NCBI GenBank assembly: GCA_964489875.1
Contig: CAZAZW010000001.1
Coordinates: 310,337 to 374,336 of the forward strand
Source of the DNA: an uncultured Gammaproteobacteria bacterium
Lineage (GTDB): Bacteria; Patescibacteriota; Microgenomatia; Daviesbacterales; UBA10151
Reading direction: 5' to 3'
DNA: 64,000 nt
Shown: piece after piece, positions 1 through 64,000 of the stretch
Numbering within the stretch: position 1 is the stretch's first letter
Layout of the letters: each line of letters starts with the position of its first letter
Translations under genes and position numbers: made by a program
Notes under the pieces: generated by a model
What the model was told of the DNA's origin: nothing
The model's input: only the letters and a program-made list of their open reading frames with translations
Database searches by the model: none

Positions 1-1
1 T

Positions 2-133
2 TTTATTACAATTCTTGCCTGGGTTGTATTTGATATTGCTCATGCCCGCTCCAAAGTAGAAATACCGGAAAAGGTTCAAGAGATAATTGAACCCATTAGT
101 CCGGATTTTAATATCCAAGTTTTAGAAGATTAA
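2..133 (+). CDS. 3' end of an upstream ORF (partial, product unknown)
   Basis: The frame is open from the window edge to TAA at 131-133 (FITILAWVVFDIAHARSKVEIPEKVQEIIEPISPDFNIQVLED*). No recognisable motif. Confidence 0.3.
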   Translation, partial: FITILAWVVFDIAHARSKVEIPEKVQEIIEPISPDFNIQVLED

Positions 134-137
134 ACTT

Positions 138-1070
138 ATGACAAGTTTTATTAACAAATTCAAGATCCCCACCCTTTTGGGTCTCGGCATAATTATACTC
201 GGAATTACAGGAGGAGTTTACTTGGTCCTTAGAGAACAAGCTTTTATTTCCCAAGCAGCACCAAATTTAACCCCAAAAAACATTACTGTCACAAACATTA
301 CTGATAATTCGGTAGTTATCTCCTGGCAGACAAATTCGCCGGCTCCCTCTTTTATAACCTTTGGCAGGGATAACCCTGGAGAACAGACAGCTTTAGATGA
401 CCGCGATATAAATGTTCCAAAATCACACTTAACCCATTATGTCACTCTTAAAAACCTCCTGCCTAAAACAAGTTACAAATTTAAGGTTATCTCAGGCAAG
501 ATAACTTCAGAGTTAGAGAAATTTGAAACTGCTGCACCTCTCACAAATCAAACAGGATTTACACCCATCATCGGTTCGGTATTAGACGGCGGATCTCCTT
601 TAGAAGACGGTTTTGTCTACTTATCTCTACCAGATGCTGCTATTCAATCTTCGTTAGTTAAAACAGGCGGAAATTTCTTAATTCCCCTCGCCGAAATCCG
701 TACAACTGATCTTTCTGATTTATACCAATTAACGGAAGGGGCTGTAGCCAAACTAACTATCCGCTCCAATTCAGGAGAATCAGAAGTCCTTTTTAACTTA
801 AAAGCAGATTCCAATACTCTTCCCTCCATAAAATTAGGTCAGAATATTGACCTGACTACAAAAGAAGCACCTGCTTCCCCTATTACAGATTTGAGTAAAT
901 ATGACCTAAATGAGGATGGGAAAATAAATGTGGCTGATAATGCTACAATTTTGCAAAACTTAGGCAAAAATCCCAAAAATAGAAAAGCTGATCTTAATGA
1001 AGATGGAATAGTTGATCAAAAAGACCGGGATCTAATGACCCAAAAACTCAAGGAGTTAGGCGCCCAGTAA
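138..1070 (+). CDS. Membrane-anchored secreted protein with Fn3-like domain and C-terminal dockerin-type repeats
   Basis: N-terminal TM helix (LLGLGIIILGITGGVYLVL). Fn3/purple-acid-phosphatase-N-like stretch ITVTNITDNSVVISWQTNSPAPSFITFG. Two EF-hand-like repeats, DLNEDGKINVADNATILQNLG and DLNEDGIVDQKDRDLMTQKL. Confidence 0.6.
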   Translation: MTSFINKFKIPTLLGLGIIILGITGGVYLVLREQAFISQAAPNLTPKNITVTNITDNSVVISWQTNSPAPSFITFGRDNPGEQTALDDRDINVPKSHLTHYVTLKNLLPKTSYKFKVISGKITSELEKFETAAPLTNQTGFTPIIGSVLDGGSPLEDGFVYLSLPDAAIQSSLVKTGGNFLIPLAEIRTTDLSDLYQLTEGAVAKLTIRSNSGESEVLFNLKADSNTLPSIKLGQNIDLTTKEAPASPITDLSKYDLNEDGKINVADNATILQNLGKNPKNRKADLNEDGIVDQKDRDLMTQKLKELGAQ

Positions 1071-1725
1071 ACTTATCAACCAACATAAATTCTGCCTGAG
1101 GTTTTTCCAGTAGCCCGGATTTGAACTTGAAATCAATCTCCAAAAGGTCTTTATAAAGATTCTTTATATTTTCCCTGTTAAATCTTATTCTTTGTCTGGC
1201 TAGTTTCTTTCGGACAAAATCAGGAGCATTTTTAGGGGTAGCTATTAAGTTGCGCAGCAGATAAAAAACCATTGTCAGACAGTAATGAATGTCAAAACCG
1301 GCATTTTTAAGTTTCTCCATCTCCAAGAAGGCTTTTTGGTCCTGAGCTGCTAAAAAATCCAAAAACGGAAAAACCGAAACCTCTTTGGCTTCAGGGAAAA
1401 ACAGCGCTTCAAACCCCGGCCACTTTTTAGTATCTACTTCATGATCAAACCACAGAACTAGGGTATAAGCAGAGCTTGCCCCGACTTTGTCGGGGTAGGG
1501 TATGGGGTATAGGGTATAGTTGGCTAATTCTTCTGGAGGGTTTTCTAAGACGATTAATTGTTGGCCGGAAAAAAGAGAAGACGTAACTAAACTACCTTTA
1601 ATAATCTGCAAATCCGTTCCCTCTTCATAAACTACTACACTATTTTGATCAAATCTTCGTTTAAGTTCTACAAGTTTATTTCTTGAAGCAGATTTAGCGG
1701 GCCCGTGCAGAAGCAGTTGCGTCAT
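1048..1725 (-). CDS. DNA polymerase III delta subunit-like protein (tentative)
   Basis: 225 aa. The N-terminal half (LLLHGP...LFSGQQLIVLENPPE) and helical C-terminal half resemble short HolA proteins. This is a weak by-eye match only. Confidence 0.35.
   Translation of the reverse strand: MTQLLLHGPAKSASRNKLVELKRRFDQNSVVVYEEGTDLQIIKGSLVTSSLFSGQQLIVLENPPEELANYTLYPIPYPDKVGASSAYTLVLWFDHEVDTKKWPGFEALFFPEAKEVSVFPFLDFLAAQDQKAFLEMEKLKNAGFDIHYCLTMVFYLLRNLIATPKNAPDFVRKKLARQRIRFNRENIKNLYKDLLEIDFKFKSGLLEKPQAEFMLVDKFTGRLTP
1498..1518. repeat. Heptamer tandem array GGGTATR x3 inside the HolA-like ORF
   Basis: gggtatg gggtata gggtata read directly. It is preceded by a 7-bp-stem hairpin ccccgac-ttt-gtcgggg (about 1480-1496) and a further tagggtata at about 1460. 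Confidence 0.8.
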
Positions 1726-2929
1726 ATTCTGTTATTTCTCCGACGATTATCTTTCTAACATATCCTTGCACGAAAGAGAAGTCATCATCTTCCGATATTA
1801 AAACATATGCCCCGCCATAATCTGAAGCCGGAGGATGTATCAGTAGAGACTTTCTGCCATCAGGCAAACCAACCTTTAAAGAATCATCCAAGACAAAATT
1901 GGAGGTTTTTTCCAGCTTCTTTGATAATTTATAAAAATCTACCGCCTCTTTAATAGAAATATCAGTATCTACACTTTTACCCAATGCTTCTACTAAATCT
2001 GTCAACTTCTTGGGATTTGCTAGCGTTTCCAAGGATAACACTTTATTCCTGACTGCTTCAATCACCTTTTGTTGTCTTTTTGACCTGGCAAAATCCGATC
2101 CCTCGCCATTTGTACCGTGTCTTGAACGTACAAAACTCAGGGCAATCGCCCCATTCATCTGCATCTCACCCTTAGCAAAACCGATATGTTCATATCTGCA
2201 ACTGAAATATTTTATCCCTTTATCTTCTTCCGCTGAATCAGTGGCAATTTGTCCATCTTTTGTAATTAAAACAACTCTCTTCCCTGGCTCGATATTTAAT
2301 TTTTTGGCTTCTTCCTCATTAAATTCCATCTCTTTTTCCGTGTTTTCACACAGGTCATTTTCCTTACCTTGGATTGGATATAAATAATCATCAAAAGGTT
2401 TTTCTACTACTACATCTATCCCGTCTATTGCATCGATTGCCTTTACAAATCCCCTAAAATCTACCCTCAAGGAGTAATGAATCGGTATCCCCAAAATATT
2501 TCCAAAGACTGTTTTAGGGAGTTCCAAACCATCTTTTTCTGAAAGACCGATTTGATAGACTGCATTTGCTTTGCTTTTCAAAGCCGGCAACCACAAATCC
2601 CGAGGGATGGAAAATAAATATACTTGATTAGTTTTCAAATTATACGAGGCAACCATGATGGTATCGGTTAAACTGCTTCCGTCATGCGCTCCACCTGGGA
2701 TCCCTAAAAGTAATACATTAACATATCCATTGGTAGATTTAAGGGAAGTTCCGGAGATTATAGAACTGACATATGAGCTGGTGCCGGATAAAGTTGTCAG
2801 AAAAACAGCCAAGGACATTAAAATACCAATTACTATAAGTATTGGTGCTAATTTTTTAGCAATATTTTTAACCCTTTTATCAGTAGTTTGTTGCTTTTTT
2901 CCCAGTCGCAGGGGCCGCAAATTTTCCAC
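1694..2929 (-). CDS. LytR-CpsA-Psr (LCP) family cell-envelope polymer transferase
   Basis: N-terminal TM helix, then NVLLLGIPGG...LTDTIMVASYNLKTNQVYLFSIPRDLW, the typical LCP core. Confidence 0.8.
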   Translation of the reverse strand: MENLRPLRLGKKQQTTDKRVKNIAKKLAPILIVIGILMSLAVFLTTLSGTSSYVSSIISGTSLKSTNGYVNVLLLGIPGGAHDGSSLTDTIMVASYNLKTNQVYLFSIPRDLWLPALKSKANAVYQIGLSEKDGLELPKTVFGNILGIPIHYSLRVDFRGFVKAIDAIDGIDVVVEKPFDDYLYPIQGKENDLCENTEKEMEFNEEEAKKLNIEPGKRVVLITKDGQIATDSAEEDKGIKYFSCRYEHIGFAKGEMQMNGAIALSFVRSRHGTNGEGSDFARSKRQQKVIEAVRNKVLSLETLANPKKLTDLVEALGKSVDTDISIKEAVDFYKLSKKLEKTSNFVLDDSLKVGLPDGRKSLLIHPPASDYGGAYVLISEDDDFSFVQGYVRKIIVGEITEYDATASARAR

Positions 2930-3667
2930 TTAAATTTTCTCCGAAACAACTTGACATATTTTAATAAACTCTTCTGCGTCTAAAGAAGCATTGCCAACTA
3001 AGACTCCACTGATATTTTCCTCCATTACAAAACCTTCAACATTACTTACAGTCACACTGCCGCCATATATTATTTCTGAGTTTAGTCCATACTTTTGTTT
3101 GAAAAGAGTTGCCATTTTATCAGCATCCTCTGGGGTATCTGCTTTGCCCGCCCCGGGTGTATTATTCAAACCAGTACTTATTGCCCAAATGGGTTCGTAT
3201 GCTACCATAGTAGCGCCTTCAGGTACAGGAGTTTCTTCACCTTGAACACACACCAGCGCACTGATATTGTTTGCCAATGCCTGTTCCGTCTTTTTTGCAA
3301 CCATCTCATCGGTTTCACCAAAGTTTTTTCTCCTCTCGGAATGTCCCAAAATAACCAGATCAATCAACCCATTTAAAAGCTGTGCCGGCTCTTCCCCAGT
3401 ATAAGCTCCTGTTCCAAACGGAGATAAATCCTGCGCTCCCACTAAAAGGGGATAATTGCCTACAGAAATGGCTTTTTTGACTTCCGAAATACTATCAAAA
3501 GCCGGACAAACCACCACTTTTAAATTATCCTGCTTGGGAATTTTTGGACCAACCTCCGAAACCCAATCCAAAGCCTCACTGATAGTTTTGTTGCTTTTCC
3601 AATTGGCTATAATCCAAATATTCTTACCTTCGACAGAAGGCAAGCTTTGCTTAACCAAACCATCCAT
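2930..3667 (-). CDS. tpiA: Triosephosphate isomerase
   Basis: IIANWKSNKT, GHSERR, AYEPIWAISTG and YGGSV motifs. Confidence 0.9.
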   Translation of the reverse strand: MDGLVKQSLPSVEGKNIWIIANWKSNKTISEALDWVSEVGPKIPKQDNLKVVVCPAFDSISEVKKAISVGNYPLLVGAQDLSPFGTGAYTGEEPAQLLNGLIDLVILGHSERRKNFGETDEMVAKKTEQALANNISALVCVQGEETPVPEGATMVAYEPIWAISTGLNNTPGAGKADTPEDADKMATLFKQKYGLNSEIIYGGSVTVSNVEGFVMEENISGVLVGNASLDAEEFIKICQVVSEKI

Positions 3668-3950
3668 ACTTTTCCAAGTTTACCATGAAATCAGATGAAA
3701 CTTCTATTCCTTCTTGCAGGAGAAGCACTTTCTGCAGTTGTTTTGGGTGATCCAAGCATTTGGTGGAAATAAAACCATACCTGTTTACTACTCTATACCA
3801 AGGGCTTCTTTCTCCATAATAATGCAAAATCCCTCCCACCAACCTAGCACCTCTCGGAATTCCGGCTAAAGTTGCCAGAGTACCGTATGTGGTTACCCGA
3901 CCATAAGGAATTTTTCTGACGATTTCAAGTACGCGCTTCCGGAAATTCAA
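3651..3950 (-). CDS. Alkyltransferase-like (ATL) protein, MGMT-family DNA-binding domain without the acceptor Cys
   Basis: IPYGRVTTYGTLA...GIPRGARLVGGIL, followed by PWYRVVN where MGMT has PCHRV (Cys replaced by Trp, as in ATL proteins). Confidence 0.7.
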   Translation of the reverse strand: MNFRKRVLEIVRKIPYGRVTTYGTLATLAGIPRGARLVGGILHYYGERSPWYRVVNRYGFISTKCLDHPKQLQKVLLLQEGIEVSSDFMVNLEKYGWFG

Positions 3951-4204
3951 CTTTGCAACAGTTCTAAAAGATCAGCTTTGGATGTAACCCCAATTTTCCT
4001 ACCCACTTCTTTCTCGTCTTTTAAAATAATGTAGGTAGGAATACTCATCACTCCATGCTCAGCAGTTTTAGCTTGATTCTCATCAACATTAATTTTTTCT
4101 ATTTCTATCTTGCCTGAGAGTTCTTTTTCCAGCTCTTCAATAATAGGTTCCATTATTTTACAGGGTCCGCACCAAGGAGCCCAAAAGTCTAGCAGTTTAA
4201 TCAT
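3947..4204 (-). CDS. trxA: Thioredoxin
   Basis: WAPWCGPCK active site, 85 aa. Confidence 0.9.
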   Translation of the reverse strand: MIKLLDFWAPWCGPCKIMEPIIEELEKELSGKIEIEKINVDENQAKTAEHGVMSIPTYIILKDEKEVGRKIGVTSKADLLELLQS

Positions 4205-4212
4205 AAGTTAAT

Positions 4213-6141
4213 ATGATAACATATAACGCAACTATGCCCCCTCTCTTAGATGATTTAAATCCCGTTCAACAGCAAGCCGTTAAAACTACCGAAGGTCCTT
4301 GCTTAATCTTGGCTGGAGCCGGTTCCGGTAAAACGAAAGTCTTGACCCATCGGGTAGCTTATCTGATCCAGGAGAAAAGTGTACCACCGGAGAGTATTCT
4401 TATGGTCACGTTCACAAACAAAGCCGCCGGCGAGATGAGAGACCGCATAATCAAGCTTCTGAATTTCCAGCTTCCAGCCTCTAGCTTCCAACTTCCAGTA
4501 ATGGGCACTTTCCACAGTTTTTGCGCCAAAATCCTGCGCCGTGAGGGTCAGACCCTGGGATTACCCCCAGGATTTGCCATTTACGACGAAGGTGATGCTT
4601 TGGATGCAGTTAAAGAAGCCATGAGTAATTTAAACATCCCGACTCAAAAAACCTCTCCGGCTGCTGTTAGAAATACCATTTCCGGAGCTAAAAACGAACT
4701 GATTTCTTCCTTGGAATACCCACAATATGCCAGAGGTTATTTCCAGGAAACTGTGGCCAAAATTTATCTAGAATATCAAAAAATTTTAGAGAGAAACCAC
4801 GCCCTGGATTTTGATGATCTATTGTTATACGTCATTAAACTATTCCAGTCTGACCCAAGTATCTTAATCCGCTATCAAATTCAATTTCGCTATATCCTGA
4901 TAGATGAATACCAGGACACTAACCCGGCCCAATATTTAATCAGTAAATATTTATCCAAACGCCACAAAAATATTTGCGTTGTGGGTGACGCCAGCCAATC
5001 AATCTATTCATTCAGAGGCGCAGATTTTCGAAACATAGTAAATTTTCAAAAAGATTATCCGGAGGCACAAGTTTTCAACCTGGAACAAAACTACCGTTCT
5101 ACCCAAAACATCTTAGATGCAGCCTTTGCTGTTATTTCCAAGAATAGATCTCATCCAATTTTAAAACTTTGGACTAATAAAAACGGGGGGGAGAAAATTG
5201 AGGTGATTGAAGTAAGAAACGAAGTTGAAGAAGCCCTGTTTATCCTAAGCGCTATCACTCGCCTCCAAGGTGAAGCCACCACGAACCACGAACCACGAAC
5301 TCTCAACTCATTCGCCATTTTATACCGGACCAATGCCCAATCACGATCCTTAGAAGAACAATTCCTGAAAGCCGGTATTCCCTATCAGTTAGTCGGCGGA
5401 GTCAGTTTCTATGCCAGGAAAGAGATCAAGGATGTCCTGGCCTATCTTCGTCTGTTACAAAACCCCAAAGATTCAGTTTCCCTAAAACGGGCAGAAAAAA
5501 TCGGCAAAGGGAGACTTTCAAAAGTTATGGAACTTTTCACGGAAATTGAGTCCAAATTAGACCAATATGTCACATTAGACTTATTGGATTTAATTCTAAA
5601 TCGCACCGGTTATTTAGCTTATCTGGATGACAACAGTGAAGAAGGTAAGATGCGGATGGAAAATGTTAAGGAACTGCGCTCAGTGGCGGAAGAATTTCCC
5701 AACTTAACGGATTTTTTGGAAAATGTCGCTTTAGTAGAAGCTTCCGATACACAGAGACACCGAGACACTGACACACCAAAAAATGATGCCGTTACTTTAA
5801 TGACTCTGCATTCGGCCAAAGGCTTAGAATTCCCGGTAATTTTTATGGTTGGTATGGAGGAAGGTTTATTCCCTCATTCCAGATCTATGCTGGATGTAGC
5901 TCAGCTGGAAGAAGAAAGAAGGCTTTGCTATGTTGGCATTACCCGGGCCAGAGAAAGATTATATTTAACTTATACCAGACAAAGGTTATATTTTGGACAG
6001 CGCAGTAATAATTTAGTTTCCCGATTCTTAGGAGATATTCCCCAGAACCTAATTGAAAGCAATACCAATTTTAGGGACCAGGATAGTTTCTTAGATGATG
6101 TCAGCAATAAAACAGATGAGGATGATTGGCTGAAGATTTAA
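4213..6141 (+). CDS. pcrA: UvrD/PcrA-type ATP-dependent DNA helicase
   Basis: LNPVQQQAV, AGAGSGKTKVLTHRVAYLI (Walker A), DEYQDTN, VGDASQSIYSFRGA, TLHSAKGLEF, VGITRAR. Confidence 0.9.
   Translation: MITYNATMPPLLDDLNPVQQQAVKTTEGPCLILAGAGSGKTKVLTHRVAYLIQEKSVPPESILMVTFTNKAAGEMRDRIIKLLNFQLPASSFQLPVMGTFHSFCAKILRREGQTLGLPPGFAIYDEGDALDAVKEAMSNLNIPTQKTSPAAVRNTISGAKNELISSLEYPQYARGYFQETVAKIYLEYQKILERNHALDFDDLLLYVIKLFQSDPSILIRYQIQFRYILIDEYQDTNPAQYLISKYLSKRHKNICVVGDASQSIYSFRGADFRNIVNFQKDYPEAQVFNLEQNYRSTQNILDAAFAVISKNRSHPILKLWTNKNGGEKIEVIEVRNEVEEALFILSAITRLQGEATTNHEPRTLNSFAILYRTNAQSRSLEEQFLKAGIPYQLVGGVSFYARKEIKDVLAYLRLLQNPKDSVSLKRAEKIGKGRLSKVMELFTEIESKLDQYVTLDLLDLILNRTGYLAYLDDNSEEGKMRMENVKELRSVAEEFPNLTDFLENVALVEASDTQRHRDTDTPKNDAVTLMTLHSAKGLEFPVIFMVGMEEGLFPHSRSMLDVAQLEEERRLCYVGITRARERLYLTYTRQRLYFGQRSNNLVSRFLGDIPQNLIESNTNFRDQDSFLDDVSNKTDEDDWLKI
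4465..4499. repeat. Heptamer tandem array (TTCCAGC-like x5) inside pcrA
   Basis: ttccagc ttccagc ctctagc ttccaac ttccagt, translated as FQLPASSFQLPV. Confidence 0.8.
5279..5299. repeat. Perfect heptamer tandem array CCACGAA x3 inside pcrA
   Basis: ccacgaa ccacgaa ccacgaa, translated as TTNHEPRT. Confidence 0.85.
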
Positions 6142-6145
6142 CATT

Positions 6146-6841
6146 ATGGAAAGATACTTAGGCGCTCTTTTAATTATCATCCTTGCCATCTTTGCTAAAA
6201 GCTTGTGGCAATCGCCGGCTGTTTTAGGCACTTCTACTCCATCGCCAACTGAAACTTTACCGGTTAACCAATCCGTTACTACTCAGTCCTCTTTTACAGA
6301 AAAACTCCAGGAAGAAACAGAAATCCTACCAAAAGCAACAGTTTATCAGGATGACCCGGAAACAGAAGCCGGTGAGGAAAAAGTTTTAGAAGAAGGGGAA
6401 GATGGCAAAAAAATTAAGATATTTAAAATCACCTATTCTAAAGACGGGGAAGAATACGACAGAGCCTTGGTTTCTGTGGAAACAACTCCGGCAAAAGATA
6501 AAAAAATCCTGCGGGGGACAAAAATTGTCTGGAAAACACTAGCGACTGCGGACGGAGAAATTAGATATTGGAAAAAAAGGCGGGTTTATGCCACTCACTA
6601 TGACTCCCGTTGCCCGGGTTGTGATGAATGGACAGCCATTGGTATGAGAGCCGGCAAAGGGGTAATTGCCGTGGATCCCAAAGTAATCAAGCTTAGGTCA
6701 AAAGTTTATGTCCCGGGATATGGCCTGGCAGTGGCAGGAGACACCGGCGGAGCCATCAAAGGAAATATTATTGACCTAGGTTTTGACGATGCCAGGACTG
6801 CCGGCTGGTCAGCAAGATTTGTAGATATCTACCTACTATAA
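6146..6841 (+). CDS. Secreted G5-domain + 3D-domain protein (cell-wall-associated, RpfB/YabE-like architecture)
   Basis: Signal anchor. G5-like EEKVLEEGEDGKKIKIFKITYSKDGEEYDR...ILRGTK. 3D-domain end VAGDTGGAIKGNIIDLGFDDARTAGWSARFVDIYLL. Confidence 0.75.
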   Translation: MERYLGALLIIILAIFAKSLWQSPAVLGTSTPSPTETLPVNQSVTTQSSFTEKLQEETEILPKATVYQDDPETEAGEEKVLEEGEDGKKIKIFKITYSKDGEEYDRALVSVETTPAKDKKILRGTKIVWKTLATADGEIRYWKKRRVYATHYDSRCPGCDEWTAIGMRAGKGVIAVDPKVIKLRSKVYVPGYGLAVAGDTGGAIKGNIIDLGFDDARTAGWSARFVDIYLL

Positions 6842-7177
6842 CTTAACGCATTTCCCCTGCGCATCGGGATATACCGGTTCCGGATACTGACATTTGTAAC
6901 CGCTGGGACAAGCATATTGACCTTTCTCTCCAGCAAAACCCCCACAAGGTTTACCTTTATCCAAAACACATTGATTATTAATACATTTTGGTTCCCCAGG
7001 ACAGAATCTGGCACATACCTTATCTTGAGTTCTAATCAACTCTTTCCTTACTGATGTACATTTACAAATATTTACCCCACAATCGCTATCGCTGTTACAA
7101 GTGGTTTCATCTTGGGTTTTGGGGTGCAGGACTGACACTGGGAGTTGAAAAAGGAGCTTTGGAAGTTCCCTTCGCAT
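6836..7177 (-). CDS. Cys-rich domain ORF (12 Cys) without its own signal peptide, probably the frame-shifted C-terminal part of 7107-7436
   Basis: TTCNSDSDCGVNICKC...CARFCPGEPKCINNQCV...CGGF...YACPSGYKCQ...GKCVKL. Overlaps the upstream ORF by 71 nt in another frame. Confidence 0.4.
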   Translation of the reverse strand: MRRELPKLLFQLPVSVLHPKTQDETTCNSDSDCGVNICKCTSVRKELIRTQDKVCARFCPGEPKCINNQCVLDKGKPCGGFAGEKGQYACPSGYKCQYPEPVYPDAQGKCVKL

Positions 7178-7436
7178 GGCAAGTACCGATATCCGTGCAA
7201 ACTAGACAAGACGGCCCACTAAGTTCGCAATCTGGGGGACAACCTCCGGGGCCGAATTGCCGGCAATACTGTTCACTACCTTTGGCAAGAAACATAACCC
7301 TTACAGGTAGCGGAACAGCTGACCTTAATGAATGTAACGTTGAGAGGAATGAAGGATCAGATTTTATTAAAAATAACCCCACACCAACTACTATCACTCC
7401 CAGTAAAATCCAGATCCAGCCAAATCCTTTTTGCAT
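7107..7436 (-). CDS. MQKGF-type signal-anchored Cys-rich surface protein (N-terminal part)
   Basis: MQKGFGWIWILLGVIVVGVGLFL anchor, 6-Cys module (CRQFGPGGCPPDCELSGPSCLVCTDIGTC), then a P/S/V linker that ends in the overlap. Confidence 0.45.
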   Translation of the reverse strand: MQKGFGWIWILLGVIVVGVGLFLIKSDPSFLSTLHSLRSAVPLPVRVMFLAKGSEQYCRQFGPGGCPPDCELSGPSCLVCTDIGTCHAKGTSKAPFSTPSVSPAPQNPR

Positions 7437-7688
7437 TTATTTAATTCTGTGGGCTACTGAGGCTGGAGTCGACCAAAGTTCCTTTTGGATCTTTTTAGGA
7501 ACAGTTCTACCTAATTCCTTCAGATACTTTTTCCCATTAAAAATCTCCAGTAAAACCGGCTCGCCGTCTTTGTCTACCTGAACAATCATATCATCCGTAT
7601 CATAAGCGTCATCAATTTTCTTATCACTTAGTTGAATCATTAAAATATCCACATCTTCACTATAGCTAATTCTCTTTCTTGCTTTCAT
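7437..7688 (-). CDS. DUF2283-like small protein (putative antitoxin partner)
   Basis: 83 aa. YSEDVDILMIQLSDKKIDDAYDTDDMIVQVDKDGEPVLLEI resembles the DUF2283 pattern. Overlaps the upstream ORF by 23 nt. Confidence 0.5.
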   Translation of the reverse strand: MKARKRISYSEDVDILMIQLSDKKIDDAYDTDDMIVQVDKDGEPVLLEIFNGKKYLKELGRTVPKKIQKELWSTPASVAHRIK

Positions 7689-7935
7689 ATGTTCCCCTCC
7701 TGGCAGGGTGTATGGTAATTACCCTAATTATATCACCATCTTTCTCAAAAATGACCCGCAAAATATGTTTTTCATCCAGCAAACTCATAGCTGTTTCTTG
7801 ACCAAATCTGGTAACCCCTCGCCATTTAGGCTTCATTATCGTTTGTCTAATTTTTGCTTGAGACACAATCCAACCTAATGCTTTTAATCTCGGAATTTTA
7901 TCTTCCAAAACATGTACCGTTAAAACGATCTTCAC
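7666..7935 (-). CDS. DUF4258-like small protein (putative toxin)
   Basis: 89 aa. The ...HILRVIFEKDGDIIRVITIHPARR C-terminus is typical of DUF4258-type toxins. Translationally coupled to the DUF2283-like ORF. Confidence 0.45.
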   Translation of the reverse strand: MKIVLTVHVLEDKIPRLKALGWIVSQAKIRQTIMKPKWRGVTRFGQETAMSLLDEKHILRVIFEKDGDIIRVITIHPARRGTYESKKEN

Positions 7936-7952
7936 AGAATTATCTTATCATA

Positions 7953-8021
7953 GGAGTTCGCTTTGAGGATGCGCGCACTGCCGGCTGGAGCGCAAGGTTT
8001 GTGTATATTTACCTGCTCTAA
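7953..8021 (+). pseudogene. Orphan relic of a 3D-domain gene 3' end
   Basis: Translates GVRFEDARTAGWSARFVYIYLL*, versus LGFDDARTAGWSARFVDIYLL* at 6775-6841. Many synonymous differences; no upstream ORF. Confidence 0.65.
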
Positions 8022-8078
8022 TGTCATTCTGGAGCGGAGCGAAGAATCTCATTAATAAACCTAAAGACTGTTAAATTG

Positions 8079-8678
8079 CTAAGGATACAGGGCAAAGTCT
8101 ATTTTAGTTTCTTGAGCAGTCGCATCGAAGAACGTTCCAAAACGTCGATTGTTTTTTGTGCAAGTATTACCACCCCCAGCAGCGCTTCTCGGCCCATCAT
8201 ATGATCCAGCTCCTCCACATATCCATCCTGATCCTCCTTCCCGATACCAAGATGTCACTTTGTCATAATCATCCGGCGTTTTCCAAGAATATACCACAGC
8301 ATTACATGTGCTAAAACCATTTTCTTCAGCACCATTCGTACAAGGCACGATAGGTTGTTTTCCTAGATAGATAGCATTGGGATAAATTGGAAAACCTTGT
8401 AACTCATTGGTCATTTCCCCAATACCAGTCGGTGCAGAGCTGACACTGGGAATTGGGGATGGAGTAACTTGAGGAGCTACCACTGGACTTGGTAATGGAG
8501 TTCCACAAGTTAAAACCGGGTTACAAGGGGCCTTAATGCATTGGACTTGCTGGTAATGACAACCAGGGGGAGGAAAATTAGGGATCTGGATGATTTTAGC
8601 ATACCAAGCTCCTGCAGCTCCTAATCCCACTGCTAAAATTCCAATCAAAATAAAAATCCCTGCAAATCCTTTTTGCAT
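8079..8678 (-). CDS. MQKGF-type signal-anchored secreted protein with Cys module and Pro-rich linker
   Basis: Start moved to the internal ATG (MQKGFAGIFILIGILAVG). The 15 nt caaatcctttttgcat are identical to the start region of 7107-7436. Contains PPGCHYQQVQCIKAPCNPVLTCG followed by a PSPVVAPQVTPSPIPSVS linker. Confidence 0.5.
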   Translation of the reverse strand: MQKGFAGIFILIGILAVGLGAAGAWYAKIIQIPNFPPPGCHYQQVQCIKAPCNPVLTCGTPLPSPVVAPQVTPSPIPSVSSAPTGIGEMTNELQGFPIYPNAIYLGKQPIVPCTNGAEENGFSTCNAVVYSWKTPDDYDKVTSWYREGGSGWICGGAGSYDGPRSAAGGGNTCTKNNRRFGTFFDATAQETKIDFALYP

Positions 8679-8679
8679 C

Positions 8680-9393
8680 TTAATTAAATCTGAAGCCAGA
8701 TAAGATTTTATCTCCAACTTCCCCAATTACCCTGAATAAATACATTCTCCCATCCTTAGATATATACATAAATTTCGGAGAACCTGGTTGGTAAGCAACA
8801 ATTTTATATTTTGCTACCTGACCACTCACAGTAGCCTCCTGATCAAGGGCTATATGGCCTTTGGAGGTATAATCAAAAACTCCCCAGACAAAAGGGTAGT
8901 ACCAATATTTATCAAACCAACTCTCAGCTGTTAAATTATTCGGGTTATCAAATACCCAAACCGAAAATGGGTTCTTATCAAAAGATAGATCTTGATCTAA
9001 CACGGCCACCGCTCCCAAGGGTTTAGGCGGCTCATACCCAACATAACCGGTAAAGTTTTTCCTGAAATTCCCATTGCCCCTCTGATTAAACTCCTCTTCC
9101 GAGTCTGTCTTAACACTTAAATTCAAACTATAGTCAAACTTAAATCCAAGCTCTGAATTTGAATAATCGTTAAACTCCGGCTGCTTAGCGGCAGTAATTG
9201 AAGGAATTTGCAAAGAAATATCAGCTTCGGGCTCTTGTTTCTGTGGGGCTTGGTTAGAAACAATCGGTGCATCCGGCGCTTTCTGTAACTCTTTAACAGA
9301 TTTTACTTTACCGAGATAATATACTTCCGCCGTCACCAAAACTAATACTAAAATCCCAACCAATGCAACTATGTGGACAGAACCTCTTTGCAT
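8680..9393 (-). CDS. Signal-anchored secreted protein, unknown function
   Basis: MQRGSVHIVALVGILVLVLV anchor. Ends 1 nt before the next gene's start. Confidence 0.45.
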   Translation of the reverse strand: MQRGSVHIVALVGILVLVLVTAEVYYLGKVKSVKELQKAPDAPIVSNQAPQKQEPEADISLQIPSITAAKQPEFNDYSNSELGFKFDYSLNLSVKTDSEEEFNQRGNGNFRKNFTGYVGYEPPKPLGAVAVLDQDLSFDKNPFSVWVFDNPNNLTAESWFDKYWYYPFVWGVFDYTSKGHIALDQEATVSGQVAKYKIVAYQPGSPKFMYISKDGRMYLFRVIGEVGDKILSGFRFN

Positions 9394-9450
9394 AAAATAA
9401 TCATAATTTAACTATTGCCAAAATACAATTTCTTCTGTTATTATCGGTCA

Positions 9451-10149
9451 ATGGCCAAAAAGGTAACCACAAAAAGCAAAGCAACTAGGACTGCGGAAAA
9501 ATCCAGTTTCCCAGTTAATCAATCAATCTCTCCATTTAGCAAGACCAATAATTTCTTAAATAAGATATCTTCTTACAAGAATTTCCGTTCCTCGAAAACA
9601 TTTTATCTAATTCTGATAGCAGTTGGTTTACTTCTTCTGTTTATTTACAAAAAAAGCTGGTTTGTTGCTGCCATGGTTAACGGCTCACCTATTACTAATT
9701 TAGAATTACAAACGAAACTTAATAAACAATTCCGCTCCCAAATTTTAACCCAGCTAATTAATGAGAAAATTATTCTGGCAGAAGCTGCTAAGAACAATAC
9801 CATCGCAACCGAAGCGGAAATTAGCAATAAAATCTCGGAAATAGAAACCCAAGTGGGAGGAGCCCAGGCTCTGGATGCTCTTCTGACTCAACAGGGCCAA
9901 ACCAGAGATAGCATCAGACAACAAATTAGGCTGCAACTTAGCATTGAAAAGCTATATGCAAATGAGGCTACAGTTTCCGGCGAAGAAGTTGTAGCATTTA
10001 TTGAACAAAATAAGGATCAACTACAGGCCACTGATTCTGCCGGCCAACAAAAAGAGGCAGAAGAAACTTTAAAAAACCAAAAATTATCGCAAATCTTCTC
10101 ACAAAAATTCCAAGACCTCAAACAGAAAGCAGATATAAAGATCTTCTAG
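9451..10149 (+). CDS. SurA-N-like periplasmic/extracytoplasmic chaperone (no obvious PPIase domain)
   Basis: TM helix, then VAAMVNGSPITNLELQTKLNKQFRSQILTQLINEKIILAEAAKNN (SurA_N pattern). Start set at the first ATG. Confidence 0.55.
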   Translation: MAKKVTTKSKATRTAEKSSFPVNQSISPFSKTNNFLNKISSYKNFRSSKTFYLILIAVGLLLLFIYKKSWFVAAMVNGSPITNLELQTKLNKQFRSQILTQLINEKIILAEAAKNNTIATEAEISNKISEIETQVGGAQALDALLTQQGQTRDSIRQQIRLQLSIEKLYANEATVSGEEVVAFIEQNKDQLQATDSAGQQKEAEETLKNQKLSQIFSQKFQDLKQKADIKIF

Positions 10150-10161
10150 TATAATGGTCGA

Positions 10162-11205
10162 ATGGATATTCGACCTATCACCGGCAAACAAAAAGCTGCC
10201 TACAATAAATTAGTCACTCATGTGATCCAATCTTGGGAGTGGGGAGAATTTAGAAAATCTTTGGGGATTCCGGTTTTACGGTACGGCATTTACCAAGGGA
10301 ATAAATTATCTAAAGCTTTTCAGCTAACTTTACATAAAATTCCCTTTACCAACCAATATGTCGGTTATTTACCAAAAGGCCCCTTGCCGGATAAAGAACT
10401 TGCAGAAGCTCTTAAAAAAATTGGTAGAGAAAATAATTGTGCTTTTATAAAAGTTGAGCCGGATGTAGAAACAAATAGACAATGGACAATGGACAATGGA
10501 CAAAAAAAGAATTCTCAATTATCAATTGTCAATTTTCAATTTATTCCATCTCCCAAGCCCCTTTTTACCAAATATAATTTCGTTCTTGATTTAACAAAAT
10601 CAGAAGAGGAACTTTTGAAAAACTTACATCCCAAAACCAGATACAACATTAAAGTGGCTCAAAAACATGGAGTAAAAGTAGAAACTAAAACAGATAATGA
10701 AGCTTTTGAGGTTTATTTAAAACTCTACTTTGAGACCACTAAAAGACAAGGTTATCACGGACACAATGAATATTATCACCGGGAAGTATGGGAAACTTTA
10801 AAAACTGCCGGTATGACAAGATTACTAATTGCTTTTTATGAAGGCAAACCCCTAACCGCCTGGATGCTTTTAAATTTTAAAGACACCCTTTATTATCCTT
10901 ATGGCGGTTCATCCGTTACTCACCGAGAAGTGATGGCTAATAATCTCGTAGCCTGGAAAGCAATAAAATTAGGTAAAAAGTTAGGGCTTAAAAAATTTGA
11001 CATGTGGGGGGCGCTAGGTCCTGATGCCAATCCCAAGGATTCCTGGTTTGGGTTTCACAAATTCAAACAGGGATACGGAGGACAACTTACCGAATACATT
11101 GGCACTTATGATTTAGTTTTTAACTGGCCTGTGTATTTTACTTTTACTATAATTGATCGTTTAACCCCGTTAAAAGTTTTTCTGTTAAGGTTATTGGGGA
11201 AATAA
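10162..11205 (+). CDS. FemAB-family peptidoglycan peptide-bridge aminoacyltransferase
   Basis: SWEWGEFR, LHPKTRYNIKVAQKHGV, YYPYGGS, ANNLVAWKAIKLGK: the FemX/MurM pattern. Confidence 0.8.
   Translation: MDIRPITGKQKAAYNKLVTHVIQSWEWGEFRKSLGIPVLRYGIYQGNKLSKAFQLTLHKIPFTNQYVGYLPKGPLPDKELAEALKKIGRENNCAFIKVEPDVETNRQWTMDNGQKKNSQLSIVNFQFIPSPKPLFTKYNFVLDLTKSEEELLKNLHPKTRYNIKVAQKHGVKVETKTDNEAFEVYLKLYFETTKRQGYHGHNEYYHREVWETLKTAGMTRLLIAFYEGKPLTAWMLLNFKDTLYYPYGGSSVTHREVMANNLVAWKAIKLGKKLGLKKFDMWGALGPDANPKDSWFGFHKFKQGYGGQLTEYIGTYDLVFNWPVYFTFTIIDRLTPLKVFLLRLLGK
10478..10503. repeat. Heptamer tandem array GACAATG x3.7 inside femAB-family gene
   Basis: gacaatg gacaatg gacaatg gacaa, translated as RQWTMDNGQ. 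Confidence 0.85.
10515..10542. repeat. Heptamer tandem array TCAATTN x4 inside femAB-family gene
   Basis: tcaatta tcaattg tcaattt tcaattt, translated as SQLSIVNFQF. Lies 11 nt after the previous array. Confidence 0.85.
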
Positions 11206-11709
11206 ATGGACACAACTTTAATCATTTCCGCCGGAATCTTATTAGGATGCGTCATCGGCCTTTCTTGGTTTGCCGGCTCTGATGCCCCTTATGTCCCAAC
11301 TAAGATGGAGAGAATCAGGAAAATTCTAAAACTGGCTGGTGTTAAAAAGGGCAAAAAATTTTATGAGTTGGGATCAGGAGACGGCCGGGTGGTTTTTGCA
11401 GCAGCCAAACTGGGAGCAAATTCAGTTGGAATAGAACAATCATGGCTTCGTGTGCTCTACTCGCGTTACAAATCGGCTTCCCACTCGTCAAGTGGGAACA
11501 CAAAGTTTTATCATGGCAATATTTTTTCAAGAATTTACGAAGATGCAAATGTAGTCTACATTTATCTTCTGCACAAAGGGGTCAAGAAATTAGAAGAGAA
11601 GCTCCGAAAAGAATTAAAAAAAGGATCAATTGTTATTACTCAAACTTACCACTTTCCGAACTGGAAGCCATCCAAGAAAAACGGGGATTTTTGGATTTAT
11701 ACTAAATAA
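11206..11709 (+). CDS. Class I SAM-dependent methyltransferase with N-terminal TM helix
   Basis: YELGSGDGRVVFAAAKLGANSVGIE (motif I). Starts 1 nt after the femAB-family gene. Confidence 0.6.
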   Translation: MDTTLIISAGILLGCVIGLSWFAGSDAPYVPTKMERIRKILKLAGVKKGKKFYELGSGDGRVVFAAAKLGANSVGIEQSWLRVLYSRYKSASHSSSGNTKFYHGNIFSRIYEDANVVYIYLLHKGVKKLEEKLRKELKKGSIVITQTYHFPNWKPSKKNGDFWIYTK

Positions 11710-12820
11710 CAATCAGTTTCTTTGGTGAAACTGTCAGCTGTCTAAAACCACTTTTTTCTAACACGAACAAGTCTTCAATCCTTCCCCCGCCCGCTTCGAC
11801 TCGCGTCGAGTGAGGCGAGCCAAAATCAGGTACATATATTCCCGGTTCTATGGAAAAAACCATTCCCTCTTTTAAAATCTCTTTACTTTTGGGTGACAAA
11901 CTGGGGTGTTCATGAACTTCCAAACCAATTCCATGACCTAAGGAATGGGGAATTGTCGGAAATCCTTTGGAAGTTATGTAATCCCGGGCTATTTTATCCA
12001 CTTCTGCAGTTTTAATTACTTTACCAGCTCTAATAGTAGAATTGATAAAATTCACTGCTTTTTGTTGGGCTGTCAAAACTGTCTGGTAGATTTCTTTTTG
12101 TTTACCAGCTGGCTCCCCGAAAAATACAGTCCTAGTCATATCAGAACAGTAATTTTCCAGCTTTACCCCGAAGTCCAGTAGAACAAATTCTCCATTTCCG
12201 GTTAATTTAGTTTCACCTGTCTGATGGTGTGGAATGGAAGAATTTTTACCAAAAGCTACAATTGGCGGAAAAGAAATTTCAGCCACTTTATCTTTAATGA
12301 AATTTTCCAGCTCATTTGCCACCTGCTTTTCAGTGACCCCAATTTTGATCTTTTTAAGAGTAAAATCGAAAGCCAAATCTCCAATCCTACAAGCTTTTTC
12401 TATTTTTTTTATTTCCTCTTCAGTCTTAACGCTTCTTAAATGGCCAACATCAAAATGTTTTATCTTTTTGAAGTGTTTGCTTAAAGATTTATGCTCCCCA
12501 ACGGTTAAATTATCTTCTTCAATCCCCAACCGTTTAATTTCTTTGTGGTGTTTTTTAAAAAGTTCCTTGGTGGGATTTATATGACTTCTTTCAAAAATGG
12601 TTAAGTGAGGAACCTCCCTTTTTATTGCCTCTGTATACCTGGCATCAGTAATAATGTAGGCAAAGTCTTTACCGATAAAAATATATGCCTCCCGTTCGTC
12701 CTTGGAAAAATTTGTAAAACCGGAAAGATAACTAATATTGGAAACCGAAGAAATCAAAACACCGTCCAGTTTTGCTTTCAGCAGTTTTTGTCTAATATCT
12801 TTTATCCTCTGCTCAAACAT
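11702..12820 (-). CDS. pepP: M24-family Xaa-Pro aminopeptidase
   Basis: DFG...YCSDMTRT, HGLGHGIGLEVHE, SIEPGIY, GGRIED. Confidence 0.85.
   Translation of the reverse strand: MFEQRIKDIRQKLLKAKLDGVLISSVSNISYLSGFTNFSKDEREAYIFIGKDFAYIITDARYTEAIKREVPHLTIFERSHINPTKELFKKHHKEIKRLGIEEDNLTVGEHKSLSKHFKKIKHFDVGHLRSVKTEEEIKKIEKACRIGDLAFDFTLKKIKIGVTEKQVANELENFIKDKVAEISFPPIVAFGKNSSIPHHQTGETKLTGNGEFVLLDFGVKLENYCSDMTRTVFFGEPAGKQKEIYQTVLTAQQKAVNFINSTIRAGKVIKTAEVDKIARDYITSKGFPTIPHSLGHGIGLEVHEHPSLSPKSKEILKEGMVFSIEPGIYVPDFGSPHSTRVEAGGGRIEDLFVLEKSGFRQLTVSPKKLIVI
11790..11821. repeat. GC-rich mini-element CCCGCTTCG-N13-GAGGCGAGCC inside pepP
   Basis: Read directly. Translated on the minus strand as SPHSTRVEAG, inserted just before the conserved GGRIED. 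Confidence 0.75.
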
Positions 12821-12852
12821 GCCCCCATTTTACCATGATATAATCCTAAACG

Positions 12853-14016
12853 ATGAAACTACTCCATTTTTCCGACCTTCATATTGGCATGGAAAATTAT
12901 GCAAAATTAGATCCGGAAACCGGACTTTCCACTAGGCTGTTGGATTTTTTCAAAACTTTTGATTTTATTGTGGATACTGCCTTTAAAGAAAATGTCGATG
13001 TGGTTATCTTTGCCGGGGATGCCTATAAAACCCGTGACCCCAACCCTACCCAGCAACGGGGTTTTGGGCAGCGGATTGCTAAAATAGCCAAGAAGATACC
13101 GGTAATCTTAGTTGTGGGAAACCATGACACTCCTAATGCCGAAGGCAAGGCCAATACTTTGGATATTTACTCGGCTTTGGAGATAGATAATGTTTGGGTT
13201 TCCAGACACCCGGAAATTTTACAAATCTCTACCAAATCAGGAAATTTGCAAGTGGTCACCCTACCCTGGTTACATAAAAATGATTACAAAACCATTGCAG
13301 AAAAACTAAAATTACTCTACGGCAAAATTAAACCTCCGGCAGCTGCCGGACCTGCTATTTTAGCTTCCCATGCAGAAATAACAGGGGCACAGTTCGGTAG
13401 CGAAAAAGGCATGGCCATTACCAATGATGTCACCATTCCCCTACCGCTGATCCAGGATAAAAAAATATCTTATGTAGCTTTAGGCCACCTACACAAACAC
13501 CAAGTCTTATCAAAACCGGGCGACTCCACTTTAATTGTTTACTCCGGCTCGCCCCAGCGGGTGGATTTCGGGGAAGAAAAAGAGGAAAAGGGGATTTGCT
13601 TAGTGGAAATTTCACCTTCGAACAAGGCCACTTTTAATTTTATTCCCACCAATGCCCGGAAATTTTTAACTATCACCATCAACCTGGATGCCAAAGATAC
13701 CGATCCCACCAAAACCATTATCAAAACAATTGAAAGCAAAGATATCAAAGACAAGATCGTCAAGGTAATAATTAATATTCCGACCGAATGTGAGCAAGAG
13801 TTAAAAATGGACCAGATTAAAAAAGTTTTGAAAGATGCCAATTTTATTGCCGGCATTTCCCGGAATGTGGAAAGGGTTGAACGGGCCAGACTAGAAACTA
13901 GTGAAGTAGAAAGCCTTACTCCTATCCAGGCTTTACAAAAATATTTTGAAAGTAAAAAATACTCCCCCGAAAAACAGAAAAAATTAGAACAATATGCTGC
14001 CTTGTTACTGGAGTAA
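12853..14016 (+). CDS. sbcD: Exonuclease SbcD / Mre11-type nuclease
   Basis: MKLLHFSDLHIG, VIFAGDAY, VVGNHD, GHLH. Confidence 0.85.
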   Translation: MKLLHFSDLHIGMENYAKLDPETGLSTRLLDFFKTFDFIVDTAFKENVDVVIFAGDAYKTRDPNPTQQRGFGQRIAKIAKKIPVILVVGNHDTPNAEGKANTLDIYSALEIDNVWVSRHPEILQISTKSGNLQVVTLPWLHKNDYKTIAEKLKLLYGKIKPPAAAGPAILASHAEITGAQFGSEKGMAITNDVTIPLPLIQDKKISYVALGHLHKHQVLSKPGDSTLIVYSGSPQRVDFGEEKEEKGICLVEISPSNKATFNFIPTNARKFLTITINLDAKDTDPTKTIIKTIESKDIKDKIVKVIINIPTECEQELKMDQIKKVLKDANFIAGISRNVERVERARLETSEVESLTPIQALQKYFESKKYSPEKQKKLEQYAALLLE

Positions 14017-14018
14017 AC

Positions 14019-16190
14019 ATGATACCTGTTAACCTTAAATTATCTAACTTTACCAGCTACGGCGGAAATCCTCCGGAGTTGGATTTTACCAAATTTAAAC
14101 TGGCTGCCATCTCCGGATTAAACGGCGCCGGCAAATCATCACTCCTTGATTCCATTACCTGGTGTTTGTGGGGCACTTCCCGAGCCGGCGACTCCTCTGA
14201 TGATCTTGTCCACTTGGGAAGCCAGGAAATGAGCGTGGAATTCTCTTTTGAACTGGACGGCCACCTTTATACCGTTAAAAGGAAACGGATCAAAAAAGGT
14301 GGCGGCCAAACAGCCCTGGAACTTTGGTCCAATTCCCACAATTTAACAGAAGGCACTATTAAAGCAACCCAAACCAAAATCATTGATGCCCTACATTTAA
14401 GTTTTGAAACCTTTACCAACTCAGCTTACCTTCGCCAGGGCCATGCTGATGAGTTCACCACCAAGGGTCCGACTGACCGGAAAAGAATCCTGGCTGATAT
14501 TTTAGGGCTGGACCACTACGATAAACTGGAAGAGCGAGCCAAGGAAAAATCTAAAGAAGCCCAAACTAAATTGACGCTGCTGGATTACCAGCTGCTGGAA
14601 ATAGAGGCAGAGTTATCCCAAAAAGAAGACCGTTCAGCAAAGAAAAAGGCAACTGAGAATAAAATCACCGAAGTTGAAACACAAATTAAATCCTCGGAAG
14701 AAAAATTAAAAACCCTGCGGGAGCAGCGGGAAGCATTAAGTCTGGCTTCCGAACAAAGAAAAAAATTAGAGCAAAATTATTTGGAAAATAAAAAAGAATT
14801 AGAAGAAATCATCACTCAGGGGAAAAACCGCAAAAGTAAAATTGACTCCCTTAAACTGCAGCTGGAAAAATTGCAGGGAGTTACCGGAGAACTGGAGAAC
14901 TTAAAATCCCTCCAGCAGGAAAAAGAAAATTTGGAAAAAATTAAACAAGAAAAACTGGAAACAGAAAAACAATTATCCGATATTACCGGGGAGATTAATT
15001 TAAAAAAACTTAAAGTTCAAAATATCCAAAATGAAATCGATAAATTAACCTCTCAACTAACAGCATCATCAAAAACAGGAGCCAAGTGTCCTACTTGCGG
15101 ACAGGAAATCGGCAAAGCTGAAAAATCCCATGTGCACAGTCAACTGACAACTCAAATTACAGCTCTAAAAAAAGACCTTTTGAAAATTGACTTTTCCAGG
15201 GAAGAAAAAATATTAACTGAATTAGAGAAAAAATTAAAAACCTTTTTCTTTGATCCTCAAAAATATCAACAAATCCTACTACAACTTAAAAACTTAGAAG
15301 AAATCCAAAAACAAAAAGAGGAAATGCTGCAACTTAAGGCCACTTTGCAAACTGAGGAAAAGGTAGTTTTAGAAATGAGGACACTATTCCAAAACAAAAA
15401 ATCCCAGGTTGATAAGTTATCAGAAGAAATTAATAAACTGCCTGATTTATCGGAAAAAATTATTCACTCAAACAAAGAAATCGCCAGCACGGAAAACGAG
15501 TTAAGCAGTATCCGCGAAGAAGAAAAAGAAGCCCGCGGGATTTTGGGACAAATCAATGAATTAATCTCCCGGACTGCCCAGATGGAAAAACTGCAAAAAA
15601 ATAAAGGTGAAGAAAAATTTAATTTACAAAAAGAAAAAGAGATTTTTGATGAGCTAGCTTTGGCCTTTGGCAAAAAAGGCATCCAGGCCATGATTATTGA
15701 AAATGCCATCCCGGAAATAGAGGATGAAGCCAACAGATTATTGGACAAGTTAACTGAAGGCCGGATGAAAATCAGGTTAGAAACCCAAAAAGAAACTAAA
15801 ACCAAAGTGCTGCTGTCGGAGGGAGAAAAAGGCTATGCCATAGTGGAAACTTTGGAAATTATTATTTCGGATGAAATGGGCGAGCGGCCGTATGAGCTTT
15901 ATTCCGGCGGGGAAACTTTCCGGGTGAATTTTGCCATCAGACTAGCTATCTCAAAATTATTAACCCACCGGGCCGGGGCTAAGTTACAATTTCTAGTCAT
16001 CGATGAAGGTTTCGGCACCCAGGATGCGCCCGGCCGGGCCAGACTCGTGGAAGTTTTGGATACCATCAAAGATGATTTTGAAAAAATTATTGTCATTACT
16101 CATATTGAAGAGCTAAAGGAGGAATTCCCGGTCAGGATTGAAGTCTCCAAAAACTCAGGAGGTTCTACTTTTGAAGTGGTTGGGATTTAA
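14019..16190 (+). CDS. sbcC: SbcC / Rad50-type ATPase
   Basis: GLNGAGKSSLLDSI Walker A, long coiled coil with CPTCGQ zinc hook, YSGGETFR signature, LVIDEGFG Walker B. Confidence 0.85.
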   Translation: MIPVNLKLSNFTSYGGNPPELDFTKFKLAAISGLNGAGKSSLLDSITWCLWGTSRAGDSSDDLVHLGSQEMSVEFSFELDGHLYTVKRKRIKKGGGQTALELWSNSHNLTEGTIKATQTKIIDALHLSFETFTNSAYLRQGHADEFTTKGPTDRKRILADILGLDHYDKLEERAKEKSKEAQTKLTLLDYQLLEIEAELSQKEDRSAKKKATENKITEVETQIKSSEEKLKTLREQREALSLASEQRKKLEQNYLENKKELEEIITQGKNRKSKIDSLKLQLEKLQGVTGELENLKSLQQEKENLEKIKQEKLETEKQLSDITGEINLKKLKVQNIQNEIDKLTSQLTASSKTGAKCPTCGQEIGKAEKSHVHSQLTTQITALKKDLLKIDFSREEKILTELEKKLKTFFFDPQKYQQILLQLKNLEEIQKQKEEMLQLKATLQTEEKVVLEMRTLFQNKKSQVDKLSEEINKLPDLSEKIIHSNKEIASTENELSSIREEEKEARGILGQINELISRTAQMEKLQKNKGEEKFNLQKEKEIFDELALAFGKKGIQAMIIENAIPEIEDEANRLLDKLTEGRMKIRLETQKETKTKVLLSEGEKGYAIVETLEIIISDEMGERPYELYSGGETFRVNFAIRLAISKLLTHRAGAKLQFLVIDEGFGTQDAPGRARLVEVLDTIKDDFEKIIVITHIEELKEEFPVRIEVSKNSGGSTFEVVGI

Positions 16191-16204
16191 GTTACAATGT
16201 ATTC

Positions 16205-16576
16205 ATGGCCAAAATTATTTTCAAAATTCTTCCGGCTTTAGTTTTTTGGGCCAGTTTTGCCTATGTAGTTTTACAGGTGCCTTATCCGGACAGTTTAACC
16301 CAGGCTAATTTCACTCAAATTCTCCCATTTTTTGCTAGCCTTTTTCTGGCTTTAGTATTTACCCTGAACATTCTATTTAAAAATATCCTTTTCTCATCTT
16401 CCATCAGCTTAGGTCTAATTTTCCTATTAATTCTTAGCGCCTTGGACTCTTTAAACATCGTTACCGGTATCTTAATCGTTGTAGCTACTTATTTACTAGC
16501 CAGTTATTTTAGAAAAGCAAAAAGAAAAGGTTTGACTAAACAACCAAAAATCCCTAAACTAACGAAGCACTTATGA
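16205..16576 (+). CDS. Small integral membrane protein
   Basis: Four hydrophobic segments and a basic tail. Overlaps the metG start by 4 nt. Confidence 0.4.
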   Translation: MAKIIFKILPALVFWASFAYVVLQVPYPDSLTQANFTQILPFFASLFLALVFTLNILFKNILFSSSISLGLIFLLILSALDSLNIVTGILIVVATYLLASYFRKAKRKGLTKQPKIPKLTKHL

Positions 16577-18039
16577 ACAAATACTACATTACAACAGCTA
16601 TACCATATGTTAATGCTGCACCGCATATAGGCTTCGCACTTGAACTCGTACAAGCCGATACAATTGCACGCTACCATCGTGACATCTTAAAAGAGGATGT
16701 CTTCTTCTCGTCTGGTTCAGACGAGAATAGTCTGAAAAATGTCCAGGCAGCAGAAAGTGAAAGTATTCCTACTAGAAAATTAGTTGATAAATATGCAAAA
16801 AGGTTTGCGGACCTAAAATCGGTATTAAATATTTCTTATGACGTCTTCAACAGAACTGCCACAGAAGAGCACTTTAAAGGTGCACAGAAATTATGGTTAG
16901 CTTGTAAAAAAGAGGACATTTATAAACAAACTTATACTGGCCTTTACTGTGTTGGTTGTGAAGAATTCTACATTGAAGACGAACTAATAGATGGTCACTG
17001 TCCCGAGCACCCAAACATCATACCGGAGAAAGTAAGTGAGGAGAATTATTTTTTCAAACTAACTAACTATCAAAAAGATTTAGAGAAATTCATAGAGGAA
17101 GATAAAGTCAAAATTGTTCCCCAGACTCGGAAAAATGAAATCTTTTCATTTATAAAACAAGGTCTCAAAGATTTTAGTATTTCCAGATCAGTTGCCCGGG
17201 CTAAAGATTGGGGGGTCCCAGTTCCCAACGACCCCTCCCAAATCCAATATGTTTGGTTCGATGCTTTAGTAACTTACCTTACGGCATTAGGTTATGGAAC
17301 AAATGGGGAACTTTTCCATAAGTATTGGACGGAAGATTCAGAAAAAGTCCACATTATTGGAAAAGGGATTATCAGATTTCATGCAGTATATTGGATAGCA
17401 ATGTTATTGTCAGCAAATTTGCCTTTACCGAATTTAGAATTTGTTCACGGTTATATAACGGTAAACGGCCAAAAGATTAGCAAGTCTCTTGGTAATACAG
17501 TTGATCCATTTGAGTTGGTTCAAAAATACGGCACAGACCCTGTCCGCTATTATCTTCTAAAAGAAATCCCTGCTTATGGTGATGGCGATTTCTCTGAAGA
17601 AAAATTTAAAGAACTTTACAATGCTGACCTAGCAAATGGTTTGGGTAATCTAGTGGCCAGAGTAGCCAAACTTTGCGAAAAAATTAACCTTAACGTTTCA
17701 TTTACATCAGGGAATTTTTATACAATCGTGGAAAAGTCACTCGCTGATTTTCGCTTTGATATAGCTCTACATTATATATGGACACAAATTGCTCAAGTCG
17801 ATTCTATTATTAATCAAGAAAAACCATGGACATTAAAGGAAGACGATCTCCGTGTAGTTTTAGAGGCGGACTTGGTAAAGAAAATCCAACAAATTGCCTT
17901 TAATCTGCAGCCATTTTTACCTGAAACAGCCGAAAAAATCTTAAAACAATTTTCCGGACAAATTAAATCCGCCCCACCGCTTTTTCCCCGCCTGCCATCG
18001 CCTAGCGGCGAAGCAATTGGCGGGCAGGCCAGGCTATGA
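16573..18039 (+). CDS. metG: Methionine--tRNA ligase (short form)
   Basis: YITTAIPYVNAAPHIGFA (HIGH), CxxC knuckle CVGCEEF...CPEH, KISKSLGN (KMSKS). Confidence 0.9.
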   Translation: MNKYYITTAIPYVNAAPHIGFALELVQADTIARYHRDILKEDVFFSSGSDENSLKNVQAAESESIPTRKLVDKYAKRFADLKSVLNISYDVFNRTATEEHFKGAQKLWLACKKEDIYKQTYTGLYCVGCEEFYIEDELIDGHCPEHPNIIPEKVSEENYFFKLTNYQKDLEKFIEEDKVKIVPQTRKNEIFSFIKQGLKDFSISRSVARAKDWGVPVPNDPSQIQYVWFDALVTYLTALGYGTNGELFHKYWTEDSEKVHIIGKGIIRFHAVYWIAMLLSANLPLPNLEFVHGYITVNGQKISKSLGNTVDPFELVQKYGTDPVRYYLLKEIPAYGDGDFSEEKFKELYNADLANGLGNLVARVAKLCEKINLNVSFTSGNFYTIVEKSLADFRFDIALHYIWTQIAQVDSIINQEKPWTLKEDDLRVVLEADLVKKIQQIAFNLQPFLPETAEKILKQFSGQIKSAPPLFPRLPSPSGEAIGGQARL

Positions 18040-18926
18040 AATTAGTTGATACTCATACCCATCTTTATTGGGATTCATATACGGCAGATTTTGATGAAAT
18101 AATCCAAAGGGCTGTTGATACCGACATCTCCACCATTATTAACATCGGCGTGGATATTGAAACAAGCCAGAAAGCATTAGATCAAGCCAAAAACACCACA
18201 TGGCCTACAGGTTTATTAGTTTACTCCACCATTGGCATACATCCCCATGAATCATCTAAATATGATTCTAATGAATTTCTGCAACAAGCTATGGAAAAAC
18301 TAGAACAAATCTATCTTTCCGATAAGCGAAGCTTGAAAGTCAACCTTTCAAGCAAACTTTCAAGGTTTCCTTATAAAACAAGGGTGGTCGGGATTGGTGA
18401 ATGCGGTCTGGATTTCTTTTCCACCTCCGAGGTGGGCTTTGACTCCTCGGAGGTATTTAGTCAGAAAAAACTCTTTAAAGCCCACATTGATTTGGCCAAA
18501 AAACTAAACCTTCCTTTAATCGTCCATTGCCGGGATGACAGGTCAAAAGATCCAAACAATTCTGAAGCCTGGGGTGAAGTAATAAAAATGGTCGGCAACC
18601 AACCTGCCATCTTACATTGTTATAGTGGACTTTCCCAAACTACCAACTACCTACTACGAACTGCAAACTTATTTGTTTCTTTTGCAGCCAATCTCACTTA
18701 CCCCAAAAATGAATATTTAAGAGAAGCTGTTAAGACCCTACCTCTTAACAGAATTCTTTTAGAAACAGACTCCCCTTTTTTGGCTCCCCAAAGTAAAAGA
18801 GGCCAAAGGAATGAACCATCTGCAGTCAAAGAAATCGCCGAGTTAATTGCAAACTTAAAAGGAGTATCTCTGGAAGAAGTCGCCGACCAAACCACAGCAA
18901 ACGCTAATAAAATATTTGCTTTCTGA
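18036..18926 (+). CDS. tatD: TatD-family metal-dependent hydrolase
   Basis: VDTHTHL, IGECGLDF, IVHCRD, LLETDSPFL. Confidence 0.85.
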   Translation: MKLVDTHTHLYWDSYTADFDEIIQRAVDTDISTIINIGVDIETSQKALDQAKNTTWPTGLLVYSTIGIHPHESSKYDSNEFLQQAMEKLEQIYLSDKRSLKVNLSSKLSRFPYKTRVVGIGECGLDFFSTSEVGFDSSEVFSQKKLFKAHIDLAKKLNLPLIVHCRDDRSKDPNNSEAWGEVIKMVGNQPAILHCYSGLSQTTNYLLRTANLFVSFAANLTYPKNEYLREAVKTLPLNRILLETDSPFLAPQSKRGQRNEPSAVKEIAELIANLKGVSLEEVADQTTANANKIFAF

Positions 18927-18957
18927 GGCTAAAAAAAGTACACTTAGGGGTACATCT

Positions 18958-20733
18958 ATGCGGATTTTACTGTTCTTTTTTATTGGCTTCCTGTCCTTTT
19001 TTTATTTTGCGGAAATTTTAAAGCGAATCACACACGGAGTCCGCTATAGTTTTATTGGCATAATTTTTGCTCTGGCAGGGCTTTTGGTTGGATTTCTTGG
19101 CCAAAGCTATTTAAACGGCGGCTTAAATGTTTTAGTAGCCTTTTTGCTGGTAGGTGCAGGTCTGGGACTCATTATTCATCACCTGCTATCTCAAAGATTT
19201 ATCTTTTTCGAAAAGACGGAGCAAGAATTTGTTTTAAAACACGAGAATGGATTTGAAAGGTTTCTGGAAATCCTGCCCGGCAGCTTAACTTGGCTGGCTT
19301 TAACCTCCCCTATTTGGCTTTCATTCACGCTGCCTTACGCCGTAGCTTACTTAATTTTGATCGCTGATGTCTATTGGCTGTTGACCGCTTTTCGGATTGC
19401 CATCTTAATCCTGATCGGCTACAAAAAAATGGAGTGGGCAAAGGGGCAGAATTGGCAAAAGCTCTTGCAAAAAGATTTTCCGGAAGAATCTAAAAAGTAT
19501 TATCAGCTGATATTGGTTCCCACTTATAAAGAAGCGCTGTATATCTTAAAACCCACTTTTGATGCGATCATAAATTGCACCTACCCCAAAAATAAAATTC
19601 TTATCGCAGTCGGGTTTGAAGAAAGGGATGACCCGCAAAAAATTCAAGAAACAAAAGACTATCTTAAAAAAATTGAGAAAAAAGTAGCTGGTGTATTTAT
19701 TACAGTCCACCCTTATGGACTTCCCGGTGAAGTAGCTGGCCAGGGATCAAATAAAAATTGGATGATCAACCATCTTGTACCAAAACTTAAAGAGAAAGAT
19801 ATCCAAATTGAGGATGTTTTCGTTACTACCCTGGATGCTGATTTCGTCATCCACCGGGAGTTTCTCTCCGGAGCACTGCACAAATACTTATCTTTACCCG
19901 CGCCGGAGCGGGATAAAAGAACCTTTACCGGAGTGTTTCTATATCATAATAACTATTGGCAAACACCCACCCCGATGCGGCTGATGGCCACCGGCACTTC
20001 CCTTTGGCAGCTAGCTGAAATGGTCGGCTCTGATAAATATATGAATTATTCTTCCATGTCTTTAAGCCTTAAAGCACTGCTCGATATCGGCCTTTGGATA
20101 CCGGATAAAGTTAACGACGATAATGGTTTTTATTGGAAAGCCTATTTCCACTTTAACGGAGACTATAAGGTCGTCCCTCACTTTCTTCCCCTTTCCGCTG
20201 ACGCCGTTCAAGACACCACCCTCTTAAAAACCTTTCAGAACCAATATTTACAAATTAAAAGATGGGCTTACGGAGTGGAACATATTCCTTTTATTGTCAA
20301 GCAATACTTCACCAAAGAGATTGATTTTTGGGACAAGACCGACAAAGTCTTGTTTAAAATTTGGGGAGATTTAAAATGGGGATTTTTGGCTATCTTTGTC
20401 ACTTTTGGCAGCCTCTTGATCCCTATTATCAATCCTGGTTTTAGATCATCCGTGCTATCAGTAAATTTACCAGTTGTCTCTTCATGGATATTAACGGTAA
20501 CCTTCTTCGGGCTTTTTGCCACCATATTTGTCCATGAGAAAACAGCTCCCAAAAGACCGGCGCACTGGTCTATCCTGACAAAAATCTGGTCATACATCCA
20601 ATGGCTTTTAATACCACTTATCCTAATTACTATCTCCTCGCTGCCGGCAATTGATGCCCAAACTTCTCTAATGTTCGGCAGGAAACTGGAATTTAGAGTA
20701 ACTAACAAGGCAAGATTACTCGAAAAAGCTTAA
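18958..20733 (+). CDS. Multi-pass membrane glycosyltransferase (GT2-like)
   Basis: N- and C-terminal TM bundles flank a cytoplasmic domain with LVPTYKE...TLDADFVIHREF (DxD). Start set at the first ATG (MRILLFFF). Confidence 0.55.
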   Translation: MRILLFFFIGFLSFFYFAEILKRITHGVRYSFIGIIFALAGLLVGFLGQSYLNGGLNVLVAFLLVGAGLGLIIHHLLSQRFIFFEKTEQEFVLKHENGFERFLEILPGSLTWLALTSPIWLSFTLPYAVAYLILIADVYWLLTAFRIAILILIGYKKMEWAKGQNWQKLLQKDFPEESKKYYQLILVPTYKEALYILKPTFDAIINCTYPKNKILIAVGFEERDDPQKIQETKDYLKKIEKKVAGVFITVHPYGLPGEVAGQGSNKNWMINHLVPKLKEKDIQIEDVFVTTLDADFVIHREFLSGALHKYLSLPAPERDKRTFTGVFLYHNNYWQTPTPMRLMATGTSLWQLAEMVGSDKYMNYSSMSLSLKALLDIGLWIPDKVNDDNGFYWKAYFHFNGDYKVVPHFLPLSADAVQDTTLLKTFQNQYLQIKRWAYGVEHIPFIVKQYFTKEIDFWDKTDKVLFKIWGDLKWGFLAIFVTFGSLLIPIINPGFRSSVLSVNLPVVSSWILTVTFFGLFATIFVHEKTAPKRPAHWSILTKIWSYIQWLLIPLILITISSLPAIDAQTSLMFGRKLEFRVTNKARLLEKA

Positions 20734-20739
20734 AAAATT

Positions 20740-21069
20740 ATGTCTAATAAATTACATCTTTGGATTGGACTAACCATATTAATTTTAAGTTTGAGTATTG
20801 CCGCAGTTATCATTACCACCTTTAGATTCTTACCTCCCCGTCTGCCGCTGTTTTATTCTCTACCCTGGGGTGAGGCGCAACTGGCAACCCATCAACAGTT
20901 TTTAGTAATCCCAGCCAGCATCAGCGTAGTTGCCCTGCTTAATCTCTTGATTGCCTGGCAACTACATCCCTCTCAATCATTTTTCAAAAAGGCACTCCTT
21001 ATATCATCGGTTGCGGTCAGCTTAATATTGACTGTAGCCTTTATTAAAGTAATTCTAAATTTTGTCTAA
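20740..21069 (+). CDS. Small integral membrane protein
   Basis: Three or four hydrophobic helices, in an operon between two glycosyltransferase genes. Confidence 0.4.
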   Translation: MSNKLHLWIGLTILILSLSIAAVIITTFRFLPPRLPLFYSLPWGEAQLATHQQFLVIPASISVVALLNLLIAWQLHPSQSFFKKALLISSVAVSLILTVAFIKVILNFV

Positions 21070-21071
21070 AT

Positions 21072-22130
21072 ATGGACTTAAGCCTACCCATTATTGTCTC
21101 GTTTCTCGCTACAGTCTGCTCTTTCCCTCTTACTATCAAACTGGCAAAAAAATTTAAATTACTGGATAACCCTGAGACCAGACCCCATCCTGCGCATACA
21201 CAAGAGCGGATTGTCCCTCGAGCAGGAGGGTTGCCGGTATTTATCGGCATTACCATTTCAATACTGATCTTTACGCCTTTCAAAAGCTATACCGTGGGAA
21301 TTTTGGCAGGGCTTTTTATCTTACTGCTGGTAGGTCTTCTTGATGATAGACACCAAAAACTTTCGCCATACCTTAGATTACTCGCTCAATTCATTGCAGC
21401 CGCAGTTGCAATAGGCAGCGGTATCGGTATTGACTTTATCACTAACCCCTTTGGAGGAATTATCCATCTTGATGCTACCCCCCAAATTGCTCTGTTAGCC
21501 GATGTCTTAGCCGTGATTTGGATTGTTTGGGTAATGAACATGATCAATTGGTCAAAAGGGGTAGACGGCCAAATGCCAGGGATTATCACAGTCTCGGCCC
21601 TAATCTTGGGGTTATTATCTTTGAAACTTAACCTCTCTTCCGATCCGGCACAAACAAATTTAGCCAAACTTTCATTTATTACTGCCGCTTCCGCTTTTGG
21701 ACTGCTTATTTTTAATTGGCATCCGGCCAAAATTTTTCCGGGATTTTCCGGCTCCACAATTTTAGGATTTATGATTGCAATTTTGGCAATTTTATCCGGA
21801 GGAAAATTGGCTACTGCCGGACTGGTACTTTTAATCCCAGCCACTGATTTTGCTTACACATTCCTTCGAAGGATTTTACAAGGTAAATCACCTGTCTGGG
21901 GAGACAGAGGACATCTGCATCATAAATTACTGGAAAAAGGATTTTCTCATGAGCAGATAGCCTTGTTTTACATTTTAGGAAGTGTTATCCTGGGGGCAGC
22001 AGCCTTAAATTTGTCCAGTTCCGGCAAATTATTCGCAGCATTGCTCGTCGGTTTAAGTTTATTAGGGGGTATTTTATGGTTAAACTTTTTTGGGGATTAT
22101 TCAAAACAGCCCGCCCCAGACAATGGATAA
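21072..22130 (+). CDS. Polyprenyl-phosphate sugar-1-phosphate transferase (MraY/WecA GT4 family)
   Basis: LLDDRHQKLSPYLRLLAQF, NMINWSKGVDGQMPG, and a multi-TM topology. Confidence 0.8.
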   Translation: MDLSLPIIVSFLATVCSFPLTIKLAKKFKLLDNPETRPHPAHTQERIVPRAGGLPVFIGITISILIFTPFKSYTVGILAGLFILLLVGLLDDRHQKLSPYLRLLAQFIAAAVAIGSGIGIDFITNPFGGIIHLDATPQIALLADVLAVIWIVWVMNMINWSKGVDGQMPGIITVSALILGLLSLKLNLSSDPAQTNLAKLSFITAASAFGLLIFNWHPAKIFPGFSGSTILGFMIAILAILSGGKLATAGLVLLIPATDFAYTFLRRILQGKSPVWGDRGHLHHKLLEKGFSHEQIALFYILGSVILGAAALNLSSSGKLFAALLVGLSLLGGILWLNFFGDYSKQPAPDNG

Positions 22131-23008
22131 AAAACTTCGCGGTTTTTGCTGCCCTAATTTTCTCCGGGACGCTTTTTGATCCTACAAATCAATTCAAATC
22201 CTTGGCGGCTTTCTTCCTTTTTTGCATCTTTTCATCCGCCACTTACTTTTTAAATGACGTCTTTGATATTGAAAGAGATCAACTTCACCCATTTAAGAAA
22301 AAACGGCCAATTGCCTCAGGGCTTATTCCTGTACCTTTAGCAGTAACCACAGCTCTCATCTTAATCATCGTCTCTCTGCCGCTATCTTACGCACTATCTC
22401 CAGCCTTTTTCTTCGCCGCGCTAGCTTATTTAATTCTACAACTTTTTTACTCAAGCTATCTTAAGCAAGTTATCTTAGTTGATGTTTTGGTAATTGCCGC
22501 CGGTTTTGTGCTCCGGGTTTATGCGGGCGTTTGGGCCATAGATGCTCACTTAAATGTCTGGTTCCTTTTGTCTATCACCAGTTTTGCCCTGTTTTTAGCA
22601 GTAGGAAAAAGGCGATCCGAGCGAACGTTAATGACTTCCCAGGCTTCTCGCCACCGGGAAACCCTGCTCCACTATCCGGAAAGTTTATTAGACAGTCTCA
22701 CTACTATGTTTGCTAATTCTGCCTGGTTAACTTATGCTTTCTTCGCCTTTTTGCAACCACCCATTCAAGCGCGGCGGGTAGTTTCAAATTTATTGGGAGG
22801 GTTTGAGTTACCTTTTGCCGAAGCTAAGTATCTCATGGCCACAGTACCGCTAGTACTTTACGCCGTCATGAGGTATCTCTATATTATTTATGAGAAAAAA
22901 GAGGGTGAATCCCCGGAACGGGTTATCTTAACCGACACTCCACTGCTTATCGCTGTTTTAACATGGGGAGTCTTAGTGCTAGGAATTATCTATTTTCTGG
23001 GAGTATAG
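22076..23008 (+). CDS. UbiA-family prenyl-phosphate phosphoribosyltransferase (decaprenyl-phosphate PRPP transferase-like)
   Basis: ARPRQWIKNFAVFAALIF, YFLNDVFDIERDQLHPFKKKRPIASG (NDxxDxxxD), 8-9 TM segments. Confidence 0.7.
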   Translation: MVKLFWGLFKTARPRQWIKNFAVFAALIFSGTLFDPTNQFKSLAAFFLFCIFSSATYFLNDVFDIERDQLHPFKKKRPIASGLIPVPLAVTTALILIIVSLPLSYALSPAFFFAALAYLILQLFYSSYLKQVILVDVLVIAAGFVLRVYAGVWAIDAHLNVWFLLSITSFALFLAVGKRRSERTLMTSQASRHRETLLHYPESLLDSLTTMFANSAWLTYAFFAFLQPPIQARRVVSNLLGGFELPFAEAKYLMATVPLVLYAVMRYLYIIYEKKEGESPERVILTDTPLLIAVLTWGVLVLGIIYFLGV

Positions 23009-23020
23009 CGACTAAAGATA

Positions 23021-23680
23021 ATGGAGCAGCAGATTTACGAGAAATTAAATAAATTTTTCTCGGGATTTAAAAAATTATCGTTTAAAAAAGGTCAGCTCAT
23101 CCTACGGGCAGGTGATAAACCTCCTGGTATTTTCTATTTAAAAAAAGGTTACACCAGACTTTACTCACTTTCTAAAGATGCCCAAGAGCTGACTTTGATT
23201 ATCTTCAAAGCGGGGAACATCTTCCCGTTAATGTGGACCATGAATGATGCCCCGAATACGTACTACCTGGAGGCCATCACCGCTGTTGAACTCCACCAGG
23301 CGCCGAAAGAGGAATTTTTAAAGTTTATCAAAAACGATAATGAGGTGTTATTTGAGCTAACCCGCCGCATTCTCATGCGTTTTGGGGGAGTCTTAAACCG
23401 AATGGAATATGCAATATTCGGCCATGCCCGCAGCAAAGTCGCCTCCATAATTTTAATTTGCGCTGAGAGATTCGGCATTAAGGATAAACAGGGTATCATT
23501 ATCCAGGTACCTCTAACTCATCAGGACATTGCCAATCTGATTGGAGTAGCCAGGGAAACTGTCAGTATTGAAATGGAAAAACTGCAGAAAAAGGGTTTCA
23601 TTAACCACCAAGGTAAATACTTGATAATAAAAAATATTCAAAAACTTAAAGAAGAGTGTGCCCTTGAATCAATTACCTAA
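23021..23680 (+). CDS. Crp/Fnr-family transcriptional regulator
   Basis: cNMP-binding-like N-terminal domain, and C-terminal HTH THQDIANLIGVARETVSIEMEKLQKKG. Confidence 0.8.
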   Translation: MEQQIYEKLNKFFSGFKKLSFKKGQLILRAGDKPPGIFYLKKGYTRLYSLSKDAQELTLIIFKAGNIFPLMWTMNDAPNTYYLEAITAVELHQAPKEEFLKFIKNDNEVLFELTRRILMRFGGVLNRMEYAIFGHARSKVASIILICAERFGIKDKQGIIIQVPLTHQDIANLIGVARETVSIEMEKLQKKGFINHQGKYLIIKNIQKLKEECALESIT

Positions 23681-24483
23681 GGATTTTTCTTTTCCACGTA
23701 GGTAGAAGAAACATAACCTTCTCTTCCATCAGATAAACGTATCCTGTCCCAAGATCCTAACTCTTCTAAAAGTATTAGTGTCTCCCCGGGTTTCACCTGG
23801 GCAATCTCTTTCCCATTCAAATTTGGTTTATCCCGGACTCTTAAAAAACCTGTGGGGGTTTGTTTGACTACAATCTCCGGTGTTTGAGTAATAACAGGGG
23901 TGGGGGTAGTCGTGGTTAAATCTGCTTCAGACAAGCTTAAATCTACCGAAACTGTCAAATTAAAATTTTCCGGAAAATAAGCCTTAATACTTCTTTTTAA
24001 ATAATTCTGCTGGCTAACTAATAAGGTGTATTCACCGCTATCAATATCCAGAGTAATTGGAGTATTGCCGTAAGATTTCCCTTCTATTTCCACTAAAGCT
24101 CCGCTCGGATTAGAAACAATAGTTAACCCCTTCCCTCTATTTAAAGTTAAAGTTTCCCCGGCAGAAGAAGCAGAATCAAAACTTAAATCCCTATTCACCA
24201 CCGTGACAGTTCCAGCCGAGAGCCTAACTCTCCCCTCCCAGAAAGCCTTCTCTTTTTCTAGTTTAATACTGTGATCGCCTACTTCTAAACCTTTCTCTTC
24301 ATAAGGCGTTTTACCAACCTCTTGACCATCCAAAAAGACTGTCGCCCCGGTGGGTTCAGATAAAACAGAAATACCGCTTGTTTGTTTAATACCGAGAAAA
24401 AATTCCGCTAATCTGTCACTGAAACGAAACACTAACGCTACCAAACTAATAAACACCAGCAGCCAAATAATTATTTTTTTCAT
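23677..24483 (-). CDS. Signal-anchored PEGA-domain + SH3b-domain protein
   Basis: LSEPTGATVFLDGQEVGKTPY and VSNPSGALVEIEGKSYGNTPI (PEGA). C-terminal LRVRDKPNLNGKEIAQVKPGETL...GYVSSTYV (SH3b). Confidence 0.65.
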   Translation of the reverse strand: MKKIIIWLLVFISLVALVFRFSDRLAEFFLGIKQTSGISVLSEPTGATVFLDGQEVGKTPYEEKGLEVGDHSIKLEKEKAFWEGRVRLSAGTVTVVNRDLSFDSASSAGETLTLNRGKGLTIVSNPSGALVEIEGKSYGNTPITLDIDSGEYTLLVSQQNYLKRSIKAYFPENFNLTVSVDLSLSEADLTTTTPTPVITQTPEIVVKQTPTGFLRVRDKPNLNGKEIAQVKPGETLILLEELGSWDRIRLSDGREGYVSSTYVEKKNP

Positions 24484-24506
24484 TATTTAATTATACCTTA
24501 AAATCT

Positions 24507-24535
24507 TTGACATTAATCCTAAAATTTGCTATCAT
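24507..24535 (+). promoter_or_regulatory. Sigma-70-type promoter TTGACA-17-TATCAT
   Basis: ttgaca at 24507-24512 and tatcat at 24530-24535. The ORF-track start codon is actually the -35 hexamer. Confidence 0.55.
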
Positions 24536-24572
24536 ACGCACTCACCCTGCACCGAACGGTACAGGGTTTGTT

Positions 24573-25232
24573 TTGAAAAGTCAAAACAAAAACCTTCTGT
24601 CTAAGATAATTTCTGAAAGGGACGCCCTAAACAGCAAATTATCTAAAATCAAGCCAAGGTTCTTAAATAAGTTTACAAAGCTTGCCATAATATTATTTTT
24701 TTCTCTCACTTTACTCGGATACTATCCAGCTTTTTCTATCCCGCCTATAAAACACTCTGTGGTGAAAGCTGCCTCAGACGAACAAAAAGGAGAAATTATT
24801 GCAAATAACTTTTCTAAACCTCTTATTCTACCGCATCCCGGATACCTGTCAACCAGATTTTCTACTTGGCATCCTGGTTTGGATATTGCCACTGGTTTGG
24901 GAATGCCTATTCATCCTATTATTGACGGGGAAATCCTCCAAGTCGGCAGAGATTTTTGGGGTCTAGGGAACTTTGTGGAAGTTGGTCACGAAAACGGTTT
25001 TAAATCAAAATATGCCCACATGGGCAAAATTTTCGTTAAAGTGGGAGATAAAGTCACGGAGGAGAGCACCTTAGGTGAAGTTGGCTTAACCGGCCGCACT
25101 TCCGGCTCGCACACCCACCTGGAAGTAACCTTAAATGGAAATTATGTAAATCCGCAACCTTTGCTTCCGGAAATTCCTGACATGCCCGCTTCGACTCTGC
25201 GAGGCGAGCCAATAATCGCAGTCAAGAAATGA
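24573..25232 (+). CDS. M23-family peptidoglycan endopeptidase
   Basis: HPGLDIA (HxxxD), GRTSGSHTHLEV (HxH), TM anchor. No in-frame ATG, so the start is placed at TTG 24573 downstream of the promoter (uncertain). Confidence 0.75.
   Translation: MKSQNKNLLSKIISERDALNSKLSKIKPRFLNKFTKLAIILFFSLTLLGYYPAFSIPPIKHSVVKAASDEQKGEIIANNFSKPLILPHPGYLSTRFSTWHPGLDIATGLGMPIHPIIDGEILQVGRDFWGLGNFVEVGHENGFKSKYAHMGKIFVKVGDKVTEESTLGEVGLTGRTSGSHTHLEVTLNGNYVNPQPLLPEIPDMPASTLRGEPIIAVKK
25185..25210. repeat. GC-rich mini-element CCCGCTTCG-N7-GAGGCGAGCC at the 3' end of the M23 gene
   Basis: Read directly. Translated as PASTLRGEP. Confidence 0.75.
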
Positions 25233-25818
25233 TCTCACCTTCTACTTCTGTCAGGGTCGCCCCCCGCAGTCCAAATTGTTCTCTTTCTCTGTTAATCAGT
25301 CTCTCCAGCAAATTTTTAAGCTCCAGAGGATAGTCTACAAACTGTAGCACTATCTCTCCTTTACTGACACCGGCGGTGTTAACAACAATAGTACCATGAT
25401 GTAGTAACAATCTATCTATCATTGACTGATCCACTACTAGGTTCGTAATTTTGTCATAAAGCGCTGCAGTTAATCTAACGGACAGCAACCCCTTTTTAAT
25501 AATAATTCTTCTGGTAGTTAGTAAATACCGATTGGCATGATAGGTGTGCATAGTTTTAACAGTTGCAGATAAAAACATGCCTCCTATCCCTAAAACCAAA
25601 GCCCAGATTTTACCTAAACCCAAAACCCATCCCAACCCTAGGCCTAATCCTAAAAAAAGCATACCGGGAAAAAGAAGGTAAAGTATGAACTTAGACCTAA
25701 TGTAAGCTTGAGATAAACCGGTGACTAAAACTAACTCTTCATCCTCTGAAAGATATTTTTTGAAAGTATTTTTTTGCTTCTGGGTAGGAGATTCACGGTA
25801 ATGAAACTTGGCCATCAA
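25222..25818 (-). CDS. Membrane protein with bacterial PH (bPH_2/YdbT-like) domain
   Basis: Two TM helices, then YLLTTRRIIIKKGLLSVRLTAALYDKITNLVVDQSMIDRLL. Confidence 0.55.
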   Translation of the reverse strand: MMAKFHYRESPTQKQKNTFKKYLSEDEELVLVTGLSQAYIRSKFILYLLFPGMLFLGLGLGLGWVLGLGKIWALVLGIGGMFLSATVKTMHTYHANRYLLTTRRIIIKKGLLSVRLTAALYDKITNLVVDQSMIDRLLLHHGTIVVNTAGVSKGEIVLQFVDYPLELKNLLERLINREREQFGLRGATLTEVEGEIIS

Positions 25819-25845
25819 GTAGATTGTACCAGAATCAGTCTAAAA

Positions 25846-27462
25846 CTAATATTCAGGCATGCCGCCGGGGGGCATTTGAGGAGCTTTTTCCGGTTCTGGT
25901 TTGTCTGTAATTAAACAATTCGTAGTCATCACCATCACTGCCACTGAGGCTGCATTCTGCAGCGCAGATCTTGCTACCTTGACCGGATCAATAATACCAA
26001 CTTTAACTAAGTCTTTAACTTCGCCGTCTAGTACATCAACTCCCATATTTCCGGAACTGGCCATCACCTTAGAAAGGGCAATTCCATCATCCATGCCGGC
26101 ATTTTTGACTAATATCCTAAAGGGTTGTTCCAGGGCTTTTTTAACTATTTCTACCCCGACCGCTTCCTCGCCGAAAGCTGTAACATTATCCAAAGCTTTG
26201 GCAGCCCTAAGGAGTGCCACCTCTCCGCCTGCCACAATTCCCTCTTCTATGGCAGCTTTGGTGGCAGCCACCGCATCAATCACTCTTTCTTTTTTCTCTT
26301 TCAGTTCTACCTCTGTGGCAGCTCCCACATTAATCACCGCTACCCCGCCGGTAAGTTTTGCTAATCTTTCCTGCAATTTTTCTTTATCAAATTCGCTGTC
26401 AGATGAGGCCAGCTCTCTTTTAATTTGAGAGATTCTGGCTTCAATTTTACCCTTTGCGCCTTTGCCGTCTACAATCAGGGTATTATCTTTATCGGAAGTC
26501 ACCCTACCGGCTCTACCCAACTCATCCATCTCGACTGACTCGAACTTTCTGCCGGTATCTTCAGACAAAACTGCTCCGCCGGTCAAAATAGCAATGTCTT
26601 CCAACATCTCCTTGCGGCGGTCACCAAATCCCGGAGCTTTCACAGCCAACACATTGAATGTCCCTCGTAGTTTATTGACCACCAAAAGAGCCAGCGCTTC
26701 TCCTTCCACCCCGTCGGCAATAATTACCAGGTTTTTGCTGACAGCCACAAATTTCTCGAGGAATGGCACTAAATCCGCCGCGGAAGAAATTTTCTTGTCG
26801 GTAATTAAAACATAGGCATCTTCAATTGAAGCTTCCATTTTATCAGTATCAGTCACAAAATATGGGGACACAAACCCTTTATCAAACTCCATCCCTTCTT
26901 TATAATCCACACTCATCTCTAAAGTTTTACCTTCTTCCACCGTGACCACTCCGTCTTTGCCAACTTTTTGCAAACTTTCCGCAATCAGGTTGCCTATTTG
27001 CTGGTCAGCTGCAGAGATGGTCGCGACTTGAGCCACTTCTTCCTGTGAGACAATTTTCTTGCTCATTTTCTTGAGTTCTTCCACTAAAATAACCACTGCT
27101 TTTTCAATGCCGTGTTTTAAGATCATCGGATTGCTGCCGGCCTGAATATTTTTTAAGCCTTCAGTTACAATGGCTTTGGCCAAAATTGTGGCAGTGGTGG
27201 TGCCGTCTCCGGCCACATCGGCAGTTTTAGAAGCAGCTTCTTTCAGAAGCTGGGCTCCCATATTTTCAAACGGGTCTTCCAAATCTATTTCTTTGGCTAC
27301 AGTCACGCCGTCATGGACCACATTTGGCGCCCCCCATTTTTTATCCAAAGCTACGTTTCGGCCTTTGGGCCCCAGAGTGGTTGCCACAGCCTCTGTCAGG
27401 GTATTAATACCCTTGAGTAACTTCTCTCTTGCTTCAGAATCAAATTTCAATATTTTTGCCAT
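25846..27462 (-). CDS. groL: Chaperonin GroEL
   Basis: [11 protein letters not shown]..., [19 protein letters not shown]-terminal GGMPEY. Confidence 0.95.
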
Positions 27463-27464
27463 AT

Positions 27465-27764
27465 TTATTGCCCTACATTTTCTGCTATAAGAGTTGCTTC
27501 ATCTTTTATTACTATTCCAGCCATCAACCTTGAATAAGGACCAACTGCATCAGGTGGTAACACTCCAGCCCCTATAGAGAAACCTAGTTGAAAAATTTCC
27601 AGTTCCTTCAGCCTATTAGTTGGAGACTCGAGCATATCAGCTGTGTAACAAGCACCAGCTGTAGCTTTAATATCGTCTTTTACTCTCTTTACTCTAACAT
27701 CAATTTGGGAGACAACGTCTAGGGCTTGTCTTATTGTTAATTTACTTTCTATTTTTCTTTCCAT
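27465..27764 (-). CDS. Unknown 99-aa protein encoded between groES and groEL
   Basis: Same strand as groESL. The ORF fills the 332-nt spacer, with a 30-nt gap to groES and a 2-nt gap to groEL. No motif recognised. Confidence 0.5.
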
Positions 27765-27794
27765 ATTTTTAAGAGCGTAGCTAGCAAGCTTTGC

Positions 27795-28115
27795 TTACTC
27801 CAATATTGCCATCAAATCATCGAATTTTACGAGTTTTAATTCTTTTCCGTCAACTTTGATTTCATCTCCACCCCATTTTTTATAAACCACCTTATCTCCC
27901 GGTTTGACAGAAGCTTTCAAAACTTTGCCATTTTCAAATACCATATCATCACCAACTGCTAAAACTATTCCCTGGGCTGGTTTTTCCTGGGCTGATTCTG
28001 GAAGAATTATTCCGGAAGCGGTTTTACTTTCAGCGCCGGACGGCTCAACTAACACATACCCCATCAAGGGTTTAATCGACGCTTTTGTACCTATATTCTT
28101 TTTCACTTTTGGCAT
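27795..28115 (-). CDS. groS: Co-chaperonin GroES
   Basis: IKPLMGYVLVEP...SGIILPESAQEKPAQGIVLAVG...GDKVVYKKWGG. Confidence 0.9.
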   Translation of the reverse strand: MPKVKKNIGTKASIKPLMGYVLVEPSGAESKTASGIILPESAQEKPAQGIVLAVGDDMVFENGKVLKASVKPGDKVVYKKWGGDEIKVDGKELKLVKFDDLMAILE

Positions 28116-28160
28116 ATGGAACTTTTAAGAGGGCAGACTAGGAATGATTTATACCAAAAC

Positions 28161-28187
28161 TTAGCACTACTTGTCAAGGGGTGCTAA
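28161..28187 (-). promoter_or_regulatory. CIRCE-like HrcA operator overlapping the groES promoter
   Basis: TTAGCACTA-N9-GGGTGCTAA, versus consensus TTAGCACTC-N9-GAGTGCTAA. On the minus strand, TTGACA (28172-28177) is followed after 18 nt by TATAAA (28148-28153). Confidence 0.7.
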
Positions 28188-29791
28188 CGAATTAGTGGCG
28201 GCTGGGTTGAACGGTCAAGCCGAGTGTTCCTGATTACTTCCGGACTCACCCGTGATTCTATAACTGATATTTTATTCAGTAAGACTGGTATTTGTTCATA
28301 AAACCTTAAATTTGCCGCTATTTTTTTATAGGCAAGATACTCACTGATGTTAAACGCCTGCCAGCTTATTCCCTCTTCCGTGCCATATTTACCCAACAGA
28401 TAATCTTTTCTTTCCTGAAGCTTGCGGAGCGTATAGTTCCGATAGTAGAGCTGTCTGTTTTGCTCAGTTGAAATATTGGCAATCCCCTCGAGGCGGGAAA
28501 CAGTTTCTATGGAGTCTTCAATCGCCGGCTGCCAGGACTGCTCGCCGTCAGGAGATAAATTAGCAAGATAATAATAATCAATTTCGCCGTTAACAGTTGG
28601 TTTATAGGAGGTGGCTATCAACCCATCAACATTGATGACGTTTACAAGTATCAAGACAAATAGTGTTGCCGCCACGATGCTCCCAAAAAACCATTGTTGT
28701 TTTACTCTTTGAAAAAGTTTGACCAGAAAAATTATTAGTAAAATACCTAACCACACCAAAAATATAAAGCCAAAGACCCGAGCCCTGGTCAATCCATGAG
28801 CATCTGCATATAATAGTAAACGCTTTACCGCCGAAAGTAGCAAAAATCCTGTCTCAATAGTCAAGATCGTTCCGAAAAGGTGAACAACTGCTGCCAATTT
28901 GCCCCTCAGCTGCTTAATGTAACGCAATACATAGAGCAACAAGCCACAAGCAACACTTGAGGCAACCAGTAATTCAAAGAATCCTTTCCTGACATATTCT
29001 GAATAGGTCAAACTATTAATTCCCAGCTCTGCCAGCTCCCGTTCACCCACTGATGAAAAAAGATAGCGAAACTGCACCAGAATAAAAGCGGCAAACAGGA
29101 GAGTCACTGAACCGGTGATCACTATCAGCTCATGTGATTTACCTTCTGCTATCTTTTCTTCCGAAGTTTGTTCTTGCAGTTTGTAAGTTGCCAGCCCAAA
29201 TCCTAAAAGGGTCAAAAATAAAACTACAGACTTCACCGCCCTTTCCCCAATGCCCGAGAAAAGGTTTTGGGTCAATTTATCAAAAATCGGGTCTGCTTGA
29301 ACCAATAACAAAAGCAAAACCACAAATACCGGTATAGTAATGACTAAACCACGTATCAGTGAAGATGTACTTTTGTGTTCGAAAGGAGTTTCGGACCAAC
29401 TACCTGCTTGAAACAATTTGAAAAATCCACCCACAGAGGAAACAAGGACAACCAAGGGAAGACCAATAAAATGCGCTATCTGAAAGGAAAGTTGGCCTTG
29501 ATATTTATAAAAATAAAGTGCCACTAAAGAGAAAAAGACAGCGGCAGCTATATCAATCAGTTGGACAACACCGCTGGCCCTAAGAATAAACAAAAAGGCA
29601 AAAATAATACTGACTACAGAAGCTAAAACTGCAACAGACAAATTCTTAGCGTTAGTATCTTTGACAGTAAAAAAGTAGAGATTGAGAAACAAAAAAAGCA
29701 GTCCTGTCCCAAGACCCGGTTGGGTATGGAAAAATAACAGATTATACAGGACAACAAACAGTGCGCTTAAAGCAATTGTTCTCGTGATCAT
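28184..29791 (-). CDS. Large polytopic membrane protein (DUF4173-like, tentative)
   Basis: About 12 hydrophobic helices followed by a soluble C-terminal domain. The family call is from memory only. Confidence 0.45.
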   Translation of the reverse strand: MITRTIALSALFVVLYNLLFFHTQPGLGTGLLFLFLNLYFFTVKDTNAKNLSVAVLASVVSIIFAFLFILRASGVVQLIDIAAAVFFSLVALYFYKYQGQLSFQIAHFIGLPLVVLVSSVGGFFKLFQAGSWSETPFEHKSTSSLIRGLVITIPVFVVLLLLLVQADPIFDKLTQNLFSGIGERAVKSVVLFLTLLGFGLATYKLQEQTSEEKIAEGKSHELIVITGSVTLLFAAFILVQFRYLFSSVGERELAELGINSLTYSEYVRKGFFELLVASSVACGLLLYVLRYIKQLRGKLAAVVHLFGTILTIETGFLLLSAVKRLLLYADAHGLTRARVFGFIFLVWLGILLIIFLVKLFQRVKQQWFFGSIVAATLFVLILVNVINVDGLIATSYKPTVNGEIDYYYLANLSPDGEQSWQPAIEDSIETVSRLEGIANISTEQNRQLYYRNYTLRKLQERKDYLLGKYGTEEGISWQAFNISEYLAYKKIAANLRFYEQIPVLLNKISVIESRVSPEVIRNTRLDRSTQPPLIR

Positions 29792-29815
29792 AATTGCTGA
29801 AGTCTTAAGAGGACA

Positions 29816-30775
29816 CTATTGTAGCACAACAAGTAAATTTCGTTGATATTCAGATAAGATTTTACTGCGGCAATCTTCGGGATGAAAATACAACGCCCCG
29901 TCTTCTATTCTCTCCAAACCTTTTGGTTTTTGCATAATTTTCAGCTGCAACTTTTTAGCCAAAATCTCTAACAACAAAGGGAGGCTGCCTCCGAACGCAG
30001 CGAGCCTTAGACGATCCGCCGACAGGCGGAGAGCGTATCCGAGGCGATTAGCCACAGGACGCTTGCGTTGGTGAGCAAGTGAGCGGGGCTGCCGACCGAA
30101 ATCACCAGAACCCAGACGAGCTTCCCCGACACCCACCCAGTTTGGTAAAAATTTAAAAGCCCAGGAGTTTCTCTCCAGGTATTTTGCATAAATCCCATCC
30201 CTTTGCCACAGCACCTTCATTTGTAGCACCTCGTGTGCAACAAAGATATCTTTGTTCTGTTGCTCCAATCGGTCTTCTTCGAGTAAAATATTAAGACACA
30301 GCTTCCCGGCAATTTTTTTACCCTTTTCCCCAACTTTTCTTCTTTGTCCTATTAAAGACAGTAACACCAAAGCCAACAGCCGGGAAATCCATAAGCGATT
30401 TTTAGCAGTAATAATAAAAAGATCAATATCATCTTTTTTAGAAGCATTACATAAAGCCAGTCCCCCTGATATCCCCACCAATTTTATCCAGGGAATTATT
30501 TTTAAAATCTGACAGAGTATTTTAGCTTTTCGGAAATACTTAGCGGACTGACCTTCCCGGCGTTTTCTTTTTATTATTAAACCATTCTTCCCCGGCAAAA
30601 AGTAATATCCTCCTTGTATTTTTAGCTTTGAATTTTCAACTAATCGACCTATGGCCGACTCCACCTGCCTTAGGTTAGCTTTCCTGCCTATCAACCACTT
30701 ATGAATATCATTCATCTTTAAGGGATAATCAAAAATATCAGCATAAATTAAAGTTTTTAATATAGCTTTTTCCAT
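29816..30775 (-). CDS. Hypothetical protein with Pol-beta-type nucleotidyltransferase-like motif
   Basis: VGISGGLALCNASKKDDIDLFIIT (GS...DxD pattern). Carries the 110-nt GC-rich insert. Confidence 0.4.
   Translation of the reverse strand: MEKAILKTLIYADIFDYPLKMNDIHKWLIGRKANLRQVESAIGRLVENSKLKIQGGYYFLPGKNGLIIKRKRREGQSAKYFRKAKILCQILKIIPWIKLVGISGGLALCNASKKDDIDLFIITAKNRLWISRLLALVLLSLIGQRRKVGEKGKKIAGKLCLNILLEEDRLEQQNKDIFVAHEVLQMKVLWQRDGIYAKYLERNSWAFKFLPNWVGVGEARLGSGDFGRQPRSLAHQRKRPVANRLGYALRLSADRLRLAAFGGSLPLLLEILAKKLQLKIMQKPKGLERIEDGALYFHPEDCRSKILSEYQRNLLVVLQ
29993..30102. repeat. GC-rich ~110-nt element, copy A, in-frame inside a minus-strand ORF
   Basis: Shares gaacgcagcga.c..tagacga, gcgtatccgag, a tccgcc...ggcgga hairpin, and a 48-nt 3' core (30055-30102) that is 45/48 identical to 43137-43184. 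Confidence 0.8.
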
Positions 30776-30805
30776 GTCGCTAATTTACCATGTATAATTA
30801 ACCAC

Positions 30806-31756
30806 ATGCAATTTCAAGATAACTATCCATTAAAAAATATAACCACTTTAGGTATTGGCGGTCCTGCTAAGAAATTAGCGGCAGTAAAAACCAAAGAAGA
30901 GTTAATCGAAGCTATCCAATATGCCAAGGGTCAAAAATTATCCTTTCTGGTAGTCGGTGGCGGCAGTAATCTACTGATCTCAGACGAAGGAGTAGATTAT
31001 TTGGTTATTAAAAATGAAATTGCAGGAATAGTACAAAACGGCACTGAAATCACAGTTAAAAGCGGCACTCCGCTACAAGTTCTTGTGGATTACACCATCA
31101 GTCACGGACTCGCAGGGCTCCAAAAATTAACCGGTATTCCCGGAACTGTTGGCGGAGCAATCTATGGTAATGCCGGAGCCTATGGTCAAACAATAAGCGA
31201 TTTTTTAATAGAAGTTAGTGTCTTTGACGATGAAAAAATAGTTACTTTATCAACAAACCATTGTAGCTTTAACTACAGAGACAGCATCTTCAAAAAAAAT
31301 GAGCAAGCTCTTTCCTTCGGAAATAAATTTACCATTCTGGAAGCCAAATTCCGGCTGGAACCGGGAGATACCAATGCGCTGCAACAAGAAGCGGAGGATG
31401 TTTTGTCCAAAAGATTAGTGAAATACCCTCCCGGGATTAAATGCCCGGGCAGTTTTTTCAAAAATCTGGTGGTATCGGAAATCCCCCCCGAACTCCTAAA
31501 AAATATCCCCAAGGGAAAAATTGTTTACGGGAAAGTACCTGCCGGAGCGCTGCTGGAAGAAGTCGGCGCCAAAGGACAATCCGTAGATGGAATAGAAATC
31601 GCTTCTTATCATGCCAATTTATTTATTAATGAAGGAACAGGCACAGCAGATTCTTTTTATAATTTAGCCAAAACTTATGCTGAAAAAGTGAAAGAAAGAT
31701 TCGGCATCACCTTAGAACCCGAAGTCCAATTAATCAACTTGCCACCCTTACTCTAA
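30806..31756 (+). CDS. murB: UDP-N-acetylenolpyruvoylglucosamine reductase
   Basis: TTLGIGGPAK, VVGGGSNLL, GIPGTVGGAIYGNAGAYG, NLFINEG. Confidence 0.85.
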   Translation: MQFQDNYPLKNITTLGIGGPAKKLAAVKTKEELIEAIQYAKGQKLSFLVVGGGSNLLISDEGVDYLVIKNEIAGIVQNGTEITVKSGTPLQVLVDYTISHGLAGLQKLTGIPGTVGGAIYGNAGAYGQTISDFLIEVSVFDDEKIVTLSTNHCSFNYRDSIFKKNEQALSFGNKFTILEAKFRLEPGDTNALQQEAEDVLSKRLVKYPPGIKCPGSFFKNLVVSEIPPELLKNIPKGKIVYGKVPAGALLEEVGAKGQSVDGIEIASYHANLFINEGTGTADSFYNLAKTYAEKVKERFGITLEPEVQLINLPPLL

Positions 31757-32071
31757 TTCTTCCTCGTCAATTAACTCGTAAATCTCCAGGGGTATTTCTT
31801 CATAAGGATGAGCTTTCCTAATGGCTGCCACGACAGCCTTTAGTTTTTCTTTTTGACAGATCATTTCTATTCTTTCTTCTTCCACTTCCTCCAATTTCCC
31901 CACTTCTCCAATGGCCGGACGAGCTCCAGCAGTTGGCATAAACCTACCAACTCCTTTAGTTGAAAAAGAAGCATGGGTGTAATTACCTAACACTCCTGCT
32001 CCGGCATCTCCCATAGCCACTCTCACTTTTCCCACATCTTTTACCGGTACAAAGGTGATAATCTTAAACAT
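31748..32071 (-). CDS. Small PII-fold-like protein related to the NIF3/YqfO insert domain (tentative)
   Basis: 107 aa. FVPVKDVGKVRVAMGDAGAG...NYTHASF...G.F.P...A.P.IGE...EE.RIE pattern. Confidence 0.4.
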   Translation of the reverse strand: MFKIITFVPVKDVGKVRVAMGDAGAGVLGNYTHASFSTKGVGRFMPTAGARPAIGEVGKLEEVEEERIEMICQKEKLKAVVAAIRKAHPYEEIPLEIYELIDEEELE

Positions 32072-32073
32072 AT

Positions 32074-33381
32074 TTATGGTGAAACGGCCGGCTGTGGCCT
32101 GGTATATTTATCTAACACCTGTTTAACCCCTTGATCAACTGTCTGCAAAGCAGCTCTTGGGTCTATCCCGGCCAACGTGGCATTGATGCCGTCTTCGAAA
32201 TACTTAATCATTTCATCATTAATTCCAAGATCAAAAGTATTTGATGACAGATACCAGGATTTATAAATAGGTCCTTGAGTCACAAAAGCCCCTACAACTG
32301 GATCACTTGCCAACTCCCCTCCTAAAGAAACTAGCGAATACGGCTCGCCAAATAACCTAATCTTAGCAGCTTCCTGATAAGCTAACTTTTCCGTCTCAGC
32401 TGAGGTTAAAAATTTGACAAATTTCCAGGCTTCAAGGGAGTTTTTAGATTTGCCAGAAACTGCCTCGCCCCAAAAGCTGGCCCAAGCAGTAGCTTTACCA
32501 GATAATTGCGGCACCGCCACAACTTTAAATTTTAAGTTAGGACTAACTACCCGCAGTTCATGCGCCCTCCAGGAAGGAGCAAAGTAAAAGCCTAATCTTC
32601 CCTGGGCAAACATGTCGGTAGATTTAGGCAAATTCACATCCCAGGTTTTCTTTTTAGGATCAGTTATGAAACCTGTGTAAAACTGCAGCACTTCTGCCAC
32701 CTGAGACGTCGCCACGTTGTTAAGATCCACCCCCGGCTGCTGCTGCAGCAGCAGCCCCAAAATATCCGACCAGTGGTCAACATTGCCGGCAGTTCCCAGA
32801 GCTGCCCCGGCAGTCTTAATCCCGCTGGCATCTTTAACTGTCATTTTGGTAGCAAGATCGATAAACTCCTGCCAATTCCTGGGTGGGCTACCGCCAATAC
32901 CGTTCAGCATCTCTTCATTAATAAATAGGGCTAATCCATCTATTTCCATTGGCGCAGCGTAAATTTGATCTCCTTTGATAAAACTTTCCGCCGCTACCGG
33001 ATAAAACATTTTCCTGTAATCAGCCACTGTAAATACACTGGCCGGAGCGCTGGCTAAATCAGCTTGAAACATCGGCAACCAGGAATTGTGAATCCGGAAA
33101 ACATCCGGACCTACCCCTTCCCGAATCTGTGTTTGGGCTCTGGTCCGATAATTTAGAGAAGATTTCTTTTCGTAATTGACGGTAATCTTGGGATTTTGTT
33201 TTTGATACTCGGCGATAATTGGTTTAATTAAATTGTCATCCTCCCACAGTCCCCAATAGGTTAAAGTGATCGGACTCTCCTCTTTGGGTTTGTTAAATAA
33301 AGAGATGCTGGGGGCAAATTTCCAAAAAATAAATCCTAAAACAATACTGAGGCTCAGAACAATAATGATAATACGCTTCAT
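32074..33381 (-). CDS. ABC-transporter extracellular solute-binding protein (family 1, sugar-type), orphan
   Basis: Signal anchor, ITLTYWGLWEDD, 435 aa. No permease or ATPase gene adjacent. Confidence 0.7.
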   Translation of the reverse strand: MKRIIIIVLSLSIVLGFIFWKFAPSISLFNKPKEESPITLTYWGLWEDDNLIKPIIAEYQKQNPKITVNYEKKSSLNYRTRAQTQIREGVGPDVFRIHNSWLPMFQADLASAPASVFTVADYRKMFYPVAAESFIKGDQIYAAPMEIDGLALFINEEMLNGIGGSPPRNWQEFIDLATKMTVKDASGIKTAGAALGTAGNVDHWSDILGLLLQQQPGVDLNNVATSQVAEVLQFYTGFITDPKKKTWDVNLPKSTDMFAQGRLGFYFAPSWRAHELRVVSPNLKFKVVAVPQLSGKATAWASFWGEAVSGKSKNSLEAWKFVKFLTSAETEKLAYQEAAKIRLFGEPYSLVSLGGELASDPVVGAFVTQGPIYKSWYLSSNTFDLGINDEMIKYFEDGINATLAGIDPRAALQTVDQGVKQVLDKYTRPQPAVSP

Positions 33382-33417
33382 CTTTTAAATTATACCTTAA
33401 AACTGTACAATATCGCC

Positions 33418-35145
33418 GTGGCTAAACATAAGAAAAAATCAAATTTAATTCGGATTAAACAGCAGGTTTTACCGATCATATTATCTTTGCTGCTTTTTTC
33501 TTTAACTCTGCTAACCTACCAAACAGTTTTAGCGGATAAATACTTACCACTAACTTACGTGGGAGACACCAACATTTCTTTTCTAACACAGGGCCAAGCC
33601 ATCAGAAAAGTCCAAGCCAGTTTTCAAAATAGGCTGACACAAAAACTGCAATTTGATTCTTTTACCATTGACTTAGCCACCTCATCAGCCGCTCTTGATT
33701 ATTCAGCCCTAAGTCAAGACTTTAAACAAAGCCACGCCGGTCCGCTTAATCTGTTCAGAAATTCTAAAATCACTCCAAAAATTACTTTCAATATAGACCA
33801 ACAATTAGCTAAGGTAGCTTCAGTTGTAGATAAGCCGCCCCAAAATGCCCAGTTGATATTTGATGAAACACCCAACCCGGAAGGTACCCCCTCAGCCCGC
33901 ATTCAAATCAAGGAAGGTGTAAACGGCCAGTCTTTGGATAAAGTGGCTGTAGAAAATTTGGTCAACGAATATCTTTTAACCGGTAAATTTAAATCAGAGC
34001 TTCCTATCAAAGTGACCGATCCCAAAATTACCACCAACCAAATGATCAAAGCTAAGACGGTCCTGGAAAACATCATTAAAGAACCTTTAAAACTCGTGTT
34101 TAACGAAAGTAGCTGGGTTTTGGATGTTAAACAGCTTTTGACGCTCCTGGACACGGCAAAAGGAGGCGATTTAATTTTAGATAAAGACCAGACACTTGCC
34201 TTTCTGGGAAGAATAGCTCAAGAAATAGACAGGGAAGTCCAGGAGGGATTGTTTGAATTTAATCCTGCCACTAAAAGGGTTACTACTTTTAAACCATCAC
34301 AAGAAGGTCAAAAATTAGATGTTAATAAAACTTTTTTCCTGATTAATGATGCGTTGGCTTCCACTTCCACCAAAACCATTACTTTGCCGGTTGATATTGT
34401 CAAACCGAAAATTGCCACCTCTGATGTGAACAGTTTGGGTATTAAGGAGCTATTGGGACGGGGGATTTCCAACTTTGCCGGCTCTATCGCTAACAGGATC
34501 TACAACATCGGCCTGACTGCTTCAAGAATCAATGGGGTATTAGTTCCTCCGGGTGAAATTTTTTCTTTTAATCAAACAATTGGTGATATCTCTGCTGCCA
34601 CCGGTTTTAAACAGGCTTATGTGATTAAAGAGGGCCGGACAGTGTTAGATGACGGAGGTGGTGTTTGTCAGGATTCAACTACCCTTTTCCGAGCGGTATT
34701 AAATGCGGGGCTTCCGGTTGTAAAAAGAACCGCTCATGCTTATCGGGTCAGTTATTATGAGCAGGGTTTTCCGCCGGGCCTGGATGCCACAGTTTTTTAC
34801 CCCAGTGTGGACTTTCAGTTTAAAAATGACACCGGCGCCCATATTTTAATCCAGGCCTATACTTCCGGGACAACTCTATATTTTGATTTATACGGCACGC
34901 CGGATGGCAGGGTAGTCAGTTTGACTAAACCAATCGTCACCAACCAAACTCCGCCGCCTCCGGAACTCCGCCAGGATGATCCGACGCTACCCAAAGGCAC
35001 AGTCAAACAAGTTGATTGGGCAGCCTGGGGAGCTAATGTCAGCTTTAAAAGGGTAGTTACCAGAAACGGGCAGGAAATTATAAATGAAACCTGGAGATCT
35101 AACTTCAAACCCTGGCAGGCAGTATTTTTGGTGGGAACCCAGTAA
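33418..35145 (+). CDS. VanW-family protein with C-terminal G5-like domain
   Basis: VLVPPGEIFSFNQTIGDIS...GGGVCQDSTTLFRAVLNAGLPVVKRTAHAYRVSYY, with C-terminal PKGTVKQVDWAAWGANVSF. Confidence 0.8.
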   Translation: MAKHKKKSNLIRIKQQVLPIILSLLLFSLTLLTYQTVLADKYLPLTYVGDTNISFLTQGQAIRKVQASFQNRLTQKLQFDSFTIDLATSSAALDYSALSQDFKQSHAGPLNLFRNSKITPKITFNIDQQLAKVASVVDKPPQNAQLIFDETPNPEGTPSARIQIKEGVNGQSLDKVAVENLVNEYLLTGKFKSELPIKVTDPKITTNQMIKAKTVLENIIKEPLKLVFNESSWVLDVKQLLTLLDTAKGGDLILDKDQTLAFLGRIAQEIDREVQEGLFEFNPATKRVTTFKPSQEGQKLDVNKTFFLINDALASTSTKTITLPVDIVKPKIATSDVNSLGIKELLGRGISNFAGSIANRIYNIGLTASRINGVLVPPGEIFSFNQTIGDISAATGFKQAYVIKEGRTVLDDGGGVCQDSTTLFRAVLNAGLPVVKRTAHAYRVSYYEQGFPPGLDATVFYPSVDFQFKNDTGAHILIQAYTSGTTLYFDLYGTPDGRVVSLTKPIVTNQTPPPPELRQDDPTLPKGTVKQVDWAAWGANVSFKRVVTRNGQEIINETWRSNFKPWQAVFLVGTQ

Positions 35146-35154
35146 CCCCCCGAT

Positions 35155-35574
35155 ATGAAAGAAGAAGTTGATCTATTTTTAGAAAATTTCAAGCAATGGG
35201 CGACCAGTCAGGATAACATTGAGACAGTTGCTTTGGTTGGTTCATATACCAAAGGCGCAGCTAAACCGGATTCTGATATTGACCTGGTAATTATTACTAA
35301 TGATCCAAAATCGCTTTTAAAAGATGCCCTATGGCTAAAAAACTTTGGGCAGATTAAGGAAATTAAGAATGAAGACTGGGGTTTGGTCCAATCCCTACGG
35401 GTATTTTACAACAATGGTCTAGAAGTAGAATTCGGCATCACCACTCTCGAGTGGGCTAAAACAAATCCGGTTGACCCGGGAACTAAACGTGTGATCTCAA
35501 ACGGAGTAAAAATTATCTATGACAAAAATGGCATTTTACAATCTCTACTAAATACTCTGCCTCTTCTTCCTTAA
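35155..35574 (+). CDS. Minimal nucleotidyltransferase (Pol-beta superfamily)
   Basis: ALVGSYTKGAAKPDSDIDLVIIT (GS-x9-DxD). Confidence 0.65.
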   Translation: MKEEVDLFLENFKQWATSQDNIETVALVGSYTKGAAKPDSDIDLVIITNDPKSLLKDALWLKNFGQIKEIKNEDWGLVQSLRVFYNNGLEVEFGITTLEWAKTNPVDPGTKRVISNGVKIIYDKNGILQSLLNTLPLLP

Positions 35575-35601
35575 ATCCACCCACCTCCAAAAACTCTAAA
35601 T

Positions 35602-36261
35602 TTATTTCTCGTTTAGAAATTTTAAAAGCTTTTCAGATAGATTCGTATTTATGTCGAACATCTTCTCCATACAATCATCTATTTTACTTACCTCTTTCTT
35701 TATTTTTGTTTTCCATGCCAAACTCGCTTTATAATACCCTACATCTTCTGGGTTTATATCTGGCATAAAATGGGGATTATACGAATCATAATATACTCTG
35801 TGTGACATAGACTTTCTCGTATTCAATAATTCTGCTACTTCGTCAACCTTAAATCTTTTTAATTCTGTATCTACATGAAATTGCTTCACTAAATCATTTG
35901 CCATTAGCTTATCTAACAGTCCATCATCCGACTCAGAATAACCAACCTTCATTACGAGATTTATAAACATACATATTTTATCTCTATATGAGTGAACTCT
36001 ATAAATAAAGTTTTCTATATGATAATGAAGTTCAGAAAAATCTTCATCATGAATCGTGGGATTTTTAATTCTAAAACCTTGTTTTCTGCTACCTAATATA
36101 CGAATTATATTCTCGCAAACAGCCAATTTCTGATTAATTTTTCTGACTATACTTAACATATCATTAGTTAAGTGGGACACCTCATGTCTGTACGTTTTCG
36201 ATTTTTTATTTAGTTTTCTATGACTAAAATCTAAATAACGCGGGTCATATTTTCTTTTCAT
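35602..36261 (-). CDS. AT-rich hypothetical protein with R-x4-H (HEPN-like) motif
   Basis: 219 aa, helical. RKSMSH at residues 149-154 (nt 35800-35817). Composition is visibly AT-richer than the flanking genes. Confidence 0.3.
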   Translation of the reverse strand: MKRKYDPRYLDFSHRKLNKKSKTYRHEVSHLTNDMLSIVRKINQKLAVCENIIRILGSRKQGFRIKNPTIHDEDFSELHYHIENFIYRVHSYRDKICMFINLVMKVGYSESDDGLLDKLMANDLVKQFHVDTELKRFKVDEVAELLNTRKSMSHRVYYDSYNPHFMPDINPEDVGYYKASLAWKTKIKKEVSKIDDCMEKMFDINTNLSEKLLKFLNEK

Positions 36262-36296
36262 TTCAAGCAGATTCTACACTTCAACTGCGCTCAGTG

Positions 36297-36332
36297 CAAA
36301 TTGCGTTTTTCGCCGGAAAAATAAAAGCTCTT
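36297..36332. repeat. Direct repeat copy 1 flanking hicAB
   Basis: caaattgcgtttttcgccggaaaaataaaagctctt, containing the small hairpin tttttc-gccg-gaaaaa. Confidence 0.8.
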
Positions 36333-36347
36333 TTTTAGGAAAATTGT

Positions 36348-36545
36348 CTAAAGTTCCTCTTGTTTAATCCCTGATTGTCTTAAAATATTTTGAAATGTAC
36401 CTGATTTCAAATCTTTATTGTGATATGGCACTGTTACCCGTAAATCTTCTTTTCTATACAACCTATGGCTACCCTTTTGTCTGATAAATTTAAATCCTTT
36501 TTGCTCCAAGACTTTAATTATCTGTCTTGGTTTAACGGATTTCAT
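36348..36545 (-). CDS. hicA: HicA-family mRNA interferase toxin
   Basis: IIKVLEQKGFKFIRQKGSHRLYRK...VTVPYHNKDLKSGTFQNILRQSGI. Confidence 0.8.
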   Translation of the reverse strand: MKSVKPRQIIKVLEQKGFKFIRQKGSHRLYRKEDLRVTVPYHNKDLKSGTFQNILRQSGIKQEEL

Positions 36546-36784
36546 ATAACAACTTGCACCGGAGAAACAACAATGGGCTTTTCTTCCTTGGGGATTTCAG
36601 ATTCTTTTAAGTCTTCAAGGTAAAGTTCTGCTGCCTCTTTTATATTAGTAAGGGCTTCCTCAAAATTTTCGCCTTGTGAAATACATCCGGGCAAAGCAGG
36701 AATGATAACAGAGTATCCTCCGGATTTCTCAGGTTCAAAAATAGCAGTATATTGAAAAACTTTTGCGACTTTTTTCTTAGCCAT
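36542..36784 (-). CDS. hicB: HicB-family antitoxin
   Basis: YTAIFEPEKSGGYSVIIPALPGCISQGENFEEALTNIKEAAELYLE. Overlaps hicA by 4 nt. Confidence 0.8.
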   Translation of the reverse strand: MAKKKVAKVFQYTAIFEPEKSGGYSVIIPALPGCISQGENFEEALTNIKEAAELYLEDLKESEIPKEEKPIVVSPVQVVI

Positions 36785-36814
36785 ATACGCTTAATTATAC
36801 CACTTTATCCCAGA

Positions 36815-36852
36815 CAAATTCTACGTTTTTCGCCGGAAAAATGAAAGCTCTT
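36815..36852. repeat. Direct repeat copy 2 flanking hicAB
   Basis: caaattctacgtttttcgccggaaaaatgaaagctctt. Confidence 0.8.
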
Positions 36853-36868
36853 CTCCAATCTTAAAATT

Positions 36869-37276
36869 CTATGGCTTTCCTGCAACTCCCGATGTTAGAA
36901 TCTCATTCGGTTTCTTTTTTAAATCTTTAACTCTTTCTAAAAATGCCTGAACTTCCTTACTGTCTTTACGTTCTTTTATTTGCGCTAAATTGGCATTAAA
37001 TTCATCCACTAACCGATCAAATGCCGCCACTGTTTCCGGATTACTACTTTCCATGGTAGCCTCAAACAAACCCGGTTTTCCGATCTTTTCATATATTTGA
37101 TCTTGTTCTCTGAAATATTCACCGTAGTGCTGAACAGGTACCAATGCATCAAATCTTCCCAAGAGAGCACGGGTATAATCTATCATCCAAGCATTAATAA
37201 CGTCACCATCTATACCGGTTTCCGTAAAAACAGATTTAACACCGGGGATTATTTCTATTGGCTGACCTTCTGACAT
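36869..37276 (-). CDS. Hypothetical protein
   Basis: 135-aa ORF, no recognised motif. Confidence 0.4.
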   Translation of the reverse strand: MSEGQPIEIIPGVKSVFTETGIDGDVINAWMIDYTRALLGRFDALVPVQHYGEYFREQDQIYEKIGKPGLFEATMESSNPETVAAFDRLVDEFNANLAQIKERKDSKEVQAFLERVKDLKKKPNEILTSGVAGKP

Positions 37277-37328
37277 GAAAATATTATACCAACATACTGG
37301 TATTCATTTTTATTGTATACTTAAAACC

Positions 37329-38261
37329 ATGATTACAGTTACCGGATCTCTAGCTTTTGATCATATTATGGATTTTCCTGGCAAATTTTCCGATCATATT
37401 ATGCCGGATAAAATCCACCAGATAAACTTATCTTTTTTAGTTAATACTTTAAGTAAGCAAAAAGGCGGTACTGCCGGAAACATTGCCTATAATTTAGCTC
37501 TTCTAAAAACTCCTGTTTCCGTTGTAGGGATGGCTGGCCATGATTTTCCGGAATACGCCAAATTCCTGGAAAATACCGGTGTTGATATTTCAAAGATCCA
37601 AACAGCCGAAAATAATCTAACCTCTTCTGCTTTTATTATGACCGACAAAGCAGATAATCAGATTACAGCCTTTTACCCTGGCGCCATGAAAGATGCAACC
37701 CAACTTTCTCTGGATGGACTCACCACGGATTTTGTTGTTGTCTCTGCCAATAACCCGGAAGCCATGGTTAAATTTGCCAAACAGTGCCAAGAACTTAATA
37801 TCAAATACATGCTGGATCCCGGCATGCAGCTTCCCCGGCTGACAGATGAGGAGTTACGAAGCGGCATTAAAGGCGCAGAAATCCTAATTGGCAATGATTA
37901 TGAAATTTCTCTTCTGAAAGAAAAACTGATGCTGGACGACAAACAACTGCTGGAACAAGTAAAAATTCTAATTACCACCTTGGGTGAAAAAGGCTCAACT
38001 ATCCAAACCAAAAACCAGACGCTGCAAATTCCGGCTGCTAAACTAAACCAGGTACTTGACCCCACCGGTGCCGGTGATGCTTTTCGGGCCGGATTTTTGG
38101 CAGGATTTACCAAAGGGTTAAACCTTCAAGCTTGCGGACAAATAGGATCTGTAGCTGCTTGTTACGCGATAGAAAAATATGGTACAACTAATCACAAGTT
38201 TACGATTGAGGAATTTAAGGAAAGATACCACCAGAATTTTGGAAGGGAATTGAACTTATGA
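37329..38261 (+). CDS. PfkB-family carbohydrate/nucleoside kinase (adenosine-kinase-like)
   Basis: [42 protein letters not shown]. Start set at the internal ATG. Confidence 0.75.
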
Positions 38262-39544
38262 TCAAATATGACATCAAAGACAAAAACCTAGCAGCAAAAG
38301 GCAAACTTAAGATTGAATGGGCCGGATCCCAGATGAAAGTGCTGGAACTTATCAAGAAGCGCTTCTCAGAAGAGAAACCCCTCAAAGGTATCACTTTAGG
38401 AGCCTGCCTTCATGTTACAAGCGAAACTGCCAATTTAATGATTACACTTAAGGAAGGTGGAGCTGAATTAGCTTTGTGTGCCTCAAATCCCCTTTCCACC
38501 CAGGACGAAGTAGCCGCCTCTTTGGTAGAAGACTACCACATTCCTACTTTTGCCATAAAAGGTGAGGATAAAGATACCTATTATAAACACTTAAATACTG
38601 TCTTAGACTTTAATCCCCAAATTACCATGGATGACGGAGCAGATCTGGTCACGCTGCTTCACACCGAGCGAAAATCCCAACTCAAAGATGTCATTGGCTC
38701 ATCAGAAGAAACCACTACCGGAGTGATTAGACTTAGAGCAATGCTAAAAGATGGGACACTCAAGATTCCTGTCATGGCAGTCAATGATAGTAGCACCAAG
38801 CACATGTTTGATAACCGCTATGGCACAGGACAGTCCACCATTGATGGGATCATCAGGGCTACTAATGTACTGTTGGCTGGCAAAAAGTTTGTGGTAGTGG
38901 GTTACGGCTGGTGCGGCAGAGGCCTGGCCCAACGGGCCAGAGGTATGGGATCTTTAGTAATAATTACTGAAGTTGACCCCTTAAAAGCTTTGGAAGCAAC
39001 CATGGACGGATATGATGTAATGCCCATAAACGAGGCTATCGAAGTAGCTGACATCATCTGCACTGCCACCGGCAATAAAACCGTTCTCTCGGTGGAACAC
39101 TTCAAAAAAATGAAAGACGGCGCCATTGTGGCCAATACCGGACATTTCAACGTGGAATTTGATTATGAGGGCCTGCTTAAAATAGCCAAAAAGAAACGCC
39201 TGCTAAGGGATAATTTGGAGGAAATTACCCTGGAAGACGGCTCGCCTCGCTTCGCGGGCGAAGCGGGTAAAAAAGTCTTCGTACTGGGGGAGGGCCGGTT
39301 AATTAATTTGAGCGCAGCCGAAGGCCATCCACCGGATGTAATGGATATGTCCTTTGCCAACCAAGCCCTAGCAGCAGAATTCTTGGTAAAAAATAAAGGT
39401 AAACTTAAAACAGATGTTTATAGAGTACCAAAAGAATTAGATGACATGATCGCCGAGCTAAAACTTAAATCTTTGGGTATTTCCATTGATACTCTGACGG
39501 AAGACCAGAAAAAATACCTCGCCTCCTGGCATGAGGGGACTTGA
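38258..39544 (+). CDS. ahcY: Adenosylhomocysteinase
   Basis: [57 protein letters not shown]. Confidence 0.9.
39239..39267. repeat. GC-rich mini-element (reverse orientation) GGCTCGCCTC-N10-CGAAGCGGG inside ahcY
   Basis: Contains a perfect 8-bp hairpin cgcttcgc-gg-gcgaagcg. Translated as [10 protein letters not shown]. Confidence 0.75.
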
Positions 39545-39587
39545 CAGAAAATTTTAAATATAGGCATACTGATAAAGCCCATCAGGT

Positions 39588-40874
39588 ATGTTAGCTGTTG
39601 CTGAAAGGCCAATTTTAAATCAGGTAGCCTCAGGTGAAAAGATTACCATTCTACGGGGGCTTGTAGCCACTAGTTTCAGATTACTAAAAGATCATCAATT
39701 TCCTAATGGCACCATTCCTGCATCCCTGGGGCGCAATGACGATCATCACTTTAAAGATACTGTCTGGATAAAAGATGCTGCGCGTGCCGTACAATTTGCG
39801 CTTGATCCGGATTTTAGACAAGCGTTTCCCCGTCTAATAGAAGGTGCTGAAAAACTTTATCTGTCTACAATTGGAGGGTTACTCGAAATACAAACTAACC
39901 CCGAGCAAATGGAGAGACTCAAAACAAGACCAAGCTGTCCAGACGGAAATGGATATTGTAGTATTGATGATCAACAAGCTCCTGCAATTAAATTTTATGG
40001 TCCTGATGGCAGTATTGTCCGTGATTGGGGACACAACCAACCGGATAACTGGGGTATCTTGCTTTTGGAAGCCGGAAAAGGCATTGAGGCGGGCCTACCG
40101 ATGTTGGAAGCTGAAAAATTCAACCCAGGAGAGGTTTTAGCTAATATCACTTCCTATGTCGCGAATCTGAAAGTTGAACGACTCAATTGCAGATCAATTT
40201 GGGAACAAGATATTATCTGGTCATCATACTCGACCAGGCGCATTGTCTTGGCCGGCTTAGAGCAGATGTTAAAGGTATGGGATCAGATAGAACAAGATGG
40301 TCATACAAAAGGTTACGAAGTGACTGTTCAAAAACAAGGTGTTTCTACAGCAATTCAGAATTTAAGGCCTTCAGTAAAAGAGCATCGTGGTGATTATACT
40401 AGTTCAACAGGTCACCATTTTGCAGGAGATTTAGCTTCATTGATAGTCTTGAATGATATAGAACTACCCCCAGAAGAACAATTAGAAATCATCAGAAAAA
40501 TTGCCGAAGGAGAATTGGAAAATAGTCTTGGTTTCTACCGATGGTTGGGAGATACCTGGAAAAAAGGCGGAACTGAAGCAAAATGGACCATGGGTAAACC
40601 AATATTAGCAAGATACTATTTTAGAAAAGCCATGGAATTAGCTTCTGTTCACCCTACAGCAAGTCTTAGAAGTCTTGATCACGGCTTAGATCGAATGCAG
40701 GATATTCTCGATATTAACGATAAGTATGGTTACATTCCAGAGCTTTTTGAACACGGCTCTGGAATAGGTATTTACTACCCTAATAGAAATGACCTGGGCT
40801 GGACCAGATCTTACTTAGTAGAAGCGGCAAGCTCTGGCATTAATGCTTTACAAATAATTACAAAAGCTGCATGA
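39588..40874 (+). CDS. Glycoside hydrolase family 15-like (alpha/alpha)6-barrel protein (tentative)
   Basis: TVWIKDAARA, WGHNQPDNWG, RSIWEQD: resemble GH15/glucoamylase-type motifs by eye. Confidence 0.45.
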   Translation: MLAVAERPILNQVASGEKITILRGLVATSFRLLKDHQFPNGTIPASLGRNDDHHFKDTVWIKDAARAVQFALDPDFRQAFPRLIEGAEKLYLSTIGGLLEIQTNPEQMERLKTRPSCPDGNGYCSIDDQQAPAIKFYGPDGSIVRDWGHNQPDNWGILLLEAGKGIEAGLPMLEAEKFNPGEVLANITSYVANLKVERLNCRSIWEQDIIWSSYSTRRIVLAGLEQMLKVWDQIEQDGHTKGYEVTVQKQGVSTAIQNLRPSVKEHRGDYTSSTGHHFAGDLASLIVLNDIELPPEEQLEIIRKIAEGELENSLGFYRWLGDTWKKGGTEAKWTMGKPILARYYFRKAMELASVHPTASLRSLDHGLDRMQDILDINDKYGYIPELFEHGSGIGIYYPNRNDLGWTRSYLVEAASSGINALQIITKAA

Positions 40875-40928
40875 GATTTTTCAAGACCGAAGGTCGCAAA
40901 GAACCGACCTTATGATATATTAATAAAT

Positions 40929-41489
40929 ATGCGCTTTTTTATAGCCCTAGAAATACCGAAGGAGAATTTACCGGAGTTTCAATCTATTCAGGTTAAATTG
41001 CACACATTAATTCCTCAGGCAAAATTAACTGCTCTAGATAAGATTCATCTAACTTTAGCCTTTGTAGGAGAACAACCAGAGGAGCTAAAGGAAAATTTAA
41101 TTCAGGTCATTGCGGGTTCAACAAATGGGGTACTTACTTTCCAGGTTACCCCGGCTTATATTGATGGTTTTCCCCAAATCCACCACCCGGAGGTTTTATG
41201 GGTAGGTGTCAAGGGAGATATAGATAAAATTCACATCATCAGGGAAAGAATTAAAGATGGATTGAAAAGTTTACATTTACCGGTAGATGAACGACGTTTT
41301 ATCCCGCATATTTCCGTAGCCAAATTCAGCAAACCTTTTAACATTGGCAATGGCTTGGAAGATAGTTTTGAAAAAATCATGTCCGCCCCTTTTGCTCCAA
41401 TTCAAATCTGCTCCATCAAACTATTTGAATCTGCTCCTGAAAACGGCATCCACTACCACAACACCCTGGCAGAAATTAAGCTTTTTTAG
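40929..41489 (+). CDS. thpR: RNA 2',3'-cyclic phosphodiesterase (2H phosphoesterase, LigT/ThpR)
   Basis: Two HxT/S motifs: HLTLAF and HISVAKF. Confidence 0.8.
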   Translation: MRFFIALEIPKENLPEFQSIQVKLHTLIPQAKLTALDKIHLTLAFVGEQPEELKENLIQVIAGSTNGVLTFQVTPAYIDGFPQIHHPEVLWVGVKGDIDKIHIIRERIKDGLKSLHLPVDERRFIPHISVAKFSKPFNIGNGLEDSFEKIMSAPFAPIQICSIKLFESAPENGIHYHNTLAEIKLF

Positions 41490-42320
41490 ATTGATCCAAA
41501 AAATATATATCTTTCTTAAAACTTTCATCGGAAAACTGAAACTCGCCTTTACCATCAATGACTGCCTGGTAATTTTTGCAATCATTACATAAATCATCCC
41601 CCTTAATACACACCCAATTGTCCTCCCCGATTGCCTGTTTAATCTGTAAGGCTTTATCCTTAAGCCACTCCAGTTTTTCTTCCAACTCATCTAAAACTGC
41701 CTCTTTTGGGACAGACTCCCGATCCAAATACCAATAACTTATTTTCGAGACTCTTTTTTGTAGATTGGATTCCGCCAGAATGGCATAAGTGTGCAGTTGG
41801 GTAGAATCCTCCTCCTCTTTTGAGCCGGTCTTAAAATCCAGGATATGCAGGCTGCCATCCGGTAGCTCTCCCACAAAATCCACTCTACCATTTAAAACAA
41901 TCTTTTCATCTAATCTAAACCTAAGAAAATCAAACAAAGGAACATGAGGCCCCAGGTGTTTAACATTATTTAAAAAATTATCCAGCATTTGCAAACCCCG
42001 TTTGCCAAATTCAGCCTCTTCTTCGCGCGAGCTAAAACCACCCCTTTTGCCTCGGTACTTTAACCAGTGGTTTTTATATTGCTTAATCACACTGTCTTGA
42101 TCAGCCATTCTGCCGGTTTGCAAATACCACTTGATAGCGTCATGGACCAGGGAACCTAAAGTCATCGGAGCTGAAGCTATTTGTAGACGATTCCCGGTTT
42201 TCGGGTCTCTGTACCTATTTTTAAGGTAATAGGCACGGGGACATCTTAAAAAGTCTTTCAGTCCGGTATATGAAATCCACAAAGCATCCTTAATATATTC
42301 ATGTTTTTGCCTGGGGATCA
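41476..42320 (-). CDS. PD-(D/E)XK nuclease, Cas4/RecB-like with Cys cluster
   Basis: ISYTGLKDFLRCPRAYYL, GRVDFVGELPDGSLHILDFKTG, C-terminal CIKGDDLCNDC. Start trimmed to GTG at about 42320 to avoid a 100-nt overlap with tsaD (uncertain). Confidence 0.6.
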
Positions 42321-42359
42321 CAATCTTAATTCTTACTACAAATTTGCTACAATAACAAC

Positions 42360-43490
42360 ATGGTAATCTTGGGAATTGAAACCAGTTGTGATGAAACGGC
42401 AGCTGCAGTAGTGCAAAAGTCCGGAGAAAGGGTAAAAATTTTATCCAATGTTGTGGCATCCTCAGCTGCGCTGCAAGCTAAATACGGCGGTGTAATCCCC
42501 GAACAAGCTGCCAGAGAACAAATAAAATCTATTATTCCTGTTATCCAAGAGGCACTTTCTGAAGCATTTCCCCAACTACCAACTACTAACTACCAACTAC
42601 ATATTCCTATTGATGCAATAGTAATTACCTACGGTCCCGGACTTATCGGCTCACTTTTAGTAGGCGTCGAAACAGCCAAAACCCTGGCCATGGTCTGGAA
42701 CAAACCACTCATTCCGGTAAACCATTTACTGGGCCATTTCTATGCGAATTGGATTAATGATCAGCCTACCCTCCCCTGCCTTGGCTTGCTTATCTCCGGC
42801 GGGCATACTGATTTAGTTTTATTCAAAAGCCATGATAAATACGACTACCTAGGTGGAACCCGGGATGATGCAGCCGGGGAATGTTTTGACAAATGCGCCA
42901 GGCTTTTAAATTTACCTTATCCTGGTGGGCCGGAAATTTCTAAATTAGCCACACGTGGAGATGCTTCAAGGTTCAATCTCCCCAGACCTATGATTGATTC
43001 CAAAGACTTTGATTTTTCATTTTCCGGCTTAAAAACTGCGGTTTCTAACCTTTTAAAAAATGAGGGGGTGCTGTCCCTGAACGCAGCGAACTCTAGACGA
43101 GCGAAGCGAGCGTATCCGAGTCCGCCAGGGCGGACGCAGGACGCTTGCGTTAGTGAGCAAGTGAGCGGGATTGCCGACCGAAATATTCTCCAGGATTTAT
43201 CCGCTTCCATAGAACAAGCTATTGTTGATGTTTTAATTACCAAAACCCTCAAGGCCGCCCAGAAATATAAAGTCAAGCAAATAATGGTGGCTGGTGGAGT
43301 TGCTGCCAACCAAAAACTAAAAAGTGACTTAAGATTAAAAATTAATGATTTAGGATTAAAAATTAAATTGCACATCCCTACGCCTGAACTCTGTACTGAC
43401 AATGCTGCCATGATTGCTACGGCTGCCTTTTTTAACTACCACCCCACTGATCCCTTAACCCTCCAAGCCAACCCCAATTTATCCCTGTGA
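42360..43490 (+). CDS. tsaD: tRNA N6-adenosine threonylcarbamoyltransferase
   Basis: ILGIETSCDETAAAVV, NHLLGH, GGHT, FSFSGLKTAV, VAGGVAAN, CTDNAAMIA. Confidence 0.9.
   Translation: MVILGIETSCDETAAAVVQKSGERVKILSNVVASSAALQAKYGGVIPEQAAREQIKSIIPVIQEALSEAFPQLPTTNYQLHIPIDAIVITYGPGLIGSLLVGVETAKTLAMVWNKPLIPVNHLLGHFYANWINDQPTLPCLGLLISGGHTDLVLFKSHDKYDYLGGTRDDAAGECFDKCARLLNLPYPGGPEISKLATRGDASRFNLPRPMIDSKDFDFSFSGLKTAVSNLLKNEGVLSLNAANSRRAKRAYPSPPGRTQDACVSEQVSGIADRNILQDLSASIEQAIVDVLITKTLKAAQKYKVKQIMVAGGVAANQKLKSDLRLKINDLGLKIKLHIPTPELCTDNAAMIATAAFFNYHPTDPLTLQANPNLSL
42572..42599. repeat. Heptamer tandem array CCAACTA x4 inside tsaD
   Basis: ccaacta ccaacta ctaacta ccaacta, translated as QLPTTNYQLH. Confidence 0.85.
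43079..43184. repeat. GC-rich ~106-nt element, copy B, in-frame inside tsaD
   Basis: Same modules as 29993-30102 in the same DNA orientation, but here the host gene is on the plus strand. Translated as NAANSRRAKRAYPSPPGRTQDACVSEQVSGIADRN. Confidence 0.8.
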
Positions 43491-43493
43491 GGC

Positions 43494-43522
43494 TTGACAA
43501 AGTTTAGATAACCAAGTAAAGT
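43494..43522 (+). promoter_or_regulatory. Sigma-70-type promoter TTGACA-17-TAAAGT
   Basis: Begins 4 nt after the tsaD stop. Shares the 11-mer GAGGCTTGACA with the promoter at 46541. Confidence 0.55.
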
Positions 43523-43529
43523 ACTTTAC

Positions 43530-43654
43530 TCAATGGTTAAGTTATCTGTAAGTTGTTGTCCTGCAATGACTACCCTTAAAGAGGGAGGTTTTGCAGTGTA
43601 ATTTTGATGAACAATCAAAAAAAAGCTTGAGCCTCCCACTAGGGAGGTTTTTTT
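43530..43654 (+). ncRNA. Candidate structured leader / small RNA (attenuator-like)
   Basis: Imperfect hairpin at 43561-43596 (ctgcaa..ccct-taaag-aggg..ttgcag). The 6-mer GGGAGG occurs twice (43583-88 and 43642-47) and can pair alternatively with CCTCCC at 43632-37. Ends in an intrinsic terminator. Confidence 0.45.
43632..43654 (+). terminator. Rho-independent terminator
   Basis: cctccc-acta-gggagg followed by T7, ending 11 nt before the ATG at 43666. Confidence 0.65.
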
Positions 43655-43665
43655 ATGAGGAGAAT

Positions 43666-44043
43666 ATGGAAAGAGAACAATCACCAAAGATAAAAGAACA
43701 TGAATTACATCCGGCTGCAAGAGCCTGGATGGGCATGGAACAAGTAGATCCGAGGACAAGTTACAATCGCTGCCTAATCGCTTCTGGAAATCGCGGCAAA
43801 ACAACAATCACCTTCCGTGGTTTAGGCTTAAAAGAAGTTGTTTTTGAAGATCAGGATGTTAATACTCCTGTTATGACTGAACATCTTGTCCCTGTTTCTG
43901 CGCCCGCTTGCCTTGATACCAGAGTTTTTGGCTATAACTTACGAGACGAATCGCAATGGTTAACTCATCGACCCGATGAACCAGTTAAATTAGACAAACC
44001 TTATCGAACACTTTATCCTGAGCTGAATTCTCTAGACGAGTAG
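43666..44043 (+). CDS. Hypothetical protein (125 aa)
   Basis: ATG preceded by GAGGAG (43657-43662). No recognised motif. The ORF-track N-terminal extension covers the leader and terminator, so it was trimmed. Confidence 0.45.
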   Translation: MEREQSPKIKEHELHPAARAWMGMEQVDPRTSYNRCLIASGNRGKTTITFRGLGLKEVVFEDQDVNTPVMTEHLVPVSAPACLDTRVFGYNLRDESQWLTHRPDEPVKLDKPYRTLYPELNSLDE

Positions 44044-44098
44044 TTCGATATCTCAAGATCAAATTGCTTCCAGCTTCAATTAATCATATACTTACCAT

Positions 44099-44434
44099 AT
44101 GGCTCGAGAAAAACATATAGATTTTGTTCTAGAAGGTGGAATCTTAAACCAGCGCATTAAAGAAGCTGGGTTGGGAGCGGCAAGAGTAATTCTGCCAAAT
44201 TACGATTGGAAGGAAATCAGAGAACGATGGCAAATGGCAAGCGCTCATACCAGAACCGCTGCTTTAGTTTTAAGGAGAAATCAACTTACTCAAGGCGTTA
44301 ATCTTGTAATGGCGACAGAACTTCTTACTCATTATATGGAAGAAGCGGAAGAATTAGAGATAAACACAAGTGGTCAAACTAGAATCATACCCTCCAGTCG
44401 AGCAATATGGAATAACAATCTCTATAAGGAATAG
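44099..44434 (+). CDS. Hypothetical protein (111 aa)
   Basis: Helical, no recognised motif. Its stop is 1 nt before the valS ATG. Confidence 0.4.
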   Translation: MAREKHIDFVLEGGILNQRIKEAGLGAARVILPNYDWKEIRERWQMASAHTRTAALVLRRNQLTQGVNLVMATELLTHYMEEAEELEINTSGQTRIIPSSRAIWNNNLYKE

Positions 44435-44435
44435 T

Positions 44436-46544
44436 ATGGACAAGGTATATAACCAGGCTAAAGCTGAAAGTAAATGGTACAAATTCTGGGAAGAGAATGG
44501 TTTTTTTAAACCGGAAGTAAATCCGGAAGGCCAACCCTACACCATCATTCTCCCTCCCCCTAATGCCAATGCTCCACTTCACTTTGGCCATGCCATGTAC
44601 ACAGTAGAGGATATTTTAATCCGCTACCACCGCATGAAAGGGTATTCTGCTCTTTGGTTGCCCGGTTCAGACCATGCCGGCTTTGAAACTCAAGTGGTGT
44701 TTGAAAAACAACTAGAGAAAGAGGGTAAATCCCGCTTTGATTTTGACCGGCCAACTTTATATCAAATGATCTGGGACTTTGTTCAAGCTAACAAAGGCAC
44801 TATGGAGAGGCAACTTAAAAGACTTGGCTTTTCCCTGGACTGGTCCCGGCAAAAATTTACCCTTGATCCGGAAATAGTCAAAGTGGTCTATAAAACCTTT
44901 AAAAAAATGTACTCCGACGGCCTAATTTACCGGGGCCTCAGATTGGTTAATTACTGCACCAAACACGGTACCAGCTTTTCCGACCTGGAAGTGCTTTACG
45001 AAGACCGGACTACCCCGCTTTATTACATCAAGTATGGACCCCTTACCTTGGCTACAGTCCGACTGGAAACCAAATTCGGTGATACAGCCGTGGCTGTGCA
45101 TCCGGATGACAGCCGCTACCAAAAATACGTCGGTCATGCAATAGATATTGAAACAGTTCTGGGCCCGGCCAAAATTAAAGTTATTGCCGACGAAGCAGTG
45201 GACCCCGACTTTGGTACCGGAGTTATCAAGGTTACCCCGGCCCATGCGATGGTGGATTTTGAAATTGGCCAGCGGCACAACCTAGAAATTAGGCAGGTTA
45301 TCGGCTATGACGGCCGCTTAAATGAGAAAGCCGGCAAATTTGCCGGTATGAAAGTTAAAGAAGCCCGGGCTGCCATAGCTAAAGAAATGCAGGAAAAAGG
45401 CTTAATTGAAAAAGTAGATGAAAATTACCAAAACCGGGTGGGGGTTTGTTATAAATGCGGCAGCGAAATAGAGCCGCTGCCCTTGGAGCAGTGGTTTATC
45501 AAAATGGAAAACCTGGCTAAAAAGGCCATTGAAGTAGTTAAAAATAAAGCGGTCAAAATTTATCCAAAAAACTGGGAATCTACTTATTATTCTTGGCTAA
45601 ACAATATTAAAGATTGGAACATTTCCCGCCAAATTGTCTGGGGTATGCAAATTCCGGCCTGGAGATGTTTAAGTTGTAACCTGTGGACCGTCACAGAAGG
45701 TGAGACTCCTACCCAGTGCCAAAATTGCGGCAACACAACGCTGGAACGGGATTCCGACGTATTTGATACCTGGTTTTCCTCCGGTCAGTGGCCTTTTGCT
45801 ACTCTTCAAACCACCAAAGAGGGAGATTTTGATAAATTCTACCCTACTTCAGTCATGGAAACTATGTATGATATTTTGCTCTTTTGGGTAGCCAGAATGG
45901 TCATGTTGGGTCTTTATTCTACCGGCAAAATTCCTTTTAAAGATATCCTACTGCATGGTAAAGTATTAGACCCGCTTGGTAAGAAAATGAGCAAGTCCAA
46001 AGGTAATGTGGTTGACCCGATTGAAATTGCCGACCAGTACGGCGCAGATGCCCTCAGAATGGCTCTAGTATATGGCACGGCTTTTGGCCATGACCAAGCC
46101 TTATCCCATCCTAAACTGCAAGCCATGAGGAATTTTACCAATAAACTCTGGAACATTGGCCGCTTTATCATTGATTTTGCCCCGGAAGACGCCAAACATG
46201 TTGACAAAAACTTAACGATCGTCAATAGTTTGTCAAATCCAGACGACAAAAGAATTATAGAAATGCTGGCAGAAACCGTTCGAAAAACAACTACAGCTTT
46301 GGATTCTTACCGCTTCCATGATGCCTCAGATGCCTTATATGAATTTATCTGGCATAAGTTTGCTGATAAATACATTGAGTCAACTAAAAATAGACGTGCT
46401 GAAGCCCAACCCGTTTTGGAACATGTTTTCAAAACCAGTCTGGAACTACTACATCCATTTATGCCATTTCTGACCGAAGAACTCTGGCAAAAACTACCCC
46501 ATGCAGAAAAATCGATCATGGTAACAAAATGGCCAGAGGCTTGA
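44436..46544 (+). CDS. valS: Valine--tRNA ligase (short, lacks C-terminal coiled-coil)
   Basis: PPPNANAPLHFGHA (HIGH), TPAHA..., DVFDTWFSSGQWPF, KMSKSKGN. Start set at MDKVYNQAKAESKWYKFWE. Confidence 0.9.
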   Translation: MDKVYNQAKAESKWYKFWEENGFFKPEVNPEGQPYTIILPPPNANAPLHFGHAMYTVEDILIRYHRMKGYSALWLPGSDHAGFETQVVFEKQLEKEGKSRFDFDRPTLYQMIWDFVQANKGTMERQLKRLGFSLDWSRQKFTLDPEIVKVVYKTFKKMYSDGLIYRGLRLVNYCTKHGTSFSDLEVLYEDRTTPLYYIKYGPLTLATVRLETKFGDTAVAVHPDDSRYQKYVGHAIDIETVLGPAKIKVIADEAVDPDFGTGVIKVTPAHAMVDFEIGQRHNLEIRQVIGYDGRLNEKAGKFAGMKVKEARAAIAKEMQEKGLIEKVDENYQNRVGVCYKCGSEIEPLPLEQWFIKMENLAKKAIEVVKNKAVKIYPKNWESTYYSWLNNIKDWNISRQIVWGMQIPAWRCLSCNLWTVTEGETPTQCQNCGNTTLERDSDVFDTWFSSGQWPFATLQTTKEGDFDKFYPTSVMETMYDILLFWVARMVMLGLYSTGKIPFKDILLHGKVLDPLGKKMSKSKGNVVDPIEIADQYGADALRMALVYGTAFGHDQALSHPKLQAMRNFTNKLWNIGRFIIDFAPEDAKHVDKNLTIVNSLSNPDDKRIIEMLAETVRKTTTALDSYRFHDASDALYEFIWHKFADKYIESTKNRRAEAQPVLEHVFKTSLELLHPFMPFLTEELWQKLPHAEKSIMVTKWPEA

Positions 46545-46569
46545 CATTAAGTTATAAAGAAGATATTAA
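46541..46569 (+). promoter_or_regulatory. Sigma-70-type promoter TTGACA-17-TATTAA
   Basis: The -35 overlaps the valS stop codon. The -10 ends 8 nt before ATG 46578, implying a leaderless or near-leaderless mRNA. Confidence 0.5.
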
Positions 46570-46577
46570 TTAATTGT

Positions 46578-46907
46578 ATGGCAGTTAGAATTGAGGATAG
46601 AGAAATTGTTCAGTCGATCGCCCACATGCTTGGTGAAAACATTCCAGAAAGTCCTCATAAAACAATATTTTTTAATGGTCCCGATGGAGCCGGTAATCAA
46701 GTTTTTGTTAAAGCAAAACAAATCACAGAGGCTGTACAGTTATTAGAGGTAGGTATTCGAAACCCAAGAGGCGAATTAAAAGGCAGTACTGACTTAGTAA
46801 ATGGAGAACTCCAACTAGGAAAAAAGGGGATCGTAATCAAGGATGTTAAAAATGATCGACTTGTAATTGGTCCTAGACTGGCAGCTATTGTTCATCCCCG
46901 CCGATAA
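46578..46907 (+). CDS. Hypothetical protein (109 aa)
   Basis: ORF with its own promoter. No recognised motif. Confidence 0.4.
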   Translation: MAVRIEDREIVQSIAHMLGENIPESPHKTIFFNGPDGAGNQVFVKAKQITEAVQLLEVGIRNPRGELKGSTDLVNGELQLGKKGIVIKDVKNDRLVIGPRLAAIVHPRR

Positions 46908-46958
46908 ACATTCCCAGGCACGATTTACCGCAAAATTAACGCAAATTATCCGCAGAGA

Positions 46959-47756
46959 TTATTCTTTTTGAGGCTCTTCTCCGCCTTTTCCAGTCTCCCC
47001 TTGTGATTGTTCGCCCTCTGTTGTAGCTTCACCTTCTGCAACTTCTTCTCCTTCAGCAGCTTCAGCGCCTTCAGCCGCTTCTTCAGCTTTCTCTGCGCCT
47101 TCTTCAGTCTCAGCAGCGGCCGCTGCAGTCTCTGCAGCCTGCTCTTCCATCAACTGCTGCATCTCAGCTGTCACAGCCGGAGCTAGCTTAACCACGATAT
47201 CTTCCTCAACAGCATCAATAGTTAGCTTACTTCTGTCATAATTTAGCTGGCCAACTGTAATAGCATCATCAATATTCTTTAAAGAGGTAATATCAACTTC
47301 AATATTTTCCACCAAATCAGTCGGCAAAGCTTCCATCTGCACCTCATTTAAGGTTTGCAACACGATTGTCTCCCCTAACTTGACTGATTCCGGCTGCTCC
47401 CCGACCAAAACCAACGGCACCGGCACCTTAACTTTCTGAGTCAGGTTAACCTGATAAAAATCAATGTGGACAGGCTCATCTGAAACCGGGTCATATTGCA
47501 CTCCCCGCACCATCACCGGTCTCACCTTTTCAGTATCGACTGCGTCAGCAGCAAGCTTGCTTATCTTAAGATCAATTAAACCTGTCTCCCCCGCCTCTTT
47601 AAAGATTTTCAGGAAAGTCTTACCGTCAACTGATACATGTTCTGTTTCCAAGCCCTTACCAAAAACATGGCCCGGCAGCTTGCCGTCTTTTCTTAAATTC
47701 TTAACTTTTTTGCCTAAGAGTATTCTCTCCTCGGCATTTAAACTTAATCTGTCCAT
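46959..47756 (-). CDS. rplY: Ribosomal protein L25 / Ctc with long acidic C-terminal tail
   Basis: LNAEERILLGKKVKNLRKDGKLPGHVFGKG, PVMVRGVQYDPVSDEPVHIDFYQV, and a tail rich in E/A/G. Confidence 0.8.
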   Translation of the reverse strand: MDRLSLNAEERILLGKKVKNLRKDGKLPGHVFGKGLETEHVSVDGKTFLKIFKEAGETGLIDLKISKLAADAVDTEKVRPVMVRGVQYDPVSDEPVHIDFYQVNLTQKVKVPVPLVLVGEQPESVKLGETIVLQTLNEVQMEALPTDLVENIEVDITSLKNIDDAITVGQLNYDRSKLTIDAVEEDIVVKLAPAVTAEMQQLMEEQAAETAAAAAETEEGAEKAEEAAEGAEAAEGEEVAEGEATTEGEQSQGETGKGGEEPQKE

Positions 47757-47812
47757 ATTTTAGTGAAGGTAATTTAACACATTTGGGCTTCCTGTTCAAG
47801 CCTCAGGCAAAA

Positions 47813-48079
47813 TCATGGGGTCTCCAATTGGCTAGGATCAATCTTTATTTTTAAGTTTAGTGAATCTACCGTACATTCATTACCGGTACAAGCTACTCTT
47901 TTTTCCTGACCGTTTTGATCCTGCTCCGTAATTTCAAAAGCATTGTAAATTTGCTGGGAGGCTTTTGGTTTAAATATTTGCCTTTGTTGCACTAAATAAA
48001 CAGCCAGTACCAAACCTAAAAGAAGGATAACAAGAATGATTAATGATTTTTTATCTAAAAGAATATCCTTAATATTCAT
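47813..48079 (-). CDS. Small signal-anchored protein
   Basis: TM helix LIILVILLLGLVLAVYLV followed by a short ectodomain with CTGNEC. Confidence 0.35.
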   Translation of the reverse strand: MNIKDILLDKKSLIILVILLLGLVLAVYLVQQRQIFKPKASQQIYNAFEITEQDQNGQEKRVACTGNECTVDSLNLKIKIDPSQLETP

Positions 48080-48120
48080 TATCTTTAGTTTATCATCTTA
48101 ATTACTGAATTTCACTGCTG

Positions 48121-51100
48121 TCAATTCTGACACTGCCCTTGATCTCCCAAATCTTCTTGCTCATACCTTAAGGTATTCCCCTGACAATCCTTAACCCTGG
48201 TAATCAGATATGTATGGGCCGGATCTTTATCTTCCAAGCCTACTGTCCCCCCGCATTGGGGATACTGGTCGCTTCTATCTTCAGGGCACTGCTCTAATGC
48301 AGGTTCTGTAGACTGCTCAGGGATAGGACACCAGGAAGCGCAACCCTCATCATATTGAGATTCAACAATCGGAGTGTAATTACCACAGCTATCTTGAGAT
48401 ATTCTCCTTGAGGTATTGCAGGCAGTACATTCATTATATTGTCTAATTTCTGTACACCCAGGGGCTACCGAAGATTGCGGCTGATATTTAAAAGTATAGG
48501 CTAAGGGCCTGGAACTACCATCAGAGTAATAAACCACCACCGGAATAGAGAAAACCTGAGGTTGACCAGCCACACCCGGAAGGTCTAACCTAAAACCGGA
48601 ATAAAGTTCAGTCGGATCAATTTCCTGTTCATTAACAGTTACTCTGACTATTTTTTTACTGACTTCAGGTGAGGGAGAACTGGAACACCATGATTCACAA
48701 GCTGGATCTGTACCCGGATTAACCTCGGTATTATCAAACCGACCGCAGCTGTCCTGAAGGACTCTACGAGACTGATTACAAGCAAAACATTCATTATACT
48801 TAAAGGTGAAATCTCCACAGCCAGGAGCAGATGAAACAAATGGCTCTGCAGTAGGTTGAGGTACACCGCTGGATGGCTGAACCAAGCTAGCAGATACTAG
48901 AGGCGTGGCCTGAGCATCACTCTGAGGCTGATAATTTATCAGTAACGCAGAATAAACCACCTCCCCATCTGAATATTCAATTACAAAGGGAAGACTAAAC
49001 CTTTGTGCTTGTCCCGCATTTCCCGGCAAACGGGTGATGATTTCTTGAGGGTTATTTATATCTATCTCCTGGTCTTGCCCGTTGACAGTAACGGTCAGCC
49101 TGACAACTTTTTTAACCATCTTAGCTTGAATATTAATACCGGCTACTGTAACCATTTCGCCATCTCTCATCTCCAGCGGTTCATAATCTTTATACTCTTC
49201 ACCGGTAATAACCCTCACAAAAACCCGTCTTGTAGGAGAGGGAACTAAGGTACTGAGTTTCCATGTTATGGTTTGCCCGCTGGGGTTGTTAATAGCGACA
49301 GTTGGGCTACCTGCATCTGTCGGTGCATTATCGCTCCTAAAATCAACATAGTTGGAGATTAAAACCTGAGTTGATTCGGATACAGAAGTCGGAGTAGGTT
49401 CACTTGAACTGAAAGGTGTAGCCAGCGGAGTTACGATTGGAGTAGATGTCGGCGTCGGTTCAGCGCTTGAGGATGGAATAGGAGTGGGTTTTGTACTAGC
49501 ACTGGTAGGACAACTAACAAGTGGTCCACAAGAATAAGCACAACCTGCGGTTGGATTTAAACAAGTATCATTTATCCAAGTACAAGTACTTGTATCGCTG
49601 GTATAACCACTGTAACACTTATCACCTTGGCTATAAACACAGTTATCCGCAGCAGCAGGGCAAATGGATGCTGGAGTGTTAGTGGGACTTGGTTCCACTG
49701 TGCCAGAAGGTACCGGCATTATACTTCCTGATGGAATTGGACTAGGTGTAGACTGACTATCAGCTGCTGCGGGACATGAGGGATCAAAAAACTGCACATT
49801 GCCTATCTTTTCGCCCGCCTGGATATCCTGAGCATTTAAAGTATAAGTCTCTATTATATGACCAACTCCTGATACTGATCTACCATCCAATTGATACTGA
49901 GTTCCCACCACAGGATTATTAATACCTAAGCTTATTTCTCCTTTGCCGGTTAGCTTATCTGTAAAGGTGGAAGTACCGATAAGTTTATTCGGATCCGGCC
50001 CCCCAAACAGGTTGAATTCTGCGGCAAGCGGTTTTTTCTCTGCTCCGCAAGCGGCTAATAGAGTTACTGTCAGAATTAAAGCAGGCTTATTAAAATCTTT
50101 GCCTTGAATGATAAAATCTTTGTCTGCTTGGAATAATGCCCCATCCGCCGTGGTAACTTGCATAGTCCACCGGCTTTGCGCCGCGGGCGATACGGCATTA
50201 TCCTTTATGAAAATTCCAATCCCGATACCATTCCAATTCTTAACTTCATAACTGTCCGGTGGCAAGGTGGTGGTTTTGTCTACAGTGGATATAAACTCAA
50301 TTTTCCCGGGCTTTTCCCCGAAAAGTTTATCGCCATTGAAAAGATTATATACTGTTCCGGCCTGGACAATTTGTTCCGAACCCAAACGAAAAACGGTAGG
50401 TGCTTTCACTCCGGAATCAACAGTAGGCTCAGGAGCCGGATCGTTCTCCGAATTAATAAAAGGGCTTTTGTAAAGTTTTGTAATTTCCGGATTTGCGAAG
50501 GTATTATTGAATCTAATATTGGGAAACTCTGTAAAGGGTGTTCCATACCCCATCACACTTGTCCATTCTTGAGCTGGCGGAAGTGGTTGTGGAGTTCCAT
50601 CAATACATTCTCCAGTACTTACTTCTGTACAGGGATGGCCCTTGCCATAACCGCTATAGTTCAATCCAAAAGCATGCCCTAGTTCATGAGCTAGAGCATA
50701 CTTACTCCATTGCTTCGCATCAAAACCCAGATCGCCACGAGCATTAAATAAATCCACATAAGGCATTACCACTAAACTTGTATCAAGCCGTCCCACAGAG
50801 TTTGCGAAGGCATAAGCCTTTCCCGAAGTATTCGAACCTATAATCCAAATCGCCTGTATTTTATTAAGTTGGTAAGGTATCAATTGCTTCCCAGTAGAAT
50901 CTAAAATATTAAGATAATCGAACACCTTTTCTATCTCTCCGCTAGTATTAAAGACTTCTTTATCACTGTAAACAACTTCTACTGTGTTAGCAAAATTAAA
51001 ACTCTTACCATTCAGTCTGGTGGCAAAAAATTGCTGAGCACTTCCTAAATTACTTACAATAACTTGCTTGTAACTCTGTATGCCCTCGGCACTCTCCCTG

Positions 51101-51231
51101 TCTTTCCAATCCTTTGGTATTAGAATAATAGGCTGTACTATATACACATCAGTTGCATAAGAAGGAATCGATATTATCAGAGGAGATATCATCAACAGAA
51201 AAAATAGAAATAACTTGCTTGCAATTTTCAT
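48121..51231 (-). CDS. Large secreted metzincin-like zinc metalloprotease with Cys-rich repeat modules
   Basis: Signal peptide MKIASKLFLFFLLMISPLIISIPSYA. HELGHAFGL (nt 50674-50688) followed by SVMGYG (Met-turn-like). P/T/S linkers. Duplicated modules in the C-terminal third. Confidence 0.6.
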   Translation of the reverse strand: MKIASKLFLFFLLMISPLIISIPSYATDVYIVQPIILIPKDWKDRESAEGIQSYKQVIVSNLGSAQQFFATRLNGKSFNFANTVEVVYSDKEVFNTSGEIEKVFDYLNILDSTGKQLIPYQLNKIQAIWIIGSNTSGKAYAFANSVGRLDTSLVVMPYVDLFNARGDLGFDAKQWSKYALAHELGHAFGLNYSGYGKGHPCTEVSTGECIDGTPQPLPPAQEWTSVMGYGTPFTEFPNIRFNNTFANPEITKLYKSPFINSENDPAPEPTVDSGVKAPTVFRLGSEQIVQAGTVYNLFNGDKLFGEKPGKIEFISTVDKTTTLPPDSYEVKNWNGIGIGIFIKDNAVSPAAQSRWTMQVTTADGALFQADKDFIIQGKDFNKPALILTVTLLAACGAEKKPLAAEFNLFGGPDPNKLIGTSTFTDKLTGKGEISLGINNPVVGTQYQLDGRSVSGVGHIIETYTLNAQDIQAGEKIGNVQFFDPSCPAAADSQSTPSPIPSGSIMPVPSGTVEPSPTNTPASICPAAADNCVYSQGDKCYSGYTSDTSTCTWINDTCLNPTAGCAYSCGPLVSCPTSASTKPTPIPSSSAEPTPTSTPIVTPLATPFSSSEPTPTSVSESTQVLISNYVDFRSDNAPTDAGSPTVAINNPSGQTITWKLSTLVPSPTRRVFVRVITGEEYKDYEPLEMRDGEMVTVAGINIQAKMVKKVVRLTVTVNGQDQEIDINNPQEIITRLPGNAGQAQRFSLPFVIEYSDGEVVYSALLINYQPQSDAQATPLVSASLVQPSSGVPQPTAEPFVSSAPGCGDFTFKYNECFACNQSRRVLQDSCGRFDNTEVNPGTDPACESWCSSSPSPEVSKKIVRVTVNEQEIDPTELYSGFRLDLPGVAGQPQVFSIPVVVYYSDGSSRPLAYTFKYQPQSSVAPGCTEIRQYNECTACNTSRRISQDSCGNYTPIVESQYDEGCASWCPIPEQSTEPALEQCPEDRSDQYPQCGGTVGLEDKDPAHTYLITRVKDCQGNTLRYEQEDLGDQGQCQN

Positions 51232-51245
51232 CTTCGAATATTTTG

Positions 51246-51788
51246 TTATACCATCCTCCCAGTCCAAATTAACTTATCGCCTTTATTTTCCGGAATATAC
51301 ACCTTAATTACAGAATTGGGCCGATATATGACAACCACCTCAAAATTAAAAGTCCCTTGGGAAGTTTGTATAATCTTTTTAAGAGTAACCCCCCAACTGC
51401 TTTGTAGTAGCTCTCTTTCCTTTGATATCACCTCAATTTTATAAACAAATGCAGCGTTGGAAACATCCTTAGGTTGACTGGGATACAAAGGAACTAAATC
51501 CGCCTTAATTCTTCCTGTGTCACGTTGAATAACTGAACCGCTTTTTGGATCGTATTCTAAATTGGCAAAAAAGAAGTCTTGCTCAGCTGGATCCGCAATT
51601 TGGTTAATCTTGCCCTCCCGAATTACTTTCGGAGTAGTTGAGAGTTTTAGGTTTAAAGGAAAAAACTTCTGTTTAATCTGATCTCTAAAGAACAAGGTGA
51701 CCAAAGGGATTGAAATTGAAAAAAGCAAAAATAAAAAAATAATTGATAAAAACTTTTTATCCTTAAGAGGAGAGAATCCTAGACCCAT
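51246..51788 (-). CDS. Signal-anchored protein, unknown function
   Basis: TM helix FLSIIFLFLLFSISIPLVTLFF. Lies immediately upstream of the metalloprotease gene on the same strand. Confidence 0.4.
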   Translation of the reverse strand: MGLGFSPLKDKKFLSIIFLFLLFSISIPLVTLFFRDQIKQKFFPLNLKLSTTPKVIREGKINQIADPAEQDFFFANLEYDPKSGSVIQRDTGRIKADLVPLYPSQPKDVSNAAFVYKIEVISKERELLQSSWGVTLKKIIQTSQGTFNFEVVVIYRPNSVIKVYIPENKGDKLIWTGRMV

Positions 51789-51829
51789 ACATCCAGTTTA
51801 GGAACTACCGGAAACAATGTCAACTTAGC

Positions 51830-52672
51830 TTAAGCAAAACCTAAGACTGCCACCCCACCCAACAGTATGATTGCCCCTATTAAAACCTGTAGCCTGGCTT
51901 TTGTGTTTACCACTTCTTTAAAATAAAACAGCCCCCAAAGTACCGCTACCAAAACAGCTAACTGAGTAACCGGTAAGCCCCTGGCCAGACCAATTGCGGC
52001 AATAGCAAAAACCGCCAGTAAATTACCAATCGCCCAAATTACCCCGCTTAACAGGCTTGCCAAAACTGCCTTGTTTTGAAATTTAATCCTATTTATGAAA
52101 CTGATTACCATGGCGGTGGCAAATATTCCCACAGTCATGGAGAAAAAATAATCTTTGGGGTTAACCTGTCCAATTTTTACCGGTACAAACTGGCTGCCCC
52201 AGATTAAACCGGCCAGCATCGCTGTCAAGAATCCCCTTTTAATATTTTGGCTCTCTGTTTTACTAGATGAGGCCACTATCACCACTCCCAAAATAATAAA
52301 AACAATTGCCAAAAATCCCAAGGACAAACCCTTTGACATTTCTCCAAAAACTAAAGCTCCCCAGGAGAAAGAAACCAAAATCACCAAGGATGACATGATC
52401 GGCACTGCCCGGGCAATTCCCAAATTTGCAACTGCTATAAGAGACAGCGCATTCGGTATTGCCCACAATACTCCAGACAAGAGTCCCCAGATATTGGGCG
52501 CTAGCGCAAATTTAAAAAGTAAAGAAATAACAAAACCTGACACTAAGATCCCCAAAGCCATCACCGCTTGGAATAAAACCAGATTCTGAGAGCGGGATTT
52601 TTTAAAAGGAACAAGATAAGAACCCCAACAAAGCGCCGCAGCAACTGCTGCCAAAATCCCTAAATTGTTCAT
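51830..52672 (-). CDS. 10-TM transporter (GRP/EamA-like sugar uptake family, tentative)
   Basis: 280 aa, two 5-TM halves. N-terminus ILAAVAAALCWGSYLVPFKKS resembles GlcU/RbsU-type proteins. Confidence 0.5.
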   Translation of the reverse strand: MNNLGILAAVAAALCWGSYLVPFKKSRSQNLVLFQAVMALGILVSGFVISLLFKFALAPNIWGLLSGVLWAIPNALSLIAVANLGIARAVPIMSSLVILVSFSWGALVFGEMSKGLSLGFLAIVFIILGVVIVASSSKTESQNIKRGFLTAMLAGLIWGSQFVPVKIGQVNPKDYFFSMTVGIFATAMVISFINRIKFQNKAVLASLLSGVIWAIGNLLAVFAIAAIGLARGLPVTQLAVLVAVLWGLFYFKEVVNTKARLQVLIGAIILLGGVAVLGFA

Positions 52673-55554
52673 TTCCTAAATTCTACCTCAAAACTCCTAT
52701 CCATAGATAGGTCTGTAGAAATCTTTCTCTCCTGTGGCCCAACTTGCCCAGTCTGATCTGAGGCTATCTTGAAGCTAAGAGGATAACTTAAGGTCCACTG
52801 GAAGGGATCTTTACCTGTACCGGCTTGCTTAACTACATCCAGCTTATAAGCAGCCTTGTTATCTTTAAAATCCAATTTGACCGGCACCGAATAATCCAGC
52901 ACCAAAGTTTTTTGTTCTTTTGGGGCCAGTTCCAAAACAAAAGAATAACCGGACCGGCCGAAATCCACAAAACTGCTGACCGCTCTTGTAATATCAGCTT
53001 CCCCCCATAAAACCCGGCTGAGTTGACTGCCAAACGGCAAATAAAGGCGCATTCTGTTTTTATACTTGCCCCCGGGAAAGGTATCAGACGGGCTTCTGTT
53101 AGTATAATTTATGCGGAGGCGATGCTTAATCTCTCCGTATTTCCCCACCACTGTTTCCAAATTGTAGCTTCTATCAAGGTAGTAATTTACTTTATTTGCC
53201 CCCAAATTTGCCTCAACTATACTTAAAAAATCTTGATTCTTATTTTGATCTGTTTGGCGAGGCATAATATGAGTCCAGTTTTGAGAAACCAAAAACGAGA
53301 AAAGTTTAGGATCATTTAAGTAAATGCTGATGTGTTTTTCGTCTAAAGATTTACCCAAGGCTGTTAAAATCGCCGGCCAATTATTTTGCGGCAGGAAGAA
53401 GATTTTTTCAAACACTTGTGAAGTTAACGCTGTCAAAAAGCTTTTTTTGGCCTGAGTACCCGGGAAAAAGCTAAGTTCTGCGTGAGTCACAGCTCTCTCA
53501 AACAGATTTTCCGAAGTAATCTTTTCTTTATAATCAGGGAGATCCAGCGGGCCGATACTTTCAAGTAAACTTTCCATGGCAGAAACATCTAAAGCCACCA
53601 CCCCTTCTACTCGCTCTCCTGTTTCTTTGGTATAAAACCACTGCGCTTGCCGGGCAGCAGTCGGGAAATCAGGCTCCCAGTTACTATCCCGTAAAAAGAA
53701 ATCCTTTTGGCCCAAATCTTCTTTTATCTCCTTCGGCGGCTCAACATGAATCGGCAGTTGTCCATCAATGGCATAAATATCATTAACATCCAATTTTTTC
53801 ATCTTCCCTCCTTCAAAAGAGACCTTGGCAAAAGAACCAATAAACCCTCCTGTGGGACGAAGTTCCATATTATTCTGAAGCAACACCAAATAACTCTTAC
53901 TACCTTCCATAGCCACCAGCTGCGGCAGCAGAACACTCATTGCCTGAGCTTTGCTGATTAATTTGCTATAGATAGATAATTTCTCAGAAAGACGATCAAC
54001 TGTTTGCAATAAAACCTTTGGCAACCCCCTCTTAAAGCTTTCACTCTTTAATATGGCTTCAGCTTTAGACAGATCCTCCTTAGCCGAATTTAACTCAACT
54101 TGGGCGCTGCTAAAGTAACTAGCAGGTGACTGCGTCATCTCTCCGGTGACTGCTTTGATACCTTTGAGTAATGCCTGAATACCCAAAGTGGTATTTCTGG
54201 CAGAGCTGCCGTAAAGTACGGATAAATTAACCAGGCTATCCCCTGTTTCAAATTGATCCTTAAAAAGATGCATTTTCCTGATTGGTTCCAAACTCTCATA
54301 GATAGCTTGAGCCTCAGTGAAACTCATATTTGCCTGATTAATACTCTTTAGGCTTTCTTCCAGCTTCCCTTTCTCTAAATTCGCTAGTCCCTCATTTAAG
54401 TTGTACTGAAAAGCAAAAATCCCCCATCCTAAGATTATGGCCGGCCAGATCAGCGCATAAGTAATTAAAATTAAACACAACATTAAGGATATCTTTGATA
54501 AAGATATTGGAAATTTTGGTAGTTCTTTTCCCCTTTTTGCCAGCTTTTTACTCTTTAACTGCCTCCCATCTTGTTTAAATGCTTCTAGAACCTCTTTTTT
54601 ATCTTGATGCCAACTCTCTTCCTTTCTTCCAGCATCCAACTTCTCGCCTCCATCTTCCAACTCAGGCACCTCTATCTCATTATCCTTAAAAAACTTCAGG
54701 GTTTTCCGCAAATTAGTTACTAATTTCTGGCTGGGGTACCAATTTAGCGTCTTCTCGGTCTTTTCAAGGTTTGGGGTCGGCCAAGGAGGTAGCTCCGAGG
54801 GGGTAAAATCTTTTTGTTCATACCAAACAGGATCCAGCAAAACCTGCTTTATTTCTGACACTTTTAAGGGAGTTGGTGAAACCCCGTCAAAAATCTTTTG
54901 AGCGGTGCTACCGGCAAAGATAGTCCTGATACACAAATCTACCGCATCAGCAATATAAAGAGCTCTTGAGGAAAATTCCAAAGAAACATCCTTTTGGAGT
55001 TCCCCTTTTAGCGCCTGGGCAATTAACCGTATCAACGGATCCTTAAGTTTAAAATCCATCCTCGGTCCGTAAACAGGCCCTAGTCTCAGCACCCGGGCGT
55101 TTAAATCATTATCACCGGCAAACTTTGCCACTTTTCCTTCTGCCTGCTTAAACGAGCTAAGATCTCCTCCTCCATTATCCTTTTCGTAGAGGTTGATAGA
55201 AGAAATCAGCAGTAATCTGCACTTGTGCTTCTTAAATAGTTCCAGTGCTTTTCCTAGATGCCATTTCCCCGGTGAAGTTATAAACAGATAATCCAATCTT
55301 GGCAGATCCAAATCCAACTCATCCGGGGATTCAATTAACAAATGAAAGTTTTTATTTCCCGTTGCCTCCTGTAAGTTTTGTTTTTTCCCATATTCCAAAT
55401 CATCAATCCCGATTACCTGTATTCCCTTATCAAGTAGCTGATCCACTAAATGTGAGCCTAAAAACCCCGCAGCTCCCACAACTAAAGCTACCGGACTATT
55501 TCGCGAAAGCGAAATACTAGTTTTTTTATTGATAGAGTTGTCTATTTCGCCCAC
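52669..55554 (-). CDS. Fusion protein: NAD(P)-binding epimerase/dehydratase-like domain + TM + DUF4012-like ectodomain
   Basis: VVGAAGFLGSHLVDQLLDKG Rossmann motif at the N-terminus, a TM helix near residue 350, and a long C-terminal domain of the kind annotated DUF4012 (from memory). Confidence 0.6.
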   Translation of the reverse strand: MGEIDNSINKKTSISLSRNSPVALVVGAAGFLGSHLVDQLLDKGIQVIGIDDLEYGKKQNLQEATGNKNFHLLIESPDELDLDLPRLDYLFITSPGKWHLGKALELFKKHKCRLLLISSINLYEKDNGGGDLSSFKQAEGKVAKFAGDNDLNARVLRLGPVYGPRMDFKLKDPLIRLIAQALKGELQKDVSLEFSSRALYIADAVDLCIRTIFAGSTAQKIFDGVSPTPLKVSEIKQVLLDPVWYEQKDFTPSELPPWPTPNLEKTEKTLNWYPSQKLVTNLRKTLKFFKDNEIEVPELEDGGEKLDAGRKEESWHQDKKEVLEAFKQDGRQLKSKKLAKRGKELPKFPISLSKISLMLCLILITYALIWPAIILGWGIFAFQYNLNEGLANLEKGKLEESLKSINQANMSFTEAQAIYESLEPIRKMHLFKDQFETGDSLVNLSVLYGSSARNTTLGIQALLKGIKAVTGEMTQSPASYFSSAQVELNSAKEDLSKAEAILKSESFKRGLPKVLLQTVDRLSEKLSIYSKLISKAQAMSVLLPQLVAMEGSKSYLVLLQNNMELRPTGGFIGSFAKVSFEGGKMKKLDVNDIYAIDGQLPIHVEPPKEIKEDLGQKDFFLRDSNWEPDFPTAARQAQWFYTKETGERVEGVVALDVSAMESLLESIGPLDLPDYKEKITSENLFERAVTHAELSFFPGTQAKKSFLTALTSQVFEKIFFLPQNNWPAILTALGKSLDEKHISIYLNDPKLFSFLVSQNWTHIMPRQTDQNKNQDFLSIVEANLGANKVNYYLDRSYNLETVVGKYGEIKHRLRINYTNRSPSDTFPGGKYKNRMRLYLPFGSQLSRVLWGEADITRAVSSFVDFGRSGYSFVLELAPKEQKTLVLDYSVPVKLDFKDNKAAYKLDVVKQAGTGKDPFQWTLSYPLSFKIASDQTGQVGPQERKISTDLSMDRSFEVEFRK

Positions 55555-55613
55555 GCGTAAATCGTAGCACGCAAAAAATAAATTGCAAGGGTGATCAAAG
55601 GTGACATTCTATG

Positions 55614-56033
55614 TCATTTCGAGTTTCGGTAATCCAAAGCAAGGTTAGCTAACCGATCTGCTTCGCTGTTATGAGATCTTGGGATGTGTGTATGGACTAC
55701 CCCTCCTAGTTCAATTGCCAAAATTTTAATTTGTTCAAAAATTTGTTTAAGATGCGGACTTTTCATTTTATACCTTCCGGATAACTGCTCCACTACTAAC
55801 TTAGAATCTGCATAAAGTTCAATGGACAATGGATTACTTTTGGCAAATTTCCCTTTTATATATCTTAAGGCTTCTAAAACTGCCGTATATTCTGCCACAT
55901 TATTAGTGGTAATACCAATATATTTACCTTCTTCATAGAGCAGCTTACCTTGGTCATCAGAAATAGTAAAACCGTAACTGGCATGGCCGGGATTTCCCCT
56001 TGAGGCTCCGTCTGTGTAAATAATCAGCTTCAT
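55614..56033 (-). CDS. rnhA: Ribonuclease HI family protein
   Basis: MKLIIYTDGASRGNPGHASYGF, NNVAEYTAVLEAL, YADSKLVV, HNSEADRLAN. ATGA overlap with the upstream gene. Confidence 0.8.
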   Translation of the reverse strand: MKLIIYTDGASRGNPGHASYGFTISDDQGKLLYEEGKYIGITTNNVAEYTAVLEALRYIKGKFAKSNPLSIELYADSKLVVEQLSGRYKMKSPHLKQIFEQIKILAIELGGVVHTHIPRSHNSEADRLANLALDYRNSK

Positions 56034-57253
56034 AGTTGATCCTTTTTTCGCTCGATGATTAATACTACTATCTGCATCCCTAAAATGAAATATTCGGAAA
56101 CTACCGTTATCCAAGAGGCAGCAATAAAAGAATAGCTTGGTATGAAAATAAAATTAAGAATCAAATTTAAAATCAGTCCCGATATGTAAAGGAGTAACAT
56201 ACTTTTATACCTCCCCGTGGCAATTAGAATCCACATAAGAAGGGCGGAAACAAAATAAGCCGGAAACCCTAAGGAAAGAATTTGTAAAGATGATATTGAC
56301 CCGGTAAATCCACCGCCTGTTAAAATTTCTACAACAACAGGCGCAAAAAAGAAAGTTATCGCAGTCGCCAATAAAGATACGGCCAAAAGGCCCAACAACA
56401 TCCACTTTATTCCATGAAAAGTTTTTAACATCAGCGGATAATAAGCATTCATAATAAAAGTCGGTAGTACTAAGGCGGATTGAAAAACCGAATAAGCAAC
56501 ATTATAAATCCCCACGTCGGAAATCGGTTTAAAATAGGCGATCAAAAAAGAATCTGCCCGGAAATATAAAACATTCAAAGATAGTGTCGCCGCCATGGGC
56601 CAGGTTTGCTTAAATAAATTCAGCGAATACTGAAGGTTGAATATCGGAGTAATAACACGGAGAAATCTGCGTACCAATAAAAGTGCAGTAGCGGCAATTA
56701 CCAGCCAACCAATTAAATGGGCGATCAGTAAAAAAGGAATCGGGGATTTGAAATTAGATATTAATACAAAAGCTGCCAAACTCACCAAAGTCCCAAAACT
56801 GGATGCCGAAACAGATAAATCGTAGCGCAGCTTACCTTGAAAAATCAAATTAGCAGTTACAAATACTGATGAGGCAATAATTGCCAGACTACCCAAAAAA
56901 ACTGCCGTATTAAAATCCTTGGTAGCAAACGGCCAAAAGGGGAGCAGTCCAACCGCCAAAATTACCAACATCCCGGACCACAGAAGCCTTGTTCCCAACA
57001 ACTCGTTCCATTCAGTTTTGATCTTTGATCCTTGATCTTTGATCTTGCGTAGTACATGCGCATTAAATCCAAAATCCGCCAAAATATAGAAAATTGAAAG
57101 GTAAGTCAGTGCCAGCGTAAAAACTCCGGTCCCGCCGGTGCCGTAATTCCTGGCCACCAAACCTAGAATCATAAAAGTGGAAAGGGAGGTTACAACCTTA
57201 CCTAAAACCTGCCAAAAAGTCTGCTGAAAAATCTTAAGTGTTTGACTCACCAA
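56030..57253 (-). CDS. MOP/Wzx-type polysaccharide flippase
   Basis: About 12 TM segments, with the FWQVLGKVVTSLSTFMILGLVARNYG N-terminus typical of polysaccharide biosynthesis proteins. Confidence 0.65.
   Translation of the reverse strand: MVSQTLKIFQQTFWQVLGKVVTSLSTFMILGLVARNYGTGGTGVFTLALTYLSIFYILADFGFNAHVLRKIKDQGSKIKTEWNELLGTRLLWSGMLVILAVGLLPFWPFATKDFNTAVFLGSLAIIASSVFVTANLIFQGKLRYDLSVSASSFGTLVSLAAFVLISNFKSPIPFLLIAHLIGWLVIAATALLLVRRFLRVITPIFNLQYSLNLFKQTWPMAATLSLNVLYFRADSFLIAYFKPISDVGIYNVAYSVFQSALVLPTFIMNAYYPLMLKTFHGIKWMLLGLLAVSLLATAITFFFAPVVVEILTGGGFTGSISSLQILSLGFPAYFVSALLMWILIATGRYKSMLLLYISGLILNLILNFIFIPSYSFIAASWITVVSEYFILGMQIVVLIIERKKDQL
57018..57045. repeat. Heptamer tandem array TTGATCY x4 inside the flippase gene
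   Basis: ttgatct ttgatcc ttgatct ttgatct, translated on the minus strand as KIKDQGSKIK. Confidence 0.85.
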
Positions 57254-58460
57254 AATATTTTAACATGGAAAAAGAAAGTCCCCATACCAAAAATAGTAAA
57301 CGATAACCTTGGGATAAAGTTAAAAAGTAGTGGTCAAACAGACCGAGGAAAAGGATAATAATCCAGGGCAGTAAAGTAGGGTATAGGATGTAGGATTTGG
57401 GGTGTAGTCGAGAAAGCCATAAAATAGGCAATCCTATGAGACCTATCAGTCCAATTAGACCTACCAACCCTGTTTCAGATAAAGCTAACAAGAAAATATT
57501 ATGGACCGGCTGCAAAAATCTGCTGGGGCCAATGGTTAAGTCAGTTGATACAGTAGGGATAAAATTATTTAGGCCTATTCCCAAAACAGGATGATGCAAA
57601 AATATCTGCCAGGCACTTCCTATTTGCTCCTCACGTCTAAGCAAAGTCAAATTATCAAAATTTAGTAGACTTGAAAATCTGGTAAAAAGAATGGGGGATA
57701 ACAACAAAATTAAAACCGTCATTAAAATCCGCCATTTTCTTTTAAGTAAAACTAAAGCTGCGCCAACTCCTGCCAGGATAGCTACTCTGGACATGGTAGC
57801 AAACACAGTCATACTCCCCAGAATTAACGCCAGGTTAATCAACTGCTTCTTTTCCCTTGCTACCTGATACATAATACACGTCCCAACCAAAACAAAGCCT
57901 GCTAGCACGTTGGGGTGAGGAAACGTTGCATAAGGCCGGAGGAATTGCCATCCATAAAGATCAAACTTGGCAATCCCAGGGGTGGAAATGCTAAAAGTTC
58001 TTTCCCCTAAAATCCAAAAACCTAAAGTTTCCCCCTTTATAAACTGCAATATGGCTAAAGTTGTCTCCCCTAATAGTGCCAAAGCAAGCGGCAAATAAAT
58101 TTTCTTAAGATCTTTAAAATTCTGTGAGGCAATGAAAACCCCAAAAAGTCCGGAAATCGTATACTGCTCCAATCTAGCAAGCCCAGCTCCCATATTCTCA
58201 GCTGCCAGCAAAGATAATCCTTGAGATAGTAAAAAAAATAAAAATAAATTTAAGGCTAATTTATTAACCGCCGGCTTTTGCAAAAACCAAACCAGAAGCA
58301 ATCCTGCTACCAACAGGTCCCAAAAATATAAGGTGGGGGATAAATAGTCAATTTTTAGGGAATATATAAAAGAAAAATCCGGCCAAAAATGCTTACCGAG
58401 TTGGGTCGGAAGGAAAAGTACAACTAAAAATAAGAGTGCCCTCTCTAAGCGAATTAGCAT
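57234..58460 (-). CDS. O-antigen ligase / Wzy-like polymerase family membrane protein
   Basis: Polytopic, with MSRVAILAGVGAAL and a large loop, as in Wzy_C proteins. Confidence 0.65.
   Translation of the reverse strand: MLIRLERALLFLVVLFLPTQLGKHFWPDFSFIYSLKIDYLSPTLYFWDLLVAGLLLVWFLQKPAVNKLALNLFLFFLLSQGLSLLAAENMGAGLARLEQYTISGLFGVFIASQNFKDLKKIYLPLALALLGETTLAILQFIKGETLGFWILGERTFSISTPGIAKFDLYGWQFLRPYATFPHPNVLAGFVLVGTCIMYQVAREKKQLINLALILGSMTVFATMSRVAILAGVGAALVLLKRKWRILMTVLILLLSPILFTRFSSLLNFDNLTLLRREEQIGSAWQIFLHHPVLGIGLNNFIPTVSTDLTIGPSRFLQPVHNIFLLALSETGLVGLIGLIGLIGLPILWLSRLHPKSYILYPTLLPWIIILFLGLFDHYFLTLSQGYRLLFLVWGLSFSMLKYFGESNT
57376..57403. repeat. Imperfect heptamer tandem array (NTAGGRT x4) inside the O-antigen-ligase gene
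   Basis: gtagggt ataggat gtaggat ttggggt, translated on the minus strand as HPKSYILYPT. Confidence 0.7.
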
Positions 58461-58611
58461 TACTTGTTAAAAGCAGCGAAGTCACAAGTGAACAAAAAAT
58501 GTTGAGGATTTCGTGCAATCATTCTTAATAATTCGAGGTTTCTGGCAGACACAAAATACTCACAAGTGAGCAAGTCCCAACCGTGCGAGCGATTTTTTGT
58601 ACTGTGACGAG

Positions 58612-59067
58612 CTAGCTTTTCTGCACCGGCTTAATCACAATATGCCTATCTCTTCCCTCTCCCACACTCTCAGACTCCAATCCCTTCATCTCGGAAATAG
58701 TCATATGAACCACCCGTCGCTGCCACGAAGACTGCGGCTCAAGCTCCAAAGGTTTCCCGGACTCTAAAACCTGTTCACCCCAACTCTGTGCACTTTTAAT
58801 GAGCTCCTCTTCTTTCTGTTTTCTCCAACCCTCTACATCTATAACCACTCTTTTAAACCCCGTCTCTCCTACTTTTCTGGCTACCATTTGGTTAACTAAA
58901 AGTTGCAGGGCATCCAGTGACTCCCCCCTTGCTCCAATTAGTCTGCCGGCATCTTTAGTTTCAATAGACACCAGGAAACTTTCTTCTGTTTCCTCCATGT
59001 CGTAACTTCCTTCTAGAAGAAGCATTCCCAGTAAATTGTCTAATACTTCACCAAGTTGATTTTCCAT
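58612..59067 (-). CDS. jag: Jag/KhpB RNA-binding protein (KH + R3H)
   Basis: LIGARGESLDALQLLVNQMV (KH), and QRRVVHMTISE in an R3H context. Confidence 0.8.
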   Translation of the reverse strand: MENQLGEVLDNLLGMLLLEGSYDMEETEESFLVSIETKDAGRLIGARGESLDALQLLVNQMVARKVGETGFKRVVIDVEGWRKQKEEELIKSAQSWGEQVLESGKPLELEPQSSWQRRVVHMTISEMKGLESESVGEGRDRHIVIKPVQKS

Positions 59068-59158
59068 ATAGTTAGTGACTAGTCGCTAAGACTTGCTCCT
59101 TGCAAGTCGCAAGGTCTTGCGAACTTGTGAGCAAGTTCTTAGAATCTAAAGTCTTGAT

Positions 59159-60001
59159 TTATTTCACTTGACTCTTGACTCTAGTCACTAGACTCTCCAA
59201 TCCTCCCCAACCTGACACCCGATGCTGCTGAACTATTCCCAGTATTGTATACGTATTCCAATAAATTGCAAGCCCGATGGGAAAAGTAAAGGCAAAATAA
59301 CCAATCATGATCGGCATTAAATACACCATCTGAGATTGAACCGCGCCCATGCTTTCTTCAATTCCCTCTTTCTCCTTTGCTTCCTTGGGAGAGTCAGTTG
59401 GGTAGTGCTTAACCGGTTTCGGCAAAGTCATCTTCGATTGAATAAAAGTTAACACTGCTGTCAGAAGGGGGATTAACAGTAAACCAACTCCCAAACTGGC
59501 AAACTCAGAGGGTTTAGCGCCTAAATTAAGTCCGAAAAAATTCGGATCCAGGGTAGAAGGAAGCTTAAGTTGCGGAAAATATAACAAAGAATTTATTTTA
59601 TCAATATGACCGCCTGCCCCGGGTAAAATATTAATAATTGATTGATATAAAGCTATAAATACCGGGATCTGAATTAAAGCCGGCAAACAACCGCCGGCCG
59701 GATTGACACCGTGCTCCTTATAAAGTGCCATCTGAGCGCTGGCAAAAGCTTGCTTATCTCCTTTGTGCTTCTGCTTTAGCGCATCCAGGTGCGGCTTTAA
59801 ATCAGCCATCTTTTTAGTAGCCTTAATCTGAGAAGCCATAAATGGCCAAACCAAAATCCTGATTAAAACAGTCAGAGCCAGTATGGAAAAACCCAGCGCC
59901 CCCGGGATATGCAAACTGGAAAGTCCCTGGAAAATTAATACCAGCAGGTTAATAACCGGACCAAAAAATATTAAGTTAAAAAGATCAATAATAGCACCCA
60001 T
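59159..60001 (-). CDS. yidC: Membrane protein insertase YidC
   Basis: Conserved YidC/Oxa1 core (PFMASQIKATKKMADLKP, GGCLPALIQIPVFIALY, GLAIYW). Start set at the ATG that shares an A with the yidD stop (TAATG). Confidence 0.9.
   Translation of the reverse strand: MGAIIDLFNLIFFGPVINLLVLIFQGLSSLHIPGALGFSILALTVLIRILVWPFMASQIKATKKMADLKPHLDALKQKHKGDKQAFASAQMALYKEHGVNPAGGCLPALIQIPVFIALYQSIINILPGAGGHIDKINSLLYFPQLKLPSTLDPNFFGLNLGAKPSEFASLGVGLLLIPLLTAVLTFIQSKMTLPKPVKHYPTDSPKEAKEKEGIEESMGAVQSQMVYLMPIMIGYFAFTFPIGLAIYWNTYTILGIVQQHRVSGWGGLESLVTRVKSQVK
59167..59194. repeat. Imperfect heptamer tandem array at the yidC 3' end
   Basis: cttgact cttgact ctagtca ctagact, translated on the minus strand as SLVTRVKSQV. 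Confidence 0.7.
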
Positions 60002-60201
60002 TATCTGCAGCTCCAAATTCTTTTGATTCCCAACCAACCTCCCCTGAATACCCCGAATTCCCCGATTTTCTGCTTGGTATATTCAGAACAGCTGACTTCA
60101 TACTTGCATGCTCCACCCGGGGCAAAAATAGCTAAAACTCCTCTGTCAAAGGATAAATAATTTTGATAAAACTCGATTATATTAACTAATAATCTTCTCA
60201 T
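60001..60201 (-). CDS. yidD: Membrane protein insertion efficiency factor YidD
   Basis: FYQNYLS...CKYEVSCSEYTKQKI...G..LGIKRIWSC. Confidence 0.8.
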   Translation of the reverse strand: MRRLLVNIIEFYQNYLSFDRGVLAIFAPGGACKYEVSCSEYTKQKIGEFGVFRGGWLGIKRIWSCR

Positions 60202-60520
60202 TTCTTAAAACTGCCTCCACATCCAAAAGCAGATCACCTGATTTTACATTAAGTACCCCGGCTTTGGGAAGAGCTAATATATTGATCCGCTGCGGAAGAC
60301 TAGCGTAAAGCGCTTCAAAAACAGCCGAGGTCAATCTTCTGGCTCTGTTTCGCTCCACAGCTTTCTTAAAAGATTTTCCGGAAATAGCTATACCTATCCT
60401 CGGTAACTGATTATCGCCCAGTTTAACAAAAATCTTTAAATACTTTGTCTCTAGTCTTTTTCCAGCAGCCGCCCACTTGAAATCTTTTTTTAAACTTAAA
60501 CGTTGAGACTTAGGGAGCAT
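60182..60520 (-). CDS. rnpA: Ribonuclease P protein component
   Basis: LPKSQRLSLKKDFK...; sits between rpmH and yidD as is canonical. Confidence 0.8.
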   Translation of the reverse strand: MLPKSQRLSLKKDFKWAAAGKRLETKYLKIFVKLGDNQLPRIGIAISGKSFKKAVERNRARRLTSAVFEALYASLPQRINILALPKAGVLNVKSGDLLLDVEAVLRNEKIIS

Positions 60521-60657
60521 TAGACTGTAAGACGAGCTCTACCGGTTGCCCTTCTTCTTTTTAAAACTTTTCGGCCACCGGCAGTGGCTTTCCTGGCCAT
60601 AAAGCCATGCTTTTTAGCTCTTTTTAATTTTTTTGGTTGATATGTCCTCTTTGGCAT
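60520..60657 (-). CDS. rpmH: Ribosomal protein L34
   Basis: Hand translation: [45 protein letters not shown]. Absent from the ORF track because it is under 60 aa. Its stop shares 1 nt with the rnpA start. Confidence 0.9.
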
Positions 60658-60834
60658 TTGTTTATATTAGCAGAAAATTTCAGCCTTGTATAGCTATCTT
60701 CTAAATCTGCAATTGATCTACTTATTTATAGTTTCTCTATATTGTCAAGGTTGACAATCTGAACTAAATTGTGGATAACTGATTTTGACTTTGTGGATAA
60801 GTCAAAATCATAATTCTATTACTTGCCCCAATCT
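60658..60834. other. oriC part 1 / dnaA promoter region with DnaA boxes
   Basis: AT-rich stretch at 60660-60740. Palindrome attgtcaa-gg-ttgacaat (60741-60758). Perfect TGTGGATAA boxes at 60770-60778 and 60792-60800, and a 1-mismatch box TATGGATAA at 60834-60842. Confidence 0.7.
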
Positions 60835-61839
60835 ATGGATAACCTACGCCTTTGGCATAAATTTTTATCAACCATTAAACCCCAGGTTGGAAATGACAAC
60901 TTTAAGGCATACTTTTTAAAAACCCTGTTAAAATCCTCCAATAACGATCTGATCGTCTTAAGCGCTCCCTCAGCATTCATAAAAGAGAATCTGGATCAAA
61001 AATTCAAGACCATTATCAAGCAAGCCTTTGCTAGTCTTTTAGGCAAAAAGGTGGAGGTTGAATTTATTGTCAAAGAGACCGAAAGGATGACAGAGGAAGT
61101 GGAGGAAGATTTTTTCCAGCCTATCCAGACCACACCCAGCGCTTTAAACCCCAAATATACCCTGGAAAACTTTGTGGTTGGACCCTCTAATAATGTAGCT
61201 TATGCTGCGGCCCAGGCAGTAGTGCAGAATCCGGGAACAAGTTATAATCCGCTATTTTTATACGGGGGGACCGGGGTAGGAAAAACTCACTTAATGCTGG
61301 GTATCGGTAACGCCCTGTTAGCAAAAAAGGGGCATCTTAAAGTTATCTACTGCTCTTCGGAGAAATTCATGAATGATTATGTCACCGCCATCCAGGAACA
61401 TAAAATGGGGGATCTGAGAAAAAGATACCGTATGGCTGATATACTACTGATTGACGATATCCAATTTTTCTCCGGTAGGGAAGGAACGCAGGAAGAGTTT
61501 TTCCACACTTTTAATGAGTTGCAATCCAAAAACTCGCAAATGATCCTAACTTCAGACCGACCTCCGCAAGAAATTGCCAAACTGGAGGATCGACTTAAAA
61601 GTCGTTTTACCGGAGGACTGATGATAGACATCCAATCACCTGACTTTGACACTCGGGTGGCAATTTTACGGGCTAAGTGTGCTGAACAAGGAAATATGCT
61701 ACCTGAAGACGCTCTTAAATTAATAGCTTCTTCCCTAGATTCCAATATCAGAGAACTGGAGGGTAAGCTAATCCAAATCTTACAATCCTTAAAAGCCCAA
61801 GCAAGTTTTATCTGTAATCTGCAGCTTCTTCGACGTTAG
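60835..61839 (+). CDS. dnaA: Chromosomal replication initiator DnaA, domains I-III (reading frame ends prematurely)
   Basis: GGTGVGKTHLM (Walker A), LLIDDIQF (Walker B), LTSDRPP, RLKSRF, IRELEG (sensor II). Stop at 61837-61839 before domain IV. Confidence 0.85.
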   Translation: MDNLRLWHKFLSTIKPQVGNDNFKAYFLKTLLKSSNNDLIVLSAPSAFIKENLDQKFKTIIKQAFASLLGKKVEVEFIVKETERMTEEVEEDFFQPIQTTPSALNPKYTLENFVVGPSNNVAYAAAQAVVQNPGTSYNPLFLYGGTGVGKTHLMLGIGNALLAKKGHLKVIYCSSEKFMNDYVTAIQEHKMGDLRKRYRMADILLIDDIQFFSGREGTQEEFFHTFNELQSKNSQMILTSDRPPQEIAKLEDRLKSRFTGGLMIDIQSPDFDTRVAILRAKCAEQGNMLPEDALKLIASSLDSNIRELEGKLIQILQSLKAQASFICNLQLLRR

Positions 61840-62074
61840 CTTAAAGGATTTAACCGGACCAAAAAGGCAAAAAGAGCTGGTGCTGCCGCGCCACATTGCG
61901 ATGTATATACTCTCAGAAGAACTAAGGCTAACGGTAGAAAAAATCGGACAAGTACTGGGGGGCAGAGATCACACCACAGTCATGCACGGTAGGGATAAAA
62001 TGAAACAACTGATTAATAAGGACCGGGAAGTACAACGGATGTTTATCGAAGTAAAACAGAAAATAATGAGTTAG
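61772..62074 (+). pseudogene. dnaA: DnaA domain IV in the +1 frame (frame-shifted continuation of dnaA)
   Basis: The frame is open from 61772: ...KQVLSVICSFFDVSLKDLTGPKRQKELVLPRHIAMYILSEELRLTVEKIGQVLGGRDHTTVMHGRDKM. The ORF track shows only the GTG-initiated 64 aa from 61880. Confidence 0.8.
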
Positions 62075-62249
62075 ACTTTATCCACCAGATAAAGTTATTT
62101 ATCCACAATTTATCCACCATTTTTAAACAAGCATTTAACACGAAAATTTACCAAAAAGTGAACCGGAAATCTTTAGTTACCAACAAATCCACAGACTATA
62201 TTATTACTACTATTGTTTAATAAATTGTGTAGTATAATCGAACATACTT
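62075..62249. other. oriC part 2: DnaA-box cluster between dnaA and the next gene
   Basis: TTATCCACC at 62078-62086, perfect TTATCCACA at 62099-62107, TTATCCACC at 62110-62118, AAATCCACA at 62185-62193, TGTGGACAA at 62249-62257. AT-rich stretch at 62119-62160. Confidence 0.7.
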
Positions 62250-62708
62250 GTGGACAAGTATAACTTACTTTTTATTGGAATAATTATTCTTCTTTTAATA
62301 ATCACTTATTTAATTGGCAGGTTACATGGAAGAAAACCAACTGATATTCCGACTGATTTAATTGATCTTTATAAAGGGGTACAGGATTTACCTGCAAAAG
62401 TATTACAAGCTATACAAGGATCAATCAATCCACAAAAGGGTAAAATGGCAGAACTGCTGACTTATGCCGAACTTCGCTATGATTATGACCGGATTATTCC
62501 ACTTGGCTGGCCGATTGATTTTATCGGAATCAAAAATAATGAGCGGATTGACTTTATTGAAGTAAAATCCGGAGTAGCTCACCTCTTGACAGATGAAGAA
62601 AAACACATTAAAAACCTTATTGCGGCAGGACGGGTTAATTTTAGATTGATTAAGGTGAGCGAAGATGAGGTCCAAAGGTTTGTATCTGCCAGAAAGGAAT
62701 CGGACTGA
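62250..62708 (+). CDS. Membrane-anchored PD-(D/E)xK endonuclease-like protein (archaeal Hjc-related type, tentative)
   Basis: GTG start. N-terminal TM helix LLFIGIIILLLIITYLIG. KGKMAELLTYAEL...PIDFIGIKNNERIDFIEVKSG (D...E-x-K). Confidence 0.45.
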   Translation: MDKYNLLFIGIIILLLIITYLIGRLHGRKPTDIPTDLIDLYKGVQDLPAKVLQAIQGSINPQKGKMAELLTYAELRYDYDRIIPLGWPIDFIGIKNNERIDFIEVKSGVAHLLTDEEKHIKNLIAAGRVNFRLIKVSEDEVQRFVSARKESD

Positions 62709-62759
62709 GTGAAGAGAAATTATAATCTCTTATTAATTTCTCTAAACGAAGGAGATCGC

Positions 62760-62792
62760 TTGCAAAAATTGCGGATAAGCAATTTTTGACAA
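62760..62792. promoter_or_regulatory. DnaA-box-like site embedded in a palindrome upstream of dnaN
   Basis: ttgcaaaaattgc-GGATAA-gcaatttttgacaa. TGCGGATAA (62770-62778) has 1 mismatch to TGTGGATAA. Confidence 0.45.
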
Positions 62793-62802
62793 GGGAAAAG
62801 CT

Positions 62803-63903
62803 ATGAAGTTTACAGTTTTACAGCAAGATTTACTGCCGCCGCTTCAGGCAGTAGCCAGATCTGTTGGCATTAGGTCGACTTTGCCGGTTTTAGACAATGT
62901 ATTATTATCTCTTGAAGATAAGAAATTAAAAATCGCTGCCACTAATTTAGAGATCGGAGTGGTTAAGTATGTCAATGTAGAGATAGAGGCGCCTGGTGAA
63001 ATTACTGTTCCTGCCAAAACTTTAGTTGAGCTGATTTCCGGTTTAGGGCAAAACAAAGTGAGTTTGACTGCAGAAAGCGAGGTTTTAACTGTGCAGTCAG
63101 GTAAATTTAAGGCCAGTGTTAACGGTATAGCTGCAGCCGAGTTTCCGGCTATTCCTATGTCCGAAGATAAAGGAATAAGTTTTCCTAAAGAAGCTTTTTT
63201 AACTTCCTCACAAATCCTTTTTGCCTCAGCCTCTGATGAAGGCAGGCCGGTTTTAACCGGAATCCTGACTGAGGTTTCCAACGGCAAGTTAGATTTTGTG
63301 GCTACTGATGGATTTAGACTGGCCCACCGGCAGGTAGATTTACCAAAAGACACGGCACAGTTTAAAAGTTTAATCCCCAGAAGGACTTTTGAAGAGCTGC
63401 ATCGGCTGATTTCGGAGGAAGAAATTGAAGAAGTGAGTATTGCCACCAGTGAAAACCAAAACCAAGTGGTATTTAATCTGGGGAGCACTCTGATTTCGTC
63501 CAGGCTAATTGAGGGACAATTTCCGGCCTGGGGAAAGATTATACCGGAGAAAATTGTGGCGCGGGCCTTAGTGGAAAAAGATGAACTGTTAAAGGGAGTT
63601 AAACTAGCAGCTATTTTTGCCAAAAATGAGGCTAATGTGGTAGTTTTAACCACCAAAAAGGGATTGTTGAAGCTGGAATCTCATGCTAAAGAGTTAGGCA
63701 GTCAGGAAAACGAGGTTGAAGGAGAAATAGATGGAGAAGAACTTAAAATTGCTTTTAATACCAAATTTTTACTGGATGCACTATCAAATGCTCCTTCTTC
63801 GCAGATAATGATGGAGTTTTCCGGAGCCTTATCTGCTGCTTTGATAAAACCAGTCGGGGTGGTGGGTTTAGAGTATATTGTAATGCCAGTGAGACTTAGT
63901 TAA
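62803..63903 (+). CDS. dnaN: DNA polymerase III beta sliding clamp
   Basis: MKFTVLQQDLL...ATNLEIG...ATDGFRLA...; 366 aa, immediately downstream of the origin region. Confidence 0.9.
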   Translation: MKFTVLQQDLLPPLQAVARSVGIRSTLPVLDNVLLSLEDKKLKIAATNLEIGVVKYVNVEIEAPGEITVPAKTLVELISGLGQNKVSLTAESEVLTVQSGKFKASVNGIAAAEFPAIPMSEDKGISFPKEAFLTSSQILFASASDEGRPVLTGILTEVSNGKLDFVATDGFRLAHRQVDLPKDTAQFKSLIPRRTFEELHRLISEEEIEEVSIATSENQNQVVFNLGSTLISSRLIEGQFPAWGKIIPEKIVARALVEKDELLKGVKLAAIFAKNEANVVVLTTKKGLLKLESHAKELGSQENEVEGEIDGEELKIAFNTKFLLDALSNAPSSQIMMEFSGALSAALIKPVGVVGLEYIVMPVRLS

Positions 63904-64000
63904 ACTCCGCGATAAGTAATTGTTTTAAAATGGTAGATCTTTTCTTCTCCCCATCTGCCTACTCCATCAAATTTTGTTTCAGTCCCTATAAATAATGTAT
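63900..64000 (-). CDS. 3' end of a convergent ORF running off the window (product unknown)
   Basis: The minus-strand frame is open from the window edge: ...TLFIGTETKFDGVGRWGEEKIYHFKTITYRGV*. The stop overlaps the dnaN stop. Confidence 0.25.
   Translation of the reverse strand, partial: TLFIGTETKFDGVGRWGEEKIYHFKTITYRGV

What the first reader, a model, noticed from the sequence alone, without database searches (positions are those of the whole stretch)
43079..43184. A ~110-nt GC-rich element is inserted in-frame in two unrelated genes on opposite coding strands
Segments 29993-30102 (inside minus-strand ORF 29816-30775) and 43079-43184 (inside plus-strand tsaD) share several modules. These are a 5' module (gaacgcagcga.c..tagacga), a gcgtatccgag module, and a tccgcc(N4-5)ggcgga hairpin whose position is swapped between the copies. 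They also share a 48-nt 3' core, 30055-30102 versus 43137-43184, which I count as 45/48 identical.

Both copies have the same DNA orientation, so one is translated forward and the other as its reverse complement. Neither introduces a stop codon. In tsaD the element adds about 35 residues (NAANSRRAKRAYPSPPGRTQDACVSEQVSGIADRN) between the conserved FSFSGLKTAV and the following helix.

The behaviour is what is known for Rickettsia palindromic elements (RPEs), which insert in-frame into ORFs. To my knowledge no such element family has been described for CPR-type genomes. The 10-mer gtgagcaagt from the core also occurs at 58566-58575 and 59127-59136, in the spacers flanking jag.
Basis: partly seen in the sequence, partly recalled or inferred. 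Interest (0 to 1): 0.7.

Follow-up and report, generated by a model that had tools for sequence, protein, structure and literature searches.

The report
In-frame palindromic insertion element in CPR genes
A roughly 120-base GC-rich palindromic DNA element sits in-frame inside surface loops of at least four unrelated housekeeping genes of Daviesbacteria-like (CPR) bacteria and is read in three different frames, much as Rickettsia palindromic elements are, and I found no published description of this for the group.

Summary
The window holds two same-orientation copies of a roughly 120-nt, 62% GC element: 29980-30102 inside a minus-strand ORF, and 43066-43184 inside tsaD. The 48-nt cores are 45/48 identical (BLAST E 2e-15).

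Related copies occur at the same tsaD site in two other Daviesbacteria lineages, at the same site in an orthologue of the 319-aa ORF, and in topA and radA of another organism. That makes four host genes, both orientations and three reading frames. Many equally close homologues lack it. Against solved structures it is a clean loop insertion. In an AlphaFold model of TsaD the insert has pLDDT below 50.

The element is a nested palindrome: outer inverted repeats, two GC hairpins and a core hairpin, with compensatory changes at 7 pairs. Each window copy has lost one hairpin.

Element nucleotides are far more conserved than synonymous sites of the host genes. An invariant 13-mer is translated in two frames in orthologous tsaD genes through compensating -2 and -1 indels. 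So the frame is kept, but the peptide is not what is conserved.

Best reading: a low-copy, RPE-like, MITE-like insertion element. The mobilising enzyme is unknown. The 10-mers near jag are chance matches.

The parts
43066..43184 (+). Copy B of the element (119 nt), inside tsaD and translated forwards. It adds TsaD residues of about 236-275 (GVLSLNAANSRRAKRAYPSPPGRTQDACVSEQVSGIADRN).
   Evidence: cmsearch 149 bits, E 1e-37. Alignments with other copies. HMMER alignment to solved TsaD 3ZET breaks at query 236/273, which corresponds to chain residues 226/228. pLDDT is below 50 for residues 239-272.
29980..30102 (+). Copy A of the element (123 nt), in the same DNA orientation as copy B. It lies inside minus-strand ORF 29816..30775 and is translated as its reverse complement (FGRQPRSLAHQRKRPVANRLGYALRLSADRLRLAAFGGSL).
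   Evidence: cmsearch 129 bits, E 2e-32. Only frame -0 is open. The insert is absent from family members such as P0127 and P0125 and shared by orthologue P0123.
42360..43490 (+). Host gene tsaD (376 aa).
   Evidence: Pfam PF00814, E 6e-86. Matches to solved TsaD structures.
29816..30775 (-). Host gene: a conserved uncharacterised 319-aa ORF. It has no Pfam or NCBIfam model but 5335 relatives, typically 280-300 aa.
43137..43184 (+). 48-nt 3' core of copy B. It contains hairpin H3: GCTTGC 43143-43148, loop 43149-43156, GCAAGT 43157-43162.
   Evidence: 45/48 identical to copy A. Nearly invariant in all 9 distinct copies. The hairpin appears in the minimum-free-energy fold.
30055..30102 (+). 48-nt 3' core of copy A.
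43120..43135 (+). Hairpin H2 of copy B (GTCCGCC-AG-GGCGGAC).
   Evidence: Helix 5 has compensatory changes at 4 of its 7 pairs.
30015..30030 (+). Hairpin H1 of copy A (TCCGCC-GACA-GGCGGA).
   Evidence: Helix 3 has compensatory changes at 2 pairs.
43099..43111 (+). Degenerate H1 slot of copy B (CGAGCGAAGCGAG). It is 2 nt shorter than the intact H1 in the L001 tsaD copy.
30044..30054 (+). Degenerate H2 slot of copy A (GCGATTAGCCA). It carries an in-frame 6-nt loss relative to the orthologous L007 copy.
43108..43120 (+). Spacer GAGCGTATCCGAG, shared unchanged by both window copies, L001 and L007 (the L009/L010 tsaD copies and the topA/radA copies each differ at one base). It is read as (R)AYPS in the window tsaD and as ERIR(G) in the L001 tsaD. 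In copy A the same 13-mer is at 30031-30043.
43070..43077 (+). Outer inverted-repeat arm of copy B (GCTGTCCC). It pairs with GGGATTGC(C) at 43167-43175. In copy A the equivalent arms are GGCTGCCTCC at 29982-29991 and GGGGCTGCC at 30085-30093.
   Evidence: Helix 1: 93% of cells paired, with one C-G to U-A compensatory pair between subfamilies.

Best explanation
This is a low-copy family of non-autonomous, MITE-like palindromic insertion elements of about 120-130 bp in Daviesbacteria-related CPR bacteria, and it behaves like Rickettsia palindromic elements.

Architecture. The element is a nested palindrome:
- an outer imperfect inverted repeat (GGCTGCCCC ... GGGGCTGCC);
- two internal GC hairpins, H1 and H2, of the form xxCGCC-NNN-GGCGxx;
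- a spacer that barely varies, GAGCGTATCCGAG;
- a 48-nt core containing a third hairpin.

How it got there and why it persists. It has entered protein-coding genes at the DNA level in either orientation. It persists only where the insertion keeps the frame open and lands in a permissive surface loop. It is then translated as a disordered extra loop of about 35-50 residues.

Later evolution. The copies change by small indels in the hairpin modules. These indels are tolerated only in frame-preserving combinations.

Status of each step:
- Shown: the same DNA in four genes, three frames and two orientations; absence from many homologues; loop location; palindromic architecture with compensatory changes; maintenance of the reading frame; nucleotide rather than peptide conservation.
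- Inferred: mobilisation in trans by an unidentified enzyme (or a past burst of it), and spread of filled alleles between related species by homologous recombination.
For: 1. Same DNA in unrelated genes.
- tsaD in the window, L001/L006 and L008-L010; the 319-aa ORF in the window and L007; topA in L002/L005; radA in L015. Covariance-model scores are 129-159 bits.
- The topA and radA copies, recovered from separate assemblies (an NCBI MAG and a JGI contig) and apparently the same population because the chimeric contigs L003/L004 join the two genes, differ at 4 of about 130 nt, and their flanks are unrelated.

2. Three frames and both orientations.
- Each copy is open in the frame in which it is read.

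3. It is an insertion, not ancestral sequence.
- The TsaD loop is 10-60 aa in 120 relatives, and only 3 carry this element.
- The three element-bearing TsaDs are not monophyletic in a neighbour-joining tree.
- The 319-aa ORF family mostly lacks it.
- Alignments to solved structures break cleanly at 226/228 of 3ZET TsaD, 114/117 of 5LKM RadA and 233/244 of 6OZW TopA.

4. It forms a surface or disordered loop.
- TsaD residues 239-272 have pLDDT below 50, between confident helices 222-234 and 274-302.

5. Palindromic architecture.
- 91% of pair cells form standard pairs, against 38-44% with slid partners.
- 7 pairs change on both sides, against 0-2 in the slid controls.
- H1 and H2 stems differ between copies but stay paired.

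6. It is translated.
- A -2 indel in H1 and a -1 indel in H2 compensate each other between the window and L001 tsaD genes.
- A 6-nt in-frame loss separates copy A from the L007 copy.

7. Conservation is at the nucleotide level.
- Third-codon-position identity is 0.66-0.88 in the element against 0.45-0.53 in the flanks.
- Four-fold degenerate sites are 69-92% identical in the element against 37-50% in the flanks.
- Conservation is similar at all three codon positions.

8. Foreign composition: 62% GC in a 41% GC genome.
Against: - Copy number is low: 2 copies in 64 kb, none further in about 170 kb of related loci, one exact core per species-representative genome, and 4 metagenome contigs.
- I found no target-site duplication, no clean empty/filled pair, and no transposase sharing the ends.
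- Copies cluster by host gene rather than by genome (tsaD subfamily against the 319-ORF/topA/radA subfamily). No recent transposition can therefore be shown in the window genome.
- Folding energies of single copies are not better than those of shuffles (z -1.4 to +0.2).
- The covariation counts come from an alignment fitted to a structure that was derived from these same sequences.
- Conservation above the neutral rate is not expected of a decaying selfish insert and needs an extra assumption, either lateral allele spread or selection.
Confidence: 0.7

Rival explanations
1. The element is primarily a functional nucleic-acid module kept by purifying selection, and its coding context is incidental. 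Candidates are a protein-binding or recombination site in DNA, or a structured RNA or small-RNA gene.
For: - Nucleotide identity in the element is far above that at synonymous sites of the same genes, and is equal across codon positions.
- The 48-nt core is almost invariant across four host genes and at least five genomes.
- A 13-mer that is unchanged in both window copies, L001 and L007, and differs at one base in the other copies, is read in two different frames in tsaD orthologues.
- Stems are maintained by compensatory changes.
Against: - No Rfam family matches at gathering or permissive thresholds.
- Fold z-scores are not significant.
- Pairs are almost all Watson-Crick, and the few G-U pairs show no relation to the transcribed strand.
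- Orientation relative to host transcription differs between hosts.
- Both window copies have lost one hairpin.
- Third-position identity is also raised in the 20 codons next to the element. That fits recombination tracts at least as well as selection.
- Quasi-palindrome template switching can perfect stems without any selection (established knowledge).
Confidence: 0.2
2. The segment is not translated. It is removed or skipped, either as a mini-intron or by programmed translational bypassing of the kind described for GC-rich 'byp' inserts in Magnusiomyces mitochondria.
For: It is a GC-rich palindromic insert in an AT-rich genome, which resembles mitochondrial GC clusters and byps (own knowledge). 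The predicted peptide is disordered.
Against: - All nine distinct copies are in-frame and free of stops in the frame used.
- Frameshifting indels occur only in compensating combinations (-2 with -1; -6). That is expected only if ribosomes read through.
- It is too short for a group I or II intron, and no ribozyme family matches.
Confidence: 0.03
3. The segment is ancestral or convergent loop sequence of each protein, not an insertion.
For: Orthologues of tsaD (P0001, P0003) and of the 319-aa ORF (P0123) carry it at the same site.
Against: - The same nucleotides occur in four unrelated genes in three frames.
- It is absent from most close homologues and from solved structures.
- Its composition is foreign to the genome.
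Confidence: 0.02
4. The repeat is an assembly or binning artefact of metagenome-assembled genomes.
For: L003 and L004 are reciprocal radA/topA chimeras joined inside the element. So the repeat does mislead assemblers.
Against: In the window both copies are flanked on both sides by the correct halves of their host genes. The same insert at the same site was recovered independently in NCBI, JGI, ENA and Logan assemblies.
Confidence: 0.02

Closest known systems
Rickettsia palindromic elements (RPE-1 to RPE-10)
   Same: Both are repeats of about 100-150 bp with palindromic potential. Both insert in-frame into unrelated housekeeping genes and are translated as extra peptide segments at positions compatible with the protein fold (RPE facts from review PMC10969869, and own knowledge). 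Here the element is 119-130 nt, lies in tsaD, topA, radA and a conserved ORF, and sits in loops.
   Different: - A different phylum (CPR/Daviesbacteria); sequence relationship to RPEs was not tested.
- Far lower copy number: 1-2 per genome detected, against 44 copies reported in R. conorii.
- Read in three frames and both orientations, rather than encoding one conserved peptide per family.
- Nucleotides are more conserved than host synonymous sites.
Bacterial MITEs that overlap ORFs (C. burnetii QMITE1, intragenic ERIC, Correia/NEMIS)
   Same: Short and non-autonomous, with inverted-repeat ends and internal secondary structure. They can fuse in-frame with host ORFs (PMC5896051; PMC10969869).
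   Different: QMITE1 is 300-400 bp, has 2-3 nt direct repeats, occurs about 50 times per genome and carries promoters. Here I found no target-site duplication, no promoter evidence and no partner IS. The terminal inverted repeat is only about 9 bp with one mismatch.
GC clusters and 'byp' elements of yeast mitochondrial genomes
   Same: GC-rich palindromic mobile inserts in an AT-rich genome, some of them inside protein-coding genes (own knowledge).
   Different: These are mitochondrial and 30-60 bp long. Byps are bypassed by the ribosome. Here the frame is actively maintained, so the element is translated.
REP/BIME elements with RAYT transposases, and IS200/IS605-derived palindrome-associated elements
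   Same: GC-rich short hairpins of the H1/H2 type, no obvious target-site duplication, and possibly strand-specific orientation (both window copies share one orientation on one replichore).
   Different: REPs are 20-40 nt, extragenic, high-copy, and tagged by GTAG or CGTC (PMC3733652 abstract). No such tag is conserved here, the copies are intragenic, and no Y1 transposase was seen in the sequence examined.

Membership tests
Rickettsia palindromic elements (RPE) | Repeat of about 100-150 bp present in several unrelated genes | tested here: met
   119-130 nt; four host genes.
Rickettsia palindromic elements (RPE) | In-frame insertion that preserves the host ORF and is translated | tested here: met
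   All copies are open in the frame used. Compensating indels keep the frame. Translation itself is inferred, not observed.
Rickettsia palindromic elements (RPE) | Palindromic or hairpin-forming sequence | tested here: met
   29-pair nested structure, 91% of cells paired, 7 compensatory pairs. Single-sequence fold z-scores are not significant.
Rickettsia palindromic elements (RPE) | Insertion at surface positions compatible with the fold | tested here: met
   Clean gaps against 3ZET, 5LKM and 6OZW. pLDDT below 50 in the loop.
Rickettsia palindromic elements (RPE) | Sequence homology to an RPE consensus, and occurrence in Rickettsiales | not tested
   No RPE consensus was available in the tools. 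The hosts are Daviesbacteria/CPR. It is therefore filed as an analogue, not a member.
Rickettsia palindromic elements (RPE) | One conserved encoded peptide per family | tested here: not met
   It is read in three frames. Even the orthologous tsaD copies read the middle of the element in two different frames.
MITE (classical) | Terminal inverted repeats | tested here: inconclusive
   GGCTGCCCC / GGGGCTGCC is 8/9 complementary, with one covarying pair. It is short, and GGCTGCC is itself nearly palindromic.
MITE (classical) | Target-site duplication flanking the element | tested here: inconclusive
   No duplication is evident in the flanks of the tsaD, 319-ORF, topA and radA copies. No clean empty site was available.
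MITE (classical) | Many copies per genome and a cognate IS with the same ends | tested here: not met
   2 copies in 64 kb and none further in about 170 kb of loci; 2 genomes and 4 metagenome contigs with an exact core. No cognate IS was seen, and whole genomes could not be scanned.
REP/BIME (RAYT-associated) | 20-40 nt extragenic palindromes with a GTAG or CGTC head, in high copy number | tested here: not met
   The element is intragenic, 120 nt, composite, low-copy and has no conserved tetranucleotide head.
Known structured RNA families (Rfam 15) | Match to a curated covariance model | tested here: not met
   0 hits at gathering threshold across the window. Only noise on the elements (E of at least 0.7).
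Self-splicing intron or intein | Ribozyme core (over 200 nt) or intein splicing motifs | tested here: not met
   120 nt with no ribozyme match. The peptide is 35-50 aa, varies in frame between orthologues, and matches no domain.

The most novel reading that the evidence does not exclude
The element may not be a decaying selfish insert. It may be one of several families of palindromic modules that repeatedly colonise the same permissive loops of essential CPR genes, and that are then held at the nucleotide level or spread between species by homing-like allele conversion.

If so, a hairpin-based DNA process would be a general source of the unusual protein insertions seen in CPR. Embedding in essential genes would protect the element from deletion.

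Supporting hints:
- Conservation is far above the synonymous rate.
- Third-position identity is raised in the adjacent 20 codons.
- The distribution on the TsaD tree is patchy.
- Several unrelated insert families occupy the very same TsaD loop.
- A second 35-nt twin-hairpin element is identical in the window's tatD-like gene and in another species' tsaD loop.
Probability: 0.25. Interest if true: 0.8.

Novelty: new member of a known kind. Interest (0 to 1): 0.58.

Why it matters
- It extends RPE-type 'protein remodelling by mobile palindromes' from Rickettsia to the Candidate Phyla Radiation. In CPR, unexplained insertions in conserved proteins and rRNAs are a hallmark.
- It gives a concrete DNA-level source for extra loops in essential proteins (TsaD, TopA, RadA).
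- It warns annotators and assemblers. The repeat creates chimeric contigs (radA/topA fusions) and inflates protein lengths.
- Its above-neutral nucleotide conservation poses a testable question: selection on a DNA or RNA function, or lateral allele spread?
- The same TsaD loop holds several unrelated insert families, which makes it a convenient marker locus for studying this process across CPR.

Tried and rejected
- Rfam, at gathering threshold on the window and permissively on two copies: nothing.
- tRNA/tmRNA scan: none.
- Single-sequence folding against shuffles: not significant on either strand.
- The 10-mers near jag: chance level, with no model hit.
- Covariance-model search of the window and 15 loci: no degenerate extra copies.
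- Peptide searches of the 5.8-billion-protein set:
  - The concatenated six-frame query returned only 4 proteins and missed P0003, which carries an identical 41-mer.
  - A concatenate of three other TsaD-loop insert families returned nothing, not even the source proteins.
  - This tool is therefore not informative for short inserts, and its low counts are not evidence of rarity.
- Viral contigs, plasmids and phages: no match.
- Extending the source contig: P0121 is not on record, and the edge gene gave only a 2.5-kb contig.
- A possible deleted remnant in the P0007/L012 tsaD loop (GGTGCT...GCCGACCATTC): not recognised by the model, so left as speculation.
- DGR template/variable repeat reading: rejected, because the differences are not adenine-specific and the hosts are housekeeping genes.
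- A LexA, DnaA, dif or parS-like motif in the core: none recognised by eye.
- Open frames as an adaptation: rejected. At 62% GC about 2 of 6 frames of 120 nt are open by chance (my estimate), which is what the copies show.
Full report
**1. Observation**

- A MAFFT alignment of 146-nt stretches gives 83% column identity.
- The 48-nt cores (30055-30102 and 43137-43184) are 45/48 identical, with blastn E 1.9e-15.
- A 33-mer from the core matches only these two sites at up to 3 mismatches, and none of 100 dinucleotide shuffles gave a match.
- GC is 0.63 and 0.61 against 0.41 for the window. These are the two highest 80-nt GC peaks in 64 kb.
- Both copies lie in the same DNA orientation. Copy B is read forwards in tsaD (42360..43490; Pfam PF00814, E 6e-86). 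Copy A is read as its reverse complement in ORF 29816..30775.
- The 10-mers at 58566 and 59127 exist but are at chance level (E about 6). A covariance model finds nothing there, and 59121-59138 is an unrelated hairpin.

**2. Copies elsewhere**

Exact-pattern scans of the core gave the following:
- A Candidatus Daviesbacteria MAG (L001, the same as L006), with the element at the same tsaD site.
- A contig labelled 'Gammaproteobacteria' (L002, the same as L005), with the element in topA.
- Two metagenome contigs, L003 and L004.

L003 and L004 are reciprocal fusions: radA N-terminus, element, topA C-terminus, and topA N-terminus, element, radA C-terminus. An intact radA with the element exists (P0122/L015). 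I therefore read the fusions as misassemblies across the repeat. The crossover points differ between the two contigs.

The topA and radA copies come from separate assemblies (an NCBI MAG and a JGI contig). I treat them as one population because L003 and L004 join the two genes. They differ at 4 of about 130 nt, and their flanks are unrelated.

Further copies:
- P0001 (L008-L010) carries the element in tsaD.
- P0123 (L007) carries it in an orthologue of the 319-aa ORF, at the same site.
- Model R1 scores all of these at 129-159 bits and finds no others in about 170 kb of held sequence.
- There is no match in viral contigs, plasmids or phages.
- The relatives identify the lineage as Daviesbacteria (Microgenomates, CPR).

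**3. It is an insertion**

- Among 120 TsaD relatives the loop after FSFSGLKTAV is 10-60 residues long. Only the window, P0001 and P0003 carry this element.
- On masked columns the window TsaD is as close to, or closer to, sequences without the element (P0007 0.83, P0002 0.825) than to the other carriers (P0003 0.825, P0001 0.77). The three carriers are not monophyletic in a neighbour-joining tree, which is star-like and weakly resolved.
- The 319-aa ORF belongs to a family of 5335 relatives, typically 280-300 aa. Most align in two stretches that split at the insert. P0127 (70% identical) lacks it.
- Against solved structures the insert is a clean gap: between residues 226 and 228 of TsaD 3ZET, 114 and 117 of RadA 5LKM, and 233 and 244 of TopA 6OZW.
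- An AlphaFold2 model of the window TsaD has mean pLDDT 77. Residues 239-272 are below 50, between confident helices 222-234 and 274-302.

**4. Anatomy**

It also shows a nested palindrome:
- An outer arm GGCTGCCCC pairs with GGGGCTGCC.
- AACGC pairs with GCGTT.
- Two GC hairpins, H1 and H2, flank the spacer GAGCGTATCCGAG, which is unchanged in both window copies, L001 and L007 and differs at one base in the others.
- The 48-nt core contains GCTTGC-N8-GCAAGT.

Fuller copies (L001, L002, L007) have both H1 and H2. Copy A keeps H1, and its H2 carries a 6-nt in-frame loss relative to L007. Copy B keeps H2, and its H1 is 2 nt shorter and degenerate.

On the model-fitted alignment:
- 91% of pair cells form standard pairs, against 38-44% with slid partners.
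- 7 pairs change on both sides, against 0-2 in the slid controls. Four are in H2, two in H1 and one in the outer stem.

Caveats apply. The structure was derived from these sequences and the alignment was fitted to it. Single-sequence fold energies are not better than shuffles. Pairs are almost all Watson-Crick, with no strand-specific G-U pattern. The palindrome is therefore as compatible with DNA as with RNA.

**5. Frames and translation**

- The tsaD copies are read in a forward frame.
- The 319-ORF copies use one reverse frame, and the topA and radA copies use another.
- Each copy is open in the frame used and mostly closed in the others. That is about what 62% GC gives by chance, so no special design is needed.
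- Between the window and L001 tsaD genes, a -2 indel in H1 and a -1 indel in H2 compensate. As a result the 13-mer GAGCGTATCCGAG, identical in these two copies, is read as (R)AYPS in one and ERIR(G) in the other.

The reading frame is therefore under selection, which means the element is translated. That argues against an intron or translational bypass. The peptide itself is not what is conserved.

**6. Conservation**

- In the tsaD comparisons of the window with L001 and with L009, third-position identity is 0.47-0.53 in the flanks and 0.75-0.78 in the element.
- In the same two tsaD comparisons, four-fold-site identity is 43-50% in the flanks and 70-79% in the element.
- The 319-aa ORF compared with L007 shows the same contrast. 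Third positions are 0.50 against 0.88, and four-fold sites are 9/23 against 24/26.
- Conservation is similar at all three codon positions.
- The 20 codons on either side of the element also show raised third-position identity (0.65-0.75 in five of six bins), against a background of 0.23-0.65, mostly 0.55 or below.
- Copies cluster by host gene, not by genome: tsaD type against 319-ORF/topA/radA type.

Two readings remain open:
- Filled alleles spread between related species by homologous recombination. This fits the flank gradient and the patchy tree.
- Nucleotide-level selection acts on a DNA or RNA function. This fits the nearly invariant core and the maintained stems, although quasi-palindrome template switching could also maintain stems.

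**7. Mechanism**

My best explanation (confidence 0.7) is a low-copy, non-autonomous, MITE-like palindromic element. It entered genes at the DNA level and survives only as frame-preserving insertions in permissive loops of essential genes, as RPEs do (review PMC10969869).

The enzyme is unknown. I found no target-site duplication, partner IS or clean empty site. The subterminal hairpins, the absence of a target-site duplication and the shared orientation of both window copies on one replichore would fit single-strand (Y1/HUH-type) transposition, but that is speculation. On the replichore: GC skew is negative up to about 62 kb, and dnaN lies at 62803.

**8. Comparison and novelty**

- Functionally this is an RPE analogue. 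It differs in phylum, copy number, use of several frames, and above-neutral conservation. Sequence relationship to RPEs was not tested.
- It is not a classical MITE: the terminal repeat is weak, and there is no target-site duplication and no high copy number.
- It is not a REP element, nor any Rfam family.
- Six literature searches of the held library found no description of such elements in CPR.
- I rate it a new member of a known kind, with interest 0.58.

**9. Wider context**

- The same TsaD loop carries several unrelated insert families in other lineages.
- One of these is a 35-nt twin hairpin, TCCACCTCCGAGGTGGGCTTTGACTCCTCGGAGGT. It is identical in the window's tatD-like gene (18421-18455) and in another species' tsaD loop (L014).
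- This suggests that in-frame palindromic insertion is a general process in this clade. I give that the status of the 'novel case', at 0.25 probability.

Noticed in passing
window 18421-18455 (inside the tatD-like ORF 18036..18926); L014 tsaD loop: A second in-frame palindromic mini-element. TCCACCTCCGAGGTGGGCTTTGACTCCTCGGAGGT (peptide STSEVGFDSSEV) is 35/35 nt identical to the tsaD loop of another species (P0089, GCA_943356485.1). That is the same tsaD loop that holds the 120-nt element in the window.
   Followed up: partly
TsaD relatives P0001-P0120 (loop after FSFSGLKTAV), plus three other variable sites in alignment A2: The loop ranges from 10 to 60 aa and carries several unrelated recurrent insert peptides. 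Examples are EKTAKSQARKN...GRASGFLSRDE, RGDGEKGIP...SRQDPE, PVILSAAKNLSRMRD...LIVQDDK and HTSEVKKSSYTSEVKC. The last is encoded by twin hairpins CACCTTCGAGGTG / CACCTCGAAGGTG in L011. It looks like an insertion hot spot.
   Followed up: partly
window 42572-42600 (inside tsaD): A heptanucleotide array, CCAACTA x4.1, encodes LPTTNYQL. The surrounding 42519-42618 is 97-100% identical to L011 (P0002), while the rest of tsaD is about 78% identical. This is another segment more conserved than its host gene.
   Followed up: partly
window 1496, 4465, 5278, 10474, 10510, 42572, 57017: Seven tandem arrays of period 7 with 3.3-4.9 copies. That is an unusual number of heptamer repeats for 64 kb, and most appear to lie inside ORFs.
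   Followed up: no
window 39248-39265 (inside ahcY 38258..39544): A perfect 8-bp GC hairpin, CGCTTCGC-GG-GCGAAGCG, encodes part of [10 protein letters not shown] in a local GC peak. It may be another small palindromic insertion.
   Followed up: no
window about 58600-63900: A probable replication origin region. jag, yidC and rnpA lie on the minus strand, followed by a possible dnaA (60823..61839) and dnaN (62803..63903, with DNA_pol3_beta domains). DnaA-box-like TTATCCACA repeats lie at 62075-62122, and GC skew changes sign after about 62 kb.
   Followed up: partly
L003 5604-7520 and L004 752-2476: Reciprocal radA/topA fusion ORFs joined inside the element in two JGI metagenome contigs, with different crossover points. 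Most likely misassembly across the repeat. If real, they would be ectopic recombination between copies.
   Followed up: partly
L002 (CAYRCR010000003.1): This contig is labelled 'uncultured Gammaproteobacteria' but carries the same element as the Daviesbacteria MAGs, and matches groundwater metagenome contigs almost exactly. The taxonomic label may be a binning or classification error.
   Followed up: no
window 41476..42459 (-) and 42360..43490 (+): The mechanically listed Cas4/PD-(D/E)XK-like ORF overlaps the first 100 nt of tsaD head-to-head. Its real start is probably further downstream.
   Followed up: no

Follow-up and report, generated by a model that had tools for sequence, protein, structure and literature searches.

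In the 64-kb stretch of DNA analysed here (hereafter the window), the gene of the replication initiator DnaA is split between two reading frames. This split probably results from a local mis-assembly, that is, from the omission of 77 nt in the deposited contig, the organism itself having an ordinary single-piece DnaA, and it most likely represents no new biology. The deposit annotates the essential initiator as products of 334 aa and 64 aa, and should be flagged or corrected before it is cited as a case of dnaA loss or recoding in CPR bacteria.

Two reading frames in the deposited dnaA

The region was translated in the three forward frames. Frame 1 runs from ATG at 60835 to TAG at 61837-61839 (+) and encodes 334 aa, with TTG at 60823 as a possible alternative start. 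This 5' piece covers domain I, the linker and AAA+ domain III as far as sensor II: it carries Walker A (GGTGVGKTH), Walker B (LLIDDIQF), box VII (RLKSRF) and sensor II (NIRELEG), as a DnaA-type AAA+ ATPase does, and matches DnaA_N and Bac_DnaA (PF00308, positions 1-162 of 162, E 1e-66) in Pfam. Its C-terminal end reads SLKAQASFICNLQLLRR before the stop codon (also written LIQILQSLKAQASFICNLQLLRR). The piece is authentic through the glutamine codon at 61798-61800; from 61801 to 61839 (+) the codons of domain IV are read in the wrong frame, giving the out-of-frame tail ASFICNLQLLRR that ends at the TAG. The C-terminal helix-turn-helix domain IV, which binds DnaA boxes, is present in the +1 frame, where KPKQVLSVICSFFDVSLKDLTGPKRQKELVLPRHIAMY and, further on, GGRDHTTVMHGRDKM are encoded and Bac_DnaA_C is matched almost in full (PF08299, positions 2-68 of 69, E 2e-23). 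A TAA at 61790-61792 closes this frame, which is then open over 61793-62074 (+), with authentic domain IV extending from K/Q at 61799-61804 (KQVLSVICSFF...) to the native stop at 62072-62074; it overlaps frame 1 by 47 nt (61793-61839). No single continuous frame of the deposited contig thus holds all the DnaA domains. That the AAA+ module and domain IV lie in different frames, and that Walker A and B, box VII and sensor II are found in the frame 60835-61839, had been proposed in a sequence-only reading of this DNA, and both points were confirmed by translation and Pfam. Two of its coordinates need correction: the +1 frame, given as open from 61772, is closed by the TAA and opens only at 61793, and the A-run, given as 61790-61794, comprises four A at 61791-61794.

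The DNA of the three closest relatives (L001, L002 and L003, with DnaA proteins P0001, P0002 and P0003 of 438-444 aa) was used for comparison. Both dnaA pieces are under purifying selection, as shown by dN/dS of the window against relatives, which is about 0.05 for the 5' piece and about 0.03 for domain IV in the shifted frame, where no stop is found in 93 codons. The window contains three perfect TTATCCACA DnaA boxes in 64 kb, and all of them flank dnaA (60770, 60792 and 62099). The upstream cluster (60770-60842, no strand assigned) consists of the perfect boxes at 60770 and 60792 and a one-mismatch box at 60834, and the downstream cluster (62078-62257, no strand assigned) of the perfect box at 62099 and one-mismatch boxes at 62078, 62110 and 62249. 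Retention of these binding sites implies a working domain IV. The gene has the location of an origin-borne dnaA, with DnaA boxes on both sides and dnaN and rpmH/rnpA adjoining: rnpA (60182-60520, -) and rpmH (60520-60657, -) form the canonical origin-region neighbourhood, and dnaN (62803-63903, +) is intact and encodes 366 aa.

Several further features of the window were recorded. Between dnaA and dnaN, within the region of the downstream DnaA boxes, lies a gene of the Endonuc_Holl family (PF10107; 152 aa, 62250-62708, +), a family with kinship to the Holliday-junction resolvases of archaea. The same arrangement is found in the 82%-identical relative L003 (11548-11952) and in part in L001 and L002, and the gene looks like an insertion that is conserved in the origin region of Daviesbacteria. 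A 66-aa YidD ORF (60001-60201, -) shares 20 nt with rnpA and overlaps yidC, from its annotated TTG start, over 37 nt; an exact match of its product is known from Logan only and not from the NCBI source, and the ORF is probably unannotated in the deposit. The 327-aa ORF at 41476-42459 (-) has a C-terminal cysteine cluster, CIKGDDLCNDCKNY, and by its sequence looks like a possible PD-(D/E)XK or Cas4-like nuclease. As the ORF has a long 5' extension that runs into the start of a tsaD-like gene (42360-43490, +), its true start is probably further downstream. The coding density of the window is about 94%, and the apparent non-coding gaps hold ordinary ORFs. No other split gene was found in the 64 kb among suspicious adjacent same-strand ORF pairs, the members of such pairs belonging to different Pfam families. 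ARAGORN reported no tRNA genes in the 64-kb window, and no Rfam family reached its gathering score there; 64 kb without RNA genes is a rather long stretch for a genome of about 1 Mb.

A 77-nt gap in a linker of conserved length

A protein search with the fused DnaA sequence returned thousands of DnaA proteins, and the best 120 were examined. All 120 are 434-473 aa long and are encoded by continuous ORFs, and the named members among them are Candidatus Daviesbacteria (Patescibacteria/CPR). The spacing between sensor II (RELEG) and GGRDHTT is 89-92 aa in 119 of these 120 best homologues, and exactly 90 in 93 of them; in a window protein repaired by one nucleotide it would be 64 aa. Over the aligned residues, the window DnaA is 96% identical to P0001 and to P0002, and 88% to P0003. 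When contigs were scanned with the dnaA 5' piece, the best among the matches listed, which included neither the source genome nor that of P0003, was 76% identical, and a protein search with the linker and domain IV yielded fragments only, at ≤79% identity and with partial coverage.

In a protein alignment with eight homologues, the only residues missing from the window DnaA form a single block of 26, between ...LQSLKA and KQVLS...; the segment kept in the relatives reads QNLSA..SDH/Y. The DNA alignment with L001, L002 and L003 contains one gap in the window dnaA, of exactly 77 nt, at 61798-61801, and no further dnaA indel relative to L001 and L002. Since 77 nt equal 26 codons minus 1 nt, this gap explains both the 26 absent residues and the +1 shift. 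At the junction (61798-61801, +) the window reads GCCCAA followed directly by GCAAG, and the intact sequence GCC CAA AAT TTA ... GAY YAC AAG CAA G, so that the breakpoint is ambiguous within a 3-nt CAA microhomology. The window is marked by the junction string AAAGCCCAAGCAAGTTTT and the shorter deletion marker AAAGCCCAAGCAAGTTTTATC, and the intact allele by GCCCAAAATTTATCTGCCAGC...GTGGTC and GCCCAAAATTTATCTGCC. With the 77 nt restored, the window dnaA is an ordinary Daviesbacteria DnaA, and the protein can be aligned over its full length with B. subtilis DnaA (PDB 8BTG).

The shortage of about 25 linker residues estimated in the sequence-only reading comes to 26 against all close relatives and to about 28 against 8BTG. 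Of the two causes considered there, the secondary one, a deletion of non-multiple-of-3 length, is correct, as the 77-nt gap in the alignment with the three intact relatives shows. The primary one, a one-nucleotide error with the A-run as a candidate site, is contradicted by the lesion itself, which measures 77 nt and lies at 61798-61801, outside the A-run; the genes of L001, L002 and L003 are continuous and differ from that of the window by 77 nt, not by 1 nt. A homopolymer error at the A-run was rejected because of this length. It is true that a one-nucleotide change can join the frames, as removal of any one nucleotide within 61791-61839 (except 61815, which creates a stop) fuses them, but the fused product is still 26 residues short.

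Two other origins of the gap were considered. In the intact allele, an imperfect in-frame direct repeat with its copies 81 nt apart brackets the missing segment; the copies, CAAAATTTATCTG (QNLS, at the start of the missing segment) and CAAGTTTTATCTG (QVLS, at the start of domain IV), are identical at 11 of 15 positions and share the 8-mer TTTATCTG. Repeat-mediated deletion was rejected, as it would remove 81 nt instead of 77 and does not match the junction. That 77 might be the k-mer size of the assembler is speculation.

The two frames could also be imagined to function as they stand, either through a +1 ribosomal frameshift that yields a 412-aa short-linker DnaA, for example by slippage of tRNA-Lys from AAA to AAG at UUA AAA GCC (61788-61796), or as a two-subunit split protein. 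As read from the sequence, A-AAA-G would let tRNA-Lys re-pair in the +1 frame, and a shift within the 47-nt overlap gives a stop-free product. However, the same TTAAAAGCC motif lies inside the continuous ORFs of L001, L002 and L003, the A-site codon GCC is neither rare nor a stop, and inspection of 61780-61840 revealed A-AAA-G as the only slippery candidate and no Shine-Dalgarno-like stimulator at the right distance, the nearest GGAGGG being about 29 nt upstream. Transcriptional slippage, for its part, needs runs far longer than 4 A. The split is conserved in none of the best 120 homologues, which, like the three aligned DNAs, are all continuous, and the fused product would lack 26 residues of a linker whose number of residues is conserved within 3 in 119 homologues. 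As for a two-piece protein, the second piece has neither a complete domain nor a well-placed ribosome-binding site: the only start for domain IV is GTG at 61880, which opens a 64-aa ORF (61880-62074, +; P0121, a separate product of the source contig found in NCBI only) without profile positions 1-28 of the 69-position domain, and AAGAG 3 nt upstream of this GTG is poorly spaced for a Shine-Dalgarno sequence. The 64-aa ORF is not a credible independent gene. In addition, a second assembly of the same strain, described below, has the unshifted sequence. Frameshifting and a two-piece DnaA, both listed as options in the sequence-only reading, are thus contradicted by the continuous ORFs of the homologues and by the truncated domain IV, respectively; we regard this kind of biology as extremely improbable, and recoding or a split protein is essentially excluded.

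A second assembly of the same strain and the origin of the gap

By exact-sequence look-up, the 334-aa and 64-aa pieces, the 152-aa ORF product and the jag, rnpA and dnaN products were all traced to a single 399,694-bp contig from NCBI. Logan contigs encode identical rnpA, yidD and dnaN proteins as well, and these contigs come from a single public run, SRR4343435. Logan contig L086 of this run matches window positions 59243-61800 with 100.000% identity (0 mismatches in 2,558 nt), a stretch that fully includes rnpA and rpmH (100% identity), and contig L085 equals 62588-64000 with no mismatch, dnaN being identical there as protein and as DNA. At 61800, L086 leaves the window, continues with AATTTATCTGCCAGCTCCGAAAATATCGCTACCTTCTTAGGCCAAATTCCTAAAAAACCCGTGGTC, and then ends. 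This tail supplies 66 of the 77 missing nucleotides, in frame, and encodes NLSASSENIATFLGQIPKKPVV. The contig stops 11 nt short of the right-hand junction, and intact dnaA is accordingly seen through the left junction plus 66 nt; the full missing segment after 61800, as reconstructed, is AATTTATCTGCCAGCTCCGAAAATATCGCTACCTTCTTAGGCCAAATTCCTAAAAAACCCGTGGTC plus about TCTGAYYACAA. The peptide NLSASSENIATFLGQIPKKPVV is identical to its counterpart in P0003, while the DNA is identical at 62 of 66 positions with 4 synonymous differences; against L001 and L002, 49-51 of 66 positions are identical. These values indicate that the tail does not come from another known lineage and is the native linker of this strain.

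The exact look-up found the truncated 334-aa and 64-aa products on record from no Logan assembly, and only from the NCBI contig. In a separate exact look-up of encoding contigs, the 338-aa, 334-aa and 64-aa products had no entry. As positive controls showed, the Logan protein collection does not hold products cut by contig ends, and the absence of such partial products from it is uninformative. The deletion junction TTAAAAGCCCAAGCAAGTTTTATC had 0 matches in JGI metagenomes, a collection without this strain, and a scan of the same metagenomes with the intact linker matched only L087, a 1.02-Mb contig of P0003 type. Literature searches found no papers on run SRR4343435 and nothing relevant on Daviesbacteria DnaA.

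The locus is also a mosaic. Over 60835-62650, the window resembles the L001/L002 type and the L003 type by turns, with several switches: its identity is 93-98% to L001/L002 and 54-74% to L003 within the 5' half of dnaA and at about 62200-62350, and in domain IV and at about 62500-62650 it is closer to L003 (86-99%). Such a pattern suggests that homologous recombination is frequent among co-existing Daviesbacteria lineages. A chimera of two strains joined right at the junction was not supported, since the similarity to the two types changes by degrees and several times along the locus. Heterogeneity of this kind among strains breaks assembly graphs, and the break of L086 inside the linker suggests strain heterogeneity or low coverage there.

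From these results, we infer that the deposit, not the cell, is at fault, and a route of the error can be proposed. The organism, a member of Candidatus Daviesbacteria (Patescibacteria/CPR), would have an undivided DnaA of about 438 aa encoded at its origin. The deposited contig would omit the 77 nt that code for the stretch linking the AAA+ lid to domain IV (QNLSASSENIATFLGQIPKKPVVSD followed by H or Y), and the loss of 26 codons together with the +1 shift would make the gene caller report pieces of 334 aa and 64 aa. Candidate causes are a mis-join at this place, the collapse of a gap, or a chimeric template, and the error would have occurred at a site where the assembly graph is broken up by related strains living side by side. 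Neither a frameshifting nor a split-protein mechanism would then be at work, and the omission would not be a property of the living genome. An artefact is favoured because the only other assembly of the strain departs from the deposit precisely here, and because the locus is mosaic with respect to co-occurring lineages and L086 breaks inside the linker. Among the options named in the sequence-only reading, an assembly or consensus error is hence the one we favour, as L086, which equals the window at all of 2,558 nt, contains the missing bases in frame as far as it reaches. On the other hand, de Bruijn graph assemblers rarely invent junction k-mers, and the 3-nt CAA microhomology is the trace that slippage or a template switch would be expected to leave at a real deletion, but chance could also account for it. 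The sequence GCCCAA joined to GCAAG could therefore be backed by real molecules, or by a library chimera, in the source sample.

The latter considerations lead to the main rival, a rather unlikely explanation: a very recent real deletion allele of 77 nt, present in a sub-population or in the population of the deposit sample, which arose when replication slipped or switched template at the CAA microhomology and was followed by the assembler. In its carriers dnaA would be non-functional, and they might be defective or dying cells, or the allele might come from extracellular or amplified DNA. Besides the microhomology, this explanation would account for the junction itself, given that de Bruijn assemblers normally output only k-mers found in reads; the contig is clean elsewhere, and zero divergence from L086 fits a very young event. 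Nevertheless, the only public run that holds the strain, SRR4343435, assembled the intact allele, the truncated products appear in no Logan assembly, and a null allele of a gene with dN/dS of 0.03-0.05, located beside maintained DnaA boxes, should not reach a majority. It is very unlikely that a real deletion exists in living wild Daviesbacteria, with DnaA-less replication, a DnaA without domain IV, or a lineage with a defective initiator beside intact siblings. If the deletion were real and dominant, it would be a rare natural inactivation of the initiator in a lineage of free-standing episymbionts; the results obtained here speak against this.

Still less can be said for a fixed, genuine pseudogene in a lineage that replicates without DnaA, as a few reduced endosymbionts do, which we consider highly improbable. 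CPR genomes are reduced, and the deposited window taken at face value has no intact dnaA. Yet a pseudogene would be expected to show relaxed selection or several lesions, and here a single lesion is combined with dN/dS of 0.03-0.05 on both pieces; the sequence is 100% identical, with 0 substitutions, to that of L086, which has an intact linker; DnaA boxes are kept on both sides; and the best 120 of thousands of homologues are all intact. An old pseudogene, the remaining option of the sequence-only reading, is contradicted by these dN/dS values and by the zero substitutions relative to L086. An omission in the deposited contig thus remains the explanation that we prefer.

Comparison with known systems

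Local mis-assemblies in metagenome-assembled genomes are a known class of artefacts, and the window dnaA resembles them in that one indel, tens of bases long, stands alone in a contig that is clean elsewhere, and in its setting, where strains differ and independent assemblies break. Its likeness to the programmed +1 frameshifting of prfB (RF2) consists in two overlapping frames in +1 relation. The window dnaA differs from prfB in lacking an in-frame A-site stop and a Shine-Dalgarno stimulator at a distance of 3 nt, and its arrangement is conserved in no homologue. Canonical bacterial DnaA proteins, represented by those of B. subtilis (8BTG), Thermotoga maritima (2Z4R) and Aquifex aeolicus (1L8Q/2HCB), share with the window the same domain I, AAA+ domain III motifs and GGRDHTT domain IV, and their genes the same rpmH-rnpA-yidD-yidC / dnaA / dnaN neighbourhood with flanking DnaA boxes; the difference is that here 77 nt between the lid and domain IV are absent and the ORF is interrupted. 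The closest counterparts, the DnaA proteins of Candidatus Daviesbacteria (P0001, P0002 and P0003), also share the gene order of the window, including the Endonuc_Holl gene between dnaA and dnaN, but they are encoded by continuous ORFs with the 26-aa segment that the window lacks.
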